A DNA stretch of 64,000 nt from an uncultured delta proteobacterium. Its GTDB lineage: Bacteria > Desulfobacterota > Binatia > Binatales > Binataceae. Of the stretch, positions 1-64,000 are shown one piece after another. Position 1 is the first letter of the stretch; the number at the start of each line of letters is the position of its first letter. Under the pieces are notes generated by a model, which was not told the origin of the DNA, searched no databases, and saw nothing but the letters and a program-made list of their open reading frames with translations. A program made the translations under genes and the position numbers. The stretch lies in contig CAVXXK010000001.1 in NCBI GenBank assembly GCA_963765675.1, positions 480,001 to 544,000 on the forward strand, written 5' to 3'.

Positions 1-207
1 GTCGAACCACGCGTATGCTGCGAGGTCGTCGTTATCAAACCACAGACAGATGTTCGCGCACTCGCCGGACCCGAGGCCCCACACGACATCGCCGGCCTTC
101 ATATAGGTCGAGCGCGGCCAGCGCGCAGCGGTAGTCTTGCGGGCAAAATCGATCAGCAGATCAAGGTCAGCGGCGCCGGAATAGGCGCGCGAGATAAAAT
201 GGTTCAT
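1..207 (-). CDS. N-terminal part of a probable GNAT-family acetyltransferase (runs off the window start)
   Basis: AAGGAG RBS then ATG at 207; reads MNHFISRAYSGAADLDLLIDFARKTTAARWPRSTYMKAGDVVWGL...ICLWFDNDDLAAYAWFD, resembling N-termini of tandem GNAT proteins; not in ORF track. Confidence 0.5.
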   Translation of the reverse strand, partial: MNHFISRAYSGAADLDLLIDFARKTTAARWPRSTYMKAGDVVWGLGSGECANICLWFDNDDLAAYAWFD

Positions 208-297
208 GACGAATCTCCTTGACGTGAACAGCTCGAGACCTCCCCGGTGGGAGGACTCCGTTGCGAAGCGAAGCGGGAGATTGTCTTAAAGAACCAT
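208..297 (-). promoter_or_regulatory. Putative translational attenuator: uORF MVL* (297..286) followed by an anti-SD
   Basis: ATG GTT CTT TAA immediately followed by GACAATCTCC, complementary (one bulge) to GGAGATTCGTC just before the downstream ATG. Confidence 0.55.
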
Positions 298-372
298 CGT
301 CGTGGAGGGAACCCTTATCGCGACGAAAATATCACTACTCATTCAGCGACGCGCAATCAGGCCGGTCTGCCG

Positions 373-918
373 CTAACGTCGCGCGAGGCCGAGCTGACGC
401 AGTTCGCTTTCGCGCAGCGGCAAATCTGAGGCGAGGAAGAACTCGTCGAGCTGAGGCGGCGGCACTTGTGTACCCGAAAGCATCGCGTGCGCCTGGCCGC
501 GATGGTGTATCTGATGCACAAACAGATGCGCGAGGACGGCGGCGATCGTCTCTCTATGGATCACGCCATCATTGCGATCGATTGTGACCTCACGCTCCAG
601 GTCGGCTTCATTCACGCTGTCGCAGAATGCGATCAGCTCGCGATCCACTCCGGCTTGGGCGGCGGCAAGCTCGGCGGCATCCGGAAAAGGAATCTCATCT
701 TCAGGGAAAAGACCGCCGACGCCCCTGAGAGCGGAGAGATAGAATTGATCGACGATCAAGATATGGTTCAGCGTCTGGCGCAGAGAGGGAAAGAAGCTCA
801 CGCGCTCGGCCGCGAACTCCTCGGCCGTGAGCTCGGCGCACGCCCGATTCAGCCGAGCGTTGGACCAGGCATTGTTCCGCGCCATCGCGCGAAAGTGATC
901 GCAAAGCGATGTGGGCAT
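373..918 (-). CDS. DinB/YfiT family protein
   Basis: NNAWSNARL, FFPSLRQTLNHIL, HLFVHQIHHRGQAH motifs; GGAGG RBS before ATG at 918. Confidence 0.9.
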   Translation of the reverse strand: MPTSLCDHFRAMARNNAWSNARLNRACAELTAEEFAAERVSFFPSLRQTLNHILIVDQFYLSALRGVGGLFPEDEIPFPDAAELAAAQAGVDRELIAFCDSVNEADLEREVTIDRNDGVIHRETIAAVLAHLFVHQIHHRGQAHAMLSGTQVPPPQLDEFFLASDLPLRESELRQLGLARR

Positions 919-1004
919 GAAACGCCTCCGGGCTAGTAGGCGACGCTGCGGCGAGCATACTCTACGCGTCTTCGAATTTCTGCCTCGGCGAAGCGCAGCA
1001 TCGA

Positions 1005-1309
1005 GTGTCATTCCCGCGCGTGGCTGCCGCGCGAGAGCCTGTCCTGAGCAAGGCCGAAGGAAATCCCGGACGAAAGGCCGCTGCATGAGGCGTGTACTCA
1101 GAGCATGGACGCCTCGGGATTCCTCGCCCAAGGCTCGGAATGACGGTTGGAGGCTCGGCTGAGACTACGATACTCGTGCACATGCGCACATTCGTCATTT
1201 CGACCAGCGGGAGAAATCCCGAGGCGTCCATGCTCCGCATCCACATCTCATGCAGTGCCCCTTCGTTCGGGACTCCTATCTCGCGGCAGACCTCGCGCGG
1301 GAATGACAC
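1005..1309. repeat. REP/dRS3-like palindromic mosaic element, copy A
   Basis: Perfect 16-bp terminal inverted repeat GTGTCATTCCCGCGCG; internal GTCATT/AATGAC units; related to 15150-15367 and 23937-24269. Confidence 0.85.
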
Positions 1310-1446
1310 CGGTCGAAATCCACAGTAGTTTGACTGATAAATGATCCGCTGTTAGTTTCGTTTCGTTTATCGGTTCCATTCCCGGTTAATTTGAACGATT
1401 CTGATCATGTATCGCCGAATAAGCGCATGCGTGGAGTGATATCGCT

Positions 1447-2197
1447 GTGAAGATTCTGGTTCCAATCAAACGTGTTCCCGACCCCGCCACCACGATCCGC
1501 GTCCTCCCCGACGGCTCGGGTATCGCCACCGACAATGTCAAGTGGGTTATCAACCCGTTCGACGAGATCGCAATCGAAGAAGCCCTGCGGATCAAGGAAA
1601 AACAGGCGGGCAGCGAAGTCGTGCTGGTCACGATCGGACAATCGACCTGGCAGGAGCAGCTTCGCACCGGGCTTGCGATGGGCGCCGACCGCGCGATCCT
1701 GGTGAAGAGCGACGGCTACCTCGATCCGCTGGCGCTCGCGCGAATCCTCGCGAAGATCGCGGGCGACGAAAAGGCGGACCTCGTGCTGCTCGGCAAGCAG
1801 GCGATCGACGACGACTCGAACCAGGTCGGCCAGATGCTGGCCGAGATGCTCGGATGGCCGCAGGCGACCTTTGCTTCCAAGGTTGAGTTCGCGGACAAGC
1901 AAGGTCACCGTGATCCGCGAGGTCGACGGCGGCCTCGAAACGATCGCGTTCAACCTGCCCGCCGTCGTGACCACCGATTTGCGCCTCAACGAGCCGCGCT
2001 ACGCGTCGCTGCCGGGCATCATGAAGGCGCGCAAAAAAGAGCTCAAGGAAATTCCGGCCGAAAGCCTCGGCCTCGACCTCGCGCCCAAGCTCAAGATCAA
2101 ATCGCTGACGGCGCCGCCCAAGCGGCAAGCGGGAAAGAAAGTCGGCTCGGTCGCGGAGCTGGTCGGCGTGCTGCATACCGAAGCCAAGGTGATCTAA
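1447..2197 (+). CDS. etfB: Electron transfer flavoprotein beta subunit (one frameshift near 1896)
   Basis: [33 protein letters not shown]; continues in another frame as [10 protein letters not shown]...[17 protein letters not shown]. Confidence 0.93.
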
Positions 2198-2287
2198 CCG
2201 GCGTGGGACAGAGGGATTATTTTCAACGACGATATCTCATCGCCTGCAATCGACCGCGCGCGCGGCGTGGAGCAGGCGGCGGAGTGA

Positions 2288-3268
2288 ATGCAAATGGGTG
2301 ACGTTCTTATTTTCGCCGAACATCTGGGCGGCCACTTTCCCAAGACCACGCTGACCGCGATTCACGCGGGGATCGAGCTCGCGCAAAAGCGCGGCGGAAA
2401 AGCGATCGCGGTCGTCGCGGGTGACGCGCCCGAGGCGGTCGCCGCGGAGATCGCCAAGTACGGCGCATCCAAAGTGATCGCGCTGGCGCATCCTGCGCTG
2501 AAGAATTATCTCGCCGACGCGCACGCGGCCGCTCTCGCCGCGCTGGTCAAGAAAACCGGGGCGGAATTCGTGCTCGCGACCGCAACCGCGATCGGCAAGG
2601 ACCTCGCGCCGCGGCTGGCCGCGCGGTTGAACGCGCCGATGGCTTCCGAAATCACCGCGATTAACGACGACGGCACCTACGTGCGTCCGATGTACGCGGG
2701 CAACGCGATGGCCACGATCGAGCTCGACGGTCCGGTCAAGGTGATTACAGTGCGCGGCACCGCGTTCGACGCGGCCAAGCCCGCCGCGGCTGCGTCTCCG
2801 ATCGAAAAGCTTGACGCCGAGATCGACGCCGCCGCGCTCAAGCAGGAGTTCGTCTCCTTCAACCAGACCAAGAGCGACCGCCCGCAACTCACCGAGGCGC
2901 GGATCGTCGTTTCAGGAGGACGCGGACTAAAGTCGGGCGAAAATTTCAAAATCGTGCTCGAACCGCTGGTCGATGAAATGGGCGCCGCGATGGGCGCGTC
3001 GCGCGCGGCCGTCGACGCGGGCTTCGTGCCCAATGATTTGCAGGTCGGGCAGACCGGCAAGGTCGTCGCGCCCGAGCTTTACGTCGCAGTCGGAATCTCC
3101 GGCGCGATCCAGCATCTGGCCGGAATGAAGGACTCGAAAATTATCGTCGCGATCAACAAGGACGAAGAGGCGCCGATCTTCAGCGTCGCCGACTACGGCC
3201 TGGTCGCCGATCTATTCAAAGCCGTGCCCGAGATGGTCGAAGAGCTGAAGAAGGTCAAAGCGCACTGA
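2288..3268 (+). CDS. etfA: Electron transfer flavoprotein alpha subunit
   Basis: [37 protein letters not shown] motifs. Confidence 0.97.
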
Positions 3269-3279
3269 GGCATCGAACG

Positions 3280-4242
3280 ATGGCCGAGCTGCAGCATAAA
3301 TTCGCCACGACCAACGGAATCAAGATGCACTACGTCGAGCAGGGCACGGGCCCGCTCGTTGTCCTGTGCCACGGATGGCCGGAGTCGTGGTACTCGTGGC
3401 GGCATCAGATTCCAGCGCTCGCCGCGGCGGGCTTCCGCGTTGTCGCGCCCGATCAGCGCGGCTACGGACGCACGGATCGGCCCGAGGCGATCGAGGCCTA
3501 CAACATCTTCAATCTCACCGGCGATATCGTTGGACTGGTGCATGCGCTTGGCGAGTCGAAGGCGATAGTCGTCGGACACGATTGGGGCGCGCCGGTTGCG
3601 TGGCACTGCGCGCTCTTGCGGCCTGATATCTTTTACGCGGTCGGTCTTTTGAGCGTGGCGTTTTTGCCGCGCGGCCCGATTCGTCCTTCCGACGGGATGA
3701 AGGCGCTCGAGGGCAAGACCAACTGGTTCTATCAGCATTACTTTCAGGAGCCGGGACGGATCGAGAAGGAACTCGACGAGGATCCGCGCCGCTCGATTAC
3801 GATGATGCTGTACTCGGCGTCGGGCGATCCGCCGCCCGCCGAGCGTTGGAAGTTCCTGTTTCCGCGCTCGTACAAATTCCTCGAAAGCGGCACGATTCCC
3901 GGCCGGCTTCCCAGCTGGCTCACGGAGGAAGATATCGATTTCTACGCCGCCGAATTCGGCAACTCGGGCTTCCGCGGCGGTATCAACTGGTATCGCAATA
4001 TCGATCGCAACTGGGAGATGACCGGCTTCCTTGACGGCGTGAAGCTCACGCAGCCCTCGATGTTCGTGGCCGGCGAGCACGACGTCGTCCTCGCGATGTA
4101 TCCCGATGCGCCGAAAGTCGTCGATTTCTCGATGCCGAATTGCCGCAAAAAAGTGATCATCCCCGGCGCAGGTCACTGGCTCCAGCAGGAGCGTCCCAAA
4201 GAAATCAACGACTTATTGATCGAGTTCGTCAAGGGCCTCTGA
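3280..4242 (+). CDS. Epoxide hydrolase-like alpha/beta hydrolase
   Basis: HGWPE, DQRGYG, GHDWGA nucleophile, GAGHWLQQE. Confidence 0.92.
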   Translation: MAELQHKFATTNGIKMHYVEQGTGPLVVLCHGWPESWYSWRHQIPALAAAGFRVVAPDQRGYGRTDRPEAIEAYNIFNLTGDIVGLVHALGESKAIVVGHDWGAPVAWHCALLRPDIFYAVGLLSVAFLPRGPIRPSDGMKALEGKTNWFYQHYFQEPGRIEKELDEDPRRSITMMLYSASGDPPPAERWKFLFPRSYKFLESGTIPGRLPSWLTEEDIDFYAAEFGNSGFRGGINWYRNIDRNWEMTGFLDGVKLTQPSMFVAGEHDVVLAMYPDAPKVVDFSMPNCRKKVIIPGAGHWLQQERPKEINDLLIEFVKGL

Positions 4243-4466
4243 GCACTTTGAAGATACCCTCTCCCCCGGGAGGTGCCACTGGCACGCGGGCGGCGCGGCG
4301 CTATGCTTGCGTTCTTTTCGCAAGCATCGTGACGCGCGGGTGAGGGTGCTGCTCTGCGCATTTGCCGCATCAGCCTTTCGACTGACTTGGATCGGTACTT
4401 TTCAGCCCGAACTGGCCAGTCTCCCGCACATCCTCGGACCTAATACTCTGCGCGTCCGGCCCGGAT

Positions 4467-4483
4467 TTAACATTCCCGTAACA
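4467..4483 (+). promoter_or_regulatory. Putative PHO box upstream of pstS
   Basis: TTAACA-N5-GTAACA direct repeat with 11-bp period about 80 bp upstream of pstS. Confidence 0.6.
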
Positions 4484-4564
4484 GAACCGACCCGGGCTAA
4501 TAAAGTATAGTCGTTAGCATTAGGGATGAAACTTTGAATTGTCTTCGCACTTGGAGGTGCATCG

Positions 4565-5596
4565 ATGTCGCTTTCGTCCCACGTTCGCAGAGCCATCGTC
4601 TTCACGGCGGCTGCCGTGTTGACTCTCGCCGCGTCGGCGGTGTTCGCGTCCACGCAACTCACGGGCGCAGGTTCGACCTTCGACTATCCGTTCTTTTCAA
4701 AGGCATTTTACGAATACAGCCAGCAGCGTTCCGATGTCACGGTCAATTACCAGTCGATCGGCAGCGGAGGCGGAATCCAGCAGTTCATCGCGAAGACGGT
4801 TGATTTTGGCGCCTCCGATGTGCCGATGAATGCAGAGGAACTCAAGCTCGCACAGGGACCGGTTTTGCAGGTTCCGGTCACCCTGGGCGGAGCCGCGATG
4901 GGCTACAATTTGCCCGGGATCGCGAAGGGTCTCCGCCTGACGCGCCAACTGATTGCCGAGATCTTCCTGGGCAAAGTAACCAAGTGGAACGACTCCGCGA
5001 TCGTGAAGGCGAACCCGGGCATGAAACTGCCTGATATGCCGATTACAGTCGTCCATCGCTCCGACGGTTCCGGCACGACTTATATCTTCACCGATTTTCT
5101 GAGCAGCGTGTCTCCTGAATGGAAGCAAAAAGTTGGGACCGGCAAGAGCGTCCAGTGGCCTGTGGGCCTTGGCGGCAAAGGCAATGAAGGTGTGGCGGGA
5201 CAGGTGCGCCAGACGCCAGGCGCGATCGGATATATCGAGCTGGCCTACGTGCTCGAAAACGAAATGACGTATGCGCAGGTGGAGAACAAATCCGGCGCGT
5301 TTGTCTATCCGTCTATCGAGACGGTCGCGGATGCCGCGGCCAGCAAACCGGAAGTCAGTGCAACGGACTTTTCGATCGTCGATGCGTCCGGCGCCAATTC
5401 GTATCCGATCAGCGGATACTCGTGGGTCATGCTCTACGAAAAGCCGTCAGACGCCGCGCGCGCGAAGCTCGTGAAACAGACCCTCGAATGGTTAGTCACA
5501 AAAGGTCAGTCAGTCGCGAAATCAGTTGACTATGTACCGCTTCCGGATAACGTCCAGAAACAAGCGCTGAAGGTCATCTCGCAGATGCAGGCGTAG
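4565..5596 (+). CDS. pstS: Phosphate ABC transporter substrate-binding protein
   Basis: Signal peptide, GAGSTF, YQSIGSGGG, DFGASD, RSDGSGTT, GKGNEGV. Confidence 0.97.
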   Translation: MSLSSHVRRAIVFTAAAVLTLAASAVFASTQLTGAGSTFDYPFFSKAFYEYSQQRSDVTVNYQSIGSGGGIQQFIAKTVDFGASDVPMNAEELKLAQGPVLQVPVTLGGAAMGYNLPGIAKGLRLTRQLIAEIFLGKVTKWNDSAIVKANPGMKLPDMPITVVHRSDGSGTTYIFTDFLSSVSPEWKQKVGTGKSVQWPVGLGGKGNEGVAGQVRQTPGAIGYIELAYVLENEMTYAQVENKSGAFVYPSIETVADAAASKPEVSATDFSIVDASGANSYPISGYSWVMLYEKPSDAARAKLVKQTLEWLVTKGQSVAKSVDYVPLPDNVQKQALKVISQMQA

Positions 5597-5657
5597 CTAC
5601 TTACTCGGATATGCATTTCTGATTGATGAGTGAGTACCCACTCCGGAACGATTCAAA

Positions 5658-6698
5658 ATGGCGGATACTGACGAGCACAATACCAGCGGCAATTTCGGAT
5701 TCGCTCTCGCACCCGGAATGAACGCCGGTAATCCCGCGCTCAATCCTATGGTCGAGCCGCGAGCCCAGCCAGTCCGCCTGAGGCTGCCGCATGCGCCTCG
5801 TGGGACCGGCTTCGACCTATGCGTCTACGGAGCGACGTTCGCCTTTCTGGCCCTGGTGATTGGACTCTTCATCGAGCTTCTATGGAGCTCGCGGCTGTCG
5901 CTCTCGACCTTTGGATTGTCGTTCCTATGGACCAGCGAATGGAATCCGGTAACTAACCAGTTCGGCGCGCTGCCTTTCATCTACGGAACTGTCGTCAGCT
6001 CCGCAATCGCCATTCTGCTCGCCGGAGTCGTTGGCGTGCTCGCCGGCGCGTTTCTGGCGGAATTCTGTCCGCTACGCCTGTCAGGTCCGCTCAGCTTTGT
6101 GATCGAGCTGCTCGCCGCGGTTCCGAGCGTAGTTTATGGCTTGTGGGGATTGTTTATTCTCGCGCCCGTCATGCGCGACTATGTCGAGCCGTTCCTGCAG
6201 CACTACCTCGGCTTTTTGCCGATCTTCTCGGGAACGATCTACGGCGTCGGTATGCTCACCGCGGGAGTGCTTCTGGCTATTATGATTGTTCCCACCGTCA
6301 CCGCTATCTCCCGCGACGTGATGGCCGCCATTCCGCAGACGCAGCGCGAAGCGATTTGGGCGCTGGGCGCAACGCGCTGGCAGAGTTTTCAGATGGTGGT
6401 GCTGCCGGGCTCGCGCGCGGGCGTTTTCGGCGCGTGTATCCTGGCCCTTGGCCGTGCCCTTGGAGAAACTATCGCCACCACGATGGTTATAGGCAATCGG
6501 CCCGCGATCGCAGCTTCACTCTTCGCCCCCGGATATAGTATTTCGAGCGTTATAGCCAATGAGTTCACCGAGGCGACTACCCAAGTCTACCTCAGCTCGC
6601 TGATCGAGCTCGGACTGCTGCTCTTTATCATCAGCGTGATTGTAAATGCGCTCGCGCGCGTCCTGCTCTGGACTATCTTCCGCCCGATGGAGAGCTAA
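5658..6698 (+). CDS. pstC: Phosphate ABC transporter permease (start uncertain)
   Basis: ELLAAVPSVVYGLWG, ALGRALGET, IANEF; follows pstS. Confidence 0.95.
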   Translation: MADTDEHNTSGNFGFALAPGMNAGNPALNPMVEPRAQPVRLRLPHAPRGTGFDLCVYGATFAFLALVIGLFIELLWSSRLSLSTFGLSFLWTSEWNPVTNQFGALPFIYGTVVSSAIAILLAGVVGVLAGAFLAEFCPLRLSGPLSFVIELLAAVPSVVYGLWGLFILAPVMRDYVEPFLQHYLGFLPIFSGTIYGVGMLTAGVLLAIMIVPTVTAISRDVMAAIPQTQREAIWALGATRWQSFQMVVLPGSRAGVFGACILALGRALGETIATTMVIGNRPAIAASLFAPGYSISSVIANEFTEATTQVYLSSLIELGLLLFIISVIVNALARVLLWTIFRPMES

Positions 6699-7538
6699 GT
6701 GCAGACGCCAATCACACTACGCCATCCGCGCAGCGCACTGGGAATTTTCGCTGCCGCTTTCTGTGCTGGCGGGGTCGCAGTTATCCTGCTGCTGATCCTC
6801 GGCTACGTCATCCGCGAGGGCATTGGCGCAATCTCGCTCAGCTTCCTGACCGAACTGCCGCATCCGGTTGGCGTACCGGGAGGCGGAGTGGGCAATGGAC
6901 TCGTGGGCAGCGCGATTATCGTGGGACTGGCTGCTGTAATGGCTATTCCGATCGGCACTCTCACCGGTCTCTATTTGACCTATTTTGGACGCGGGACGTT
7001 CGCAGCCACGGTGCGCTTCCTTTCGGATGTTCTCTCCGGAATTCCGAGTATCGCGATTGGACTGTTCGCCTACACGATACTGGTGGCGCCGCTGAAGCAC
7101 TTTTCGGCTTTCTCGGCTTCCTTTGCTTTCGCAATCCTGATGCTGCCCGTGATTATCACCACTACTGAGTCCGCGATCAAAGGAGTATCGCACGAACTTT
7201 ACGAGGCGGCGCTCGCGCTCGGCGTGTCGCGTCATCACGCGATCATCCACGTGATCCTTCCGTCCGCTCGTTCCGGAATAATCACGGGAATCGTACTGGC
7301 TATCGCCAGGGTTACGGGCGAAACCGCGCCTCTGCTCTTCACCGCCTTCGGCAGCCAGTTCTGGGAACTCAATCCAAACAATCCGATGGCGGAATTGTCG
7401 TTGCAGGTCTTCACCTACGCGATCTCTCCATACAAATCGTGGCACGAGCAGGCGTGGGGCGGAGCTTTGCTGCTCATCGTTATCGTGTTCGTCATGAACC
7501 TCGGCGCTCGCGTCGCGTTGAAGCCACGTTTCCGCTGA
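6699..7538 (+). CDS. pstA: Phosphate ABC transporter permease
   Basis: LSGIPSIAIGLF, EAALALG, ARVTGETAPLLFT. Confidence 0.95.
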   Translation: MQTPITLRHPRSALGIFAAAFCAGGVAVILLLILGYVIREGIGAISLSFLTELPHPVGVPGGGVGNGLVGSAIIVGLAAVMAIPIGTLTGLYLTYFGRGTFAATVRFLSDVLSGIPSIAIGLFAYTILVAPLKHFSAFSASFAFAILMLPVIITTTESAIKGVSHELYEAALALGVSRHHAIIHVILPSARSGIITGIVLAIARVTGETAPLLFTAFGSQFWELNPNNPMAELSLQVFTYAISPYKSWHEQAWGGALLLIVIVFVMNLGARVALKPRFR

Positions 7539-7555
7539 TCGCGGGCAGAGCAGCA

Positions 7556-7599
7556 CCCTCACCCGCCGCTTCGCGGCACCCTCTCCCGGAGGGCGAGGG
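7556..7599. repeat. REP-like hairpin of the CCCTCACC...CTCTCCC...GAGGG class
   Basis: CCCTCACCCGCCGCTTCGCGGCACCCTCTCCCGGAGGGCGAGGG; related units near 4256-4275 and 20155-20187. Confidence 0.65.
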
Positions 7600-7684
7600 A
7601 ATAAGAAGGAGCTTCCGCCTTTGATTGCATCGCTCGAGGCGGGGCGTTAGATTCCAGCTTATCTCACCACAAGAGGCCAAAGGT

Positions 7685-7784
7685 GTGCGGAAGTAACTGA
7701 ATTCCATTTGTCGTCCGAACGACAACCCCTACGCGGATGGCGCGAACTCTTCGTCCATGCGCGTGGAACAATGGAGCAGTTACG
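7685..7784 (+). promoter_or_regulatory. Putative translational attenuator of the ABC-F gene: uORF (GTG)MRK* plus SD-sequestering helix
   Basis: GTG CGG AAG TAA at 7685-7696; GTAACTG-AA-TTCCATT (7693-7708) pairs with AATGGAG-CAGTTAC (7770-7783); two internal hairpins. Confidence 0.65.
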
Positions 7785-9311
7785 ATGTTCGTGCGTTTGG
7801 CTGAAGTTTCCTTTTCGTATTCCGATTCGATTCCTATCCTGCGCGATGTGAGTATCCAGCTCGCGCCCGGATGGACCGGCGTGGTCGGCCCGAACGGCGC
7901 CGGCAAGACGACGCTTATCCGTTTGATCTCGGGAGAACTCGAACCGGCGCGCGGCCATGTGCGAATCGACCCGCCGTCGGTATCGAAATCAATTCGCGTC
8001 TGCGCCCAAACCGCGCTCAAGATCTCGCCCGCGATCGCGGCGTTCGCCCGCGCCAGTGACGGCGTCGCACGGCGCCTCCACGGCGAGCTTGCGCTCGAGC
8101 CCGCGGCGCTCGAAAGATGGCCTACGCTGTCGCCGGGTGAGCGCAAGCGCTGGCAAGTCGGCGCGGCACTCGCATCGGAACCGGCAGTGCTGATTCTTGA
8201 TGAGCCGACCGACCATCTTGACGCCGACGCACGCGGCCTGCTGCTCGACGCACTCCGCCGCTTTCGCGGAATTGGAATTGTCGTCTCGCACGACCGCGTG
8301 ATGCTCGAGCATCTCACGACATATACCGTGCGGGTGCACGACGGCGCCGCGCGAATCTGGCGCGGAGCGTACGGTGACGCGAAGCGCGCGTGGGAGGCCG
8401 AGGAGCGCGAGTATCACGCCTCGTTCGAGCGGCTCAAGCATGAGCGCGATAAGCTGAGGCGCCGCCTCGCCGACAAGCGGCGAATCGCGCAGTCCGCGGC
8501 GGCCGACTGGAGCGCCGGCGCGGGCCAGAGGATGCGCGGGCCGCGCGACCATGATGCGACCAGCATGATGGCGAAGGGGAAATCCGAGATGGCGTCGGCG
8601 CGGCTGTCGCGCGATGTCGGGAATTTGCGCCGCGGCGTCGATCGGGTCGAAGAGCGCCTCGGCGAGTTCGAGTTCCGTAAAGACAAGGGCCGCGCGTTGT
8701 TTGTCGATTACGTTCCCGCGCCGATGAGCCGCATCTTCGCGCTCGACGAAAACGAAATCATGGCGGGCTCGAAACGCGTGCTCGAAGAGGTTCATGTTGT
8801 CGTCGGGCGCGCGAGCAAAATCCGCGTCGCAGGACCCAACGGCGCGGGCAAGACCACGCTACTCGGCGCGATGCTGCGTGCGGCGCGTCTGCCGCGCGAG
8901 CGTGTGATGTTCCTGCCGCAGGAACTGACCGACGCCGACGGCGCCGCGATGCTCGCGGCGGTACGCACGCTCAGCGCTGAAGCTCGCGCGCGGGTGCTGA
9001 CGCTCGCGGCAGCGCTCGGAGTCGATCCCGAGCGGATTCTCGGTTCGCAATCGCCGTCGCCCGGAGAGGCGCGCAAACTTGCGCTCGCGTACGGCCTCGG
9101 CAGGCAGGTCTGGGCGTGCGTCCTCGATGAACCGACCAATCATCTCGATATGCCCGCGATCGAACGGCTCGAAGAAGCTCTCGCGGGGTATCCAGGCGCG
9201 CTCGTGATCGTCACGCATGACGACCCTCTCGCGGCGCTCACGACTCGCGAGCAATGGACGATCGAAAACGGCCGGATCGAAGTCGCTTCCAGCGACGGCG
9301 CAGAGCAATAG
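7785..9311 (+). CDS. ABC-F family ATPase (ribosome-associated, ARE-like long linker)
   Basis: Two GPNGAGKT Walker A motifs, two SPGE signatures, LDEPTDHLD and LDEPTNHLD, no TM segments; GGAG RBS before ATG at 7785. Confidence 0.9.
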   Translation: MFVRLAEVSFSYSDSIPILRDVSIQLAPGWTGVVGPNGAGKTTLIRLISGELEPARGHVRIDPPSVSKSIRVCAQTALKISPAIAAFARASDGVARRLHGELALEPAALERWPTLSPGERKRWQVGAALASEPAVLILDEPTDHLDADARGLLLDALRRFRGIGIVVSHDRVMLEHLTTYTVRVHDGAARIWRGAYGDAKRAWEAEEREYHASFERLKHERDKLRRRLADKRRIAQSAAADWSAGAGQRMRGPRDHDATSMMAKGKSEMASARLSRDVGNLRRGVDRVEERLGEFEFRKDKGRALFVDYVPAPMSRIFALDENEIMAGSKRVLEEVHVVVGRASKIRVAGPNGAGKTTLLGAMLRAARLPRERVMFLPQELTDADGAAMLAAVRTLSAEARARVLTLAAALGVDPERILGSQSPSPGEARKLALAYGLGRQVWACVLDEPTNHLDMPAIERLEEALAGYPGALVIVTHDDPLAALTTREQWTIENGRIEVASSDGAEQ

Positions 9312-9377
9312 CCGAATTGCGACGACTCCGCTGCGCATCTACCATCGGTCGCATCTTGCGCCGCGGAGGTAGTTGCG

Positions 9378-10728
9378 ATGCCCACGGACCTTGGACTCAT
9401 CGACACGATCGTCATCCTGATGATGGAAAACCGATCGTTCGATCACATGCTCGGCTATCTGAGCCTGCTCGATATGGCGACGGGCAAATGCCGACGATTA
9501 ACGGACTGCGAGACGATCAGGCGTGGCTCGACAAAGTTGCGAATCCAATGGAACGGCGCGAAGTATCTGGCCGGTTCCTATGACGCGAGCCGCAGCATCC
9601 CCGACCCTCCGCACGAGCGCGCAAATATCGCGACGCAACTCGGCGCGCGCGACGGGCACGGAAACTTCGCGCTGGACGGATTCATCACCAGCGCCTCCGG
9701 CGACTCGGACGTGATGAACTATCAGACGCCCGACCAGGTTCCGATGCTCGACTTTTTCGCGAAGAACTTCGCGGATCTGTGACGGATGGTTTTCGGCGTT
9801 CCCGCCAGCACGCAACCAAACCGCCTTATGGCAATGAGCGGGTATACTCTGATCGAATGGCAACACCCGCTGCTGCCCGACCAGACGCTCGTGTACGACT
9901 GGCTGACAATCACGATATGCGGTGGCGCGTGTATCACCAGGGCGTGTTTCCGTTCTTCACGATGATGCCGAGATGGGTTCCTTAGACGCCTGGTGACAGT
10001 TTCAAGCGGATCGAGCACCTCGCCGATGGATTTCCAGCTCGAAGCGGACGCCACGCTCCCGCAGGTGATCTTCATCGAGCCGACGTACAACGACTCGCCC
10101 GCACAATCAGGGTGAAGGCACGGACGATCATTCGATCTCGTCGGTGTATGGCGGCCAGCAACTGATGCACACGTGTACATGGCGATGGCGCGGACGCAGC
10201 GCTGGCGCAATTGCTCGATGCTGATCGTCACCGTACGACGAGCACGGCGGATTTTTGGATCACGACAGCCGCTCGCGCTGGAGACCGCTTGTCGATGGTC
10301 GATGGCCCGCGTTTCGAGCTCGGGATTGCGCGTGCCGGGAATTATCGCGTCGCCATTCGTTTCCGCCGGGAACAGCTGTCATTACAATTTCGATCACACT
10401 TCCATCCTGAAATTGCTCGAGTGACAAATTTGGCAACGGCGGCGGATATTCGCCCGAGGTCGATCGACGAAACGTCAACAGCCTGTCCGAGGCATTTGAT
10501 CTTGCCGCGCCGCGCGTACCGATCATCCTGATGCGCCCAGATCCGGCGCCCAATCCTGAACTGCCGGCATCGCCAGCATTCTTCCCACCTCGAACGCCGG
10601 GCCTGACGCGTCGCATCATGCGGCTCGAGATGCTGAAGACCAATCACCCGCACGAACTGGCGAGCAAGTTTCCCGAGAAGCTCAGGAACTGGACTCTGAT
10701 CGCGATCTCGTTTACTCGAATCGTGTGA
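9378..10728 (+). pseudogene. Degraded phosphoesterase / phospholipase C (AcpA-like) gene
   Basis: IDTIVILMMENRSFDHMLGYL start; scattered conserved pieces (TQPNRLMAMSG, LPQVIFIEPTY, GLRVPGIIASPF, FDHTSILK) in different frames with stops and deletions. Confidence 0.85.
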
Positions 10729-10750
10729 TCCGATGATCGTGTGAGCTACG

Positions 10751-12134
10751 ATGAGCGAGCGGCCGAATATCATTCAGATCGTCGCCGACGATATGGGCTA
10801 CGGCGATTTCTCGTGCTTCAACGGCGATGCCTCCCGCACGCCGACGCTCGATCAGCTCGTGCGCGAGGGATTGTGCCTGACGCAGCATTACTCCGCCTCT
10901 CCCGTGTGCGCGCCGGCGCGCGCGTCGCTGATGACCGGGCGCTATCCGCATCGCACCGGAGTGCTCGACACGCTCGAGATTCGCGGGCTGGATCGGCTGG
11001 CGCTGCGCGAGCGCACCGTCGCGGATTTTCTCGCGCGCGCGAGCTACGTCACCGGGCTGGTCGGCAAATGGCACAACGGCGCGTTCGACGCACGCTATCA
11101 TCCGAACCGCCGCGGCTTCGCCGAGTTCGCCGGATTCTCCGGCGGATGGCATCCCTACTGGCAATGGCGGATTGATCACAATGGCTCCACGAGCCAATCC
11201 GACGGCCGCTACCTGACGGACGTCTTCACGGACGAGGCGGTCGAGTTTTTGCGGCGGCATCGCCGCGAAAAGTTTTTTCTCCATCTCGCGTACAACGCGC
11301 CGCACTTCCCGTTCGAGGCGCCCGAGGCGGAGCTGCGTCCTTTCATCGAGAGCGGAAAATTCACGACCGCCGTCAGCGCGATCTACGCGATGCTGCATGC
11401 GATGGATCGCGGGGTCGCGCGCGTGCTCGAGGAGCTCGACTCGCTCGGCCTTGCGAACAACACGCTCGTGATGTTCACCAGCGACAATGGCCCGCAGTTC
11501 GGCGGCAAGGGCGACAATTGCACCGATCGCTTCAACTGCGGTTTCGCCGGCTCGAAGCTGTATGTCTATGAGGGCGGAATCCGGCTGCCGATGGTGCTGC
11601 GATGGCCGGCGGGAATCGCGGGCGGCCGCACGCTCGACGCAATGTTTCATTTCACCGACTGGATGCCGACGTTGCTCGCCGCGGCAGGCACCGAAGCGCC
11701 GCGCGATTTGAAGCTCGACGGGATAAACGTGCTGCCTCTGCTTGCGGGCGAACGCGGCAAGGTGCCGGAAGAACGCTTCTGGCAATGGAATCGCTACGAG
11801 CCCGACGGCGAATGCAACGCCGCGATGCGCGACGGAAAGTGGAAGCTGGTGCGGCCGGCGATCCGCGAATTGATGTCGATTACCTCCGAAGATTTTCGTT
11901 CCGATGTCCGCTCGAAATACGCGCCCGATAGTTTTACGGAGATCGATCGCTCGCCGATTCCCGAGCGCAAGCGCGGCGCCGCGCCGCCCGCTGCAACTGT
12001 TCGACATCGAAAACGATCCGATGGAGCAAAATGATCTTGCGGCTTCCGATCCGGAGCGCGTCGCGCGGATGAGCGCGTCGCTTGCGCGATGGTTCGAGGA
12101 GGTCGAGCAGGAGCGGCGCACCATTCGCGATTAG
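10751..12134 (+). CDS. Arylsulfatase-like sulfatase (frameshift near 11990)
   Basis: PNIIQIVADDMGYGD, CAPARASLMTGR (CxPxR), GKWH, SDNG; C-terminus LFDIENDPMEQNDLA lies in a shifted frame. Confidence 0.93.
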
Positions 12135-12136
12135 GC

Positions 12137-13589
12137 TCACAGCCGCTCCAGGAGCGGTGGCCATCGATGCGCCCACGGGCATGCGGCCTCGAACGCCGCC
12201 GACGCCTGCAGCACCATCGCGTCGTCGAGATGACGTCCGATGATCTGCAGGCCGACCGGCAGTCCGTCTTTGGTAAATCCAGCGGGTACGGTCGCAGCGG
12301 GCTGACCTGTCAGATTCGCGATAATCGTAAACGCGAGAAAACTTTCGGGCCGCACGTAACGCCCGGCAATCTTGTCGGGCCCCTGCATCAGAATTGGAAA
12401 TGGCGGCACGCACGTCGTCGGCGTCAGCAGCAGATCGTATTTCGCCATGAAGCGCGCCATGTGATTGGCGAGGGTCTTGCGTCCGATGTTCGCGTCGGTC
12501 AATTCCTCGGCGCTCCACGGCCGCATTGATCAGGTCGACCATGTGCGAAGACATCTGCGCGCCGTGCTCCGCGATCATCTTGCGCATCCCGCGCAGATCG
12601 GTCTCGGCGACCATCGTCGCGGCGAACACCATCGCAGGATCGCTCCAGCCGGGATTGACCTCTTCGACTGAGCATCCGAGATCGCGCTCGAAGACCCGCG
12701 CCGCGTCATGCGCGATTTGCGCGACCTCGGGATCGACGGCGGCATAGCCCCAGTCCGCACTGTAGGCAACGCGCTTGCCGCGCAAATCTCCAGCGCGGGC
12801 GCATCCGCGCCAGTCAATACCCTCGCTAGGACGGCTCTGCCGGTCGCGCGGATCAGGTCCGATGATCGCCGACAGCATCAGCGCCGCGTCGGCGACGGTG
12901 CGCGCGAGCGGTCCGTAGCATTCGATCGATTCCCATCCGGAAGCTCCTGGATAGCGCTCGTCGCGCGAGCCGGGGTAGAGCGGAATACGCCCGAAGGACG
13001 GCTTGATTCCGTAGAGTCCGCAGAAGGATGCGGGAATCCGCACCGAGCCACCACCGTCGCTGCCGAGCGCGAGAGGGGCAACGCCCGCGGCGACCGCCGC
13101 GCCTGCGCCCGCGCTCGAGCCGCCGGGCGTCATCGCGAGGTTCCACGGATTGCGCGTGGTCTCGAAGAGCGGATTGTGCCCGGTCGCGCTGTAGCCGAAT
13201 TCCGCGGTGTTGGTCTTGCCGATAATGATCGCGCCGGCGGCGCGCAGCCGCTCGACCGCGATATCGTCTTCATCGGGAGTGAAATTTCGATACGCGACCG
13301 AACCGGAAGTCGTGCGAATACCGCGAGTGAAGATCAAATCCTTGATATGGACTGGAACGCCGGCGAGCGGCCCGGCGTCGCGGCCCGCCGAAATTTCCGC
13401 TTCGATTCGTTTCGCTTCCGCACGCGCGAGTTCGGGAGTCGGCGTGCAGAAGGCGTGCAAATGAGGCTCGACGCGATTCATGCGCTCGAGGATCGCGTCG
13501 ATAACCTCGACCGGCGAGAGTCTGCGCGCGCGAACCGCGTCAGCGAGCTGCACCGCATTCATCGCGCAGATTTCTTTGCCGGCAGCCAC
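12137..13589 (-). CDS. Amidase signature family protein (frameshift near 12520)
   Basis: GVPVHIKD, GGSSAGAG, GSDGGGSVRIPAS; C-terminal NLTGQPAATVP...GLPVGLQIIG in the 12137..12526 frame. Confidence 0.93.
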
Positions 13590-13595
13590 CTGAGG

Positions 13596-14728
13596 CTATT
13601 TGATCCTCGAAAAGAACTTGAGCGCGTTGTCGCAGAGGATCGCGCGCTTCTCGGCGGCGTCGATACGCGAGTTGTTGACTACCAGCTCGGCGGCGTCAGG
13701 GAACTCGGCGTCGAAATGCGGATAGTCAGACGCCCACATCACGCGTTCGACGCCGATCATCCGCATCGCCTCGGGCAGCAATCCTCGTCGGCGTCAAAGG
13801 TGTAGAAGCATCGCGGGCCGCGCATGTGCTCGCTCGGCTTGCGCGAAAGGTGCGGAGTGTGGCGCGCGAAGTGTTTGTAGTGGCCATCCATCCGCTCGGC
13901 CCACCACGGCACCCACGACAGCCCGCCCTCGAAGAATCCGAGCATCAGCTTCGGATGGCGCTCGAGCAGGCCGCCGCCGATCGCCGCGCCCATCGCGCGC
14001 ATCTGATGCCACACGTGGCCGGTCAGATGCATCAGGAACATGTTGTTGCCGACGTCTTCGCGGCCGGGCGCGAAGGGCGGACGATCGGTGCCGCCGTGAA
14101 AGCATAGCGGCAGACCATTGGCGGCGGCGGCGCGATAGAACGGATCGAAATACGGATGGTCGGCGAGCATCCCGTCGAGATTTCCGAAGGTCATAATTCC
14201 GACCGCCCACGGCTCGCGCGCGAGATACTCGACCTCGGCTACGCAGGTCTCCATCGTGCGTTGGGGAACGATGCCGACCGCCTTGATGCGCGCTGGCGCG
14301 GCGGAGCAGTACTCGCCGATCCATCGGTTGTACGCGCGCGCGAGCGCCGCTTCCATCGCGGGGTCGGCGACGCCGCATACGGAGGTCGCGACGGTCGCGA
14401 AGCACACGGCGACATCGATTCCCTCCTTGTCCATATCGATGATGCGTTCTTTGGGATCGAGGCCGCCGGTCGGAGAGGCGAGCGGATGATTCTTGCCCGA
14501 AGGAAATTTGCCGAGTCCCGGAACCTCGTCGCGCTCGCCCAGCGGACGCTCGGCGCTGCGCCACTTCGGATGGATAGCGGGCACGATGCCGAGGTTGCCG
14601 ACGCCCGTGCGCGTGAGCATCGCGTCGGCGGCGGCACGGAACTTCGGATCGATATGCGTGGTGTAGAGCGAGGCGGGCTCGGTGACGTGTCCGTCGGCGT
14701 CGATAATTCTGAATCCAGCTAATGACAT
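13596..14728 (-). CDS. Amidohydrolase_2 family protein (frameshift near 13780)
   Basis: IDADGHVTEP, ARAYNRW, FEGGLSW, then WASDYPHFD in the 13596..13781 frame. Confidence 0.9.
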
Positions 14729-15149
14729 CGCTATTGCACCGGGCGGGATTCTCGCCGGTGAGGGACGAATCTGTCAATTAAAACTGTGTTTTTGCGGTGG
14801 GTTCGTTCAAGAGATTTTAGATCTGACGATCGGAAAAATCCCTTGAAAACGCTTAAGAATTTCACATCAATGATGAGTTTGATATAGTTTTTCGCATTCT
14901 TTAGAGCCCACCCTCTTACTTTAGCAGAATGCGAATCATTAAGCTACTGCTCGCTGAAGCGATGCATGGATGGGAGTCGGTTCGGCAGTTCGGGAATTTG
15001 GTTCCATTTAATTTATTTTGCGCGAAGCGGCCGCGAAGGTAAGGCTGAACAGTTCAGCCATGAATCAATCCGGCAAAAAACCTAACGCTTGTTAGGTGGC
15101 TAAGGATCGGCTACGGATTTCACAGTTGCGCGCGTTCTGCGCTCTCGAC

Positions 15150-15367
15150 TGTCATTCCGAGCCGTAGGCGAGGAATCCCGAGGCGGCCGTGCTGTGACCT
15201 ATGCCCACGTGCAGTGCCCTCTCGTACGGGATTCCTCGCGCGGCAGCCACGCGCGGGAATGACACCGTAAGACGTTCGCCAGGGATTTCCTTCGGCCTCG
15301 CTCACGACAGGCTCTCGCGCGGCAGCCGGAGCCTGCCCTGAGCCTGCCGAAGGGCGCGGGAATGACA
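15150..15367. repeat. REP/dRS3-like mosaic element, copy B
   Basis: TGTCATTCCGAGCC...GGAATCCC and CGCGGGAATGACA units with nested GAGCCTGCCCTGAGCCTGCCGAAGG. Confidence 0.85.
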
Positions 15368-15477
15368 GACCGACATTGCGCGATGGAAGGACAGTTGCGC
15401 CCCCGGTTGCGCGTTGGGGGTTCGGCTGAAACAATGCAGCAACTCGGCCGCGCCGTGCGGCTTGTCATTCTTTTGCG

Positions 15478-16531
15478 ATGCGCCGCGTCGAAACCATCCT
15501 GATCGTTCTCGCCGTTGCGTTTTACGTCTGGTTCCTGTCGCATTTCGGCACCCGCGAGGTGCTCGGCTACGTCAAGCTTGCGGGATGGGGCCTCGCGCTG
15601 ACGATCGCGCTGGAAACGGTCTCGCGGATCATGAACACGCTCGGATGGCGAGTCACGATTGCCGAGTATCCGCGCTCGCTCGGACTTGGCGAGCTGTTCT
15701 GTGCGCGAATTGCGGGCGAGGCGATCGACTACGTCACTCCGTCGGCGCAGCTTGGCGGCCAGTTCGTGATGGCGCTGATGGTGCGGCGCAAACTCCGGAT
15801 GCCGCTAGGCCTCGCTACTGTAGTGGTCGCGTCGCTGGCCGAGGCGATCGGGCAGATCATGTTCGTCGTGCGCTGCGCTGCTGATCTCGATACAGATGAT
15901 CCCGGCGGCGCATCGGCTGGTGTGGCCCATCGTCGGCGGACTCGCGATCGCGATCGCGCTGGCGCTCGGATTTTTTTACGTGCAGACCAAGCGGCCGTTT
16001 TCGTACCTGTGGCGTGCGGCGGCGAAATTCGATTTCACGGACTTGAGCCGCTACGACATCAAAGAGTCGGCGGACGAAGCCGACTCGATCCTGCTCGAGT
16101 TCTACGCGCGCCATCGCGTACGCCTGATACTCTCGTGCCTGTGCTACTTCGTCGCGTGGAGCATGGGGCCGGTTGAGATTTTCATCCTGCTGAAGCTGCT
16201 GCATCAGGTGGCGACGGTGCGGGTGGCGCTGCTGGTCGAGGGAGTAGGGTTGCTGATCGAGCGCGCGACATTTCTGATCCCCGCCAAGCTCGTGAGCCAG
16301 GAGGGCGGCAAGGCGCTGATATTGGCGCTGATCGGATATCCGGCGGGAGTTGGCTTTGCGATCGGGTTTCTAAGAAGAATCAAGGAAATGGTGTGGGTGC
16401 TGTTCGGACTGGTCAGTTTGATGCTACATCGGCTGATCGTGGAAGGGGCAAGCGGCGCAGAGCACGCGCTGTCGGCTCGCAGCGCAAAAGTTCTCGAGAT
16501 GCAGAAGGCTCAAGGAGAGCAAACGTTATGA
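15478..16531 (+). CDS. Lysylphosphatidylglycerol synthase TM / flippase-like membrane protein (frameshift near 15870)
   Basis: Multi-TM; ARIAGEAIDYVTPSAQLGGQ; continues in ORF 15896..16531 with IPAKLVSQEGG and RRIKEMVW. Confidence 0.8.
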
Positions 16532-17331
16532 ATAAGGCAATCGCCATCGTGGCCGGCGTCGCAATGACAATGGCCGCAGCAATTCCCGCGCTCGCAGGCG
16601 TGGTGATCACGCAATCGGAGTCGCGCCAGGGATCGCCGCAGGGTGGATCCCAGCAGCGCGTGCAGACGATTTCGGTTCAGGGTAACAAGGAACGGATCGA
16701 GGGCTCGGACCACGCGATCATCATCGATCTCGACAACGGCCAGATGTTCTACCTTGAACCTACGCAGAAGACCTACGTGCAGTTGCCGTTTCCGCCGACC
16801 GGTCCGATGGCGCAGATGATGGCGCGGGCGGCGGGAGCGATGAACTTCAAGAAGGAATCGACCTCGCGCAAAATCGCCGGCTACGAGTGCAAGGATTATT
16901 CGGCCACCACCACCTCGATGGGCGGCGACGTGTCGATGGTCGATTGCTATTCGAACTCCGCGCCCGGCAGCAAGGAATATGACACGTTCATGAAAGCGTA
17001 CATGGAGAAGTTCAAGTCGACCGGCGCGCAGCCGTCGGGTGACGTTCCCGAAGGAATCCCGCTGGCCTCGGACGCGACCATGAAGATGAACAAGATCAAC
17101 ATCCCGGGTCTATCCGCGGATCAGCAGGCCAAGCTGCAGCAGATGATGGCGAACCGCAAGCCAATCACAACGCAGACAGTGGTGACCAAAATCGCGGTGC
17201 AGAAGATATCCGCCGACCAGTTCGCGGTTCCAGCCGGATACACCAAGCGCGAACTCCCGAAGCCGGGCGACCATGGAATGATGGGCGCGCCCAAGGGAGC
17301 TCCTGCTGCGGCGCCCTCAGCGGCGCATTAG
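16528..17331 (+). CDS. Secreted DUF4412-like protein
   Basis: Signal peptide MNKAIAIVAG...ALA; RKIAGYECKDY; FAVPAGY; AGGAG RBS. Confidence 0.75.
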   Translation: MNKAIAIVAGVAMTMAAAIPALAGVVITQSESRQGSPQGGSQQRVQTISVQGNKERIEGSDHAIIIDLDNGQMFYLEPTQKTYVQLPFPPTGPMAQMMARAAGAMNFKKESTSRKIAGYECKDYSATTTSMGGDVSMVDCYSNSAPGSKEYDTFMKAYMEKFKSTGAQPSGDVPEGIPLASDATMKMNKINIPGLSADQQAKLQQMMANRKPITTQTVVTKIAVQKISADQFAVPAGYTKRELPKPGDHGMMGAPKGAPAAAPSAAH

Positions 17332-17364
17332 GCCGCCGCGATCGCGCGCGAGCTGAGAAACAAA

Positions 17365-17390
17365 GAGCGGGGTCCATTTGGACCCCGCTC
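17365..17390. terminator. Likely bidirectional intrinsic terminator
   Basis: GAGCGGGGTCC-ATTT-GGACCCCGCTC, an 11-bp stem between convergent genes. Confidence 0.8.
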
Positions 17391-17415
17391 GTCATTTCAG
17401 TCAAAGCTCGGAAGG

Positions 17416-18063
17416 TTACATCGAAGCGCGGCGCTCGTCCGATTTGGCCGGGGCCGGCGCGTTGAGCGCGGCGCAGGATTCATAAAGCCATTTCGCCGTC
17501 GAAAGCTCGTCTTCCGCGAACAGCCGCAGCGCTTCCTTGGTTCCCAGGTCATCTTTGAGCAGGGCCGCGAACTCGCAGATCGGCTTGATCGCGTCTTCGG
17601 GCTTGCCCACGCGCTCGACAAACTTGAGCAGCTTCTCGGTATCGGGGACGCGGCGGTCGCCTAGATATGCGGTGAACTTGCGCCCCTCTTCGGTGACGGT
17701 TGCGCGCTGCTCACCGCCAAGCTCTGCAAGTCGCTGCGCGAAGACGCGCGAATGATAGGCCTCGCGCTCGGCGACCATGCGGATTCCGGAGCGGATGCAA
17801 TCTGTGGTGCAGACTTCCGCCCACGCGGCGAACGCCTCTCCGCCGTTGGCCTCGCCCGCGCGGACCTTATCGAGAAAGCTCACCACGGCGGCGCGCTCGC
17901 TCTTGTAACTCTTGCCGAACGCGTGGAAACCGCCCGAGCCGTTACCGTTCATCCCGGTTCCGGATTTCTCGAGCGCCGCAACCTCGGCCTCGAACGTGTG
18001 TTCTCCGATAATTCCGCTGCGGTACGCGCGCAGCAACGCCTTGAATTCAAAATCACGGCTCAT
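17416..18063 (-). CDS. Ferritin-like four-helix protein with SHOCT-like N-terminus
   Basis: GGAGG RBS; RAGEANG and EREAYH (ExxH) motifs; N-terminal LLRAYRSGIIGEHTFE. Confidence 0.6.
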   Translation of the reverse strand: MSRDFEFKALLRAYRSGIIGEHTFEAEVAALEKSGTGMNGNGSGGFHAFGKSYKSERAAVVSFLDKVRAGEANGGEAFAAWAEVCTTDCIRSGIRMVAEREAYHSRVFAQRLAELGGEQRATVTEEGRKFTAYLGDRRVPDTEKLLKFVERVGKPEDAIKPICEFAALLKDDLGTKEALRLFAEDELSTAKWLYESCAALNAPAPAKSDERRASM

Positions 18064-18262
18064 GTGAAAGTACCTCCAGCCTACAAAAAGTATATTGTGG
18101 ATTAACAAAAGAGCATAGGGCGGCGCGCGTGGGGATGTCAAACCGGTGATCGCCACGATGCCCGGCGGCTTCCATGCCGCGCGTGATTTTCGCATGATGT
18201 CCGCACGTTACGCGGCGCGCGGTTGCGGCCGCGATTGGCACGGACGCGGGAGGATCAGCAAG

Positions 18263-19222
18263 ATGGCCGAGATCAATCATCACTTCGTAAACACCAACGG
18301 CATTCGTATGCACGTCGCCGAGGCGGGCGCCGGATTCCCGGTGGTCATGTGCCACGGCTTCCCGGAGCTGTGGTACTCATGGCGGCATCAACTGAAAGCC
18401 TTGGCGGACGCGGGCTTGCGCGCGATCGCGCCCGACCAGCGCGGCTACGGCGACACCGATTGTCCGGCCGCGATCGAGGCGTACACGCAGAAGCAGATCG
18501 TCGGCGACATAATCGGGATGCTCGACGCGCTCAAGATTGCGCGCTGCGTCATCGTCGGCCACGACTGGGGCGGGATGACCGCGTGGAACGCCGCGATGAT
18601 GCATCCGGCGCGCATCGAGCGCGTGATCGGGATCAACACTCCGTTCCTGCCGCGCGGTCCGATGAAGCCGACCGCGATGATGACGGCGATGGCGGCGGGC
18701 AATTTTCACTACATCTTGTATTTCCAGACCCCCGGAGTCGCGGAGGCGGAGCTCGAGCGCGACGTCGCGCGCACGCTGCGCGGCTTCTACCAGGATCCGC
18801 CCAAGATCGATCCGGCCGCGCTGCGTGCGACCGTGCCCGGCGTGTTCGGACCGGCGGGCGGCGGAATTCTCGACCGGCTCGCCGACGGTCCGCACGGATC
18901 GTTCCTGACCGATGAGGACTTCCAGGTGTTCGTCGCCGGATTCAAGAAGACCGGGTTCCGCGGCGGACTCAACTGGTACCGCAACCTCGATCGCAACTGG
19001 GAAGAGAGCGCGGCGTTCGAGCAGCGCGTCAATGCGCCCGCGCTGATGATCACGGCGGAGCTCGACGTCGTCCTGCGGCCCGAGATGGCCGAAGGGATGA
19101 AGACGTGGGTGCCGAACCTGCGCAAGACCGTGCTGATAAAGGGCTCAGGACATTGGACGCAGCAGGAAAAGCCGGCCGAAGTGAACCGCGCGATGCTCGA
19201 GTTCCTGCGCGACCTGAAATAG
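18263..19222 (+). CDS. Epoxide hydrolase-like alpha/beta hydrolase (paralog of 3280..4242)
   Basis: HGFPELWYSWRHQ, GHDWGG, GSGHWTQQE; GGAGG RBS. Confidence 0.92.
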   Translation: MAEINHHFVNTNGIRMHVAEAGAGFPVVMCHGFPELWYSWRHQLKALADAGLRAIAPDQRGYGDTDCPAAIEAYTQKQIVGDIIGMLDALKIARCVIVGHDWGGMTAWNAAMMHPARIERVIGINTPFLPRGPMKPTAMMTAMAAGNFHYILYFQTPGVAEAELERDVARTLRGFYQDPPKIDPAALRATVPGVFGPAGGGILDRLADGPHGSFLTDEDFQVFVAGFKKTGFRGGLNWYRNLDRNWEESAAFEQRVNAPALMITAELDVVLRPEMAEGMKTWVPNLRKTVLIKGSGHWTQQEKPAEVNRAMLEFLRDLK

Positions 19223-19314
19223 CGGCGCGCCTGATGAATAGGATTCTGACCGAAGGCTCTCACACGAATGACGAAGGAACGCCCGCAAACTCTCCGAATA
19301 CCTTGGCGGCACTC

Positions 19315-19665
19315 GTGAAATTCGCTCTCCTGATGTTAGGTGCTGTACTCATCCTCGGCGGGTGCGCGCCGTCCCAGGCCGAGCTCCAGTCCGAAGTGGT
19401 GGCTCAACGACAATGCGACGCGGAATTGCCAAGTCTCTATGAACAATCATGGTGGAAACGGCAAAAACTTTGGATGCGATGCGGCGGGGTCAAACCTCTT
19501 CCTTCGTCGTGCGAAAAGGGCGGGACTGAATCTCGGCCGGAATGCCTGCAGTGGGCCATGCAGATATATGGACAGCAACAGACTCAAGCGGATATTTCCG
19601 CCACCGACCAATTCACCGACGGAGTGGATGATGCGATAAATCAATCAATCCTGAATCGTCGTTAG
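19315..19665 (+). CDS. Hypothetical lipoprotein
   Basis: MKFALLMLGAVLILGGC lipobox-like signal; four further Cys; start uncertain. Confidence 0.5.
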   Translation: MKFALLMLGAVLILGGCAPSQAELQSEVVAQRQCDAELPSLYEQSWWKRQKLWMRCGGVKPLPSSCEKGGTESRPECLQWAMQIYGQQQTQADISATDQFTDGVDDAINQSILNRR

Positions 19666-19860
19666 TTCGAAGGTACGCGAGGGCGGGCGCGTTCCTAGGT
19701 CATTTTGAGGAAAGCAGCGGCTTCAAGATTTGCGTGAGGCCACTTCGCTAGATGGGGAGCGGTACCCTCTCAAGAAAGCCACGACTCAAGGGTGAGTGCT
19801 ATTACCGCTCATCCTGAGGCACGGAAGGTAAACCTGGCTTCCGAGCACGGCCAAAAGGAC

Positions 19861-20020
19861 CGACCTAACCCCTACCCCTTCCCGCACGGGAAGGGGCTCA
19901 GACAATCAGACCGAAGCCTGGAACGTAGGATCGCCGCTGCTTCATTGGAATCGCCAGACCTCTGCAACGCTTGCGGCGTACGTTCCCCTTCCCGTGCGGG
20001 AAGGGGTAGGGGTTAGGTCG
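19861..20020. repeat. REPIN/BIME-like doublet of perfect 36-bp inverted repeats
   Basis: CGACCTAACCCCTACCCCTTCCCGCACGGGAAGGGG at 19861-19896 and its exact reverse complement at 19985-20020. Confidence 0.9.
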
Positions 20021-20193
20021 ATCTTTTTTCGGCGTGCTCCAAACTCTCCAGTCACGCTCGGGTCCATTAGCGCTCATCTCCACCGTGACTTTCCTCAGAG
20101 GGTGCTGTTCTGCTTCTTAATCGCGCGGCGCTATCGCGACGCGCTGAATAAGGTCCCTCACCTTACCTCTCCCTTCCAGGGCGAGGAATCACA

Positions 20194-20261
20194 TTAGACG
20201 GAGTGGCTGCCACCTTCTCTACGAGCTGCCGCAAATGGCGGATCAGGTCTCGACGCTTCAT
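20194..20261 (-). pseudogene. hicA: HicA toxin remnant
   Basis: TGATG overlap with hicB stop; MKRRDLIRHLRQ then, after a frameshifting deletion, REGGSHSV*. Confidence 0.75.
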
Positions 20262-20476
20262 CAGGCGTCAAGTTCAAAAGCTTCCCTGATAACTGTGCTG
20301 CCCTTAACTGATTCTTCCGCCAACTCTCGATTGGTTTGCATAACCAGCTCGACGGCTTCGCGGAGGTTGCGGCGCGCTTCGCTCAGAGTCCGGCCCTGGG
20401 TGTTGGCGCCGGGCAACTCCTCGACGAAGCCGATGTATCCCTCGGGAACCTTGCGGAAAATCGCTGTCAGCTTCAT
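20261..20476 (-). CDS. hicB: HicB family antitoxin (short, no DNA-binding domain)
   Basis: YIGFVEELPGANTQGRTLSEARRNLREAVEL. Confidence 0.9.
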   Translation of the reverse strand: MKLTAIFRKVPEGYIGFVEELPGANTQGRTLSEARRNLREAVELVMQTNRELAEESVKGSTVIREAFELDA

Positions 20477-20516
20477 GGTTTCATCCTAGCTTGCGCGCGC
20501 CGCCGACGCATCGGCG

Positions 20517-22622
20517 TCACTTCTCCAGCGCGCCGGTGGCATCTGCCATGATTTCGGAAAGATCGCGCACGCGCATCGTGTCTTCGAGCGAGCGCGATTT
20601 TACCGCGTCTTCGATCATCGTCATGCAGAAGGGGCATCCTACGGCTACGCACTCGGGCTTGGCTTCGCTTAGCTGATCGAGGCGCTTTTGATTGATGCGG
20701 GTGCCCTCGTGCTCTTCCTTCCACATGCATCCGCCGCCGGCGCCGCAGCAGAACGTCCGGTTCTTCGATTGGTCGACGTCGGAGACTTCGGCGCCGGGAA
20801 TCGCGCGGAGAATCTCGCGCGCGCCGTCCCATTCGCGGTTGTGCCGCGCCATGTAGCAGGGATCGTGATAGGTGACGCGCGCTTTCAAAATCTCCTTGGG
20901 TTTTAGGCGTCCCGCACGGACCAGCTCGGCCAGAAACTCGGCTTCATGCAGGACAGTGTAATTGCCGCCGAAGTCTGGATACTCATTCTTCAGATTGTGA
21001 AAACAGTGAGGACACTGAGTGACTATTCGTCGCGGCTTGTAGCGATTTAGCGTTTCAACATTCTGCGCCGCGACGGTCGCGTACAAATACTCATTGCCCA
21101 GCCTGCGCGCCGGATCGCCGGTGCAGGTTTCCTCTTTGCCCAGGATCCCGAACTTGACTCCGGCCTGCTGCATCAGCGCCGAGAACGCACGCGATACTTT
21201 CTGGTTGCGCTCGTCGAACGAACCCGCGCATCCAACCCAGTAGAGCACGTCGAGATCGGAGGGATCCTCGACCTCCGCCATCTCCGGGATGCCGAGGCCC
21301 GCGGCCCATTCCGCGCGCTTCTCGGCGGCAAGCCCCCACGGATTACCCTGGTTTTCGATTCCCTTGAATGCGCTGGTCGCTTCCTGCGGAAATTTGCTTT
21401 CCATCAGGACTTCGTAGCGGCGCATATCGACGATGCGCTGGATATGCTCGATCCCGACCGGGCATCCCTCCTCGCACCATCCGCAGGTCGTGCATGCCCA
21501 GACCGCGATTTCGGTCGCGACTTGGGTGATCATGTCGGGGCCGTCCCACACCGGAACTTCCGCGCCGTCGCCGCTGTTTTTCGCGGCTTCGGCGGCGAGC
21601 AGGAGGGGAGCCTTCTGCAGCAGATGCTCGCGCTGCTCGATCACGAGAAATTTCGGATTCAGCGTCTTGCCGGTGTTGACCGTCGGACAGTTGATCGTGC
21701 ATCGCCCGCATTCGAGGCACGACGACATGTCGAGCAACTGCTTCCAGGTGTATTGCTCGACCTGCGAGACGCCGAAAGTCTCGGCAGTCTCGAAATCCTT
21801 GATCGGAGCGAGGCGGCCGCGCGGCCCAAGATTGCGAAAGAACAGATTCACCGGTCCGAAGACCAGATGGCGCAGCTTGGTGAACGCGAAACACGCGAGC
21901 AGCACGTACACGAGAATCAGATGCGTCAGCCACAGGTAGCGATGATAGGTCACTCCCGCGCCGAGCGCGCCTTCAAGGTGGCCGATGGTGCGGCCGATGT
22001 AGGCCCATTCGGTGAACTTCGGATGAGTCGCGTTGATACGCGCGCCCTCGAGCATCAGGCCCGTCAGCGCGACCAGCACCAGCATCGTCATCGGGAACCA
22101 GTAGCCGAGCCGGTTCTCTAAATTTTCGTTGACCTTGTCGGCGGGAGGCTGATTCAGCACCGACGGTTTGCGGACTCGGCGGCGCGCGCCTTCGGCCAGA
22201 ATTCCGGCGATCAGGATCAGGAAAAAGGTGTCCATCGCGGCTTTGAAGAACAGGTAGAAATCGCCGTAGTAGAAATAGAGCTTGAGTCCGAAGACCTCGA
22301 CCAGGTCGCGCACGTCGCTATTGATCGCGACGATCGTCGTGCCGATCAGCAGCCCGACGAAGCCGACGTAGAACGAGTAATGCATCCATCCCCAGGACTC
22401 GCGGGTGACGTAGCCCTGTCCGAGCGCGTCGCGCAGCGAGAGGAACAGGCGGCGCGGAATCTGGTCGAGACGATTTTCGGCGACGCCCAGCCGAATCCTG
22501 CGGTACCATCCGAGACCCGCCCACACGTACGCGGCGATCAGCACGGCCAGCAGCAAATACATCAGGACGATGAATGGGATCGGGACGTTCCAGAGAATCT
22601 GGCGGGTGACTTGCTCGTTCAT
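20517..22622 (-). CDS. Membrane Fe-S oxidoreductase, FadF / heterodisulfide-reductase-like (probable ETF partner)
   Basis: N-terminal TM domain, CLECGRCTINCP and CTTCGWCEEGCP 4Fe-4S motifs, two CCG domains (WVGCAG, HDPCY, CCGAGGG, CPFC). Confidence 0.9.
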   Translation of the reverse strand: MNEQVTRQILWNVPIPFIVLMYLLLAVLIAAYVWAGLGWYRRIRLGVAENRLDQIPRRLFLSLRDALGQGYVTRESWGWMHYSFYVGFVGLLIGTTIVAINSDVRDLVEVFGLKLYFYYGDFYLFFKAAMDTFFLILIAGILAEGARRRVRKPSVLNQPPADKVNENLENRLGYWFPMTMLVLVALTGLMLEGARINATHPKFTEWAYIGRTIGHLEGALGAGVTYHRYLWLTHLILVYVLLACFAFTKLRHLVFGPVNLFFRNLGPRGRLAPIKDFETAETFGVSQVEQYTWKQLLDMSSCLECGRCTINCPTVNTGKTLNPKFLVIEQREHLLQKAPLLLAAEAAKNSGDGAEVPVWDGPDMITQVATEIAVWACTTCGWCEEGCPVGIEHIQRIVDMRRYEVLMESKFPQEATSAFKGIENQGNPWGLAAEKRAEWAAGLGIPEMAEVEDPSDLDVLYWVGCAGSFDERNQKVSRAFSALMQQAGVKFGILGKEETCTGDPARRLGNEYLYATVAAQNVETLNRYKPRRIVTQCPHCFHNLKNEYPDFGGNYTVLHEAEFLAELVRAGRLKPKEILKARVTYHDPCYMARHNREWDGAREILRAIPGAEVSDVDQSKNRTFCCGAGGGCMWKEEHEGTRINQKRLDQLSEAKPECVAVGCPFCMTMIEDAVKSRSLEDTMRVRDLSEIMADATGALEK

Positions 22623-22779
22623 TTGGGCTCCGGAGGACTCTCGCCGGCGGGCGCCGGATACGACGCCCGAACTGGCATTCTGTACCAGTCTTAAATCAGA
22701 CCCGCACGAGTAAATTCAATGCTAATCCCGGCGAATTATCGAGGCGAGCCAACCCGTCGCATGACGGTGACATACGCGA

Positions 22780-23826
22780 TCAGACCTTGAAGCGGATATG
22801 AATGATATCGCCGTCGCGCATGATGTAGTCGCGTCCTTCGAGGCGGAGCTTGCCCGCTTCCTTGACTTTCGCATCGGACTTGAGCGCGGCAAAATCCTCG
22901 TAGCTGACGACCTCGGCGCGGATGAACCCGCGCGCGATATCGCTGTGAATCACGCCGGCCGCGTCGAGCGCGGTGTCGCCGCGATGCAGCGACCACGCGT
23001 GCGCCTCCGGCTCGCCGGCGGTGTAGAAAGCGATCAACCCCAGATGCGCGTAGAGTGCCGTGATCAGCCGGTCGCGCGCGGGCGCGTCGAGTCCCGCGGC
23101 GGCGAGCATCTCCTTGCGTCCATCCGCTTCGAGCTCCCACAACTCCGATTCGAACGAGGCCGCGAGCCTGAAGACCTCGATTCCGCGCGCGTGGACGGCG
23201 GTGCGCTCAGCCTCGGTGATGTCGGCGGCGGCGGCTTCCATCTCGCAATTGACGACGGCGAGGACAGGCTTGCGCGAGAGAAAACCGAAGCTCGAGAACG
23301 CGGCGAGCTCCTGCGCCGTCATCTCCATGAGGCGCAGCGGCTTGCCCTCTTCCAGCCATTTGAGGACTTTTTCGAGCGCGGTCTTCTCGAACTCGGTCGC
23401 GCTGCGATCTTTTTTGACGCGCTCGAGGCGGCGCTCGGCCTGATCGAAGTCGGCAAAGACCAGCTCGCCCTCGATACTTTCGAGCGCGGGCAGCAGGTCT
23501 TTGTGCATCGCGGCGAACTGCGGGATGACGACCAGCAGCGCGTCGAGATCGCGGATGAGCGGCAGCAGGCTCGCGTCGAGCGCGGCGCCCTCTTTCTGTT
23601 CCTTTGGATTGGGCGCGAAATCGAGAATCGTCAGTTCGACCGGGACCTTCTTTTTCGAGCCGTAGGTGGCCTCGAGAAAATCCAGGCGCGGGTCGGCGAC
23701 TTTGATCTGTCCGGGGCGGCCGCGATTTTTGCCTTCGGCGGCGCCGGGAATCGGCGCGAGCCCGGTGAGCGCGTGGAATACGGCAGACTTTCCGGCGCCT
23801 CGCGCGCCGATAATTCCGGTTTTCAA
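22780..23826 (-). CDS. ychF: YchF/Ola1-like ATPase with DUF933 (TGS) domain, divergent
   Basis: C-terminal AAGVIHSDIARGFIRAEV...EGRDYIMRDGDIIHIRF; P-loop GARGAGKS; TTG start MKTGIIG. Confidence 0.85.
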   Translation of the reverse strand: MKTGIIGARGAGKSAVFHALTGLAPIPGAAEGKNRGRPGQIKVADPRLDFLEATYGSKKKVPVELTILDFAPNPKEQKEGAALDASLLPLIRDLDALLVVIPQFAAMHKDLLPALESIEGELVFADFDQAERRLERVKKDRSATEFEKTALEKVLKWLEEGKPLRLMEMTAQELAAFSSFGFLSRKPVLAVVNCEMEAAAADITEAERTAVHARGIEVFRLAASFESELWELEADGRKEMLAAAGLDAPARDRLITALYAHLGLIAFYTAGEPEAHAWSLHRGDTALDAAGVIHSDIARGFIRAEVVSYEDFAALKSDAKVKEAGKLRLEGRDYIMRDGDIIHIRFKV

Positions 23827-23936
23827 AATGATCAGCCCTCGAAACAATCGAGGCTGACATATCGCCGCGAGGGACGAAAGTGCGCCGGTTTTTCTCGCGG
23901 CGGTCCAGGATTAAAATCGACGCGCCGAATGCTGGT

Positions 23937-24269
23937 GTGTCATTCCCGCGCGCGTGGCTGCCACGCGCGAGAGCCTGTCCTGAGCAAGGCCGAAGGAAAT
24001 CCTGTGCTAGGCCCTCGGCCTTCAGCCAACTCGCGGATGCGTGCATGAACGCCCCGGGATTTCCCCCGGAGCCTGCCCTGAGCAGCGTCGAAGGGGTCGA
24101 AATGACGGATGTGGGTTTGGTGATGAGTATCGTAGTCTCAGCCGAGCCCCCAATCGTCATTCCGAGCCCTGGGCGAGGAATCCCGAGACGGCCGTGCTCC
24201 CAGTCCGCATCTCATGCTGTGGCCTTTCGTTCTGGACTGCTCGCACGCCAGCCACGTCCGGTAATGACA
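23937..24269. repeat. REP/dRS3-like mosaic element, copy C
   Basis: First ~65 bp near-identical to copy A; contains copy A's GGCTCGGCTGAGACTACGATACTC segment in inverted orientation. Confidence 0.85.
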
Positions 24270-24338
24270 AGCGATTAAAACCGTCGGCCGATCAAACTGA
24301 CCTACTGTCGGTTTCCTGCTATAAGCCGAGCGAGCGAG

Positions 24339-25628
24339 GTGAACGCGATGCCACAGGCGCCGGCTGATTATCCCGTCCGTTACCCGATCGATTTCGGCGA
24401 CATCAATCCCGACGTTCGCCAGCGCGTCGTTCAACTCTACGCCGCCGACCTGGGTAAATCCCGCGGCGTGCTGTGGATGCCGCCAAAGGGAAAGCCGCGC
24501 ACGGTTGTGATCATGTCGCATCCGCGCGCCGACTTCTCGACCCATTACTCGATTCCATACTGGGTCGATGCAGGCTTCGCCGCGTTCGCGCTCAATACGC
24601 GCTACCTGAACAACGACGCGATGATGCTGCACGAGAGTCTGCTGCTCGACCTCGCGGCGGGAATCAAATTTCTGCGCGAGGAAGAAGGCTTCGAGCATAT
24701 CGTGATGCTCGGCAACTCGGGGGGCGGCTCGCTGTTCTCCTATTACGACGCTCAGGCGCGCACGCCGAAAGGTCAGCGCGTGGCCGCTCCTCCGGGGGGC
24801 GGTCCTCCTGATCTGAACAAGTTCGAGCTGCCGTTATGCGACGGCTTCATCATGCTGGCGGCGCATCCGGGCCAGGGGATGGTCCTGATGAGTTGCCTCG
24901 ACGCGGCGGTGGTTGACGAATCGGATCCGATCGCGTCCGATGCGGCGCTCGACATGTATGACGAGGCGAACGGGTTCCGCACGCCACCCGCCGCGAGCAG
25001 CTATTCGAAAGAGTTCGTCGACAGATATCGCGCGGCGCAGCGCTCGCGATGCGCGCGGATCGACGCGATCGCGCGGCGGCATATAGATGAAGCGAATTCC
25101 TCGCGCGCGATCATGCGCGACAAGGATTTCGCCGCGACGGCGCCGGCGCGCAGAAATTTCGCGGCTCGCCGCGCGATGGCGCCGACGTACATGATCGTCT
25201 ATCGCACGCAGGCCAATCCGAATTACTGCGATCTTTCGATCGATCCGTCCGAGCGCGCCGTCGGCTCGATCATTTCGGCGCGTCCGGACCTCGCGAACTA
25301 CTCGGCCTTCGGGCTTGGGCGAATCGTCACGCCCGACGCGTGGCTCTCGACCTGGTCGGGTCTGTCGTCGTACGCGAAGACGGCGGTGAATCTTCCCAAG
25401 GTCACGGCGCCGACGCTGATTGTCGGCGCGAATGCGGACCAGGATATTTTTCTCTCCGACGTGCGCGCGGAGTTCGAGGCATCGGGCGCCAGCGATAAGA
25501 CGATCGCGTTCATCGAGGGCGCCGATCACTTCATGCGCGTCGGTGGCACGAAAGCGCACCTCGGCGATCCGCGTCCGCGCCTGATGAAAGTGCTGGCCAA
25601 CTGGACGCGCGAGCGCTTCGCACCGTAG
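24339..25628 (+). CDS. Alpha/beta hydrolase
   Basis: GNSGGGS nucleophile elbow, ADQD acid, GADH histidine. Confidence 0.85.
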   Translation: MNAMPQAPADYPVRYPIDFGDINPDVRQRVVQLYAADLGKSRGVLWMPPKGKPRTVVIMSHPRADFSTHYSIPYWVDAGFAAFALNTRYLNNDAMMLHESLLLDLAAGIKFLREEEGFEHIVMLGNSGGGSLFSYYDAQARTPKGQRVAAPPGGGPPDLNKFELPLCDGFIMLAAHPGQGMVLMSCLDAAVVDESDPIASDAALDMYDEANGFRTPPAASSYSKEFVDRYRAAQRSRCARIDAIARRHIDEANSSRAIMRDKDFAATAPARRNFAARRAMAPTYMIVYRTQANPNYCDLSIDPSERAVGSIISARPDLANYSAFGLGRIVTPDAWLSTWSGLSSYAKTAVNLPKVTAPTLIVGANADQDIFLSDVRAEFEASGASDKTIAFIEGADHFMRVGGTKAHLGDPRPRLMKVLANWTRERFAP

Positions 25629-25640
25629 GCCGGCTAGCGG

Positions 25641-26798
25641 CTATCTCTCGTACGCCGCGAGCTGCTCCTGCCACTTGCTTCCGAAGGCCATTATCAGGAC
25701 CTGCTGATTGATCGCTTCGTCGCCTTCGAGACTGCGCATCTCGCCGCCTCCAGTGTGCGCGATCACCGCGAACGCGGCGCGCGCCTGCTGATAGAACGCA
25801 GGCATCGGCGCGGCCGCGGTGTTGGCCTCGCGATGAACGCGGATGTTGAGCTCGTGCTCGAAGCGCTGATGCTCCTGCGCGGTGGGATCGACGACGCTGA
25901 CGGTGCCGTTTTCGGCGCGGAACTTGCGCTCGAGCTCGAGAATCGCCGCGAACTTGTCCTGCTTTGGCGGCGCGTCGCCGGCCAGCACGATCACCTTGCG
26001 CGCGTAAGGCTTCCAGTCCATCCGATCGATCGCGGCCTGCATCGCGCCGTAGGTGTTTTCTTCCCACTCGCCGCCGCCCTTGGTCTGGATTGCGGACAAA
26101 AACGCGTCGAGCTTCGCCGGCGACAGCGTGAGCGGCTGCACGTCGAGCGGCTCGCCCTCGCCTCCGTACACGACGATTCCAATGCGCGCCGTGGGAACCA
26201 GGCGCTGAATCGCGCGCACGAGCTCCTTCATCCGCGCCTTCACATCCGCCATCACCAGCCGCATCGAGTCGGTCCCGTCGATCACCAGCACGACGTCCAA
26301 TCCATTGCGGCGAAGATGGCCGATGAACCCGCCCCATCCGCCACCGAAGCCGGGGCCGTGCCCGGTGCCAAGTCCTTCGCCACCACGATTGAGCCCGATC
26401 CCGCCCGCTGCGGAACGGACGTAGTCGGTCGCGAGCGCGACCGCCTGCGCCATGTCGTCGGTCCGCGGCAACTCGGTTTGCTGCGGCGCGACGTCGGGCA
26501 TCGGAACTTCCGGCATGTCGAGCTTCTGCATCTCGTCGCCACCACCGCCGCCGCCGCCCGCTTCGAGATTGACGAGGATCAAATCGCGTCCGCGGCTTTC
26601 GTGGACCGTGATAATCAGGAACAGCAGCGCGCCGACATGAATCGCGACCGAAAGCGGAAACGGGCCGCCGACAAACCGGACCGCCCGCGCGATCACGCCC
26701 GCTCCGCCATCCTCGCGGCGCCTGAGCCGCCGGATCGCGATTGCGACGACGATTATCGAGAGGCAAAGCGCTATCAATGCGAACAGGTACGGGTTCAT
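25641..26798 (-). CDS. Membrane-anchored VWA domain protein (paralog 2)
   Basis: Two N-terminal TMs (second with LSVAIH), Gly/Pro linker, LDVVLVIDGTDSM MIDAS, GGGEWEE, VIVLAGDAPP. Confidence 0.88.
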   Translation of the reverse strand: MNPYLFALIALCLSIIVVAIAIRRLRRREDGGAGVIARAVRFVGGPFPLSVAIHVGALLFLIITVHESRGRDLILVNLEAGGGGGGGDEMQKLDMPEVPMPDVAPQQTELPRTDDMAQAVALATDYVRSAAGGIGLNRGGEGLGTGHGPGFGGGWGGFIGHLRRNGLDVVLVIDGTDSMRLVMADVKARMKELVRAIQRLVPTARIGIVVYGGEGEPLDVQPLTLSPAKLDAFLSAIQTKGGGEWEENTYGAMQAAIDRMDWKPYARKVIVLAGDAPPKQDKFAAILELERKFRAENGTVSVVDPTAQEHQRFEHELNIRVHREANTAAAPMPAFYQQARAAFAVIAHTGGGEMRSLEGDEAINQQVLIMAFGSKWQEQLAAYER

Positions 26799-26922
26799 CG
26801 CGACACCTCCTGATCGGGTCCGGGGCGTCTATACAAACGCTCCTGATGATCAGATCGCGCGCGGAAGCTTTTCTTGCAGAATTTCTTTGCGCGGCCGGGT
26901 TCAGAGCAAACGAACCCACGCG

Positions 26923-28356
26923 CTAGGGAGTGCCGCTTGCGGAATTGATCCCACGGCCGAAGGCGGAGACCTGATTCTGCCACTGTTCGCCAAAGGCGAG
27001 GATCAGCACCTGCTGGTTGATGTGCGAGTCGTGCGTGAGCGAGCGCATCGCACCGCCGCCCGCATTGGCGAGCACCTTATAAGCGGCGCGAGTCTGCTGA
27101 TAGAACTCCGGCAGCGGCGTGATTTTCGGCGGCTCCTCGCGATGCACCTTGAGCCAGAACTCGCGCTCGAAGCGCTCGTGCTCTTCCGCCGCCACGTCGA
27201 CGGTGTTGAAAGTTCCGTTCTCGGTCTTGAACTTGCGGATCATCGCGACCAGCGGCGCGAAGTCTTCCTTGCGTGGCGGCGAGTCGCCGACCAGCACCAC
27301 CACCTTCTTCGCGTACGGCTTCCAGTCCATCTTGTCCATCGCGGTCTCGCACGCGCCGAAAGTGTCTTCTTCCCATTCGCCCCCGCCCTTGGCGGTGATG
27401 TGATCGAGGAACTCGGTCAGCTTCTGCGGCGACAGCGTCAGAGGCTGGATCTCCATCGTCTCGCCCTTGCCGCCGAACACGATGATGCCGACGCGCGCGA
27501 TCGGAACCAGCCGATGGATCGCCTGGATGAGCTGCCCCATCTTGGCCTTCACGTCATCGATGATCAGACCCATCGAGCCGGTGCCGTCGATCACCAGCAC
27601 CACGTCCAAGCCCTTGCGTCGGAGTTCTCCGATAAATCCGCCGAAGCCCGTGCCGATACCGTGGCCGTAGCCTGAACCCATCCCACCGCCGCGGCCGATT
27701 CCGATTCCGCCGCCACCGGCCGCGCGCACGTAGTCGTTGGCCATGCCGACCGCCTGCGAGGTATCGATCGCTTGCGGATTGTCCATCTGCTGGGGCGCGG
27801 TGTCTGGCATCGGCACTTCAGGCATGTCGAGATCCTGCATCTCGTTGCCGCCGCCTCCACCGCCGCCCGCTTCGAGATTGACCATGATAAATTCGCGTCC
27901 ACGCTGCTCGTGCACGGTGATGATCAGCAGCATGATCAGCACCAGGTGGATCGCGACCGAAAGCGGAAACGGGCCCACGATGAATCGGAACCCGCGGCGG
28001 AGCGCGGCGACGATGCCCTCGTCCTCGCCGTGGGGCGATAGCTCGGAGTCGTCGTCAGAATCGGCTTCCGCGAGAGCTGGCAGCGCGAGCCTCTTGGGAG
28101 CATCCAGGGCACCGCTGCGGGCGAGAGCCGCGAGATTGCGTTGGCATAGCACGCATCGCGCGGCGTGATGCTCCCAGCGCGAGTATTCGTCCGCATCCAG
28201 CAAGCGAGTAGCGAATGCCGCGAGCACGTCGGCGTCCGGACAATCGCTGCCGGACGCATCAAGCCCATCGGCCAGGCGGCGCGCGGTCAGCACGTCGAGC
28301 GCGTCATTTCCCACTTCGCTATTTTCGCGGTCTTCGCCGTTTATGCGATTAGCCAT
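26923..28356 (-). CDS. zf-HC2 anti-sigma-like domain + TM + VWA domain protein
   Basis: CPDADVLAAF...HHAARCVLC (HxxxCxxC); TM LSVAIHLVL; LDVVLVIDGTGSM; TAATG coupling to the sigma gene. Confidence 0.88.
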   Translation of the reverse strand: MANRINGEDRENSEVGNDALDVLTARRLADGLDASGSDCPDADVLAAFATRLLDADEYSRWEHHAARCVLCQRNLAALARSGALDAPKRLALPALAEADSDDDSELSPHGEDEGIVAALRRGFRFIVGPFPLSVAIHLVLIMLLIITVHEQRGREFIMVNLEAGGGGGGGNEMQDLDMPEVPMPDTAPQQMDNPQAIDTSQAVGMANDYVRAAGGGGIGIGRGGGMGSGYGHGIGTGFGGFIGELRRKGLDVVLVIDGTGSMGLIIDDVKAKMGQLIQAIHRLVPIARVGIIVFGGKGETMEIQPLTLSPQKLTEFLDHITAKGGGEWEEDTFGACETAMDKMDWKPYAKKVVVLVGDSPPRKEDFAPLVAMIRKFKTENGTFNTVDVAAEEHERFEREFWLKVHREEPPKITPLPEFYQQTRAAYKVLANAGGGAMRSLTHDSHINQQVLILAFGEQWQNQVSAFGRGINSASGTP

Positions 28357-29234
28357 TACTTTGCCTGCGAAAGCGCCCGTCCGAGATCGAACGGCCAATC
28401 GTCGGTTCCGAATTCAAAGCAGCGACTGATTTGTTCGTCGCTCAGATGATGCTCGCGCTTGAGCTCGCGCGCGACCCTGCGGCGAATCGCGAGCCGGATG
28501 CGCGCAAGGTTGCGCGATACCGACGACTCATGCTCGCCGAGCAGCGCGCCGGCTTCCACAAGCGTGAGACCTTGCACATAGTAATAAGAGAGACGAAGAC
28601 GGTCGCGCGGCTCGAGCTCGGCAAGCGCGGCGTCGAGCGCTTGCGCGAGCATCGGGATAAACCGCGCGCGGTCCGGATCGGCGGGCGCCGAGTGATTGCG
28701 ATCGCCACTCTCAATCTGCTGGGCATCGGCTGCTGCAGCGGCGTTGGAATGGTATCGCTCGCGCAGCCAATCGGCCTCCCGGCGCACGATCACGACGCGC
28801 AACCACGCGGCGAGCGCGCTTCGGCCATGGTAGTAATCGAGCGGTGAGCGGCGCGGGTTACCTACTCGCGCGACGTCGAAAAGATCGCCGTAGAGGGAGC
28901 TTTCGATTTCGCGCGCTCGATTCGTATCGCGCGCAATCGCGCGCACGAAACTCTCGATCGCGCCGTGGTAACGCGCGTCGAATTCGCGCCACGCCTCGGC
29001 GTTTCCCGCGCGGCATGCCATTGCAAGCGCAAGGTCCTCGACATGAAGGGAATCGAGGAAAATCTCAATTTCGGCAGGATTCGGGATAGCCCCGGCAAAT
29101 CGGCGCTCGATCGCGCGCTCGATCGTCTGCGCGAAATCGGCTTCTGGAATTCTCCAGCGCCGGGCGGCGCTGCGCTCATAGAGGCGCGCGAAGGTCTCAT
29201 GATACGCAGCGCGAAATCCCGGGAGCCCGTCCAT
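28356..29234 (-). CDS. ECF sigma-70 factor with N-terminal extension (myxococcal TIGR03001-like)
   Basis: LHVEDLALAMACRAGNAEAWREF, YHGRSALAAWLRVV, region 4 LEPRDRLRLSYYYVQGLTLVEAG...SSVSRNLAR. Confidence 0.88.
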   Translation of the reverse strand: MDGLPGFRAAYHETFARLYERSAARRWRIPEADFAQTIERAIERRFAGAIPNPAEIEIFLDSLHVEDLALAMACRAGNAEAWREFDARYHGAIESFVRAIARDTNRAREIESSLYGDLFDVARVGNPRRSPLDYYHGRSALAAWLRVVIVRREADWLRERYHSNAAAAADAQQIESGDRNHSAPADPDRARFIPMLAQALDAALAELEPRDRLRLSYYYVQGLTLVEAGALLGEHESSVSRNLARIRLAIRRRVARELKREHHLSDEQISRCFEFGTDDWPFDLGRALSQAK

Positions 29235-29366
29235 CGAGGCTCATCTTCGGCTCGATCCCGCCGAGTCTCAAGACGCCGCGAGCTACTCTCTCTTTCCCGA
29301 CGCGCGAGTGTCCGCTAATCTCGGCATTCAGCCGAGTCCTATCGGCGCGCCCGCAATCGCGGTGGG

Positions 29367-29442
29367 GCCACCCTAGCTCAGTTGGTAGAGCAGCTGATTC
29401 GTAATCAGCAGGTCGTCGGTTCGAATCCGACGGGTGGCTCCA
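29367..29442 (+). tRNA. tRNA-Thr(CGT)
   Basis: 76-nt cloverleaf GCCACCC...GGGTGGC-T-CCA, anticodon loop TT-CGT-AA, T-loop GGTTCGAATCC. Confidence 0.97.
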
Positions 29443-29507
29443 AAGAAATCAAGCAAAATCAACCACTTCTTACCTATGGTCGACGGTAGGCTTCACTATC
29501 AGCCTTT

Positions 29508-29528
29508 CGTGTCCACACCGTGTCCACA
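29508..29528 (+). repeat. Tandem CGTGTCCACA direct repeat, possible integrase arm-type site
   Basis: Two 10-mers at 11-bp period about 65 bp downstream of the tRNA 3' end. Confidence 0.55.
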
Positions 29529-29687
29529 AACCGAAAGCTCATGTCCAGGACCATCCTATGGAGAAGCGACGCTCACGGAACCCGCTTTCCAAGAGCGGCG
29601 AGGCGTCGCCCAAGGTGCTCCAACGCCTCGCGGCGATCCGCGTAGAGCACCTTCACGTCGTGGTAGCATAGGATCCTGGTTTGAAGT

Positions 29688-30498
29688 ATGCGCGACGAAC
29701 TTCCGAACCTTCGGCCCGACGCCTTCGCCGGCACTGCTGCAGCTTACGCGAAATTCCGCCCACGCTACCCGCGGGCGCTCCTTGACGATCTCCTTGCGCA
29801 AGTCGCGCTGCCGCGCCTGGGCCGGTTGCTCGATCTAGCCTGCGGGCCGGGCCGGATCGCACTCGATTTGGCCGGCTCTTTCGACAGCGCGTGGGCCATC
29901 GATCTCGAGCCCGAGATGATCGCTGTCGGAAAACAGGAAGCGGCGCGGCGAGGCATCGGCAACGTGAAATGGCTTGTCGGCCGAGCCGAAGCCCTGGACG
30001 CTCCGTCCGCCGCGTTCAGCCTGATCACGATCGGCGAGGCATTCCACCGGCTGGAGCAGACTTTGATCTGCGAAAAGGCGCATCAGTGGCTTGAACCTTC
30101 AGGGTGCCTCGTCACGATGGGCAGCCAGAGCATCCTGAATGGCAGCGAACCGTGGCAGATCGTCGTCGCCGAGGTTGCGCGGCGATGGATGGCGCGCGCC
30201 TTTCCGCGCGGCTGGGCGGTCGCGAAGGCAGGCGCGAAGCTCGACCCTGAGCAGGTCCTGCACGATGCGGGGTTCCTGGACGTGATTACGCGCTCGTTCA
30301 CTAAGCCCCACAGTTGGACCTTTGAGCAGATCATCGGATATCTGCAATCGACTTCGGTTTGTTCGCGCAAAGCGCTCGGCGGCGATTTCGAAGCTTTTGA
30401 GAACGACTTGGCGTCGGCCCTTCACGACCTGTCGAGGCGACGAAATTTATCCAGAACAACTCAGCTTCGGGTACACGCTTGGAAGAAAGCCCGGCTAG
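29688..30498 (+). CDS. Class I SAM-dependent methyltransferase (frameshift near 30435)
   Basis: YAKFRPRYP, LLDLACGPG, IGEAFH; plausible C-terminus EIYPEQLSFGYTLGRKPG* in a shifted frame. Confidence 0.85.
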
Positions 30499-30581
30499 GG
30501 CAGGCGAAAATGAAGTTGCTTTGCAACCCGACGGGTGGCTTAAGACAATCCAATAAGGAACCTATCTTGCCGCGAGCGTAC

Positions 30582-32456
<1,875 letters not shown>

Positions 32457-32543
32457 TTGAGTTCCTCGATGTTGCAAACCCATTCTAGCGAAGATCGACT
32501 TTCGGGTGACAGAGCCGGCTCCCGGCGGGCCGTTATCGGGCGC

Positions 32544-33059
32544 CTAATGCCCCATCTTCAGCAGGTCATCGCCCGCCCATCCGTCTTTCATCGGCACCAT
32601 GAAGTACGGCGTCAGACTCATCTTGCTGAATTTCCACTGGCCTTCGCGCTTCACGTATTCGTCGTTGTAGCGCGCGGCGACCACGTAGCTCTCGCCGTTA
32701 TACACCGGCTTGGCTTCGAGATATGCGAATCCGTCGGCGCGATCGCCATGGATATGGATCACGTGATTGTGAATGAACTGTCGCACGCGATAGAGACCGC
32801 GGCGCGGCTGCCCGGTCTCGGAACGCCTGCTGCCGAGCCCCGAGAAGAACTCTCTGATCTTGTCGCGTCCCTTCGCGTTGCCGAGATGGCCAAACTCAAG
32901 CTCGCCGTCCTCACTGAACAGGTCTGGAATCTCGCCCACTTTTCCATCGTTGATGCATTCGTGGTAGCGCATGCGCAAATCACGGATCGCCTCGCGATCG
33001 TATAGTTCCGATACTTTCGCTTCCAAGTTGCCAATCCGATCTTCAAGACTGGTCGCCAT
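32544..33059 (-). CDS. SnoaL/NTF2-like protein (LinA/BaiE-like)
   Basis: DREAIRDLRMRY, LFSEDG, RYNDEYVKREGQWKF. Confidence 0.85.
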   Translation of the reverse strand: MATSLEDRIGNLEAKVSELYDREAIRDLRMRYHECINDGKVGEIPDLFSEDGELEFGHLGNAKGRDKIREFFSGLGSRRSETGQPRRGLYRVRQFIHNHVIHIHGDRADGFAYLEAKPVYNGESYVVAARYNDEYVKREGQWKFSKMSLTPYFMVPMKDGWAGDDLLKMGH

Positions 33060-33222
33060 GACTTGATCCTCCTGTTCGCTCGGGATTCTAAGCGCGCACG
33101 GATTTGGCTGTCCATCGGAGAAACCTCCGCGGTCGGTTGGACAGGCTCGTGCGGCAAATTCTAGAATCGGCGCGATCGAGGAACCGTTCGAGGCTCCCGG
33201 TAATAATCAGGAGAGTTCAGCG

Positions 33223-33594
33223 ATGGCGAAATACACCTTTATCGTCATGACCAATCCAGTTGCGGGCAAAGAGGCGGAATACAACGATTGGTATAACATC
33301 CATCATGTGCCGGATGTGTTGAACGTCCCCGGATTCGTATCGGCACAACGCTTCTGTCTCGCCGGCGCGCAAATGGGACGTGATCAGATCCGCCCGCATA
33401 AATATCTCGCTCTCTATGAAATCGAGACTGACGATCTGGCGGGTACGTTAAAGGAATTGCGCGCGCGGGGAGGAACCGCGGAAATCGTTCCGAGCGACGC
33501 GATCGATATGAAAAACGTTGCGACCTTTATCTTCGCGCCGGTGGCGGAGAAGGTGAAGGCCTCCGATGTGCAACGCCCGCGCCGCGCCGGCTGA
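33223..33594 (+). CDS. EthD/DUF4286-like dimeric alpha-beta barrel protein
   Basis: EYNDWYNIHHVPDVLNVPGFVSAQRF, YLALYEIE. Confidence 0.8.
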   Translation: MAKYTFIVMTNPVAGKEAEYNDWYNIHHVPDVLNVPGFVSAQRFCLAGAQMGRDQIRPHKYLALYEIETDDLAGTLKELRARGGTAEIVPSDAIDMKNVATFIFAPVAEKVKASDVQRPRRAG

Positions 33595-33635
33595 AACTTT
33601 GTCCGTCCACCGCGTCGGCTTATAGGGGTTTAATC

Positions 33636-34508
33636 ATGGCAATCTCGATCGAGAAAATCCCGGGCGTAAAGAATAAGCTCGGCGAAGGTCCAGTATGGGA
33701 CGTCGCTGAAAAGGCGCTCTATTGGATCGACGGCAATGCGCCGGCGATCTACCGGCTCGATCCCAAAACGAACAGCGTAAAGAGCTGGAAGACGCCGAAG
33801 CAGATCGGCTCGTTCGCGATCCGTGAAAAAGGCGGCGCCATCTGCGCGCTGAGCGATGGCTTTTATTTCCTCGATTTTGATTCCGGCAATACAACGCCGG
33901 TGCCGAACGGAATCGTCGCCAAGCCGGGAACCACCTTCAATGACGGCAAGACCGATGCGCGCGGAAGATTCGTCGCCGGCACGCTGGACACGAAATTCGC
34001 GAGCGCGGCCGGGTCAGTTTTCAGCATCGATGGCGCTCTGAAACCTAAGGTTATCGAGCCGGCGATCGGATGCACCAACGGGCCGTGCTTCAGCCCAGAT
34101 AATCGCACTTTCTATCTATCGGATAGCGTGACGCGGACCATCTACGCCTACGACTATGATCTCGCCACCGGAACGGTTTCAAACAAACGCGAGTTCGTGA
34201 AAGTGAAGGGGATGGGCGGAGTGCCCGACGGCGCGACCGTCGACGCGGAAGGCCATCTCTGGTCGGCTATCGCGGGCGGCGGTAAGTTCGTCTGCTTCAA
34301 TCCGGACGGCACTATCGCGCGCACGGTTGAGGTGCCAGTCCCGATCATCACCAGCGCGATGTTCGGCGGCGAAAACCTTGACGTGCTTTACGCGACATCG
34401 ATCGGGATGAAGACGCTTAACATGGAACCGGGCCCCGATGGCGGCGCGCTATTCGCAATCAAGGGACTCGGCGTAAAAGGAAAGCCTGAGCCCCGATTTG
34501 CCGGATGA
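33636..34508 (+). CDS. SMP-30/gluconolactonase family protein
   Basis: LGEGPVWD, FNDGKTD, NGPCFSPD, PDGATVD. Confidence 0.93.
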   Translation: MAISIEKIPGVKNKLGEGPVWDVAEKALYWIDGNAPAIYRLDPKTNSVKSWKTPKQIGSFAIREKGGAICALSDGFYFLDFDSGNTTPVPNGIVAKPGTTFNDGKTDARGRFVAGTLDTKFASAAGSVFSIDGALKPKVIEPAIGCTNGPCFSPDNRTFYLSDSVTRTIYAYDYDLATGTVSNKREFVKVKGMGGVPDGATVDAEGHLWSAIAGGGKFVCFNPDGTIARTVEVPVPIITSAMFGGENLDVLYATSIGMKTLNMEPGPDGGALFAIKGLGVKGKPEPRFAG

Positions 34509-34568
34509 GTCGGGACACTCCAGCGCGCCCATGAGCCGCTGGCATTGGAGTGGTAGCGTATGTTGCGG

Positions 34569-35042
34569 CTAGTGAGACTTTGTATACCTGAGCCCGAAGT
34601 CGAGCTCCCAAGTGACACCATCGAGTGATTTTTCCCAACTGGCCTCAATAGTCTCCCGGTCGGAACTTATGCGGCCCGTGAAGCGCTGGTGAAATCCCGG
34701 CGAGTCGCGCCAGATTTTCCACGCGCCTTCATCCAGAGCCATCTGATAAATCCGGGACACGCCACGCGCGTCCGCATATAGGAGCGCGAAGGTGCCCGAG
34801 GTTTCGTCAGCACCGATGATCCATCGCGCCGAGGGAGAATCGTCGCTGCCCATGTGATGAACAAGGAAGCACCCTCCTTCGATCCAGGTGAAGGTTACTG
34901 GACTGTGAACCAGCGCTGGACCGCCGACCAGTTTGTGCGTTTTCTCCGACCAGCGGATTTCCATCTCCCATCGGCCCACAAGTGGTCTTAGCTGATCGAG
35001 CGCACGACTCGCTGGCGCATTCGCGTTCGACACTTCGCTCAT
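34569..35042 (-). CDS. DUF1579-like beta-barrel hypothetical protein
   Basis: LRPLVGRW, YADARGVSRIY, WEKSLDGVTWELDF; GGAGG RBS. Confidence 0.7.
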   Translation of the reverse strand: MSEVSNANAPASRALDQLRPLVGRWEMEIRWSEKTHKLVGGPALVHSPVTFTWIEGGCFLVHHMGSDDSPSARWIIGADETSGTFALLYADARGVSRIYQMALDEGAWKIWRDSPGFHQRFTGRISSDRETIEASWEKSLDGVTWELDFGLRYTKSH

Positions 35043-35070
35043 CGACACCTCCTTCCGCCGACCATCGACA

Positions 35071-35610
35071 TCAGTCATCTCGCTTCAACGTTAACAACGT
35101 CATCGCACCGGGCCGGCGCCGGGTCGAGGCTTCTGTCTTATGCAAAAAGCTCGTGAAGCCATCGCCCGGCGGCGTGATCGAGTTTTCCATCATTATCAAA
35201 CTGATCTGCCCCCGGTGGTATTCGCCATGAACTGTCACGTGCGTCAGCATTTCTTCGCGTGACATGCGGCCCGGCAAGCCATCGGTAAACGTAAAGTCGA
35301 TCCTCTCGGCCAACTGTGCTTTATCCAGACGTGATACATACTCGATGTACCACTGATCGCTGGTCTTGATCGCCGCGGATAATTCTTCCAGCGATGGCGC
35401 TTGGCCTGGGTTGGGCGAGGTGTATCCGTGCTCAGCTCGGCGCAAGTTCGCAGCGAAGATCCGGTCGACAGCATAAGTGTGGTTGAGGACTCTGATGGCG
35501 ATCTCCTTTGCAGGAGAGGAATCGCCAAATTGCCGCATTGCTGTGAGAATCTCTTCGTTGGCCGTTGCCTTGTAGCTGAAGACCCGTTCAAGCGTGCTGA
35601 CTTGATCCAT
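35071..35610 (-). CDS. DinB family protein
   Basis: YKATAN, LNHTYAVD, HVTVHGEYHRGQ; AGGAG RBS. Confidence 0.88.
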   Translation of the reverse strand: MDQVSTLERVFSYKATANEEILTAMRQFGDSSPAKEIAIRVLNHTYAVDRIFAANLRRAEHGYTSPNPGQAPSLEELSAAIKTSDQWYIEYVSRLDKAQLAERIDFTFTDGLPGRMSREEMLTHVTVHGEYHRGQISLIMMENSITPPGDGFTSFLHKTEASTRRRPGAMTLLTLKRDD

Positions 35611-35666
35611 ATTCTTTCTCCTAATCGCGTGATACCAAACTCGTCCACTCGAGAGGGTCTTTTCCA

Positions 35667-36395
35667 TTAGACTGATTGCGAACGCTTCCTTGCGGTCACG
35701 GTGCGGGCGGGTGGAAAGGTCCAAAAGCTGAGGCCGGAGATTTCCACATCGATCATGTCCGACTCGCGCAACTCGTCGGCGTAGAGATCGATGCTGAATA
35801 TGTCGGAAATCGCGATCTGGCCGCCCCAATTGAGGATGCGCACGACTTCGTGGATGGCTTCGCGGCGCCCCTCGCGGCTGCGAACGTTGTGAATGGCGAA
35901 GTGGGCGACGGTGGCGTCGAAACTGCGGTCAGCGAAGGGCATTCTGCGCATGTCTCCGTCATGAACGCTGACTCTCTGCTCGACTCCCTCCAGCGCGGCA
36001 TTCCTTAGCGTGGCTTCACGCGAATTGTCGGATTGATCCATCGACCAGAGATCGATGCCTACCGCGTGACCTCTCGGCAGCATTTTTGCCGCGGCGATGA
36101 GCAGGAGCCCGTGACCACAACCGACATCGAGCACGGTTTCGTCCCCGCGGAGCTTCAGGCGCTCGAGGAGGCGGTCGCGCGCGCGAAATTTACCAAAGCG
36201 GCTGCTCGCGAACATGAGAACTGCGAGGATCACAAAACAAACGCCAAAAATTTGAACTGCGTCAGCCACGATGACGTGCCGGCTCGAAGTCCATACGAGA
36301 ACGAAACCAATGATCACTCCCGCGAGGCCGAGGACGAACGCCGCGTAAATGGCTCCGGGAGCGTCGAGACCATAGTCGGGCGCTTGTCTGCTCAT
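35667..36395 (-). CDS. Membrane-anchored class I SAM methyltransferase
   Basis: DYGLDAP, two TMs, VLDVGCGHG, GIDLW, AIHN. Confidence 0.88.
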   Translation of the reverse strand: MSRQAPDYGLDAPGAIYAAFVLGLAGVIIGFVLVWTSSRHVIVADAVQIFGVCFVILAVLMFASSRFGKFRARDRLLERLKLRGDETVLDVGCGHGLLLIAAAKMLPRGHAVGIDLWSMDQSDNSREATLRNAALEGVEQRVSVHDGDMRRMPFADRSFDATVAHFAIHNVRSREGRREAIHEVVRILNWGGQIAISDIFSIDLYADELRESDMIDVEISGLSFWTFPPARTVTARKRSQSV

Positions 36396-36504
36396 GACTC
36401 TGCCGCCTGCTTGTGTGGACGCTGTCGTGACTTGCGTTTTCATCATGGATAAAATATATAAGTGATCGCTCACAATTGTAAACTCGCATTCCGAGCTAGT
36501 GCAG

Positions 36505-37134
36505 ATGGCGCAAAAAGTGCAAACAATTCCCAGAAAATCGGCCTCGCAGGAGCGATCGCGTGCAACTGTCGATGCGCTTCTGGAAGCGACTACTCGCATT
36601 CTGATCAAGGAAGGCTATGACAAAGCGAGCACCAACAGGATTGCCGAGGTGGCCGGCGTCAGTATCGGTTCGCTCTACCAATACTTCCCGAGCAAGGAGG
36701 CGCTGGTAGTCGCGGTTATTGACCGTCATACGCGAGAAATTTCCGAGGTGTCGCGCAACGCGCTGGTCAAAGCAGCGGCGCTCCCGATCGAGGCCGCGGC
36801 GCGCGAATTCGTTTCAGTTGCAATCGACGCTCACCGCGTCAATCCCAAGCTGCATGGCGTTCTTGCCGAACAGATCCCACATGTTGGGCGGCTCGAGAAT
36901 ATCGAGGCGAATGTTCGAGAGGGTTATGCACTGGTTCGAGGCTATCTGGAGGCGCATCGCGACGAGATCGATGTCGCCGATCTCGATCTCGCGGCCTTTG
37001 TCTTAGTGACAGTAGTGGAAGCGCTGACCCATGCCGCCGTCCTGCGTCGCCCGGACATCCTCAGCGACGAGAAAGCAGGACGGTTTGTCGATGATGTAAC
37101 CCGCCTTGTGGTCCGGTATCTGCGAACCTCGTGA
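36505..37134 (+). CDS. TetR/AcrR family regulator
   Basis: QERSRATVDALLEA, IAEVAGVSIGSLYQYFPSK HTH; divergent from the methyltransferase. Confidence 0.95.
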   Translation: MAQKVQTIPRKSASQERSRATVDALLEATTRILIKEGYDKASTNRIAEVAGVSIGSLYQYFPSKEALVVAVIDRHTREISEVSRNALVKAAALPIEAAAREFVSVAIDAHRVNPKLHGVLAEQIPHVGRLENIEANVREGYALVRGYLEAHRDEIDVADLDLAAFVLVTVVEALTHAAVLRRPDILSDEKAGRFVDDVTRLVVRYLRTS

Positions 37135-37200
37135 GCTAACGACGAAGAAGCCAAGCGTTCTCTGCGACGGAGAACAGTTGCAGGTAGACCGACCTACGAT

Positions 37201-37231
37201 GTAACCGGTTTTAAGTTAATTTAGAGGTTAC
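37201..37231. promoter_or_regulatory. GTAACC-N19-GGTTAC inverted repeat (orphan copy of the putative CGNR operator)
   Basis: Same half-sites and spacing as the sites at 38061 and 38103. Confidence 0.55.
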
Positions 37232-37316
37232 GTTGACTCTGCGAGGTCGAATCGTCAATAGACCGCGAAAATATTCGTGCGCGACTTGCTCAAATCGGAA
37301 GCCTGAACGAAGTCGG

Positions 37317-37997
37317 TCAGGATTTGGACTTTTCGCCACGATGAGAGGCGCGCTTGTGGCGCTTCAAGCGGGCCCGATGAAGAGCTTGTTTGGCGCGATT
37401 CCCGCACAGAGTCATGCTGCACCAACGACGCGCTTGACCGCGAGTTCTATCCAGGAAGAAAAGCGTGCACGGAGATCCTTCGCATGCCTTTACGCGAGAA
37501 AGATCCTGGGACGTAAGCAGGTTCGCGATTGCGTGCGCGATCGGCAGGATGAGGGAGTCCGGTGTACGCCAACGGCGTAGAGTGCGCCATTCAAGTCCCG
37601 ACGTGGTCAACTGACCGGGCGCATCGACTGGCCTTACCGCTATCGCGCCATACGCATCATCGCGCTCGAGTATCCGATTCAGCGGGGCAAGTTCTTCAAG
37701 CGCCTCAGGTCCGAGCGAATGCCCCTTGTGAGCGAGAACGAAGGCACGAAACCATTCCCTAAGAGCGCGGGCTTGAGCGGCAACAGCGTCGAGTTCTCCG
37801 GGAAAGCAATTGGCTCGTATGGTCGCGGCCGCCTCGGCGGGCAAAAGCTCAGCTTGCTCAAGCCACGCCATAAGGTCCTCTCCATCTGCCAGCCATTCGA
37901 CCTCCGTGTCGACCGGCGTGCCGATTGAATTAAGAAAGTCGAGGCTTGGATCTCCGGCGATGAACATCGCAGGGGGGCGAGTGTCGTTCGTGGTCAT
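37317..37997 (-). CDS. ABATE/CGNR zinc-finger regulator
   Basis: LDFLNS N-terminus; C..PC.LFFLD...RRWCSMTLCGNRAK. Confidence 0.95.
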   Translation of the reverse strand: MTTNDTRPPAMFIAGDPSLDFLNSIGTPVDTEVEWLADGEDLMAWLEQAELLPAEAAATIRANCFPGELDAVAAQARALREWFRAFVLAHKGHSLGPEALEELAPLNRILERDDAYGAIAVRPVDAPGQLTTSGLEWRTLRRWRTPDSLILPIAHAIANLLTSQDLSRVKACEGSPCTLFFLDRTRGQARRWCSMTLCGNRAKQALHRARLKRHKRASHRGEKSKS

Positions 37998-38060
37998 CCA
38001 GCGTTAAATGCTGCTCCTCTTGGTCAAGTTTAGCAGACTAAGGTCCCCTGCTCTATTATC

Positions 38061-38133
38061 GTAACTGCTCGCACGGCACTTGACGGGTTACAATTTTCTG
38101 CGGTAACCTGATCGAGGCCATCAGTTAGGTTAT
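38061..38133. promoter_or_regulatory. Two tandem GTAAC(C/T)-N19-GGTTA(C/T) operators in the divergent promoter
   Basis: 38061-38091 and 38103-38133; the first overlaps a TTGACG -35-like hexamer. Confidence 0.65.
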
Positions 38134-38151
38134 TAAATAGGAGGTTTTGTC

Positions 38152-39006
38152 ATGCCGCGCATTTACTACCGCGCCGCCGATATTGGTGGCCTCAGGATTT
38201 CCTATCGCGAAGCCGGCCGGCCAGACGCCCCAAACTTGCTGTTGTTGCATGGGTTTCCGACCGCCGGTCACATGTTCCGCGATTTGATTCCACTTCTCGC
38301 CGACAGCTTTCACCTGGTAGCGCCTGACCTGCCAGGTTTTGGTCAATCAGACCTGCCGCCGCGCGATAAGTTTAAATACAGCTTCGAGAATCTTGCCGAT
38401 GTAATCGATCGCTTTACCGAGGTGATCGGGTTGAAACGGTTCGCGATCTATATCTTCGACTACGGCGCTCCCGTGGGTTTGAGGATTGCCCTAAAGCATC
38501 CGGAGCGCATATCCGCGATCGTCTCCCAGAACGGCAACGCCTACGAAGAAGGTTTGAGCGACGGTTGGAACCCGATCCGGGCCTATTGGGAGAACCCGTC
38601 GCAAGCCAACCGTGACGCACTCCGCGTTTTCCTCAAGCCCGAGACGACCGTTTGGCAATATACACACGGCGTCTCTGACGCGACGGCGGTCTCGCCCGAC
38701 GGGTACTCGCTCGACAATTTCTATCTGGCCCGCCCGGGCGCAGACGAGGCGCAGCTCGACTTACTCGGCGACTACAAGACTAACGTCGCGCTCTATCCGA
38801 CCTTCCAGAAGTATTTCCGGGACCACAAGCCGCCACTGCTGGCGGTGTGGGGAAAGAACGACCCCTTCTTCCTGCCGCCGGGCGCCGAAGCGTTCAAACG
38901 GGATATTAGCGGCGCCTCCGTGCACTTCTTCGATACTGGGCACTTCGCGCTGGAGACCCACGCCGCCGAGATTGCGGCAGCGATCCGCGAGTTTCTCGTC
39001 CGTTAG
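38152..39006 (+). CDS. Alpha/beta hydrolase (epoxide hydrolase / haloalkane dehalogenase-like)
   Basis: HGFPT, PDLPGFG, FDYGAP, TGHFALE. Confidence 0.92.
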   Translation: MPRIYYRAADIGGLRISYREAGRPDAPNLLLLHGFPTAGHMFRDLIPLLADSFHLVAPDLPGFGQSDLPPRDKFKYSFENLADVIDRFTEVIGLKRFAIYIFDYGAPVGLRIALKHPERISAIVSQNGNAYEEGLSDGWNPIRAYWENPSQANRDALRVFLKPETTVWQYTHGVSDATAVSPDGYSLDNFYLARPGADEAQLDLLGDYKTNVALYPTFQKYFRDHKPPLLAVWGKNDPFFLPPGAEAFKRDISGASVHFFDTGHFALETHAAEIAAAIREFLVR

Positions 39007-39141
39007 TTTCGCGACTCAGTGTGCCCACTTCTCGCACGAGATGTCGGGAACTGATGTGTCGGAGAACCATTGTGTGTGGAGTCGTTCTCGAGAAGTTCGC
39101 GGACCTGGACGGCGACGCGAAACAAATTGGAGTGTAATCAG

Positions 39142-39837
39142 ATGAATGCTCTTCCTCTAATCGTCTTCGACGTGAATGAAACGCTACTCGATCTAACGAC
39201 CATGGAGCCTGTGTTCGAGCGTATCTTTCACGACAAAGGCGCGATGCGCCTCTGGTTCGCTAACCTCATTATGTATTCCGCGGCTCTGACCGTAGCCGGA
39301 TGCTATGTGCCGTTTACGGATATCGGTTCGGCTGTGATGAAGATGCTAGCCGACACGCGCGGCATAAGGATCCAGGACGCGGATAAGAAGGAACTCTTTG
39401 AAAAATTCTCGACGATGCCTCCCTATCCGGAGGTGCCCGCAGCTCTTCAGAAGCTCCGCGCGGCAGGATTCCGGCTGTTTACCTTGACGGGCAATTTGCC
39501 GGAGGTGCAGGCGCGTCAGCTCGAACACGGTGGGATTGCCGATCTCTTCGAGCGGCGTTTCAGCGTGGACGGCGTTAAGCATCACAAACCCTCGCGGCAG
39601 GCCTACGCTTATGTCGAGCGAGAACTCGGAGTCGAGCCATCTCAGCTCTGTCTTATCGCTTGTCATACATGGGACACCCTCGGCGCCGTCGCCGCGGGCT
39701 GGGAGGCTGCCTTGATCAAACGGGTGGGCAACGACGTCCTGGGAGTCGGCCCGCAGCCGCAAATCGTCGCTGCAAACTTGAACGACGTCGCCGATCAGTT
39801 GATCGCGCGGCATCGGGAGAGAACCAATGTCGCGTGA
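39142..39837 (+). CDS. Haloacid dehalogenase type II
   Basis: FDVNETLLD, KPSRQAY, ACHTWDTLGA. Confidence 0.9.
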   Translation: MNALPLIVFDVNETLLDLTTMEPVFERIFHDKGAMRLWFANLIMYSAALTVAGCYVPFTDIGSAVMKMLADTRGIRIQDADKKELFEKFSTMPPYPEVPAALQKLRAAGFRLFTLTGNLPEVQARQLEHGGIADLFERRFSVDGVKHHKPSRQAYAYVERELGVEPSQLCLIACHTWDTLGAVAAGWEAALIKRVGNDVLGVGPQPQIVAANLNDVADQLIARHRERTNVA

Positions 39838-40534
39838 GAATGTGAGCGTCGTGCTGGTGCACGGCGCCTGGGCTGACGGATCGAGCTGGGCAAAAGTCAT
39901 CGCGCCGTTTGCCGCCGAAGGCGTCAGGGTGCTCGCGGCTCCGTTGCCCCTGACCTCGTTTGCCGAAGATACGGCGGCGGTCGAGCGCACGCTGGAGCGA
40001 GTTTCGGGGCCGGTTGTTCTTGTGGGTCACGCATACGCCGGGGCCGTGATCGCGGCCGCACGGAGTGAGAAGGTGAAGGCGCTGGTTTACGTCTCCGCCC
40101 TTGCTCCTGACGACGGCGAGACCGTCGCCGATGTCTTCTATCGGGCCAAACCTCATCCGCTGGCTCCAAAGTTGGCGCCGGACAACCATGGGTTGATCTA
40201 TCTGCCGGACGAAGCATTCGCCTCGGCATTCGCGCAGAATGCTTCCGCTGATGAATGGGCGCTGCTCCGCGCGGTTCAGCGGCCGATTTCGCCCGCCTGC
40301 ATCACCGTGCCTGTGAGTCGTCCACTCTGGAAAGACCGCCCGACCTGGTTTCTCATCGCAGAGCAGGACCGCATGATCGTCCACGACACACAGCGCTTTA
40401 TGGCGGAACGGATGCACGCCCGGGTTCGGTCGCATCCGGTAGACCACACGTCAATCGTCACTGCGCCGGGCCTGGTCGTCGATATCATACGCGAGGCTAT
40501 CGGCGAGGCATCAGCGGCTGATCGCATTCGCTGA
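39827..40534 (+). CDS. Alpha/beta hydrolase (Abhydrolase_6) with Ala at the nucleophile position
   Basis: VHGAWADGSSW, GHAYAG, QDRMI, VDH. Confidence 0.85.
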   Translation: MSRENVSVVLVHGAWADGSSWAKVIAPFAAEGVRVLAAPLPLTSFAEDTAAVERTLERVSGPVVLVGHAYAGAVIAAARSEKVKALVYVSALAPDDGETVADVFYRAKPHPLAPKLAPDNHGLIYLPDEAFASAFAQNASADEWALLRAVQRPISPACITVPVSRPLWKDRPTWFLIAEQDRMIVHDTQRFMAERMHARVRSHPVDHTSIVTAPGLVVDIIREAIGEASAADRIR

Positions 40535-40550
40535 ATTAGGAGATGAGTCC

Positions 40551-41948
40551 ATGGCGGACACAGAAAAATACGAAACTCTAGTTCTGGGAAGCGGAGAAGC
40601 CGGCAAGTGGATCGCCTGGACGATGGCCGATGAGGGTCGTCGCACGGCGATGGTCGAGCGGAAATGGCTCGGTGGTTCGTGCCCGAATATCGCATGCCTG
40701 CCGAGCAAGAACGTGATCTACTCCGCGCGGGTAGCATCGCTCGCGCGGCGCGGTGCTGAATTCGGACTGGAAATGGATCAGCCCCGAATCAGTATGGCCG
40801 GCGTTCAGCAGCGCAAACGCAAGATGGTGGAAGAGGAACATCAGTTCCACGCCAAACGTACCGCGGACGCCGGAATAGAATTGATCATGGGCGAAGGCCG
40901 CTTCGTCGCGCCAAGAACGATTGAGGTCGCGCTCAATGCCGGCGGCACCAGGCGGATTGTTGGAGAACGTGTGTTCCTCGACCTGGGTTCGCATTCGACG
41001 ATGCCCAATGTTCCCGGGCTCGCCGCATCGAATCCAATGACCCATATCGAGTTGCTCGATCTCGGTCGTCTGCCGCGTCATCTCATAGTGATTGGCGGCG
41101 GCTATATAGGCCTTGAACTTGCGCAGGCTATCCGGCGGTTCGGATCGGAGGTGACCGTGATCGAACGAGGCGCGCAACTCGCCGAGCGCGAAGATCCTGA
41201 CGTCGGCGCCGCCCTGCTTGATTTGTTTCACGACGAAGGAATCGAGGTGTTGCTCGGCACTCAGGTCTCTAAGGTTGAGGGACATTCAGGGAAGGAGGTT
41301 CGAGTCTACGCGAAGAACGGCCCCGGTGAACGGATCGTCGAAGGCAGCGATCTTCTCGTCTCCGTCGGTCGGACGCCGAATACGAAAGGAATCGGACTGG
41401 AACAAGCCGGCGTCGAGCTCGACGAGCGCGGTTATATCAAGGTCAACGACCGCCTCGAAACGACCGCATCGAACGTTTGGGCGATGGGCGATTGCGCGGG
41501 CAGTCCGCAATTCACACACGTCGCGTATCACGACTTCCGCGTAGTGCGTGACAACTTAAAGGGCGGCAATCGAACCACGAAGGATCGTATCGTGCCCTTC
41601 TGCATGTTCACCGATCCGGAGCTGGCCCGCGTCGGCCGCAACGAGACCGAGGCGAAGCGCGACAAAATCGAATATCGCGTCGTGAGACTGCCGATGGCGA
41701 ATGTGCTCCGCACCCATACGATTGCCGAGCCGCGCGGCTTTATGAAGATGCTGATCGGCAAAGACACCGACCAAATCGTGGGCTTCACCGCGTTTGGTAT
41801 CGAGGCAAGCGAGCTGATGGCGGCGGTTCAAACCGCGATGGTTGGGCGACTGCCGTACACCGTGTTGCGCGATGCGATTTTCGCTCACCCGACAATGTCC
41901 GAGGGGTTGATCTATCTTCTAGGACAAGTCGAAAGCATCAAGGGTTAG
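40551..41948 (+). CDS. Class I pyridine nucleotide-disulfide oxidoreductase (MerA/RclA-like)
   Basis: GSGEAG, GGSCPNIACLPSK redox pair, GGGYIGLE, HPTMSE; no MerA C-terminal CC. Confidence 0.9.
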   Translation: MADTEKYETLVLGSGEAGKWIAWTMADEGRRTAMVERKWLGGSCPNIACLPSKNVIYSARVASLARRGAEFGLEMDQPRISMAGVQQRKRKMVEEEHQFHAKRTADAGIELIMGEGRFVAPRTIEVALNAGGTRRIVGERVFLDLGSHSTMPNVPGLAASNPMTHIELLDLGRLPRHLIVIGGGYIGLELAQAIRRFGSEVTVIERGAQLAEREDPDVGAALLDLFHDEGIEVLLGTQVSKVEGHSGKEVRVYAKNGPGERIVEGSDLLVSVGRTPNTKGIGLEQAGVELDERGYIKVNDRLETTASNVWAMGDCAGSPQFTHVAYHDFRVVRDNLKGGNRTTKDRIVPFCMFTDPELARVGRNETEAKRDKIEYRVVRLPMANVLRTHTIAEPRGFMKMLIGKDTDQIVGFTAFGIEASELMAAVQTAMVGRLPYTVLRDAIFAHPTMSEGLIYLLGQVESIKG

Positions 41949-42060
41949 TAAGAAGTAGATTTACCTTCGTTTGTATCCGCCCGCGAAGCAGCAATGGCAA
42001 TCGGCACGATACCGTGTCATGTAGAGACAGATTTCTTACGGCGGCGCAGGGCGCAGATCG

Positions 42061-42783
42061 ATGAGCGAGCGGAAGGCTGGCGCGATTCGGATCGGAACCT
42101 CAGGGTTCAGCTACAAGGAATGGGTTGGCGGATTCTATCCGGCGAAAACGCCCGGCACGAAGATGCTCGAGTACTACGCCGAGCGTTTGCCGACGGTTGA
42201 AATCAACATGACTTTCCGCCGCCTGCCGACACGCACGCTGCTGGAGGGTTGGGCGGCCAAAACTCCCGCGCATTTCCGCTTCGCGCTCAAGGCTCCGCAG
42301 CGCATTACTCACTTCGCCAAACTACGCGGCACCGAGGAGGTGCTCGACTACTTTATCGAGACCGCCGGCGCGCTTGGCGAGCGTATCGCGCCGACACTGT
42401 TTCAGCTTCCGCCGAATTTCAAGCGCGACACCGAGCTGCTGAAGGATTTTCTCGCTCAACTTCGCGGGCGGATGCCGGTCGCGTTCGAGTTCCGCGACAA
42501 ATCATGGTTCGACGATTCAACTCTCGCCACGCTCTCCGACGCGAACGCCGCTCTCTGTATAGCGGAGAGCGAAAAGCTCGCGACGCCGGTGGTGCGGACC
42601 GCACCATACGTCTACCTCCGGCTGCGGATGGAGAACTACGACGACGCAGGGCTTGCGCAGTGGGCCAAACGCATCGCCGAGTTTGCGGATGACGGCGCCG
42701 ACGTATTCGCGTACTTCAAGCACGAGTCGTCCGCCCCCGACCTCGCAAACCGCCTCCGCGCCCTGCTCCCCGGAGCAATTTGA
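42061..42783 (+). CDS. DUF72 (YecE-like) protein
   Basis: IGTSGFSY, VEINMTF, KAPQRITH, FQLPP, EFRDKSW, YLRLR. Confidence 0.93.
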   Translation: MSERKAGAIRIGTSGFSYKEWVGGFYPAKTPGTKMLEYYAERLPTVEINMTFRRLPTRTLLEGWAAKTPAHFRFALKAPQRITHFAKLRGTEEVLDYFIETAGALGERIAPTLFQLPPNFKRDTELLKDFLAQLRGRMPVAFEFRDKSWFDDSTLATLSDANAALCIAESEKLATPVVRTAPYVYLRLRMENYDDAGLAQWAKRIAEFADDGADVFAYFKHESSAPDLANRLRALLPGAI

Positions 42784-42853
42784 GACTGATACGGAAGAGG
42801 CGACACGAGTCCTGGACGAATTCATCCGCGGAACGCTGTAGGAGAAAACGGAA

Positions 42854-43261
42854 ATGAACGTCGAAAATGCACTTTACCCGACGGCTCAACAGATCGAGAC
42901 GCTGCGCAACGATCCCTCGCCCAAACCGATCGTGATGCTCAACCTGCTTAAATTTCGAGTCGCGGCGCAATATCCAGACGGCCGCAAGAACGAGCTTACG
43001 GGCGCGCAGGCATACGCGATATACGCCGAGGCGATGCGCAAGATCGTCGAGCGTGGCGGTGGAAGATTCCTCTTTGTCGGCGACGTGAAGTACCTTCCGG
43101 TCGGCAAAGTCGAAACTAATTGGGACCTCGCGGGCCTCGTTGAATATCCGTCGCCGGCGGCGTTCGTGAAGATTGCAACCTCACCCGAAGTCGCCGAGAT
43201 TGGCGTGCATCGCGCGGCCGGTCTCGAGGGTCAACTGCTGATCTGCGTGTCGCAGCGATGA
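42854..43261 (+). CDS. DUF1330 family protein
   Basis: PIVMLNLLKFR, WDLAGLVEYPS, HRAAGLEGQ. Confidence 0.88.
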   Translation: MNVENALYPTAQQIETLRNDPSPKPIVMLNLLKFRVAAQYPDGRKNELTGAQAYAIYAEAMRKIVERGGGRFLFVGDVKYLPVGKVETNWDLAGLVEYPSPAAFVKIATSPEVAEIGVHRAAGLEGQLLICVSQR

Positions 43262-43445
43262 AGGCGGCCATGCGATATGTTCCGCGCGTCGTGCTGGGAC
43301 TGATGATGCTGACGAATTTCGGCCGCGGCTTAATCCACGCCTTCGCGCCGGATCGCCGTGCTGATTGCCGCGCGGCCGCGGACCATTCGTGCTTGAAGTA
43401 TACGAGCACACAACGGATCGCCTCGAGCTCGATCCGCTTTGACAA
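43258..43445. pseudogene. Gene debris: truncated membrane-protein start (+) fused to an inverted DUF72 C-terminal remnant (-)
   Basis: +: MRYVPRVVLGLMMLTNFGRGLIHAFAPD then nonsense; -: KRIE...VLVYFKHEWSAA matches DUF72 KRIA...VFAYFKHESSAP. Confidence 0.55.
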
Positions 43446-43505
43446 AAATTTAGATCGGAACTAGCGTGGCCTTCGAGCGTCGATGATCCCGCCCGGAGGC
43501 AGCGT

Positions 43506-44504
43506 ATGGAACTCCGACCATTTGGCAAGACCGGTATTCAGATCTCCGCCGTCGGCTTCGGATGCTGGGAGATCGGCGGCGGCTACGGCAGTATCGAGGA
43601 GTCCGAGTTCATCAAGGCGGTCAATCGCGCGCTCGATCTCGGGATCAACTGCTTCGATACCGCGGAGGCGTACGGCTTCGGCGCGTCGGAAAAATCACTC
43701 GCGAAAGCACTTGGCTCACGCCGCAAGGAAGCCGTCATCACGACCAAGTTCGGTGTCGGCTACCCCGACACGCCGAATTATCGCGACAGCACCCGCAAGC
43801 GCGTCATCGAGTCGATCGACAAGAGCCTCAAGGCGCTTAACACCGACTACGTCGACGCCTATCTGATCCACTGGCCCGATCGCGTCACGCCGTTCGAGGA
43901 GCCGATGCAGGCGCTCGATGAGCTGGTCAAGGCGGGCAAGGTCAGGGCAGTGGGCTTGTCCAACTTCAAGCTCAGCGAGATCGAACGATGCGCACGCACA
44001 CGTCGCGTCGACGTGGTCCAGTACTGCTGGAACATGTTCGATCGGCGCATGCAAAAGGAAATCTTCCCGTACTGCCGCGAAAACGGTATCGGCGTGATGG
44101 CGTATGGCTCGCTTGCCTACGGGATGCTGACCGGCACGCTCAGCGAGGAGTCGGCGTTCGAGAAGGGCGACTGGCGCTCGCGCCGCGGCAAGCTCGGCAA
44201 TATCAACCTGTTTCAGCATCTGTTCGGCCCCGAGCATTTTCTCAAGAACCTGCGCGCGGTCGAGGATCTGAAGCCAATCGCGAAGCGGTACAACAAATCG
44301 CTTCCGCAGCTTGCGCTGCGCTGGACGCTCTCGAATCCGGTTATCAGCACGGCGCTCGTGGGATGCCGCAATCCGCGCGAGGTCGACGACAACGCCGGCG
44401 CGCTTGGATGGTCCATCTCGGACGCCGACATGAAAGAGATCGACGCGATCTTTGCGCGTCACGGCGCAATCACGATGCCCGAAACCTGGCTCGAGACTGA
44501 ATAG
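43506..44504 (+). CDS. Aldo/keto reductase
   Basis: GFGCW, FDTAEAYG, TKFG, LIHWPD, GLSNF. Confidence 0.95.
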   Translation: MELRPFGKTGIQISAVGFGCWEIGGGYGSIEESEFIKAVNRALDLGINCFDTAEAYGFGASEKSLAKALGSRRKEAVITTKFGVGYPDTPNYRDSTRKRVIESIDKSLKALNTDYVDAYLIHWPDRVTPFEEPMQALDELVKAGKVRAVGLSNFKLSEIERCARTRRVDVVQYCWNMFDRRMQKEIFPYCRENGIGVMAYGSLAYGMLTGTLSEESAFEKGDWRSRRGKLGNINLFQHLFGPEHFLKNLRAVEDLKPIAKRYNKSLPQLALRWTLSNPVISTALVGCRNPREVDDNAGALGWSISDADMKEIDAIFARHGAITMPETWLETE

Positions 44505-44549
44505 TCACTTGCTAATGAACTGAGTCGCCGCGAATAGCGGAGGTGCAGC

Positions 44550-45941
44550 ATGCCGGTTCAGAAATTTGCGCCGATGACCAAGAATTTCCCGACCTTCGAT
44601 TGCGACGCTCACGTGACCGAGCCGCCGTGGCTCTGGGAGCGCGCGAAAGACTGGCTGACCAAAGACGAATACGAGGCGCTAAAAAATACCATCTGGTACG
44701 ATCCCGAAACCGATCAGCTAATAGTCAATGGCAAGGGCGGCGCGGGAATCGGCTCGCAGCGTATCGGTGGAGCGGCCGGGATGGTCAACGTGCTGTCGCT
44801 TGCAGGCCCCGGGCTCAAGCACGATATCCAGCGCGCGCTCAACGTTCGCAATTTGAATCCCAAGACCGCGCTCACCAAGGAACAGGCTGAGTATATCGAT
44901 CACAAGGGTTCCTACGAGCCCAAGCCGCGCCTGCGCGACATGGACGTGCAGGGTATCGACCAGGTGATGATCATTCCGACCGACATCGATACTTACCCGT
45001 GGCTGCTGAGCGCCGTCGGCGCCAAGGCGATGTGCAAGGCATACAACGATTGGGCCCACGAGTACTGCCAGGAGAATCCCGAGCGGCTCTATTTCGCCGC
45101 GATGCTCCCGATGCAGGATCCAAAATTCGCGGAACAGGAAGTATATCGCGTCGCGGACAAGGGATGCCGCGTCGGCCTGGTGCGGCCGATCGATGCGATG
45201 GGCAATTATCCGATTCAGCCCAAATACGAGCGCGTGTGGCGCGCGATGGAAGAGACCGGAGTCGTGTACGGGATGCATCCGTTCCCGGCTTTCGGCTCGC
45301 TCAAGCCGCCAGGCTACACCGAGCAACACTCGGGCGCCGAGCTGATCTCATTGACTGCAACCTCGTCGGGCTTGCCGCACTCGTTTCTGATCAACGTGCA
45401 GGATTTCCAGGCGGAAGCGTCGCTGTGGGTCGTGATGGTCCTGATGTCGGGATTCTTCGACCGCTTTCCGAAACTCAGGGCAGCGGTGTTCGAGGCGTCA
45501 TCGACCTGGCTCAGCTTTATCCTCGATGAATGCGACAAGAACTACCGGCTCTATCGCAACGAGCGGCGGCTGCGGCCGCTCAAGAAACTCCCGAGCGAGA
45601 CATTCTTCGAGCGCTGCGTGACAGGTTTCGAGGGCGATGAAGCTCCGCCGTCACGCCTGCCGGAATTTTACGAGAATATCCTGGCGTGGTCGTCCGACGT
45701 GTACCATCACGACGGCGACGACGCGTGGCGCGCGATCGATACGATGCGGAAATGCGAACTGCCGGAGCCGTATCAAGCCAAGTTCCTGGGCGGCAATGCA
45801 CGCAAGATGTACCGGATCGATGCGCCCAAAAATTTTATCGCCGATCGCGTCACCGAAATCGATCGTCCGGACTGGTGGCCGACCGAGGAAGAAATCAAGC
45901 GGTCACTGAACCCCGAAGCTTCAGTCAGACGGCCGCGTTAA
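44550..45941 (+). CDS. Amidohydrolase_2 family protein, subunit A
   Basis: FDCDAHVTEP, RLRDMDVQGID, KAYNDW, FEAS, WSSDVYHHD. Confidence 0.88.
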   Translation: MPVQKFAPMTKNFPTFDCDAHVTEPPWLWERAKDWLTKDEYEALKNTIWYDPETDQLIVNGKGGAGIGSQRIGGAAGMVNVLSLAGPGLKHDIQRALNVRNLNPKTALTKEQAEYIDHKGSYEPKPRLRDMDVQGIDQVMIIPTDIDTYPWLLSAVGAKAMCKAYNDWAHEYCQENPERLYFAAMLPMQDPKFAEQEVYRVADKGCRVGLVRPIDAMGNYPIQPKYERVWRAMEETGVVYGMHPFPAFGSLKPPGYTEQHSGAELISLTATSSGLPHSFLINVQDFQAEASLWVVMVLMSGFFDRFPKLRAAVFEASSTWLSFILDECDKNYRLYRNERRLRPLKKLPSETFFERCVTGFEGDEAPPSRLPEFYENILAWSSDVYHHDGDDAWRAIDTMRKCELPEPYQAKFLGGNARKMYRIDAPKNFIADRVTEIDRPDWWPTEEEIKRSLNPEASVRRPR

Positions 45942-45961
45942 CGACGGTGGAAAGGACGACC

Positions 45962-47251
45962 ATGGCGAACAAGCGGTTTGCGGTTTTCGACAGCGACTCG
46001 CACGTCGTCGAGCCGCCCGAGTTGTGGAGCAAATACCTCGATCCGGAATTCCGCACGCTCGGGAAAATCGCGCTCTGGCGTGAAGACGGCAAGCTCGGCT
46101 CGTATCTCAAAGTCAACGGCAAGGTATTCCGCGATCCGATGAACTCGAACATCCCGCGCCACGCGATCTGGCGGCCCGGGATGACGTGGGACAAGGTCGG
46201 CGAGCTCGATCCTGGCATTCGCCACGCGGCGACCGCGGGTGCGTCGAACGCCGAGGCGCGCCTGCGCGACATGGATGCGATGGGCGTCGATCAGGCGCTG
46301 CTCTACCCGACCTGGTTCGCCGAGGGCTTCCACCTCGTCGAGGATCCCGATATCGCGTACGCGCTCGCGCGAGCCTACAACGACTGGATCGCGGATTTCT
46401 GTAAAGCCGCGCCGGACCGACTGTTCGCCGCGTCGATGGTGCCATTGCAGAACATGGACTACGCCGTCGAGGAGCTTCGCCGCACCGCGAAGATCCCCTG
46501 TTTTCGCGCGGCGTTTATCCGGCCGATGTTTTTGGAGGGCCACTACTTCACCCATCCGATTTACGATCCGCTTTGGGCCGAGCTCGAGAGCCTCAGCACG
46601 ACCGTCGCGGTGCATCCGGCGACCGGACTATGGAATCCGGAATGGACTTCGCACGGCCCGTTCTTCGAGAAAATAAAGACTCGTCTGAACCATCGCGCGT
46701 TCTCAACCGCGGGAGGAGCCGGTCCTGCCGCCGGTGGTGGCTCTGACATCACCTTCGGCTTCACCGCGTCGCCGCCGCTGGGTCATCCGATAGCGCAGAT
46801 CCTTGCGCCATGGCTCGACAATCACATGTTCGTCGCATCGACGCTGATCGGGTTCACGGTGATGCAGCGCTATCCGAACATGAAGATGGTAGTCGCGCAC
46901 GGCAAGGCCTCGTGGATGGAAGAAGTGCTGGAGAAGATGGAAGCGTCAACCCGCACGATTCCGCTGCTGCACTACTATCCGGTGCGGACCGACACAGAGG
47001 AGATGTGGAAAGAGGGCAAGATCATGCTCGGTTTCGACGCCGAAGAGCGGCTGATCCAGAAGCTACCCGACGACTTCGCCGAGAAAATCGTGTGGGGCTC
47101 GCGCTATCCGCATCACGACACAACCAGCGCCCACGACGCGATCGCGACGCTCACAGACGCTCGCGTCGAAGAACCGACGATCGCGAGAATGCTGGGCGGC
47201 AATGCCGCCGAACAATTTGGCGTCACGCTGCCGCAAACCGCAGCCGAATAG
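45962..47251 (+). CDS. Amidohydrolase_2 family protein, subunit B (degenerate metal ligands)
   Basis: FDSDSHVVEP, RAYNDW, AHGKASW, WGSRYPHHD. Confidence 0.88.
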   Translation: MANKRFAVFDSDSHVVEPPELWSKYLDPEFRTLGKIALWREDGKLGSYLKVNGKVFRDPMNSNIPRHAIWRPGMTWDKVGELDPGIRHAATAGASNAEARLRDMDAMGVDQALLYPTWFAEGFHLVEDPDIAYALARAYNDWIADFCKAAPDRLFAASMVPLQNMDYAVEELRRTAKIPCFRAAFIRPMFLEGHYFTHPIYDPLWAELESLSTTVAVHPATGLWNPEWTSHGPFFEKIKTRLNHRAFSTAGGAGPAAGGGSDITFGFTASPPLGHPIAQILAPWLDNHMFVASTLIGFTVMQRYPNMKMVVAHGKASWMEEVLEKMEASTRTIPLLHYYPVRTDTEEMWKEGKIMLGFDAEERLIQKLPDDFAEKIVWGSRYPHHDTTSAHDAIATLTDARVEEPTIARMLGGNAAEQFGVTLPQTAAE

Positions 47252-47335
47252 TGTGCTTACCAAATTCGTCGTCCGCCGATGAAGGCCGAGATCCGGCAAG
47301 AGCATGATTGCGAACGCGTGAAGAGGCCTTGAAGC

Positions 47336-48502
47336 ATGGATTTTGATTTAAACGATCAGCAGCAGGAGATCGTACGGCAGGTCCGCGCCCTGTGCGCCAA
47401 TTTTCCCGACGAGTATTGGCGGGAAAAGGATCGCAAGGCGGAATTTCCAAACGAATTTTTCCGGGCGATCGCCGAAGCGGGATATCTGGGAGTGGCTATT
47501 CCCGAGGAGTATGGCGGCAGCGGTCTGGGCGTTACCGAGGCCGCGTTGGTGTTGCTCGAAGTGGCGGCCTCCGGCGGCGCGATGGCGGCCGCCAGCTCGA
47601 TCCATCTTTCGATCTTCGGTGTGAGTCCGCTGGTGCATCACGGCACCGAGGAACAGAAGCATCGCTACCTGCCGAAAGTTGTGCGTGGCGAGATCCACGT
47701 CGCGTTCGCGGTGACGGAACCCGACGCCGGCAACGACATCACCCATATAAAGACCGCCGCGCGCCGCGACGGCGATTCCTACGTGCTCAACGGCCGCAAA
47801 GTTTTCACAACCAAGGCGCGCGAGGCGAGCAAGATGCTGATCCTGACGCGCACCACGCCGTTCGAGCAGGTCAAGCGAAAGACCGACGGGATGAGCCTGT
47901 TCTTCGCTGATCTCGATCCGGCCGCCGTCGAGGTCCGCGAGCTGGAAAAGTTGGGCCGCGCGGCCGTCGATACGAACATGCTTTTTGTCGACAACTTGCG
48001 AGTTCCGACGAGCGACCTCATCGGCGAAGAAGGACGCGGCTTTCACTGCCTTCTCGACGGTCTCAATCCGGAACGAATTCTCGTCGCCGCGGAATCTATC
48101 GGTATCGGGCGCGTGGCGATCACGAAAGCGATTCGCTATGCCAAAGAGCGCATCGTCTTCGATCGTCCAATCGGAAAAAATCAGGCGATCGCGCATCCGC
48201 TGGCTGATTCATACACCAAACTCGAGGCCGCGGAATTGATGATGCTCCGCGCGGCGACTCTGTATGATCGTGGCAGGCCGTGTGGCGGCGAGGCTAACGC
48301 CGCCAAGCTTCGCGCGGCCGACGCTGGATTTGAAGCATGCGATCGCGCGGTTCAGACGCTCGGCGGATACGGTTATATACGCGACTACGACGTCGAGCGG
48401 TATTTCCGCGAATGCCGCCTGACGAAAATCGCGCCAGTCTCACAGGAGATGGCGCTCAATTCGATCTGCGAGCACGTTCTTGGCCTTCCACGCTCGTATT
48501 AG
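47336..48502 (+). CDS. Acyl-CoA dehydrogenase
   Basis: FAVTEPDAGND, NGRKVF, LNPERIL, QTLGGYGY. Confidence 0.95.
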   Translation: MDFDLNDQQQEIVRQVRALCANFPDEYWREKDRKAEFPNEFFRAIAEAGYLGVAIPEEYGGSGLGVTEAALVLLEVAASGGAMAAASSIHLSIFGVSPLVHHGTEEQKHRYLPKVVRGEIHVAFAVTEPDAGNDITHIKTAARRDGDSYVLNGRKVFTTKAREASKMLILTRTTPFEQVKRKTDGMSLFFADLDPAAVEVRELEKLGRAAVDTNMLFVDNLRVPTSDLIGEEGRGFHCLLDGLNPERILVAAESIGIGRVAITKAIRYAKERIVFDRPIGKNQAIAHPLADSYTKLEAAELMMLRAATLYDRGRPCGGEANAAKLRAADAGFEACDRAVQTLGGYGYIRDYDVERYFRECRLTKIAPVSQEMALNSICEHVLGLPRSY

Positions 48503-48536
48503 TGAAACCGTGGAGGGCTGAACAAGGAGTAATCCA

Positions 48537-49664
48537 ATGCATGTAGGGTATGGAGTTGCCTTTCAGAATCCGCACAACACAATTTCCGACGCCGAGGTCT
48601 ATCGCAACGAACTGAGACTCTGCGAGATGGCGGAGCCGCTCGGCTTCGATTCGGTCTGGTCGGTTGAGCATCACTTCGACGACTACACGATGTGCCCTGA
48701 CGTATTGCAGTTCCTCGCCTACATGGCCGGCAAGACCAGCAAAGTGCAGCTCGGCTCGATGGTTGTGGTTCTGCCGTGGCACGATCCAGTTCGCGTCGCC
48801 GAGCAGATCTCAGTGCTCGATCATGTTTCGAATGGCCGCTTCATACTGGGACTCGGCCGCGGCCTGGCGCGAATTGAGTATGAGGGATTCCGTCTCGATC
48901 AGAATGAGGGACGAAACCTGTTCGTCGAGTACGCCGAGCTGGTGCTGAACGCGCTCGAAACCGGCTACATGGAGGGCGGCAAGTATACCAGGCAGCCGCG
49001 CCGCGATATCCGACCGTTCCCCGCGCGCTCATTCAAAGGACGGACCTACGCGGCGGCGGTCTCTCCCGAGTCGATGCCAATCATGGCGAAGCTCGGTGTG
49101 GGGCTTCTGGTTATTCCGCAGAAGCCATGGGAAGCCGTCAAAAAGGATTTCGAGATTTACCACAAGGTCTGGCGCGAGGTTAACGGTAGCACGCCTGCGC
49201 CGAAGCCTCTGTCCGGAGGATTCTGTTTCGTTGACGAAAACAAGGATCGCGCTGAAGAAATAGCAATGAAGTGGATATCGGATTATTACCACACCGCGAT
49301 GCGCCATTACGAAATGACCTCGCAGCAATTCGGCTCTCATAAGAGCTATGAGTTCTATAGCAACGTCGGAAAGTATATCGCGAAACATGGGTTGGACAGC
49401 GCGGCGGCGGACTTCGCAAAACTGATGCCGTGGGGGACACCGGACCAGGTGCTCGAGAAAATCCAGTTCATCAAGGACACGATCGACGCGAACGGCGTGA
49501 TGCTGAATTTTAGCTACGCCGGGATGCCATTCGGCGAGGCCGAGCGGAACCTAAAATGCTTTGCGAAACACGTGCTGCCTGAATTGAAAAAGATGAAAAC
49601 CGACGCGCTGCTCACCCAGCCGTCTTCGTTGCCGATGCCACAGAGGAGCGCGGAGGCGCGCTGA
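48537..49664 (+). CDS. LLM-class flavin-dependent oxidoreductase
   Basis: GFDSVWSVEHHF, PVRVAEQ..LDHVSNGRFILGLGRG. Confidence 0.92.
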   Translation: MHVGYGVAFQNPHNTISDAEVYRNELRLCEMAEPLGFDSVWSVEHHFDDYTMCPDVLQFLAYMAGKTSKVQLGSMVVVLPWHDPVRVAEQISVLDHVSNGRFILGLGRGLARIEYEGFRLDQNEGRNLFVEYAELVLNALETGYMEGGKYTRQPRRDIRPFPARSFKGRTYAAAVSPESMPIMAKLGVGLLVIPQKPWEAVKKDFEIYHKVWREVNGSTPAPKPLSGGFCFVDENKDRAEEIAMKWISDYYHTAMRHYEMTSQQFGSHKSYEFYSNVGKYIAKHGLDSAAADFAKLMPWGTPDQVLEKIQFIKDTIDANGVMLNFSYAGMPFGEAERNLKCFAKHVLPELKKMKTDALLTQPSSLPMPQRSAEAR

Positions 49665-49670
49665 TTCGCT

Positions 49671-50126
49671 ATGGCCGGACTTTTTTTCGAGGACTTTCAC
49701 GACGGGCAGACGTTCAAGCACGCGATCACCCGGACGATCACCGAGATGGACAATGTGCTGTTCACCGCGCTGACGCACAATCCGCAGCCGCTCCATCTCG
49801 ACGCCGAATTCGCGAAGACCACGGAGTTTGGACGCCCGCTCGTCAACAGCATTTTCACCCTGGGCCTGATGATCGGCGTCTCGGTCGGAGACACTACCTT
49901 GGGCACCACAGTCGCCAATCTCGGCATGACCGATGTCGTGTTCCCGAAGCCGGTTTTTCACGGCGACACTCTTCATTCCGAAACCGTTGTGCTCGAGAAA
50001 CGCGAGAGCCGCTCGCGCAAGGACGCCGGAATCGTCCTCTTCGAGCATCGATGCATCAACCAGCGCGGCGAGGAAGTCGCGCGATGCAAACGCTCGGCGC
50101 TGATGCGCAAGCGGCCGTCGTCATGA
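49671..50126 (+). CDS. MaoC family dehydratase
   Basis: [31 protein letters not shown]. Confidence 0.93.
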
Positions 50127-51001
50127 GTCTCCGCTCGATGCTGTTCGTGCCGGGCGACAGCGAGCGCAAGCTCGCCAAGGTCGCGGGTGGTCCGGCCGAC
50201 GCGCTGATCCTTGACCTGGAAGATTCAGTCGCCAAGGATCGTCTGCCACTCGCGCGCGGCATCGTCAGCGAATATCTGAAATCCTCACGCGACGGCGCGC
50301 GCGCACAGCAATTGTGGGTGCGGATAAATCCGCTCTCGACCGCCGACGCGCTGCCCGACCTCGCTGCGATCGTGGGCGGCGCTCCCGACGGTATCGTCGT
50401 TCCGAAAACCAATTCCGGCGCGGACGCGACCTTGCTCGATCATTACCTGACCGCGCTCGAGACGCGCGAAGGAGTCGAGGCCGGCAGCATCAAGATTCTA
50501 GCGGTGGCGACCGAAACTCCGGCCGCGATGTTCACGCTCGGGAGCTTCGCGGGATCGACGCCGCGTTTGTACGGCCTGACATGGGGCGCCGAGGACTTGC
50601 CGGCCGCGGTAGGAGCATCAACCAACCTCGACGATTCCGGCAACCTCGATTTCACCTATCAGCTTGCGCGCTCGCTGTGCCTGCTGGCCGCCACCGCGGC
50701 GGGGGTCGAGCCGCTCGACACTGTGTACACGGATTTCCGCGACGGCGCGGGTCTCATGAAGAACGCGCAGGCGGCGCGCCGCGCGGGTTTCACCGGCAAG
50801 GTTGCGATTCATCCGGACCAGGTGGAGATCATCAATCAGGCATTCACGCCGTCGGACGAAGACATCGCGCACGCCAGGCGGGTGATCGAGGCCTTCGCCT
50901 CGGGCTCGGGCGCAGGCACAGTGGCGCTCGATGGCAAGATGCTCGACATGCCGCATCTCAAACAGGCACACCGGGTGCTGGCGATAGCGAAGCAACGATA
51001 G
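50123..51001 (+). CDS. CitE-like CoA ester lyase (HpcH/HpaI family)
   Basis: [33 protein letters not shown]. Confidence 0.93.
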
Positions 51002-51004
51002 CGT

Positions 51005-51574
51005 TCAGAGAAGCATTCCTCGGGTCTTCTCGCGCTTCCACGTTTTGAGCTCGGTGGTCCATTCGGCCGCTCGAGCCTTGCGCCGTTCCAGCGCCGCTTC
51101 CAGGATAGAGAGCACCTCTCGCCGCGCCTTAACTTCCGCTTCAAATGCCTTGATATTCGAGGTCCGGGTTTTCAACCTGTCTTCGAAATACCGTTTATTC
51201 TCTCGCTCGATCGCCATATTGATCCGCGCTTCATACTGCGGCCCAAAATGAATCGGAATGTACCTGGGGATTCCTGAACCTGCTTTGTCAGGATCAATAT
51301 CCAGCCACGAAAAGCGGCTCCCGGCCTTTTCCAGAGCTATCCGTGCTCCCTCTACGGCGAGCAACAAGGCTTGGAGCGCATCGACGCCGCCGGCACGCTG
51401 CACGCGCGAGTTGCCTATGCCCTCAATCGAGTAGGAGCATTCTCAGTGATCGCGCGATCGCTGTCGAGGAGCGCCGATCGATACTGTTACTTGCCGAATC
51501 TCCGGACCCATTTGTGTGAGAAGCCTTCGCGCGACGACGCGACCGATGGCGGATTTTCCACGGCGCTTTCGCAT
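51005..51574 (-). pseudogene. DUF6968-like gene with an in-frame TGA at codon 44
   Basis: GAGGAG RBS, MRKRRGK...VTVSIGAPRQRSRDH*ECSYSIEGIG...GGVDALQALLLA; the stop at 51443-51445 falls where W is expected. Confidence 0.65.
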
Positions 51575-51665
51575 TAACACTCTCCTCGATCGCTAGCCGA
51601 AATCGGCGATCTACGATGCCATCCGAACCTCTCAAATTCCATATTTCAATAAGCGATGTGGGCTA

Positions 51666-51705
51666 TTTCCTTTCAAAATGCGTTCGACCTGATTTTGAAA
51701 GGAAA
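51666..51705. repeat. AT-rich 14-bp perfect inverted repeat with 12-bp spacer
   Basis: TTTCCTTTCAAAAT-GCGTTCGACCTG-ATTTTGAAAGGAAA. Confidence 0.7.
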
Positions 51706-51771
51706 GGCACACACTAGCCCCGCGTTCAGAGGCGATCGATTGGTCCTATGGGGCCGGCCGTTTCGGCTCGA

Positions 51772-51803
51772 ACTTGACAGTGTCAAGTGTTCACGCTTAT
51801 GCT
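51772..51803 (+). promoter_or_regulatory. Sigma70 promoter overlapped by a TetR-type operator
   Basis: Palindrome ACTTGACA-G-TGTCAAGT containing TTGACA; TATGCT 18 bp downstream. Confidence 0.75.
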
Positions 51804-51845
51804 GATCCTCGAGCGGCAAGTGGCCCGCAAAGAGGAGCGCCGAGG

Positions 51846-53120
51846 ATGAAACCTTCAGAGTACGTCGCCCCGGACGGTTCTTGGATTAGGCCGGAAATTT
51901 TCTCCGACCCTGCCCTCTACGAACTGGAGAAGCAGCGCGTTTTCGGTCGGTCTTGGCTGCTGCTCGGCCACGTATCGCAACTGCCGAAGCCCGGCTCGTT
52001 CCTGCGAACCTATATGGGCGAGGAGTCCGTGCTCGTGACCCGAGACCGCAGCGGCAAGGTTCACGCCCATCTCAACACCTGTCGGCATCGCGGCTATCAA
52101 CTCTGCCAAGAAGATCGCGGAACCGCCCAGCGTTTTCAGTGCCGCTACCACGGCTGGACCTATGACAGCGATGGCAGCCTGGCAATCGTGCCCGGCGAAG
52201 AGTCGATTTACTATAAGGAGATCGACAAAGCGCAGTGGGGACTCGTGCCGGTCGCTCGCGTGGAGACCTACAAGGGACTGATCTTTGGCAATTTCGATCC
52301 GGATGCGCAGACGCTAGAGGCATTCCTCGGCGACATGGCGTGGTATCTCGACATCATTCTCGATCGCCGCGCGGGTGGCACCGAGCTGCTTGGGCCGCAG
52401 CGCTGGCGTATCGCGAGCAACTGGAAAGTCGTGGCGGAGAATCATTGTGGCGACGAATACCACGTCGGCTTCGCGCACGGTTCGGCCCTCCCTCGTGACC
52501 TGGGGGCAAATCGCGCCACGCCGTTGCCCTATGCACGCGAGGTTCGTCCCGGACTCGGCCATGGTCTCGGCGTCAACATCTTTCCGGACGAAATGTCGCC
52601 TCAGGATTACTTGAGGCTCACCATCGGCGGCTATCCTCCGCACGTGGTGGAATATCTGCTGGGGATCCAGGACGAGGTCGTGCAGCGGCTAGGTTCACAA
52701 CGCGCGCGTATCGGCCTGATCCATGGCGCGGTATGGCCGAATTTCGGAATGGTGCCGATCGTCAATTCTCTGCGCGTTATCCAGCCTCGCGGAATTGGCG
52801 AGGTAGAGATGTGGGCGTATAGCTTGGTCGATCGCGACGCGCCGCTCGATGTGAAGGCGTGGATATCAGGCCAGTCGGCCCGCACGTTCGGACCCGCCGG
52901 AAGTTTTGAGCAGGACGACGCCGGGAACTGGACCGCGGTAACTCATTCGAGCTGCGGGACCGAGGCGCGCAAGCAACGTCTCAATCTCCAGATGGGCGTC
53001 GGGCATGAAGAGCGCTCGGACCGCGTTCCCGGCGAGCTCGGCCTCACCGCGAGCGAGATCAATCAGCGCGGTTTCTATCTGCGATGGATGCGCGACATGT
53101 TCGAAGGAGCGTCGGCATGA
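51846..53120 (+). CDS. Aromatic ring-hydroxylating dioxygenase alpha subunit
   Basis: Rieske CRHRG...CRYHGW; NWKVVAEN..GDEYH...H; FEQDD. Confidence 0.95.
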   Translation: MKPSEYVAPDGSWIRPEIFSDPALYELEKQRVFGRSWLLLGHVSQLPKPGSFLRTYMGEESVLVTRDRSGKVHAHLNTCRHRGYQLCQEDRGTAQRFQCRYHGWTYDSDGSLAIVPGEESIYYKEIDKAQWGLVPVARVETYKGLIFGNFDPDAQTLEAFLGDMAWYLDIILDRRAGGTELLGPQRWRIASNWKVVAENHCGDEYHVGFAHGSALPRDLGANRATPLPYAREVRPGLGHGLGVNIFPDEMSPQDYLRLTIGGYPPHVVEYLLGIQDEVVQRLGSQRARIGLIHGAVWPNFGMVPIVNSLRVIQPRGIGEVEMWAYSLVDRDAPLDVKAWISGQSARTFGPAGSFEQDDAGNWTAVTHSSCGTEARKQRLNLQMGVGHEERSDRVPGELGLTASEINQRGFYLRWMRDMFEGASA

Positions 53121-53650
53121 ACGAAGATTTCATTCGGCTCCTGCGGGTCCAGCAGTGGCTCTATCATGAGGCGCGCCTGCTCGACTCGCGGCGCTTCGAT
53201 TTGTGGCTCGATCTTCTGGATGAAGGAATCCGCTACCGCGTCCCCAGTCGTGCTTACATCAGGCAGGGACACGTCAAGGATTTCTCGACCTGGTCGGTGG
53301 ACCGCGAACTGGAAGTAGACGATGCGTTGGCACTGATCGACGATGACTTGTCCGGACTTCGCGCTCGAATCGAACGCCTCCAGAGCGGGATGGCATGGGC
53401 GGAGACGCCCCCGTCGATGGCTCGACGGCTGGTCAGCAACGTGATGATCATGGGCAGCGACGCGGACGGCCGCATGTCAGTGGTCAGCACGCTGTTCATG
53501 GCAAAGGTCCGCGGCGAGCAGCGCGTGCTCTTCACTGCGGAGCGGCGCGATCGGATTGTCCCCGCGGGCGACGATTTTCGTTTGCAGGAGCGCTACGTTG
53601 TTCTCGACGACGTGGTCTTGGCATCGGAAAATTTGTCGCTTCTCTTTTGA
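53117..53650 (+). CDS. Aromatic ring-hydroxylating dioxygenase beta subunit
   Basis: LYHEARLLD, WAETPPS, RRLVSNV, ENLSLLF; ATGA coupling to alpha. Confidence 0.95.
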   Translation: MNEDFIRLLRVQQWLYHEARLLDSRRFDLWLDLLDEGIRYRVPSRAYIRQGHVKDFSTWSVDRELEVDDALALIDDDLSGLRARIERLQSGMAWAETPPSMARRLVSNVMIMGSDADGRMSVVSTLFMAKVRGEQRVLFTAERRDRIVPAGDDFRLQERYVVLDDVVLASENLSLLF

Positions 53651-54255
53651 GCGGGTCGCGGCGCCTTCGCGCCTGCCTGGCTGAACATCTCGGATGTCAT
53701 GTCGATAAAGGACATGATCGAGATATCCGGAGATTTGACGCTCAGGGGACCGTCGAGCCAGATCGTCGCAACTCCGTGCGCAGCGGCCCATAGCGCATTC
53801 GCGATCTCCATCAGCCGCTTGTCATTTTTCGCGATGCCGGGATGGCATTCTGTGACTGTATCCACCAGCCGCTGGAACGACTGATTGGCTTGCTCGCGGG
53901 CTTCCGGGTGGCGTTTGAAGTCCACCAGCTCAGGCCGGAACATGATCGAGTAATGAACGGGATTCTCAATCGCAAAGATCATATAGGCGCGCAGGACGTT
54001 GCGGAGAATCTCCGCAGGACGCTTGCGACGGTCGCTTGCCCGGACTTCAAGAAGCCGCGCGTTTAGCCGCGTAAAGCCGTCGTGCGCGATCGCAGCAAGT
54101 ATCCCCTCGCGATTGGCGAAGTGGTGGTACGGGGTCTGGTGGCTCACTCCGGCGCGGCGCGACATCTCGCGAAAGCTCAGGCCGCCGAGACCCTGCTCGT
54201 CGATTAGACGTATGCTCTCATCGACAAGTCTTCGTTTGGACTCTGCTGCCTTCAT
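53593..54255 (-). CDS. TetR family regulator (WHG-type C-terminus)
   Basis: LSFREMSRRAGVSHQTPYHHF; LWAAAHG. Confidence 0.92.
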   Translation of the reverse strand: MKAAESKRRLVDESIRLIDEQGLGGLSFREMSRRAGVSHQTPYHHFANREGILAAIAHDGFTRLNARLLEVRASDRRKRPAEILRNVLRAYMIFAIENPVHYSIMFRPELVDFKRHPEAREQANQSFQRLVDTVTECHPGIAKNDKRLMEIANALWAAAHGVATIWLDGPLSVKSPDISIMSFIDMTSEMFSQAGAKAPRPAQKRSDKFSDAKTTSSRTT

Positions 54256-54285
54256 TGCTCGTGAACCATGACGCGTCCACCTCAG

Positions 54286-54300
54286 CCTGACATCGTCAAG
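54286..54300 (-). promoter_or_regulatory. Second copy of the TetR operator upstream of tetR
   Basis: CTTGACGATGTCAGG on the minus strand versus CTTGACAGTGTCAAG at 51773. Confidence 0.65.
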
Positions 54301-54347
54301 TATAGCTGATTACAGACGAGAAAATACTTTCAAGGTTCCACAAATCG

Positions 54348-54380
54348 AAAGGCACCCGCCCGACGGCGGATGCCATTTTC
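54348..54380 (-). terminator. Intrinsic terminator after the DUF4142 gene
   Basis: GGCATCCGCC-GTCG-GGCGGGTGCC stem followed by TTT. Confidence 0.6.
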
Positions 54381-54403
54381 ATTCTGACCAATAATTGGCG
54401 ATC

Positions 54404-54940
54404 TTACTTGGCTTTGTTGTTCGCCGGATTCTGATCGGAATCGGTCGATAGGTGATATTTCAGATTCTGCGCCATCGCCAGATGCGCCTGGAGCACGGGA
54501 AGCGTCTGCTGTATGTACAGTTCGACGTTAGGGTCACCCTTGAAGTCGCGCTGGGCGGTCTTGAAGGTGCTGATGGCTTCCTTATGCCCGGCGATCTGGT
54601 CATCCAGGTACGCGGCGTTGAAATCTCCGCCGTTCAGATCCTTGAGCTTGCTCTTTTCGCCCTTCGAGGCGTCCGTCCCCTCGAGCTTTACGTTGCGTTG
54701 CCGGGAGAGTGCCGAGACCGCATCCTCGTTGGCTTCGTGATCGCCGCGGATCGTTTCCGCGTAAGTCATCATCGCCTGGTTATCACCCGCTTTGTCTTTG
54801 GCGATCTTGGCGGTGGCAACTTCCTCGTAGTTCATCTGGTTGGCTTTGTTAAGGAGCACCCCCAAGTCTTGCGCCGAGGCAACTCCGGCAAAGGCGAACA
54901 GTAGAATTCCGATTCCGAACGGCACGATTTTCTTGATCAT
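54404..54940 (-). CDS. DUF4142 secreted ferritin-like protein
   Basis: Signal peptide; EVATAKIA, IRGDH, FNAAYLDDQIAGH, LPVLQAHLAMA. Confidence 0.88.
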   Translation of the reverse strand: MIKKIVPFGIGILLFAFAGVASAQDLGVLLNKANQMNYEEVATAKIAKDKAGDNQAMMTYAETIRGDHEANEDAVSALSRQRNVKLEGTDASKGEKSKLKDLNGGDFNAAYLDDQIAGHKEAISTFKTAQRDFKGDPNVELYIQQTLPVLQAHLAMAQNLKYHLSTDSDQNPANNKAK

Positions 54941-54971
54941 AATAAAATAGCCCCTGAAAAATCCCCTGGAG

Positions 54972-55139
54972 TCACTCCCGCGTGCTATCACGATCCTTTT
55001 GGTGCGATGCACGGCATTCTTCGTGGCCGCAGTGACAATCAGTCGCGCCTTCATCGCGCTCGCTCGACGCGCATTCGTTCGAGCAATACTTCTGGCCGGC
55101 CTTTGCTTCGCAACTGCATCGCTGATGACCACATTTCAT
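54972..55139 (-). CDS. Small Cys/His-rich metallothionein-like protein (55 aa)
   Basis: GGAG RBS; MKCGHQRCSCE...YCSNECA...CHCGHEEC: 8 Cys, 4 His, YCSxxCA motif of BmtA/SmtA-type proteins. Confidence 0.8.
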   Translation of the reverse strand: MKCGHQRCSCEAKAGQKYCSNECASSERDEGATDCHCGHEECRASHQKDRDSTRE

Positions 55140-55174
55140 TTCAGATCTCCATCGGCGCGAATGGTTCAAGGGGG

Positions 55175-55190
55175 AGCAAGATACAGGCCG
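55175..55190 (-). promoter_or_regulatory. Putative sigma54 (-24/-12) promoter for the metallothionein-DUF4142 genes
   Basis: CGGCCT-GTATC-TTGCT (GG-N10-GC). Confidence 0.45.
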
Positions 55191-55320
55191 ACTCCGACAA
55201 GATAAATTGTTTCCGTTGCGATTATGATTTCATCACATCCGGTATGGTTTACAGGTCGGTAAAATTTGCCGCATACCTATATTGAGACTTTGAGAGAGGC
55301 CTTTTATCCAGCCGCGGCGA

Positions 55321-55336
55321 TGGCACATCCAATGCT
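55321..55336 (+). promoter_or_regulatory. Putative sigma54 promoter for the PA2169-ligD-ligase genes
   Basis: TGGCAC-ATCCA-ATGCT (GG-N10-GC). Confidence 0.5.
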
Positions 55337-55354
55337 GTCCCACGCGAGGCACAT

Positions 55355-55798
55355 ATGGATACCGCTGAAATACTACATAGTTTGATTTCCACCTGCGTCG
55401 ACAGCGAGAAGCGATATCGCCACGCAGCCAAAGACGTAGAACGCGCGAACCTGGAGGCATTTCTGAATCGCCAAGCGGATTCGCGTAAAAACGCGGCCTC
55501 GGCGCTCCAGGCCGAAAGGTACCGTCTCGGAATCGACGAAAAGAAATCGGGATCGGTCGCCGGCTTCGTGGATCGCGAGGCGCTGGATTTCAGCGTCATC
55601 ATGAGCAAGGGCGATACTGGGGTTATAGAATGGTGCCGCGAAGACGATGAAAAAGTCATCGGCGAATATCAGAAGGCATTAAGTGAAAATCTCTTGCCTG
55701 ATCTGCGTAAAACGATCGAGCATCAGCTCGCGCAGATTCGCGCTGCGGTCGCGAAAGAGGAAGACGTGCTGCGGCTATTCGGCGGCCCAAAATCATAA
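55355..55798 (+). CDS. PA2169/DUF2383 family four-helix-bundle protein
   Basis: LISTCVDSEKRYRHAA, GSVAG, EDDEKVIGEYQKAL. Confidence 0.85.
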   Translation: MDTAEILHSLISTCVDSEKRYRHAAKDVERANLEAFLNRQADSRKNAASALQAERYRLGIDEKKSGSVAGFVDREALDFSVIMSKGDTGVIEWCREDDEKVIGEYQKALSENLLPDLRKTIEHQLAQIRAAVAKEEDVLRLFGGPKS

Positions 55799-55845
55799 TC
55801 GATCCTGATCGATCGCGCGGTTCCTCCGCTGGGCAAAGGTGTCCC

Positions 55846-57501
55846 GTGGCGAATAAAAAGCTTTCGAAGTATCGGGCGAAGCGGGACTTCAACAAAACCG
55901 CCGAGCCAAGCGGCGATACCACGATCGCGCCTTCGCACCGTCTGCGCTACGTGATTCAGAAACACGCGGCCTCGCGGCTGCACTATGATTTCAGGCTCGA
56001 GCTCGATGGCGTGCTGAAATCGTGGGCCGTCACGCGAGGGCCTTCAATCGATCCGCATGACAAGCGCCTCGCGGTCGAGGTTGAGGATCATCCGCTCGAT
56101 TACGGCGATTTCGAAGGCACGATCCCCCAAGGGCAATACGGCGGGGGTTCCGTGCAGTTGTGGGATCGCGGCTATTGGACACCGGAAGAAAACTCGACTC
56201 CACAGGCCGCGCTCAAAGCCGGCAACCTGAAGTTCAACCTCGACGGTGAGCGGCTGCATGGAAGCTGGGTGCTGGTGCGGATGAAGCATGACCGGACCGG
56301 CGGCAAGCGCACCAACTGGCTGCTGATAAAGCATCGCGACGAATTCGCGCACGAGGGCGATAGCGACGCGTTGCTGAGCGACGACCGATCGGTCGCATCA
56401 GGCCGCCCGATGGCCGCGATCGCTGCGGGCAAGGGACGGGGACCGAAGCCATTCATTCTCAAAACCAAAAAGATCGCGGAAGCGGACGATACCTGGAATT
56501 CGAATCATAACGACGCGGCCGAACCGAGCCGCGCGCCAAGACGAACCCACGCACCGAAGGCCTCCAAATTGCGAAAACAATCGGCTGGCGACACTCTCGT
56601 AATGGGTGTTTCGATCTCCAAGCCGGACAAGGTGCTCTGGCCCGCAGACAGCGATAACGGACCGTTCACCAAGCTCGATCTGGCTCGCTACTACGAGGCG
56701 GCTGGGCCGCAAATGATCGAGCATCTGAAGGGACGTCCGTGCTCAATCGTACGGGCACCGGACGGGCTGGGCGGCCAACAATTCTTTCAGCGGCACGCGA
56801 TGCCGGGCTCGTCGAAGTTATTCGCGATGGTCAAAGTCGCGGGAATCGCCGAGCCGTATTTGCAGATAGATCGGGTCGAAGCGCTGGCCGAGGTTGCACA
56901 GATGGCCGGGCTGGAATTGCATCCGTGGAACTGCCAGCCGGGAGATCCCGAGGTGCCCGGACGCATCGTTTTCGATCTCGATCCGGCTGAAGATGTTGAC
57001 TTCGCGGCCGTGGTTGCGGGCGCACGGGAAATTCACGATCGGCTGGAAGCAGTCGGCCTCGTAAGCTTCTGCAAGACCACCGGCGGCAAGGGTTTGCACG
57101 TGGTGACGCCGCTTGCGCCAGCCAAAAAAGATCGAATCGACTGGGCCGCCGCAAAGGCTTTCGCGCGCGAAATCTGTTTGCAGATGGCAGCGGATAGTCC
57201 CGATCGTTATCTGACCAAAATGGCCAAGAAAGATCGCCCTGGGAAAATCTTCCTCGACTATCTGCGCAACGATCGCATGGCGACTGCCGTCGCGCCGCTA
57301 TCTCCGCGCGCTCGCGCCGGGGCTCCAGTGTCGATGCCGCTTTCATGGACGCAGGTCCGCCCCGGACTCGATCCGAAACGCTTCACGATTCGGACCGCGC
57401 CGGCTCTGCTTGTCCGGAGCACCGCGTGGCAAGATTACAGCGACGGCGAGCGGCCACTTTCTCCGGCGATCAAACGATTGAACAAAGCCAAGGCGGCGTG
57501 A
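55846..57501 (+). CDS. ligD: LigD variant: 3'-phosphoesterase + primase/polymerase domains, no ligase domain
   Basis: QKHAASRLHYDFRLE...SWAV (PE); SKPDKVLWP, RAPDG, FFQRH, DLDP, KTTGGKGLHV, DYLRN (Pol); no KxDG. Confidence 0.92.
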   Translation: MANKKLSKYRAKRDFNKTAEPSGDTTIAPSHRLRYVIQKHAASRLHYDFRLELDGVLKSWAVTRGPSIDPHDKRLAVEVEDHPLDYGDFEGTIPQGQYGGGSVQLWDRGYWTPEENSTPQAALKAGNLKFNLDGERLHGSWVLVRMKHDRTGGKRTNWLLIKHRDEFAHEGDSDALLSDDRSVASGRPMAAIAAGKGRGPKPFILKTKKIAEADDTWNSNHNDAAEPSRAPRRTHAPKASKLRKQSAGDTLVMGVSISKPDKVLWPADSDNGPFTKLDLARYYEAAGPQMIEHLKGRPCSIVRAPDGLGGQQFFQRHAMPGSSKLFAMVKVAGIAEPYLQIDRVEALAEVAQMAGLELHPWNCQPGDPEVPGRIVFDLDPAEDVDFAAVVAGAREIHDRLEAVGLVSFCKTTGGKGLHVVTPLAPAKKDRIDWAAAKAFAREICLQMAADSPDRYLTKMAKKDRPGKIFLDYLRNDRMATAVAPLSPRARAGAPVSMPLSWTQVRPGLDPKRFTIRTAPALLVRSTAWQDYSDGERPLSPAIKRLNKAKAA

Positions 57502-58604
57502 TTTTGCCGCGAGCAGCCAGAAAGCCGGGCCGCAAAGGAATCGCGGGGCTGCCGGTGCCGCTCGCGACGCGTCCGATGGAAGCGCGGCTCGTGAGCGAGC
57601 TGCCGCGAGAGGCGGGATGGCAATTCGAACCCAAGTGGGACGGATTTCGATGCCTGGCGTTTCGCGCCGGTGATGAAATCGAACTTCGAGCCAAGTCGGG
57701 CAAAACTCTGGCACGCTACTTCCCAGAGGTTGTCGCGATGCTCGCCGCGCTTGCGCCCAAACGGTTCGTCGTCGATGGCGAGCTTGCCATCCCAATCGGC
57801 GAAACTCTCTCTTTCGATGCGTTGCAGGCTCGGTTACATCCTGCCGAAAGCCGCGTGCGCAAGTTGGCGGCAGAGACGCCGGCAATTTTCCTTTTATTCG
57901 ACTGCCTGATGTCCACCGAGGGAGCGAGTCTCATGGACTCGCCGCTAACGGACCGACGCGCCGCGCTCGAAGAATTTTTCGCTTCCACAAAGCGTGAACC
58001 GGCGCTGAAGCTGACACCTTACACTCGCGAATATTCCACGGCTCGGCGATGGCTGGATTACACTGGTGGCGTGCTCGACGGAGTAGTCGCCAAGCGCATC
58101 GACGGGCGTTACCTGCCCGGTGAACGGGCGATGCTCAAGCTCAAGCGGGTGCGCACCGCGGATTGCGTGGTCGGCGGTTTCCGATATGAGCAGGGAAAAC
58201 GCGAGGTGGGTTCGTTGTTGCTCGGCCTCTACAACAAGGATGGCGAGCTTGATCACGTCGGATTTACTTCCTCGATCAGCTACGCTGAACGAAAGGCGCT
58301 GACCCGCCGGCTCGAGGCGTTGGTCGCGAAGCCGGGTTTCACGGGAAACGCCCCGGGCGGCCCGAGTCGATGGAGCACGGAACGCAGCGGGGATTGGCAG
58401 CCGCTGCGCCCCAAGCTGGTCGTGGAAGTTCGCTACGATCAAGTCACCGCGAACCGGTTTCGTCACGGCACACGGCTGATCCGCTGGCGGCCGGACAAAG
58501 CGCCCGAGCAATGCACCTTCGATCAAATCGAGCGCGAAGCGACGCCCGCGAAATTGATAACGGAGACGCTCGATCGCTCGGCGAAGGCGCGGCGCCGGCG
58601 CTGA
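57498..58604 (+). CDS. ATP-dependent DNA ligase (LigC-like)
   Basis: EPKWDGFR, DGE, LFD, DGVVAK, YLPGER.MLKLK, FRHG..L.RWRPDK..QC. Confidence 0.93.
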   Translation: MILPRAARKPGRKGIAGLPVPLATRPMEARLVSELPREAGWQFEPKWDGFRCLAFRAGDEIELRAKSGKTLARYFPEVVAMLAALAPKRFVVDGELAIPIGETLSFDALQARLHPAESRVRKLAAETPAIFLLFDCLMSTEGASLMDSPLTDRRAALEEFFASTKREPALKLTPYTREYSTARRWLDYTGGVLDGVVAKRIDGRYLPGERAMLKLKRVRTADCVVGGFRYEQGKREVGSLLLGLYNKDGELDHVGFTSSISYAERKALTRRLEALVAKPGFTGNAPGGPSRWSTERSGDWQPLRPKLVVEVRYDQVTANRFRHGTRLIRWRPDKAPEQCTFDQIEREATPAKLITETLDRSAKARRRR

Positions 58605-58612
58605 TCTCGATA

Positions 58613-58633
58613 CTTCCCTATTTGGTAGGGAAG
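58613..58633 (+). terminator. Hairpin after the ligase gene
   Basis: CTTCCCTA-TTTGG-TAGGGAAG; no clear U-tract. Confidence 0.4.
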
Positions 58634-58842
58634 CCAGCAAGAGATGGCCATTTATTCCCCGCCCGATTCGCCACTAGTCCTCACGATTCGCGAACTGGCG
58701 ATCGGAAAATCTAAAAGATTTACATGGGCTGCTACCCAATTGTCGTACTCGATCAGGCGATCGGCGCCGCACCTTTTGTCCGACGATTGAATCCGAAAAC
58801 CGATATGCTTGGTTGAGAGAGCGTGTCTGGAGTCACGTGCCG

Positions 58843-59917
58843 ATGAACATACAGCAAGCGACCAAAAGCTATGAGACCTGGATGCGCGCCTGCACAACGA
58901 TCATCGAGTCGGAATTGCGATCGAAACATGACCGGATGAGAGATGATCTGTTCATGTTTTTCCGCGGCACGTTTTATCGCTGGGCCCAGCTATGGCCGAA
59001 GGTATGTGACGATCTGCGTGACGCGCCCAAAGTCATCGCGATCGGCGATCTGCACGTCAACAGTTTTGGCACCTGGCGCGATTCGGAGGGTCGGCTCGCC
59101 TGGGGAGTCGATGACTTCGACGAAGCATATCCGTTGCCCTACACCAACGATCTGGTCCGGCTGGCGGCAAGCGTCAAGATAGTTAACCACTCGGGCCATC
59201 TGACGAGCGGCGTCAAGGATGGCTGCGAAATTATTCTGGAAGGATACGAGGAGGCGCTGAAAAATGGTGGCCGCCCGATGGTGCTGGCGGAGCACGAGAC
59301 GATCCTGGAAAAATTGGGAATCGAAGCGATCAAACCGCCTAAAGATTTCTGGAAAAAACTGAACCGGCGTCCCGCCGTGCGCACCCTTCCCAAAGAGGTC
59401 AAAAAGGCGCTGGAGAAAACGCTCCCAGACGTCAACCTCGATTACAAAGTTGTTCTCAGGCAGGCCGGGATGGGAAGTCTCGGACAGCAGCGCTTCGTAG
59501 CGATCGCCCAGTGGCAAGGCGGATGCATCGCGCGCGAAGCGAAGGCGATGGTTCCGTCGGGATGCGCCTGGCGGGACGGCCATACCGGCGATCACAATTC
59601 CTACTACGAGCAGGCGATCGCGTCTGCGGTTCGCGCGCGCGATCCGTTTCAGGTAGTCGTGGGCGAATGGCTGATTCGCCGCCTCTCGCCGGATTCCAAT
59701 CCTGTCGATATCGCCACCCTGCCGAAAAAGCGCGACGAACATATCCTGCTTCATGCGATGGGTTCGGAAGCGGCCAATGTGCATCTTGGCAGCAGGCGCC
59801 AGAGCAAGAATATCTTGAAGGACTCTGCATCGCAGAAAGCCGGACTGGCTGCGCACCGCCGGAAAGAAAATGGCCCGGGCGATTGAAAAAGATTGGAAGA
59901 AATATCGGCAGGCTTGA
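58843..59917 (+). CDS. DUF2252 family (kinase-like fold) protein (frameshift near 59825)
   Basis: FFRGT, GDLHVNSFG, DDFDEA, DLVRLAAS, GMGSLG; C-terminus ...EKDWKKYRQA* in a shifted frame. Confidence 0.85.
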
Positions 59918-59987
59918 TCGTCGCCGAACGCATCCGGTAGTTAAATAACATCTCTACCATGACCACCCTTTCGACGAAGGCGCCTCA

Positions 59988-61850
59988 GTGACGCTTGACG
60001 TTACGCCTTCGGCGCGTCGCGTGTCCGACGCGGTTCTCGCCACCGTGCTGCGCTTCTGGGGCTTTGAGAGCCTGCGCGCATTGCAGGCAGAAGCGATCAA
60101 GGCCGGCCTTGATCGACGCGATTCGCTGGTCGTGATGCCGACGGGCGGCGGTAAGTCGCTGTGCTACCAAGTGCCGCCTGCGGTCGCCGGACGCACCGAT
60201 ATTGTCGTCTCGCCGCTCATCGCTTTGATGAAGGATCAGGTGGATGCGCTGCGCGCATGCGGTTATCCCGCGATCGCGCTGCATAGCGCAATGGACTTCG
60301 GCGAGATCCGCAATGCCGAGCGCGAGATCGCGACGAGCCGTCCGCATCTCATCTTCGTCGCGCCGGAGCGGATGCTCACGCCGCGATTTAGCGAGCTCGC
60401 ACAACGAATCGGCGTCAGCACCTTCGCGATCGACGAGGCTCACTGCATCAGCCAGTGGGGCCACGATTTCCGGCCCGAGTATCGGCAGCTCGCGGAATTG
60501 AAGACTCGCTTTGCGAGTGCGAGCGTACACGCCTATACGGCGACAGCCACCGAGCGCGTGCGCCACGATATCGTCAAGCAACTGGGACTCAAGGATCCGG
60601 CGGTGTTGGTCGGCTCTTTCGATCGTCCTAATCTTCTCTACCGCGTAATCCCGAAAAGTTCAGTCAAGGCGCAGGTCGCGGATGTTGTGCGCCGCCACTC
60701 CGGCGAAGCGGTGATCGTTTATTGCATCTCGCGAAAGGATACCGAGACGATGGCCGCCTACTTGGCGGACGCGGGCTTTCGCGCTGCGCACTATCACGCC
60801 GGGATGGAAGCCGATGATCGCCGCCGCACGCAAGACCGCTTCGCCGCCGAGGAGATCGACGTCGTCGTGGCAACAGTCGCTTTCGGTATGGGGATCGACC
60901 GCAGTGATATCCGCTGCGTGATCCACGCGGCGTTGCCTAAATCGATCGAGCACTATCAGCAAGAGACTGGCCGCGCCGGGCGCGACGGCCTTCCTGCGGA
61001 ATGCGTCCTCTTCTACTCCGCGGCGGACGCGATGCGTTGGCAGGGATTGCTCGAGCGTAGCGCCGCCGAAGCGGAGGTCCCTGCGCAGGTGCTCGAAAGC
61101 GCAAATCAATTGCTCGAACAGATACGTCGCTACGCTACGGTCGTCGGATGCCGTCATGCCGCGCTGTCCGGCTATTTCGGCGAGCAGTACACGAATCCGA
61201 ATTGCGGCGCGTGCGACCAATGCCTGGGCGAAGTGGAAGGCGTGGCCGACGCGACTATTCTGGCGCAGAAGGTGCTCTCCTGCGTCGCGCGGGTCGAGCA
61301 ACGCTTCGGCGTCGAGCAGGTGGTTGACGTGCTCATTGGCGCCGACAGCGAGCGCGTGCGGCGATGGCATCATGAGCAGCTTTCCACGTACGGATTGTTG
61401 AACGATCTACCGCGCAAGACGATCACCAATCTGATCTATCAGCTCGTGGACGCGTCATTGCTCGAGCGCACCGGCGGCGATCGTCCGATCCTCAAACTCA
61501 ACGCTGACTCGTGGGAAGTTCTACGCGGAAAACGCTCGGTCAAGCTGCTTCAGGCGAAGAAGCCAAGGGCCGCGCGGACTCGCCTCGAGGAAACCAGTTG
61601 GCGCGACGTGGATGAAGCTCTTTACGAGAGCCTGCGCGAATTGCGCCGTGAGATTGCGGTGGAACGCTCGGTCGCAGCCTTCGTGATTCTGCATGACTCG
61701 ACGCTGCGTGATCTCGCCCGTGCGCGGCCTTCGACCATCGAACAGTTGCGCGCAATTCGAGGGATGGGCGAGCGGAAGCTCGCGGATTTTGGCGTCCGCC
61801 TGCTCGAACGAATCAAGCAGTACGAACAATCTCGGCCAACGAGCATGTGA
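59988..61850 (+). CDS. recQ: ATP-dependent DNA helicase RecQ
   Basis: MPTGGGKSLCYQ, DEAHCISQWGHDFRP, QETGRAGRDG, RQC Zn site CGACDQC, HRDC domain. Confidence 0.97.
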   Translation: MTLDVTPSARRVSDAVLATVLRFWGFESLRALQAEAIKAGLDRRDSLVVMPTGGGKSLCYQVPPAVAGRTDIVVSPLIALMKDQVDALRACGYPAIALHSAMDFGEIRNAEREIATSRPHLIFVAPERMLTPRFSELAQRIGVSTFAIDEAHCISQWGHDFRPEYRQLAELKTRFASASVHAYTATATERVRHDIVKQLGLKDPAVLVGSFDRPNLLYRVIPKSSVKAQVADVVRRHSGEAVIVYCISRKDTETMAAYLADAGFRAAHYHAGMEADDRRRTQDRFAAEEIDVVVATVAFGMGIDRSDIRCVIHAALPKSIEHYQQETGRAGRDGLPAECVLFYSAADAMRWQGLLERSAAEAEVPAQVLESANQLLEQIRRYATVVGCRHAALSGYFGEQYTNPNCGACDQCLGEVEGVADATILAQKVLSCVARVEQRFGVEQVVDVLIGADSERVRRWHHEQLSTYGLLNDLPRKTITNLIYQLVDASLLERTGGDRPILKLNADSWEVLRGKRSVKLLQAKKPRAARTRLEETSWRDVDEALYESLRELRREIAVERSVAAFVILHDSTLRDLARARPSTIEQLRAIRGMGERKLADFGVRLLERIKQYEQSRPTSM

Positions 61851-61856
61851 TCCCCG

Positions 61857-63377
61857 ATGCGTGCGCGAAGCCTTATGGTGATGGGTACGGCGTCTGACGT
61901 CGGCAAAAGCGTCATCGTGACTGGCTTGTGCCGCGCATTCGCGCGCCGCGGCATCCGCGTTGCGCCATTCAAATCGCAAAACATGTCGAACAACGCCGCG
62001 GTATGCGCAGGCGGCGGTGAGATTGGCCGCGCGCAGTGGGTACAGGCGATGGCCTGTGGGCTCGAGCCGTCGGTCGAGATGAATCCGGTTCTGCTCAAAC
62101 CGGAGAGCAGCTCCGGATGCCAGGTGGTGATCGGCGGCAGGGCGCGGTTGCGCATCAACGCGTGGCAGGAGCACGATCGATATCGCGAGAACGCTTGGCC
62201 GGAAATCGTGCGCAGCTACAACTCGCTCGCGGAAAGCTTCGACCTGATCATCGTCGAGGGCGCAGGCGGCGCGGCGGAGATTAATCTACGCGATCGCGAT
62301 TTGGCCAACTGGGAAGTCGCGGACCTCGCCGATGCGGCGGTTCTGATCATCGGCGATATCGACAAGGGCGGCGTGTTCGCGTCGCTCGTCGGAACCGTCG
62401 AGCTCCTCAGCGCGTCCGAGCGGCGGCGCGTCAAGGGACTGCTGATCAACAAGTTTCGCGGCGATCGCGTCCTGCTCGAACCCGGGCCTAGCTTCCTTGA
62501 ACGGCGCACCGGAATCCCCGTATTGGGAGTCCTCCCTTACGAGCGGAACCTCGGGATTCCGCAGGAGGATTCCGCTTCGCTCGAAACGCGCGCACCTGCT
62601 CCGAGCTCGAAGCGGCAGTGAAAATCGGCGTGGTGCGACTTGCCGGAAATATCCAACTACACCGACTTCGCGCCACTCGAGATCGAGCCGGACGTCGCGG
62701 TTCACTATCTGAGTGACCCCGTGTTTGCTCAGAAGGTCGACGTCCTGATTCTGCCCGGATCAAAGACCACGGTCGCCGACCTCAAGTGGCTGCGCGGCGC
62801 CGGATGGGAAGATTACCTCGTCCGCTGCGTGCGACGTGGAGGCTTTGTGCTCGGAATCTGCGGCGGCTACCAAATGCTCGGCCGGCGCATCGCTGATCGC
62901 GATCACGTCGAGAGCGACGACGCTGAGACCGTTGGCCTTGGACTGCTCGATATCGAAACGATCTTCGCATCCGAAAAAGTCACGGATCGCGTAACCGCAG
63001 TTCACCTGCCGACTGGCCTTCCAATCGAAGGATATGAAATTCACTCCGGACGGATCGTGGGCGTAACCGCGGCGAGTGCTCTTTTCAGGATTGGCAGCCG
63101 CGGCCACAGCGCTGTGCAGGATTTCGACGGGGCGCAGTCGGCTGAAGGCAGAATTATCGGAACTTCTATCCACGGAATTTTTGACGCCCCCGATTTCCGG
63201 CGCTCGTTTATCGACATGGTTCGTAAGTCGATAGGACTCGAGCCTTTGGCGGAGTCGGCGCGTTCCGCTTCCACGGCGGATCACAGCGCGGCTTTCGATC
63301 GGCTGGCCGACATGCTGGAAACACACCTAGACATGCGCCGCGTCGCCGCGCTCGTCGGTCTCGACTGGGTTTCCTAA
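61857..63377 (+). CDS. cobQ: Cobyric acid synthase (interrupted by two compensating indels at about 62618-62640)
   Basis: GTASDVGKS, PFKSQNMS, MNPVLLKP, EGAG; glutaminase half PEISNYTDF, GICGGYQMLG, GYEIH; VKIGVVR lies in a different frame between the halves. Confidence 0.93.
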
Positions 63378-63467
63378 CCGCGCATCGACCGTTGCAAGCG
63401 CCCCGCGATTCGACTACCGACTAATCAAGTTGCCTGCACCGACCGACGACGCGAGGACGATCTCTCA

Positions 63468-64000
63468 ATGCCATATCTCGAACGCGACCACGGAGTGAAG
63501 ATCTACTACGAAGAGCGCGGCGCCGGACCTGCGGTGCTGCTCTCGCACGGATACAGCGCGAGTGCGCGGATGTGGCGGGGACAGATGGAGGCGCTCTCGG
63601 ATCGCTATCATATGATCGCCTGGGATATGCGCGGACACGACCGCTCGGACTCTCCCGACGATCCTGTGCTGTATTCGCATGAGGCGACTATCGCCGATAT
63701 GGCGGCCGTGCTCGACGCGTGCGGCGCCGAGCGTGCGGTGATCGGGGGGCTGTCGCTGGGCGGATTCATGTCGCTCGCGTTTCATTTGGCTCATCCGGAA
63801 CGGACTATCGCGCTGATGCTGTTCGACACCGGCCCCGGCTACAAGAAGGACGGCCCGCGCCAGGAATGGAACCGCATGACCGACGCGACGGCGCGCAATT
63901 TCGAGCGCAACGGAATTGATGCTACGACAGGCAGCCCGGAGACTCGCATAGCGCAGCATCGCAGCGCCCAGGGACTTGCGCACGCCGCCCGAGGGATGCT
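63468..64000 (+). CDS. Alpha/beta hydrolase (runs off the window end)
   Basis: GAGG RBS; MPYLERDHGVKIYYEERG.GPAVLLSHG, WDMRGH, GGLSLGG; not in ORF track. Confidence 0.85.
   Translation, partial: MPYLERDHGVKIYYEERGAGPAVLLSHGYSASARMWRGQMEALSDRYHMIAWDMRGHDRSDSPDDPVLYSHEATIADMAAVLDACGAERAVIGGLSLGGFMSLAFHLAHPERTIALMLFDTGPGYKKDGPRQEWNRMTDATARNFERNGIDATTGSPETRIAQHRSAQGLAHAARGM

What the first reader, a model, noticed from the sequence alone, without database searches (positions are those of the whole stretch)
25641..29234. ECF sigma factor coupled to a Zn-finger anti-sigma / TonB-like helix / VWA fusion and a second VWA paralog
Seen: a three-gene minus-strand unit. The sigma gene is translationally coupled (TAATG) to a protein with a cytoplasmic zf-HC2 motif (HHAARCVLC), one TM with SxxxH (LSVAIH), a Pro-rich then Gly-rich linker (PEVPMPDTAP; GGGGIGIGRGGGMGSGYGHGIGTGFGG) and a VWA domain (DGTGS MIDAS). 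The third gene is a close paralog with the same SxxxH TM, linker and VWA (DGTDS), but an extra TM replaces the Zn finger. Known: SxxxH is the TM motif by which TonB/TolA engage ExbBD/TolQR motors. Sigma factors with the LHxEDL.LA.AC..G extension (TIGR03001-like) usually sit beside Zn-finger Ser/Thr kinases in myxobacteria. Inference: a trans-envelope signalling device in which a VWA heterodimer on a TonB-like stalk senses a ligand or force and releases the sigma factor. I do not recognise this architecture as characterised.
Basis: partly seen in the sequence, partly recalled or inferred. Interest (0 to 1): 0.75.

Follow-up and report, generated by a model that had tools for sequence, protein, structure and literature searches.

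The report
Anti-sigma factor built on TonB-like VWA arm
A soil bacterium of the Binataceae has a gene switch whose membrane sensor is a copy of a motor-driven, TonB-like "pulling arm" with a sticky VWA head, so a proton-powered envelope motor may directly control a sigma factor.

Summary
Three minus-strand genes form a self-contained unit: an ECF sigma factor (28356-29234), a 477-aa protein overlapping it by TAATG (26923-28356), and a 385-aa paralog (25641-26798).

The 477-aa protein (A) has a zinc anti-sigma (ZAS) motif, C39/H64/C68/C71, invariant in 66 of 66 homologs. It also has a TonB-type helix (S133, H137, L144 invariant), a conserved post-helix segment, a Gly-rich linker and a VWA head.

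New here: a third paralog (C), 83% identical to A over 373 aligned residues, lies 1.18 Mb away as the fourth gene of an exbB-exbD-exbD operon. VWA homologs adjoin ExbB/ExbD in 28 of 38 loci sampled across the class.

This is the "vWA force transducer" class proposed by computation in 2025 (PMC12204202), function unknown. That paper's main text does not contain the words sigma, anti-sigma or zinc.

Related sigma factors pair with ZAS proteins lacking this helix and VWA head, so A arose by domain swap. All 4 sampled genomes with the fusion also carry the motor operon.

Best reading: a motor-coupled anti-sigma factor, with B as a co-expressed output. Motor coupling and the release trigger are inferred.

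Earlier scan notes recorded the motor-VWA operon in Binatota and sigma/VWA anti-sigma pairs beside ExbBDD in planctomycetes. None retrieved described this fusion.

The parts
28356..29234 (-). ECF sigma factor, 292 aa. It has an N-terminal extension of about 80 aa and a conserved C-terminal tail of about 35 aa (…DWPFDLGR…).
   Evidence: TIGR02937 54.2 bits (cut-off 42.9); TIGR03001 89.8 bits (cut-off 154.6); Sigma70_r4_2 29.1 bits. The alignment of 8 orthologs shows the tail is invariant.
29271..29298 (-). Candidate ECF-type autoregulated promoter, GGGAAAG-N16-GCGTCTT, ending about 37 nt before the sigma ATG.
   Evidence: Conserved in the 6 closely related upstream regions aligned, but not evident in L016. 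The strict pattern occurs twice in the 4.5-Mb genome, and the other copy lies inside a coding frame. Assignment as a promoter is inference from the general ECF -35/-10 consensus, which is recalled.
26923..28356 (-). Protein A, 477 aa: anti-sigma domain, TonB-like helix, linker and VWA head. Its ATG overlaps the sigma stop (TAATG).
28102..28308 (-). Cytoplasmic zinc anti-sigma domain (residues about 17-85). Zn ligands are C39, H64, C68 and C71.
   Evidence: The four ligands are present in 66 of 66 homologs. AF2 predicts four helices, 18-34, 42-49, 55-67 and 69-80, with pLDDT 73-85. The profile hits DdvA 8rlz at E 0.019 and RslA 3hug at E 0.17. The co-fold with the sigma scores 0.90 against 0.01 for the best control.
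27907..27981 (-). Single transmembrane helix (residues about 126-150) with S133-x3-H137-x6-L144, then T147 and H149.
   Evidence: S133, H137, L144 and H149 are present in 66 of 66 homologs. AF2 predicts a helix at 132-157 with pLDDT 77-79. The segment is nearly identical in paralog C of the exbBDD operon.
27868..27903 (-). Conserved segment just after the helix, RGREFIMVNLEA (residues 152-163): candidate 'motor box'.
   Evidence: R152, R154, E155, I157, M158, V159, L161, E162 and A163 are invariant in 66 sequences. Its position matches the motor box described for TonB, TolA and vWA transducers (PMC12204202). No strand is predicted in the monomer model.
27625..27867 (-). Gly-run, Pro-rich and Gly-rich linker (residues 164-244).
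   Evidence: pLDDT is below 50 across 155-238. The sequence is nonetheless almost identical between A and C.
26941..27624 (-). Periplasmic VWA domain with D257-G-T259-G-S261 and D358.
   Evidence: Pfam VWA_2, VWA_4 and VWA hits. D257, T259, S261 and D358 are present in 66 of 66 homologs. Foldseek top hits are VWA domains, including BatB 3ibs.
25641..26798 (-). Protein B, 385 aa: extra N-terminal helix, cytoplasmic loop, SxxxH helix, linker and VWA (DGTDS). It is 59% identical to A.
   Evidence: It follows A in 8 of 8 untruncated loci and forms its own long-branch clade.

Best explanation
This is an ECF sigma / anti-sigma switch. Its anti-sigma factor (A) is a chimera of two parts: a cytoplasmic zinc anti-sigma domain, joined to the membrane helix, post-helix segment, linker and VWA head of the genome's ExbB-ExbD-ExbD-coupled 'vWA force transducer' (paralog C).

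Proposed mechanism:
1. The ZAS domain holds the sigma factor at the inner membrane.
2. A's S-x3-H-x6-L helix docks on the same ExbB/ExbD1/ExbD2 motor as C.
3. A's VWA head binds the same still-unknown periplasmic or outer-membrane ligand as C.
4. When head and motor are both engaged, proton-driven pulling strains A. The sigma factor is then released, most likely through regulated proteolysis of A.
5. The sigma factor drives its own three-gene operon. This raises B, a fast-evolving second VWA arm that uses the same kind of anchor.

Status of the steps. Steps 1 and 2 rest on sequence, synteny and prediction. Step 3 follows from the 83% identity of A and C. Steps 4 and 5 are inference by analogy with TonB-dependent cell-surface signalling (FecA/FecR/FecI) and with ECF autoregulation.
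For: Sigma/anti-sigma pair. The genes overlap by TAATG. The ZAS ligands are invariant in 66 of 66 homologs. The profile matches anti-sigma factors DdvA (E 0.019) and RslA (E 0.17). The co-fold of sigma with A residues 1-118 scores 0.90, against 0.01 for the best of 3 controls. That mark was reached by 116 of 157 solved complexes and 2 of 215 mismatched pairs. The runs agree in at least 89% of contacts, and the partner's pLDDT is at least 69. The contacts lie on sigma regions 131-154 and 196-254. This is a textbook pair and I used my own alignments, so the pass may reflect likeness to solved complexes and the counts hold only roughly.

Transducer identity. Paralog C (G000:C1:1685213-1686442) is 83% identical to A over 373 residues, including the helix, post-helix segment and linker. 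C is the fourth gene after MotA_ExbB (100.5 bits) and two ExbD genes (81.6 and 84.1 bits).

Distribution. VWA homologs occur in 89 of 121 sampled genomes of the class. ExbB and/or ExbD lie within the roughly 1.5-kb flanks in 28 of 38 foreign loci. S-x3-H in a hydrophobic stretch occurs in 62 of 82 representatives of 330 aa or more by script, and in 8 further ones by eye.

Selection. A against C gives dN 0.063 and dS 0.574, so the TonB-like parts of A are under purifying selection.

Co-occurrence. All 4 sampled genomes with the sigma-A unit (G000, G239, G298, G212) also hold exbB-exbD-exbD-C.

Domain swap. Ten sigma relatives at 39-45% identity are followed by proteins with an H-x3-C-x2-C motif but no SxxxH helix or VWA motif; 8 of the 10 hit zf-HC2. 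Five of the 10 give BNR/Ycf48-like hits, of which one is above its cut-off.

Published frame. The vWA transducers with SHLS helix and motor box beside a tolQ-like and two tolR-like genes are described in PMC12204202, section 8 (passages read).
Against: No experiment exists for any member of the vWA transducer class. PMC12204202 says that no phenotypes have been reported.

A is not encoded beside a motor. The motor operon lies 1.18 Mb away, so coupling of A rests on its likeness to C.

The fourth SHLS position is V148 (with T147 before it), not Ser.

The monomer model predicts no strand for the candidate motor box, and its overall confidence is modest (mean pLDDT 61.6).

The candidate ECF promoter has no copy upstream of exbB. 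That region carries a TTGACA-N17-CATTAA sequence instead, so no regulatory link to the motor operon was found.

The third MIDAS element could not be assigned: T332 is Thr in only 43 of 66 sequences.

The motor helix was not co-folded with ExbB/ExbD here, because the complex exceeds the tool's size limits.
Confidence: 0.55

Rival explanations
1. Ordinary ligand-gated anti-sigma factor. The VWA head simply binds an envelope ligand, and release follows the usual site-1/site-2 proteolysis. The TonB-like helix is inherited from the donor gene and serves only as a membrane anchor, or at most to place A near the motor.
For: ZAS anti-sigma factors with VWA sensor domains are catalogued, for example ECF289 with DUF3520 plus von Willebrand (PMC7826278, passage read). 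A is encoded away from any motor.
Against: S133, H137, L144, H149 and the post-helix segment are invariant in 66 of 66 fused proteins. Meanwhile the ZAS part varies from 44 to 88% identity. dN/dS between A and C is about 0.11. A's helix-to-VWA part clusters with C of the same genus.
Confidence: 0.25
2. One reading: A and B form a VWA heterodimer on two TonB-like stalks, and the pair is the sensor.
For: B follows A in 8 of 8 untruncated loci. Both proteins keep the helix, the post-helix segment and the DxTxS motif.
Against: Not tested here. B evolves about four times faster than A or C: dN between genera is 0.43, against 0.10 for A and for C. That fits an output or variable-specificity arm better than an obligate partner of the slowly evolving A. 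Stand-alone VWA paralogs without a sigma gene also exist (L083).
Confidence: 0.12
3. Cytoplasmic redox or zinc switch. The ZAS domain releases the sigma factor on thiol oxidation, as RsrA does (recalled). The periplasmic part only tethers or localises the complex.
For: The C-H-C-C ligand set is complete and invariant.
Against: Many membrane ZAS factors are not redox sensors (recalled). This reading does not explain why the whole 350-residue transducer module is kept under purifying selection and tracks paralog C.
Confidence: 0.08

Closest known systems
vWA force transducers beside tolQ-like and paired tolR-like genes (Mol Biol Evol 2025, PMC12204202, section 8)
   Same: N-terminal helix with the TonB/TolA motor-binding Ser/His/Leu pattern, a conserved post-helix segment, a disordered linker of about 100 residues and a VWA head. 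Paralog C sits after exbB-exbD-exbD, exactly as described.
   Different: A carries a cytoplasmic zinc anti-sigma domain and is co-transcribed with an ECF sigma factor instead of a motor. The paper's main text contains no 'sigma', 'anti-sigma', 'zinc' or 'Binat'; its supplements were not read. No TPR gene lies upstream of exbB on the same strand here.
Class-I zinc anti-sigma factors (RslA/SigL PDB 3hug; DdvA PDB 8rlz; RsrA, ChrR, RsiW recalled)
   Same: C/H-x25-H-x3-C-x2-C motif, a four-helix domain, translational coupling to an ECF sigma, and predicted contacts on sigma regions 2 and 4.
   Different: The membrane and extracytoplasmic parts are a TonB-like force-transducer module.
TonB-dependent cell-surface signalling (FecA/FecR/FecI; PupR/PupI, PMC12809585 seen in a listing only)
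   Same: An ExbBD-type motor is needed to pass an envelope signal to an ECF sigma factor through a single-pass inner-membrane regulator.
   Different: In that system the motor acts through TonB on an outer-membrane transporter, which then touches a FecR-type regulator. Here the regulator itself carries the motor-binding helix. No FecR domain, TonB_C domain or receptor gene lies in the unit.
ECF289-type anti-sigma factors with DUF3520 and von Willebrand domains (PMC7826278)
   Same: An anti-sigma factor with a periplasmic VWA sensor.
   Different: No DUF3520 hit in A. A's VWA belongs to the motor-linked family. I did not test ECF289 proteins for an SxxxH helix.
TonB / TolA
   Same: The helix motif and the gene position of paralog C in an exbB-exbD(-exbD) operon.
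   Different: No TonB_C domain. The genome has separate canonical TonB_C proteins and Tol- and Ton-type motors.

Membership tests
vWA force transducer (PMC12204202) | Transmembrane helix with the SHLS motor-binding motif | tested here: met
   S133-x3-H137-x6-L144 is present in 66 of 66 homologs. The fourth position is V148, with T147 before it, not Ser.
vWA force transducer (PMC12204202) | Predicted beta-strand 'motor box' in the disordered stretch after the helix | tested here: inconclusive
   Residues 152-163 are invariant, but the AF2 monomer predicts no strand there.
vWA force transducer (PMC12204202) | C-terminal vWA fold | tested here: met
   Pfam VWA_2 37.3 bits. The AF2 model gives Foldseek hits to VWA domains at E 1e-7.
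vWA force transducer (PMC12204202) | Gene lies beside a tolQ/exbB-like gene and two tolR/exbD-like genes | tested here: not met
   A lies beside a sigma factor gene. The feature is met by paralog C, which is 83% identical, and by 28 of 38 foreign loci of the family.
Class-I zinc anti-sigma domain (ZAS) | H-x3-C-x2-C with an upstream Cys or His ligand | tested here: met
   C39, H64, C68 and C71 are invariant. zf-HC2 is above its cut-off in homolog P0039 but does not reach E 0.1 on this copy.
Class-I zinc anti-sigma domain (ZAS) | Binds the co-encoded ECF sigma across regions 2 and 4 | tested here: met
   Prediction only. Score 0.90, best control 0.01; the mark was reached by 116 of 157 solved complexes and 2 of 215 mismatched pairs. 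This is a textbook pair, so the pass may come from memory of solved complexes.
ECF sigma factor | Passes the sigma70-ECF superfamily model | tested here: met
   TIGR02937 54.2 bits, cut-off 42.9.
TIGR03001 (Myxococcales sigma family 1) | Score above the curated cut-off | tested here: not met
   89.8 bits against a cut-off of 154.6.
ECF group of classification 2.0 | Assignment by the group HMMs | not testable with these tools
   No ECF-group models are held here. Only the main text of PMC7826278 was searched for passages.
ECF289-type VWA anti-sigma | DUF3520 domain fused to von Willebrand domains | tested here: not met
   No DUF3520 hit at E 0.1.
TonB | TonB_C domain | tested here: not met
   No TonB_C hit in A, B or C. 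The genome-wide TonB_C hits lie elsewhere.

The most novel reading that the evidence does not exclude
The anti-sigma factor is itself a working force transducer. The ExbB-ExbD-ExbD motor pulls on A whenever its VWA head has caught the same envelope target as the main arm C, and that mechanical load is the signal that frees the sigma factor. This would be a receptor-less, TonB-less form of cell-surface signalling, and a natural transcriptional read-out of an otherwise uncharacterised envelope machine. The N-terminal FHA domains found on many relatives would then mean that vWA transducers are commonly wired to cytoplasmic signalling.
Probability: 0.35. Interest if true: 0.85.

Novelty: new variant of a known kind. 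Interest (0 to 1): 0.66.

Why it matters
The vWA force transducers are a class of motor-driven envelope proteins proposed in 2025. They are found in several phyla, and no phenotype or ligand is known for them.

A natural fusion of such a transducer to an anti-sigma domain supplies what the field lacks, namely a built-in reporter. Sigma-dependent transcription from the operon's own promoter should report when the arm is engaged. The ligand, the need for the motor and the role of the conserved His then become testable with standard genetics in a surrogate host.

It would also be the first case in which an ECF regulator carries the motor-binding helix itself, instead of receiving the signal through TonB and an outer-membrane receptor.

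The pattern that A's sensor part tracks the working arm C while B diverges quickly suggests a design of a sensor copy plus a replaceable arm, which may apply more widely.

Tried and rejected
Regulon link. I looked for the conserved upstream motif elsewhere in the genome. The strict pattern has 2 hits, and the second lies inside a sulfatase-like coding frame. There is no copy before exbB. No target beyond the operon itself could be named.

Expression.

Motor docking. The single complex job went to the sigma/ZAS pair.

Fusion outside Binataceae. The top 150 of the 50%-identity representatives were screened for an H-x3-C-x2-C motif. Outside the full-length cluster P0026, only two short Binataceae-like fragments (P0132, P0248) have it before the helix. 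The genome and metagenome scans with the ZAS part returned 6 and 2 loci.

Simple scans. No sigma-70-like promoter was found, and no terminator-like site on the minus strand inside the unit.

Literature. 'anti-sigma' with 'SHLS' gave 0 papers, 'Binatia' with 'TonB' gave 0, and 'TIGR03001' gave 0. 'force transducer' with 'vWA' gave only PMC12204202 as relevant. 'FHA' with 'von Willebrand' and 'ExbB' gave nothing on this architecture by title and abstract start.

Gene conversion versus independent fusion. A and C of one genus are closer at synonymous sites (dS 0.48-0.57) than A-A or C-C between genera (0.70-0.74). With two lineages I cannot tell repeated conversion from two separate swaps.


Full report
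OBSERVATION

The window is G000:C1:480001-544000 of a 4.5-Mb, 16-contig assembly. Source names of close homologs say Candidatus Binataceae or Candidatus Binatus.

- a 292-aa sigma factor, 28356-29234;
- protein A, 477 aa, 26923-28356, whose ATG shares its A with the sigma stop in AAGTAATGG;
- protein B, 385 aa, 25641-26798, after a 124-nt gap that ends in AGGAGG-N8-ATG.

The neighbours are unrelated. On one side lie a convergent alpha/beta-hydrolase-like gene, a YchF GTPase and a CCG/4Fe-4S protein. On the other lie a tRNA-Thr(CGT) at 29367-29442, a methyltransferase and a flavin monooxygenase. The simple scan finds no sigma-70-like promoter, and no terminator-like site on the minus strand inside the unit. 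The unit is therefore self-contained.

THE THREE PROTEINS

Sigma factor. It passes the ECF superfamily model TIGR02937 (54.2 bits, cut-off 42.9). It is most like TIGR03001 but falls below that cut-off (89.8 against 154.6). It is the only strong TIGR03001-like gene in the genome. An alignment of 8 orthologs shows an N-terminal extension and an invariant C-terminal tail.

Protein A has five parts.
- Anti-sigma domain. C39-x24-H64-x3-C68-x2-C71 is invariant in 66 of 66 full-length homologs. AF2 predicts four helices with pLDDT 73-85. Pfam zf-HC2 misses this copy at E 0.1 but hits homolog P0039 (24.5 bits, cut-off 22.2) and 2 of 8 N-terminal domains. A profile of 8 N-terminal domains finds anti-sigma factor DdvA (8rlz, E 0.019) and RslA (3hug, E 0.17) as the first and third of only 6 PDB matches at E up to 10. 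The second match, 8rot_B, aligns to the same residues as DdvA.
- Transmembrane helix. One helix with S133, H137, L144 and H149 invariant.
- Post-helix segment. Residues 152-163 are invariant.
- Linker. It is modelled as disordered.
- VWA domain. Foldseek top hits are VWA domains, BatB among them. D257, T259, S261 and D358 are invariant. The third MIDAS element could not be assigned.

Protein B is 59% identical to A from the helix onward. It has an N-terminal hydrophobic helix in place of the Zn finger.

SIGMA AND ANTI-SIGMA

The co-fold of the sigma with A residues 1-118 scored 0.90. The best of 3 controls scored 0.01. That mark was reached by 116 of 157 solved complexes and 2 of 215 mismatched pairs. 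The runs agree in at least 89% of contacts, and the partner's pLDDT is at least 69. The interface covers sigma residues 131-154 and 196-254 and part of the C-terminal tail.

This is a textbook kind of pair and my own alignments were used. The pass shows likeness to solved sigma/anti-sigma complexes, and the calibration counts hold only roughly.

THE KEY NEW FACT: A THIRD PARALOG IN A MOTOR OPERON

A search of the whole genome found a third paralog, C, at C1:1685213-1686442. It is 83% identical to A over 373 residues, covering the juxtamembrane stretch, helix, post-helix segment, linker and VWA domain.

C is the fourth gene of an operon:
- exbB (MotA_ExbB, 100.5 bits);
- exbD (81.6 bits);
- a second exbD (84.1 bits);
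- C;
- a 192-aa secreted protein with no Pfam family.

The genome also has a Tol-like motor followed by a TonB_C protein and a TolB-like gene. It has a receptor-exbB-exbD-tonB cluster and further TonB_C proteins. The VWA arm is therefore an extra system, not a replacement for TonB.

DISTRIBUTION

- In a sample of 121 genomes of the class, 89 have a VWA homolog at E 1e-10 or better.
- Of the 38 foreign loci fetched, with about 1.5-kb flanks, 28 show ExbB and/or ExbD next to the VWA gene. The 10 without are two sigma-linked loci, three cut by contig ends or weak, and five others. One of the ten, L021, comes from a genome flagged as unpublished.
- In the library of 50%-identity representatives, 2819 proteins match at E 0.001 or better.
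- Of the 82 listed representatives of 330 aa or more, 62 have S-x3-H at the start of a hydrophobic stretch by script, and 8 of the 20 misses have it by eye.
- Of 25 longer relatives scanned, 14 carry an N-terminal FHA domain and 2 more an FHA-fold hit, ahead of the helix and VWA domain.

WHAT IS KNOWN

Section 8 of PMC12204202 (Mol Biol Evol 2025; passages read) describes this class: a helix with the SHLS motif, a motor box, a linker of about 100 residues and a vWA head, beside a tolQ-like gene and two tolR-like genes. AF3 models there place the conserved His at the motor. The function is unknown, and the paper says no phenotypes have been reported.

Its main text holds no occurrence of 'sigma', 'anti-sigma', 'zinc' or 'Binat', and 'FHA' only as FhaC. 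Its supplements were not read.

The ECF re-classification (PMC7826278; passages read) lists an anti-sigma type with DUF3520 fused to a von Willebrand domain for ECF289. A has no DUF3520.

Searches for 'anti-sigma' with 'SHLS', 'Binatia' with 'TonB', and 'TIGR03001' each found 0 papers.

HOW THE FUSION AROSE AND HOW FAR IT REACHES

Scans with the ZAS part found 6 genome loci and 2 metagenome loci. Together with two loci from the class search there are 10:
- the sigma gene is directly upstream in 10 of 10;
- a B-type gene follows in 8 of 8 loci not cut by a contig end;
- three pairs look like duplicates, leaving about 7 distinct loci.

The protein search lists more than 60 clusters of 450-495 aa that cover 92-100% of A.

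The sigma family occurs in 13 of 121 sampled genomes. In G212 and G298 the next gene is the fused type. In 10 loci with more distant sigma relatives (39-45% identity), the next gene has an H-x3-C-x2-C motif but no SxxxH helix and no VWA motif; 8 of the 10 hit zf-HC2. Five of the 10 give BNR/Ycf48-like hits, and only one is above its cut-off. The fusion is thus a domain swap: the sensor half of an ordinary ZAS anti-sigma factor was replaced by the transducer module.

All 4 sampled genomes with the fusion (G000, G239, G298, and the fragmented G212) also have exbB-exbD-exbD-C.

EVOLUTIONARY PATTERN

In a tree of the helix-to-end region (33 rows), the B proteins form their own long-branch clade (support 96/94). 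The A proteins sit among the C proteins. The A of G298 groups with C proteins of its own genus (92/97).

Pairwise divergence:

| Pair | dN | dS |
|---|---|---|
| Own A vs own C | 0.063 | 0.574 |
| A vs A between genera | 0.104 | 0.70 |
| C vs C between genera | 0.101 | 0.74 |
| G298 A vs C of its genus | - | 0.48-0.55 |
| B vs B between genera | 0.43 | - |

A is therefore kept like the working arm C, whether by selection, by gene conversion or by repeated swapping. B changes about four times faster.

MECHANISM

Shown or strongly supported:
- a sigma/anti-sigma pair;
- A's membrane and periplasmic half is a vWA-transducer module under purifying selection;
- the module's paralog belongs to an ExbB-ExbD-ExbD operon.

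Inferred:
- A docks on that motor through S133/H137/L144 and the post-helix segment;
- A binds C's unknown ligand;
- motor-driven load on the ligand-bound arm triggers release of the sigma factor, probably by proteolysis;
- the sigma factor drives its own operon from the conserved GGGAAAG-N16-GCGTCTT element at 29271-29298, which raises B.

No link from this promoter to the motor operon was found.

I put 0.55 on this composite, about 0.65 on physical motor coupling of A, and about 0.35 on force being the actual trigger. The rivals are a plain ligand-gated anti-sigma factor with an inherited anchor, an A-B heterodimer sensor, and a cytoplasmic redox switch.

EARLIER NOTES OF THIS SCAN

Two notes recorded exbB-exbD-exbD-VWA operons in other Binatota genomes and named the same 2025 paper. 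I reached the operon and the paper independently, and the results agree.

Other notes describe ECF sigma plus 'vWA anti-sigma' pairs beside ExbB-ExbD-ExbD in planctomycetes, YfbK-type VWA anti-sigma factors, and an anti-sigma/TonB_C/VWA fusion. I could not test whether any of those carries the SxxxH helix. None of the notes retrieved describes the ZAS/SHLS-helix/VWA fusion.

VERDICT

The architecture combines two known kinds, one of which was described only by computation in 2025. The fusion was found here only in Binataceae or unnamed assemblies. It is a new variant with a clear experimental handle. Interest 0.66.

Noticed in passing
window 29367-29442 (+): A tRNA-Thr(CGT) gene lies divergently about 130 nt upstream of the sigma gene. 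It is conserved at that place in the closely related loci.
   Followed up: partly
proteins P0206, P0234, P0238, P0240, P0246, P0265, P0266, P0269, P0217, P0223, P0229, P0244, P0250, P0264: Many distant relatives of 576-732 aa have an N-terminal FHA domain, then the SxxxH helix, then VWA (14 of 25 scanned). This suggests that VWA arms are often wired to phospho-threonine signalling. Their gene neighbourhoods could not be seen.
   Followed up: partly
protein P0130 (529 aa): A sigma factor of this family appears joined directly to a VWA domain, with no Zn finger or helix. It may be a deletion or a gene-calling artefact.
   Followed up: no
G000:C1:1684584-1685162 (-); G000:C3:344497-345066 (-); L083:6027-6374: A 192-aa secreted protein with no Pfam family follows VWA arm C in 8 loci that show it (L002, L017-L020, L065, L066, L083). 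It also follows a stand-alone VWA paralog in G314. By eye, a look-alike lies just downstream of a canonical TonB_C gene on contig 3. It is a candidate partner of TonB-type arms.
   Followed up: partly
L079 / L082 (G274:C1:2490253-2491109): In G274 the related sigma gene matches in two pieces, residues 5-160 and 182-291, in separate frames. It is followed by a short Zn-finger frame, so it is possibly a decayed copy.
   Followed up: no
L027, L030, L034, L037, L040, L041: In some class members the VWA gene has only a distant ExbB-like neighbour (24-28% identity) and no ExbD hit within the flank, although the SxxxH helix is present.
   Followed up: no
window 29688-31274 (+) and 30582-32483 (-): The long plus-strand frame of the methyltransferase overlaps the flavin monooxygenase gene on the other strand. 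Only its first 140 or so residues match methyltransferase models, so the real gene is probably much shorter.
   Followed up: no
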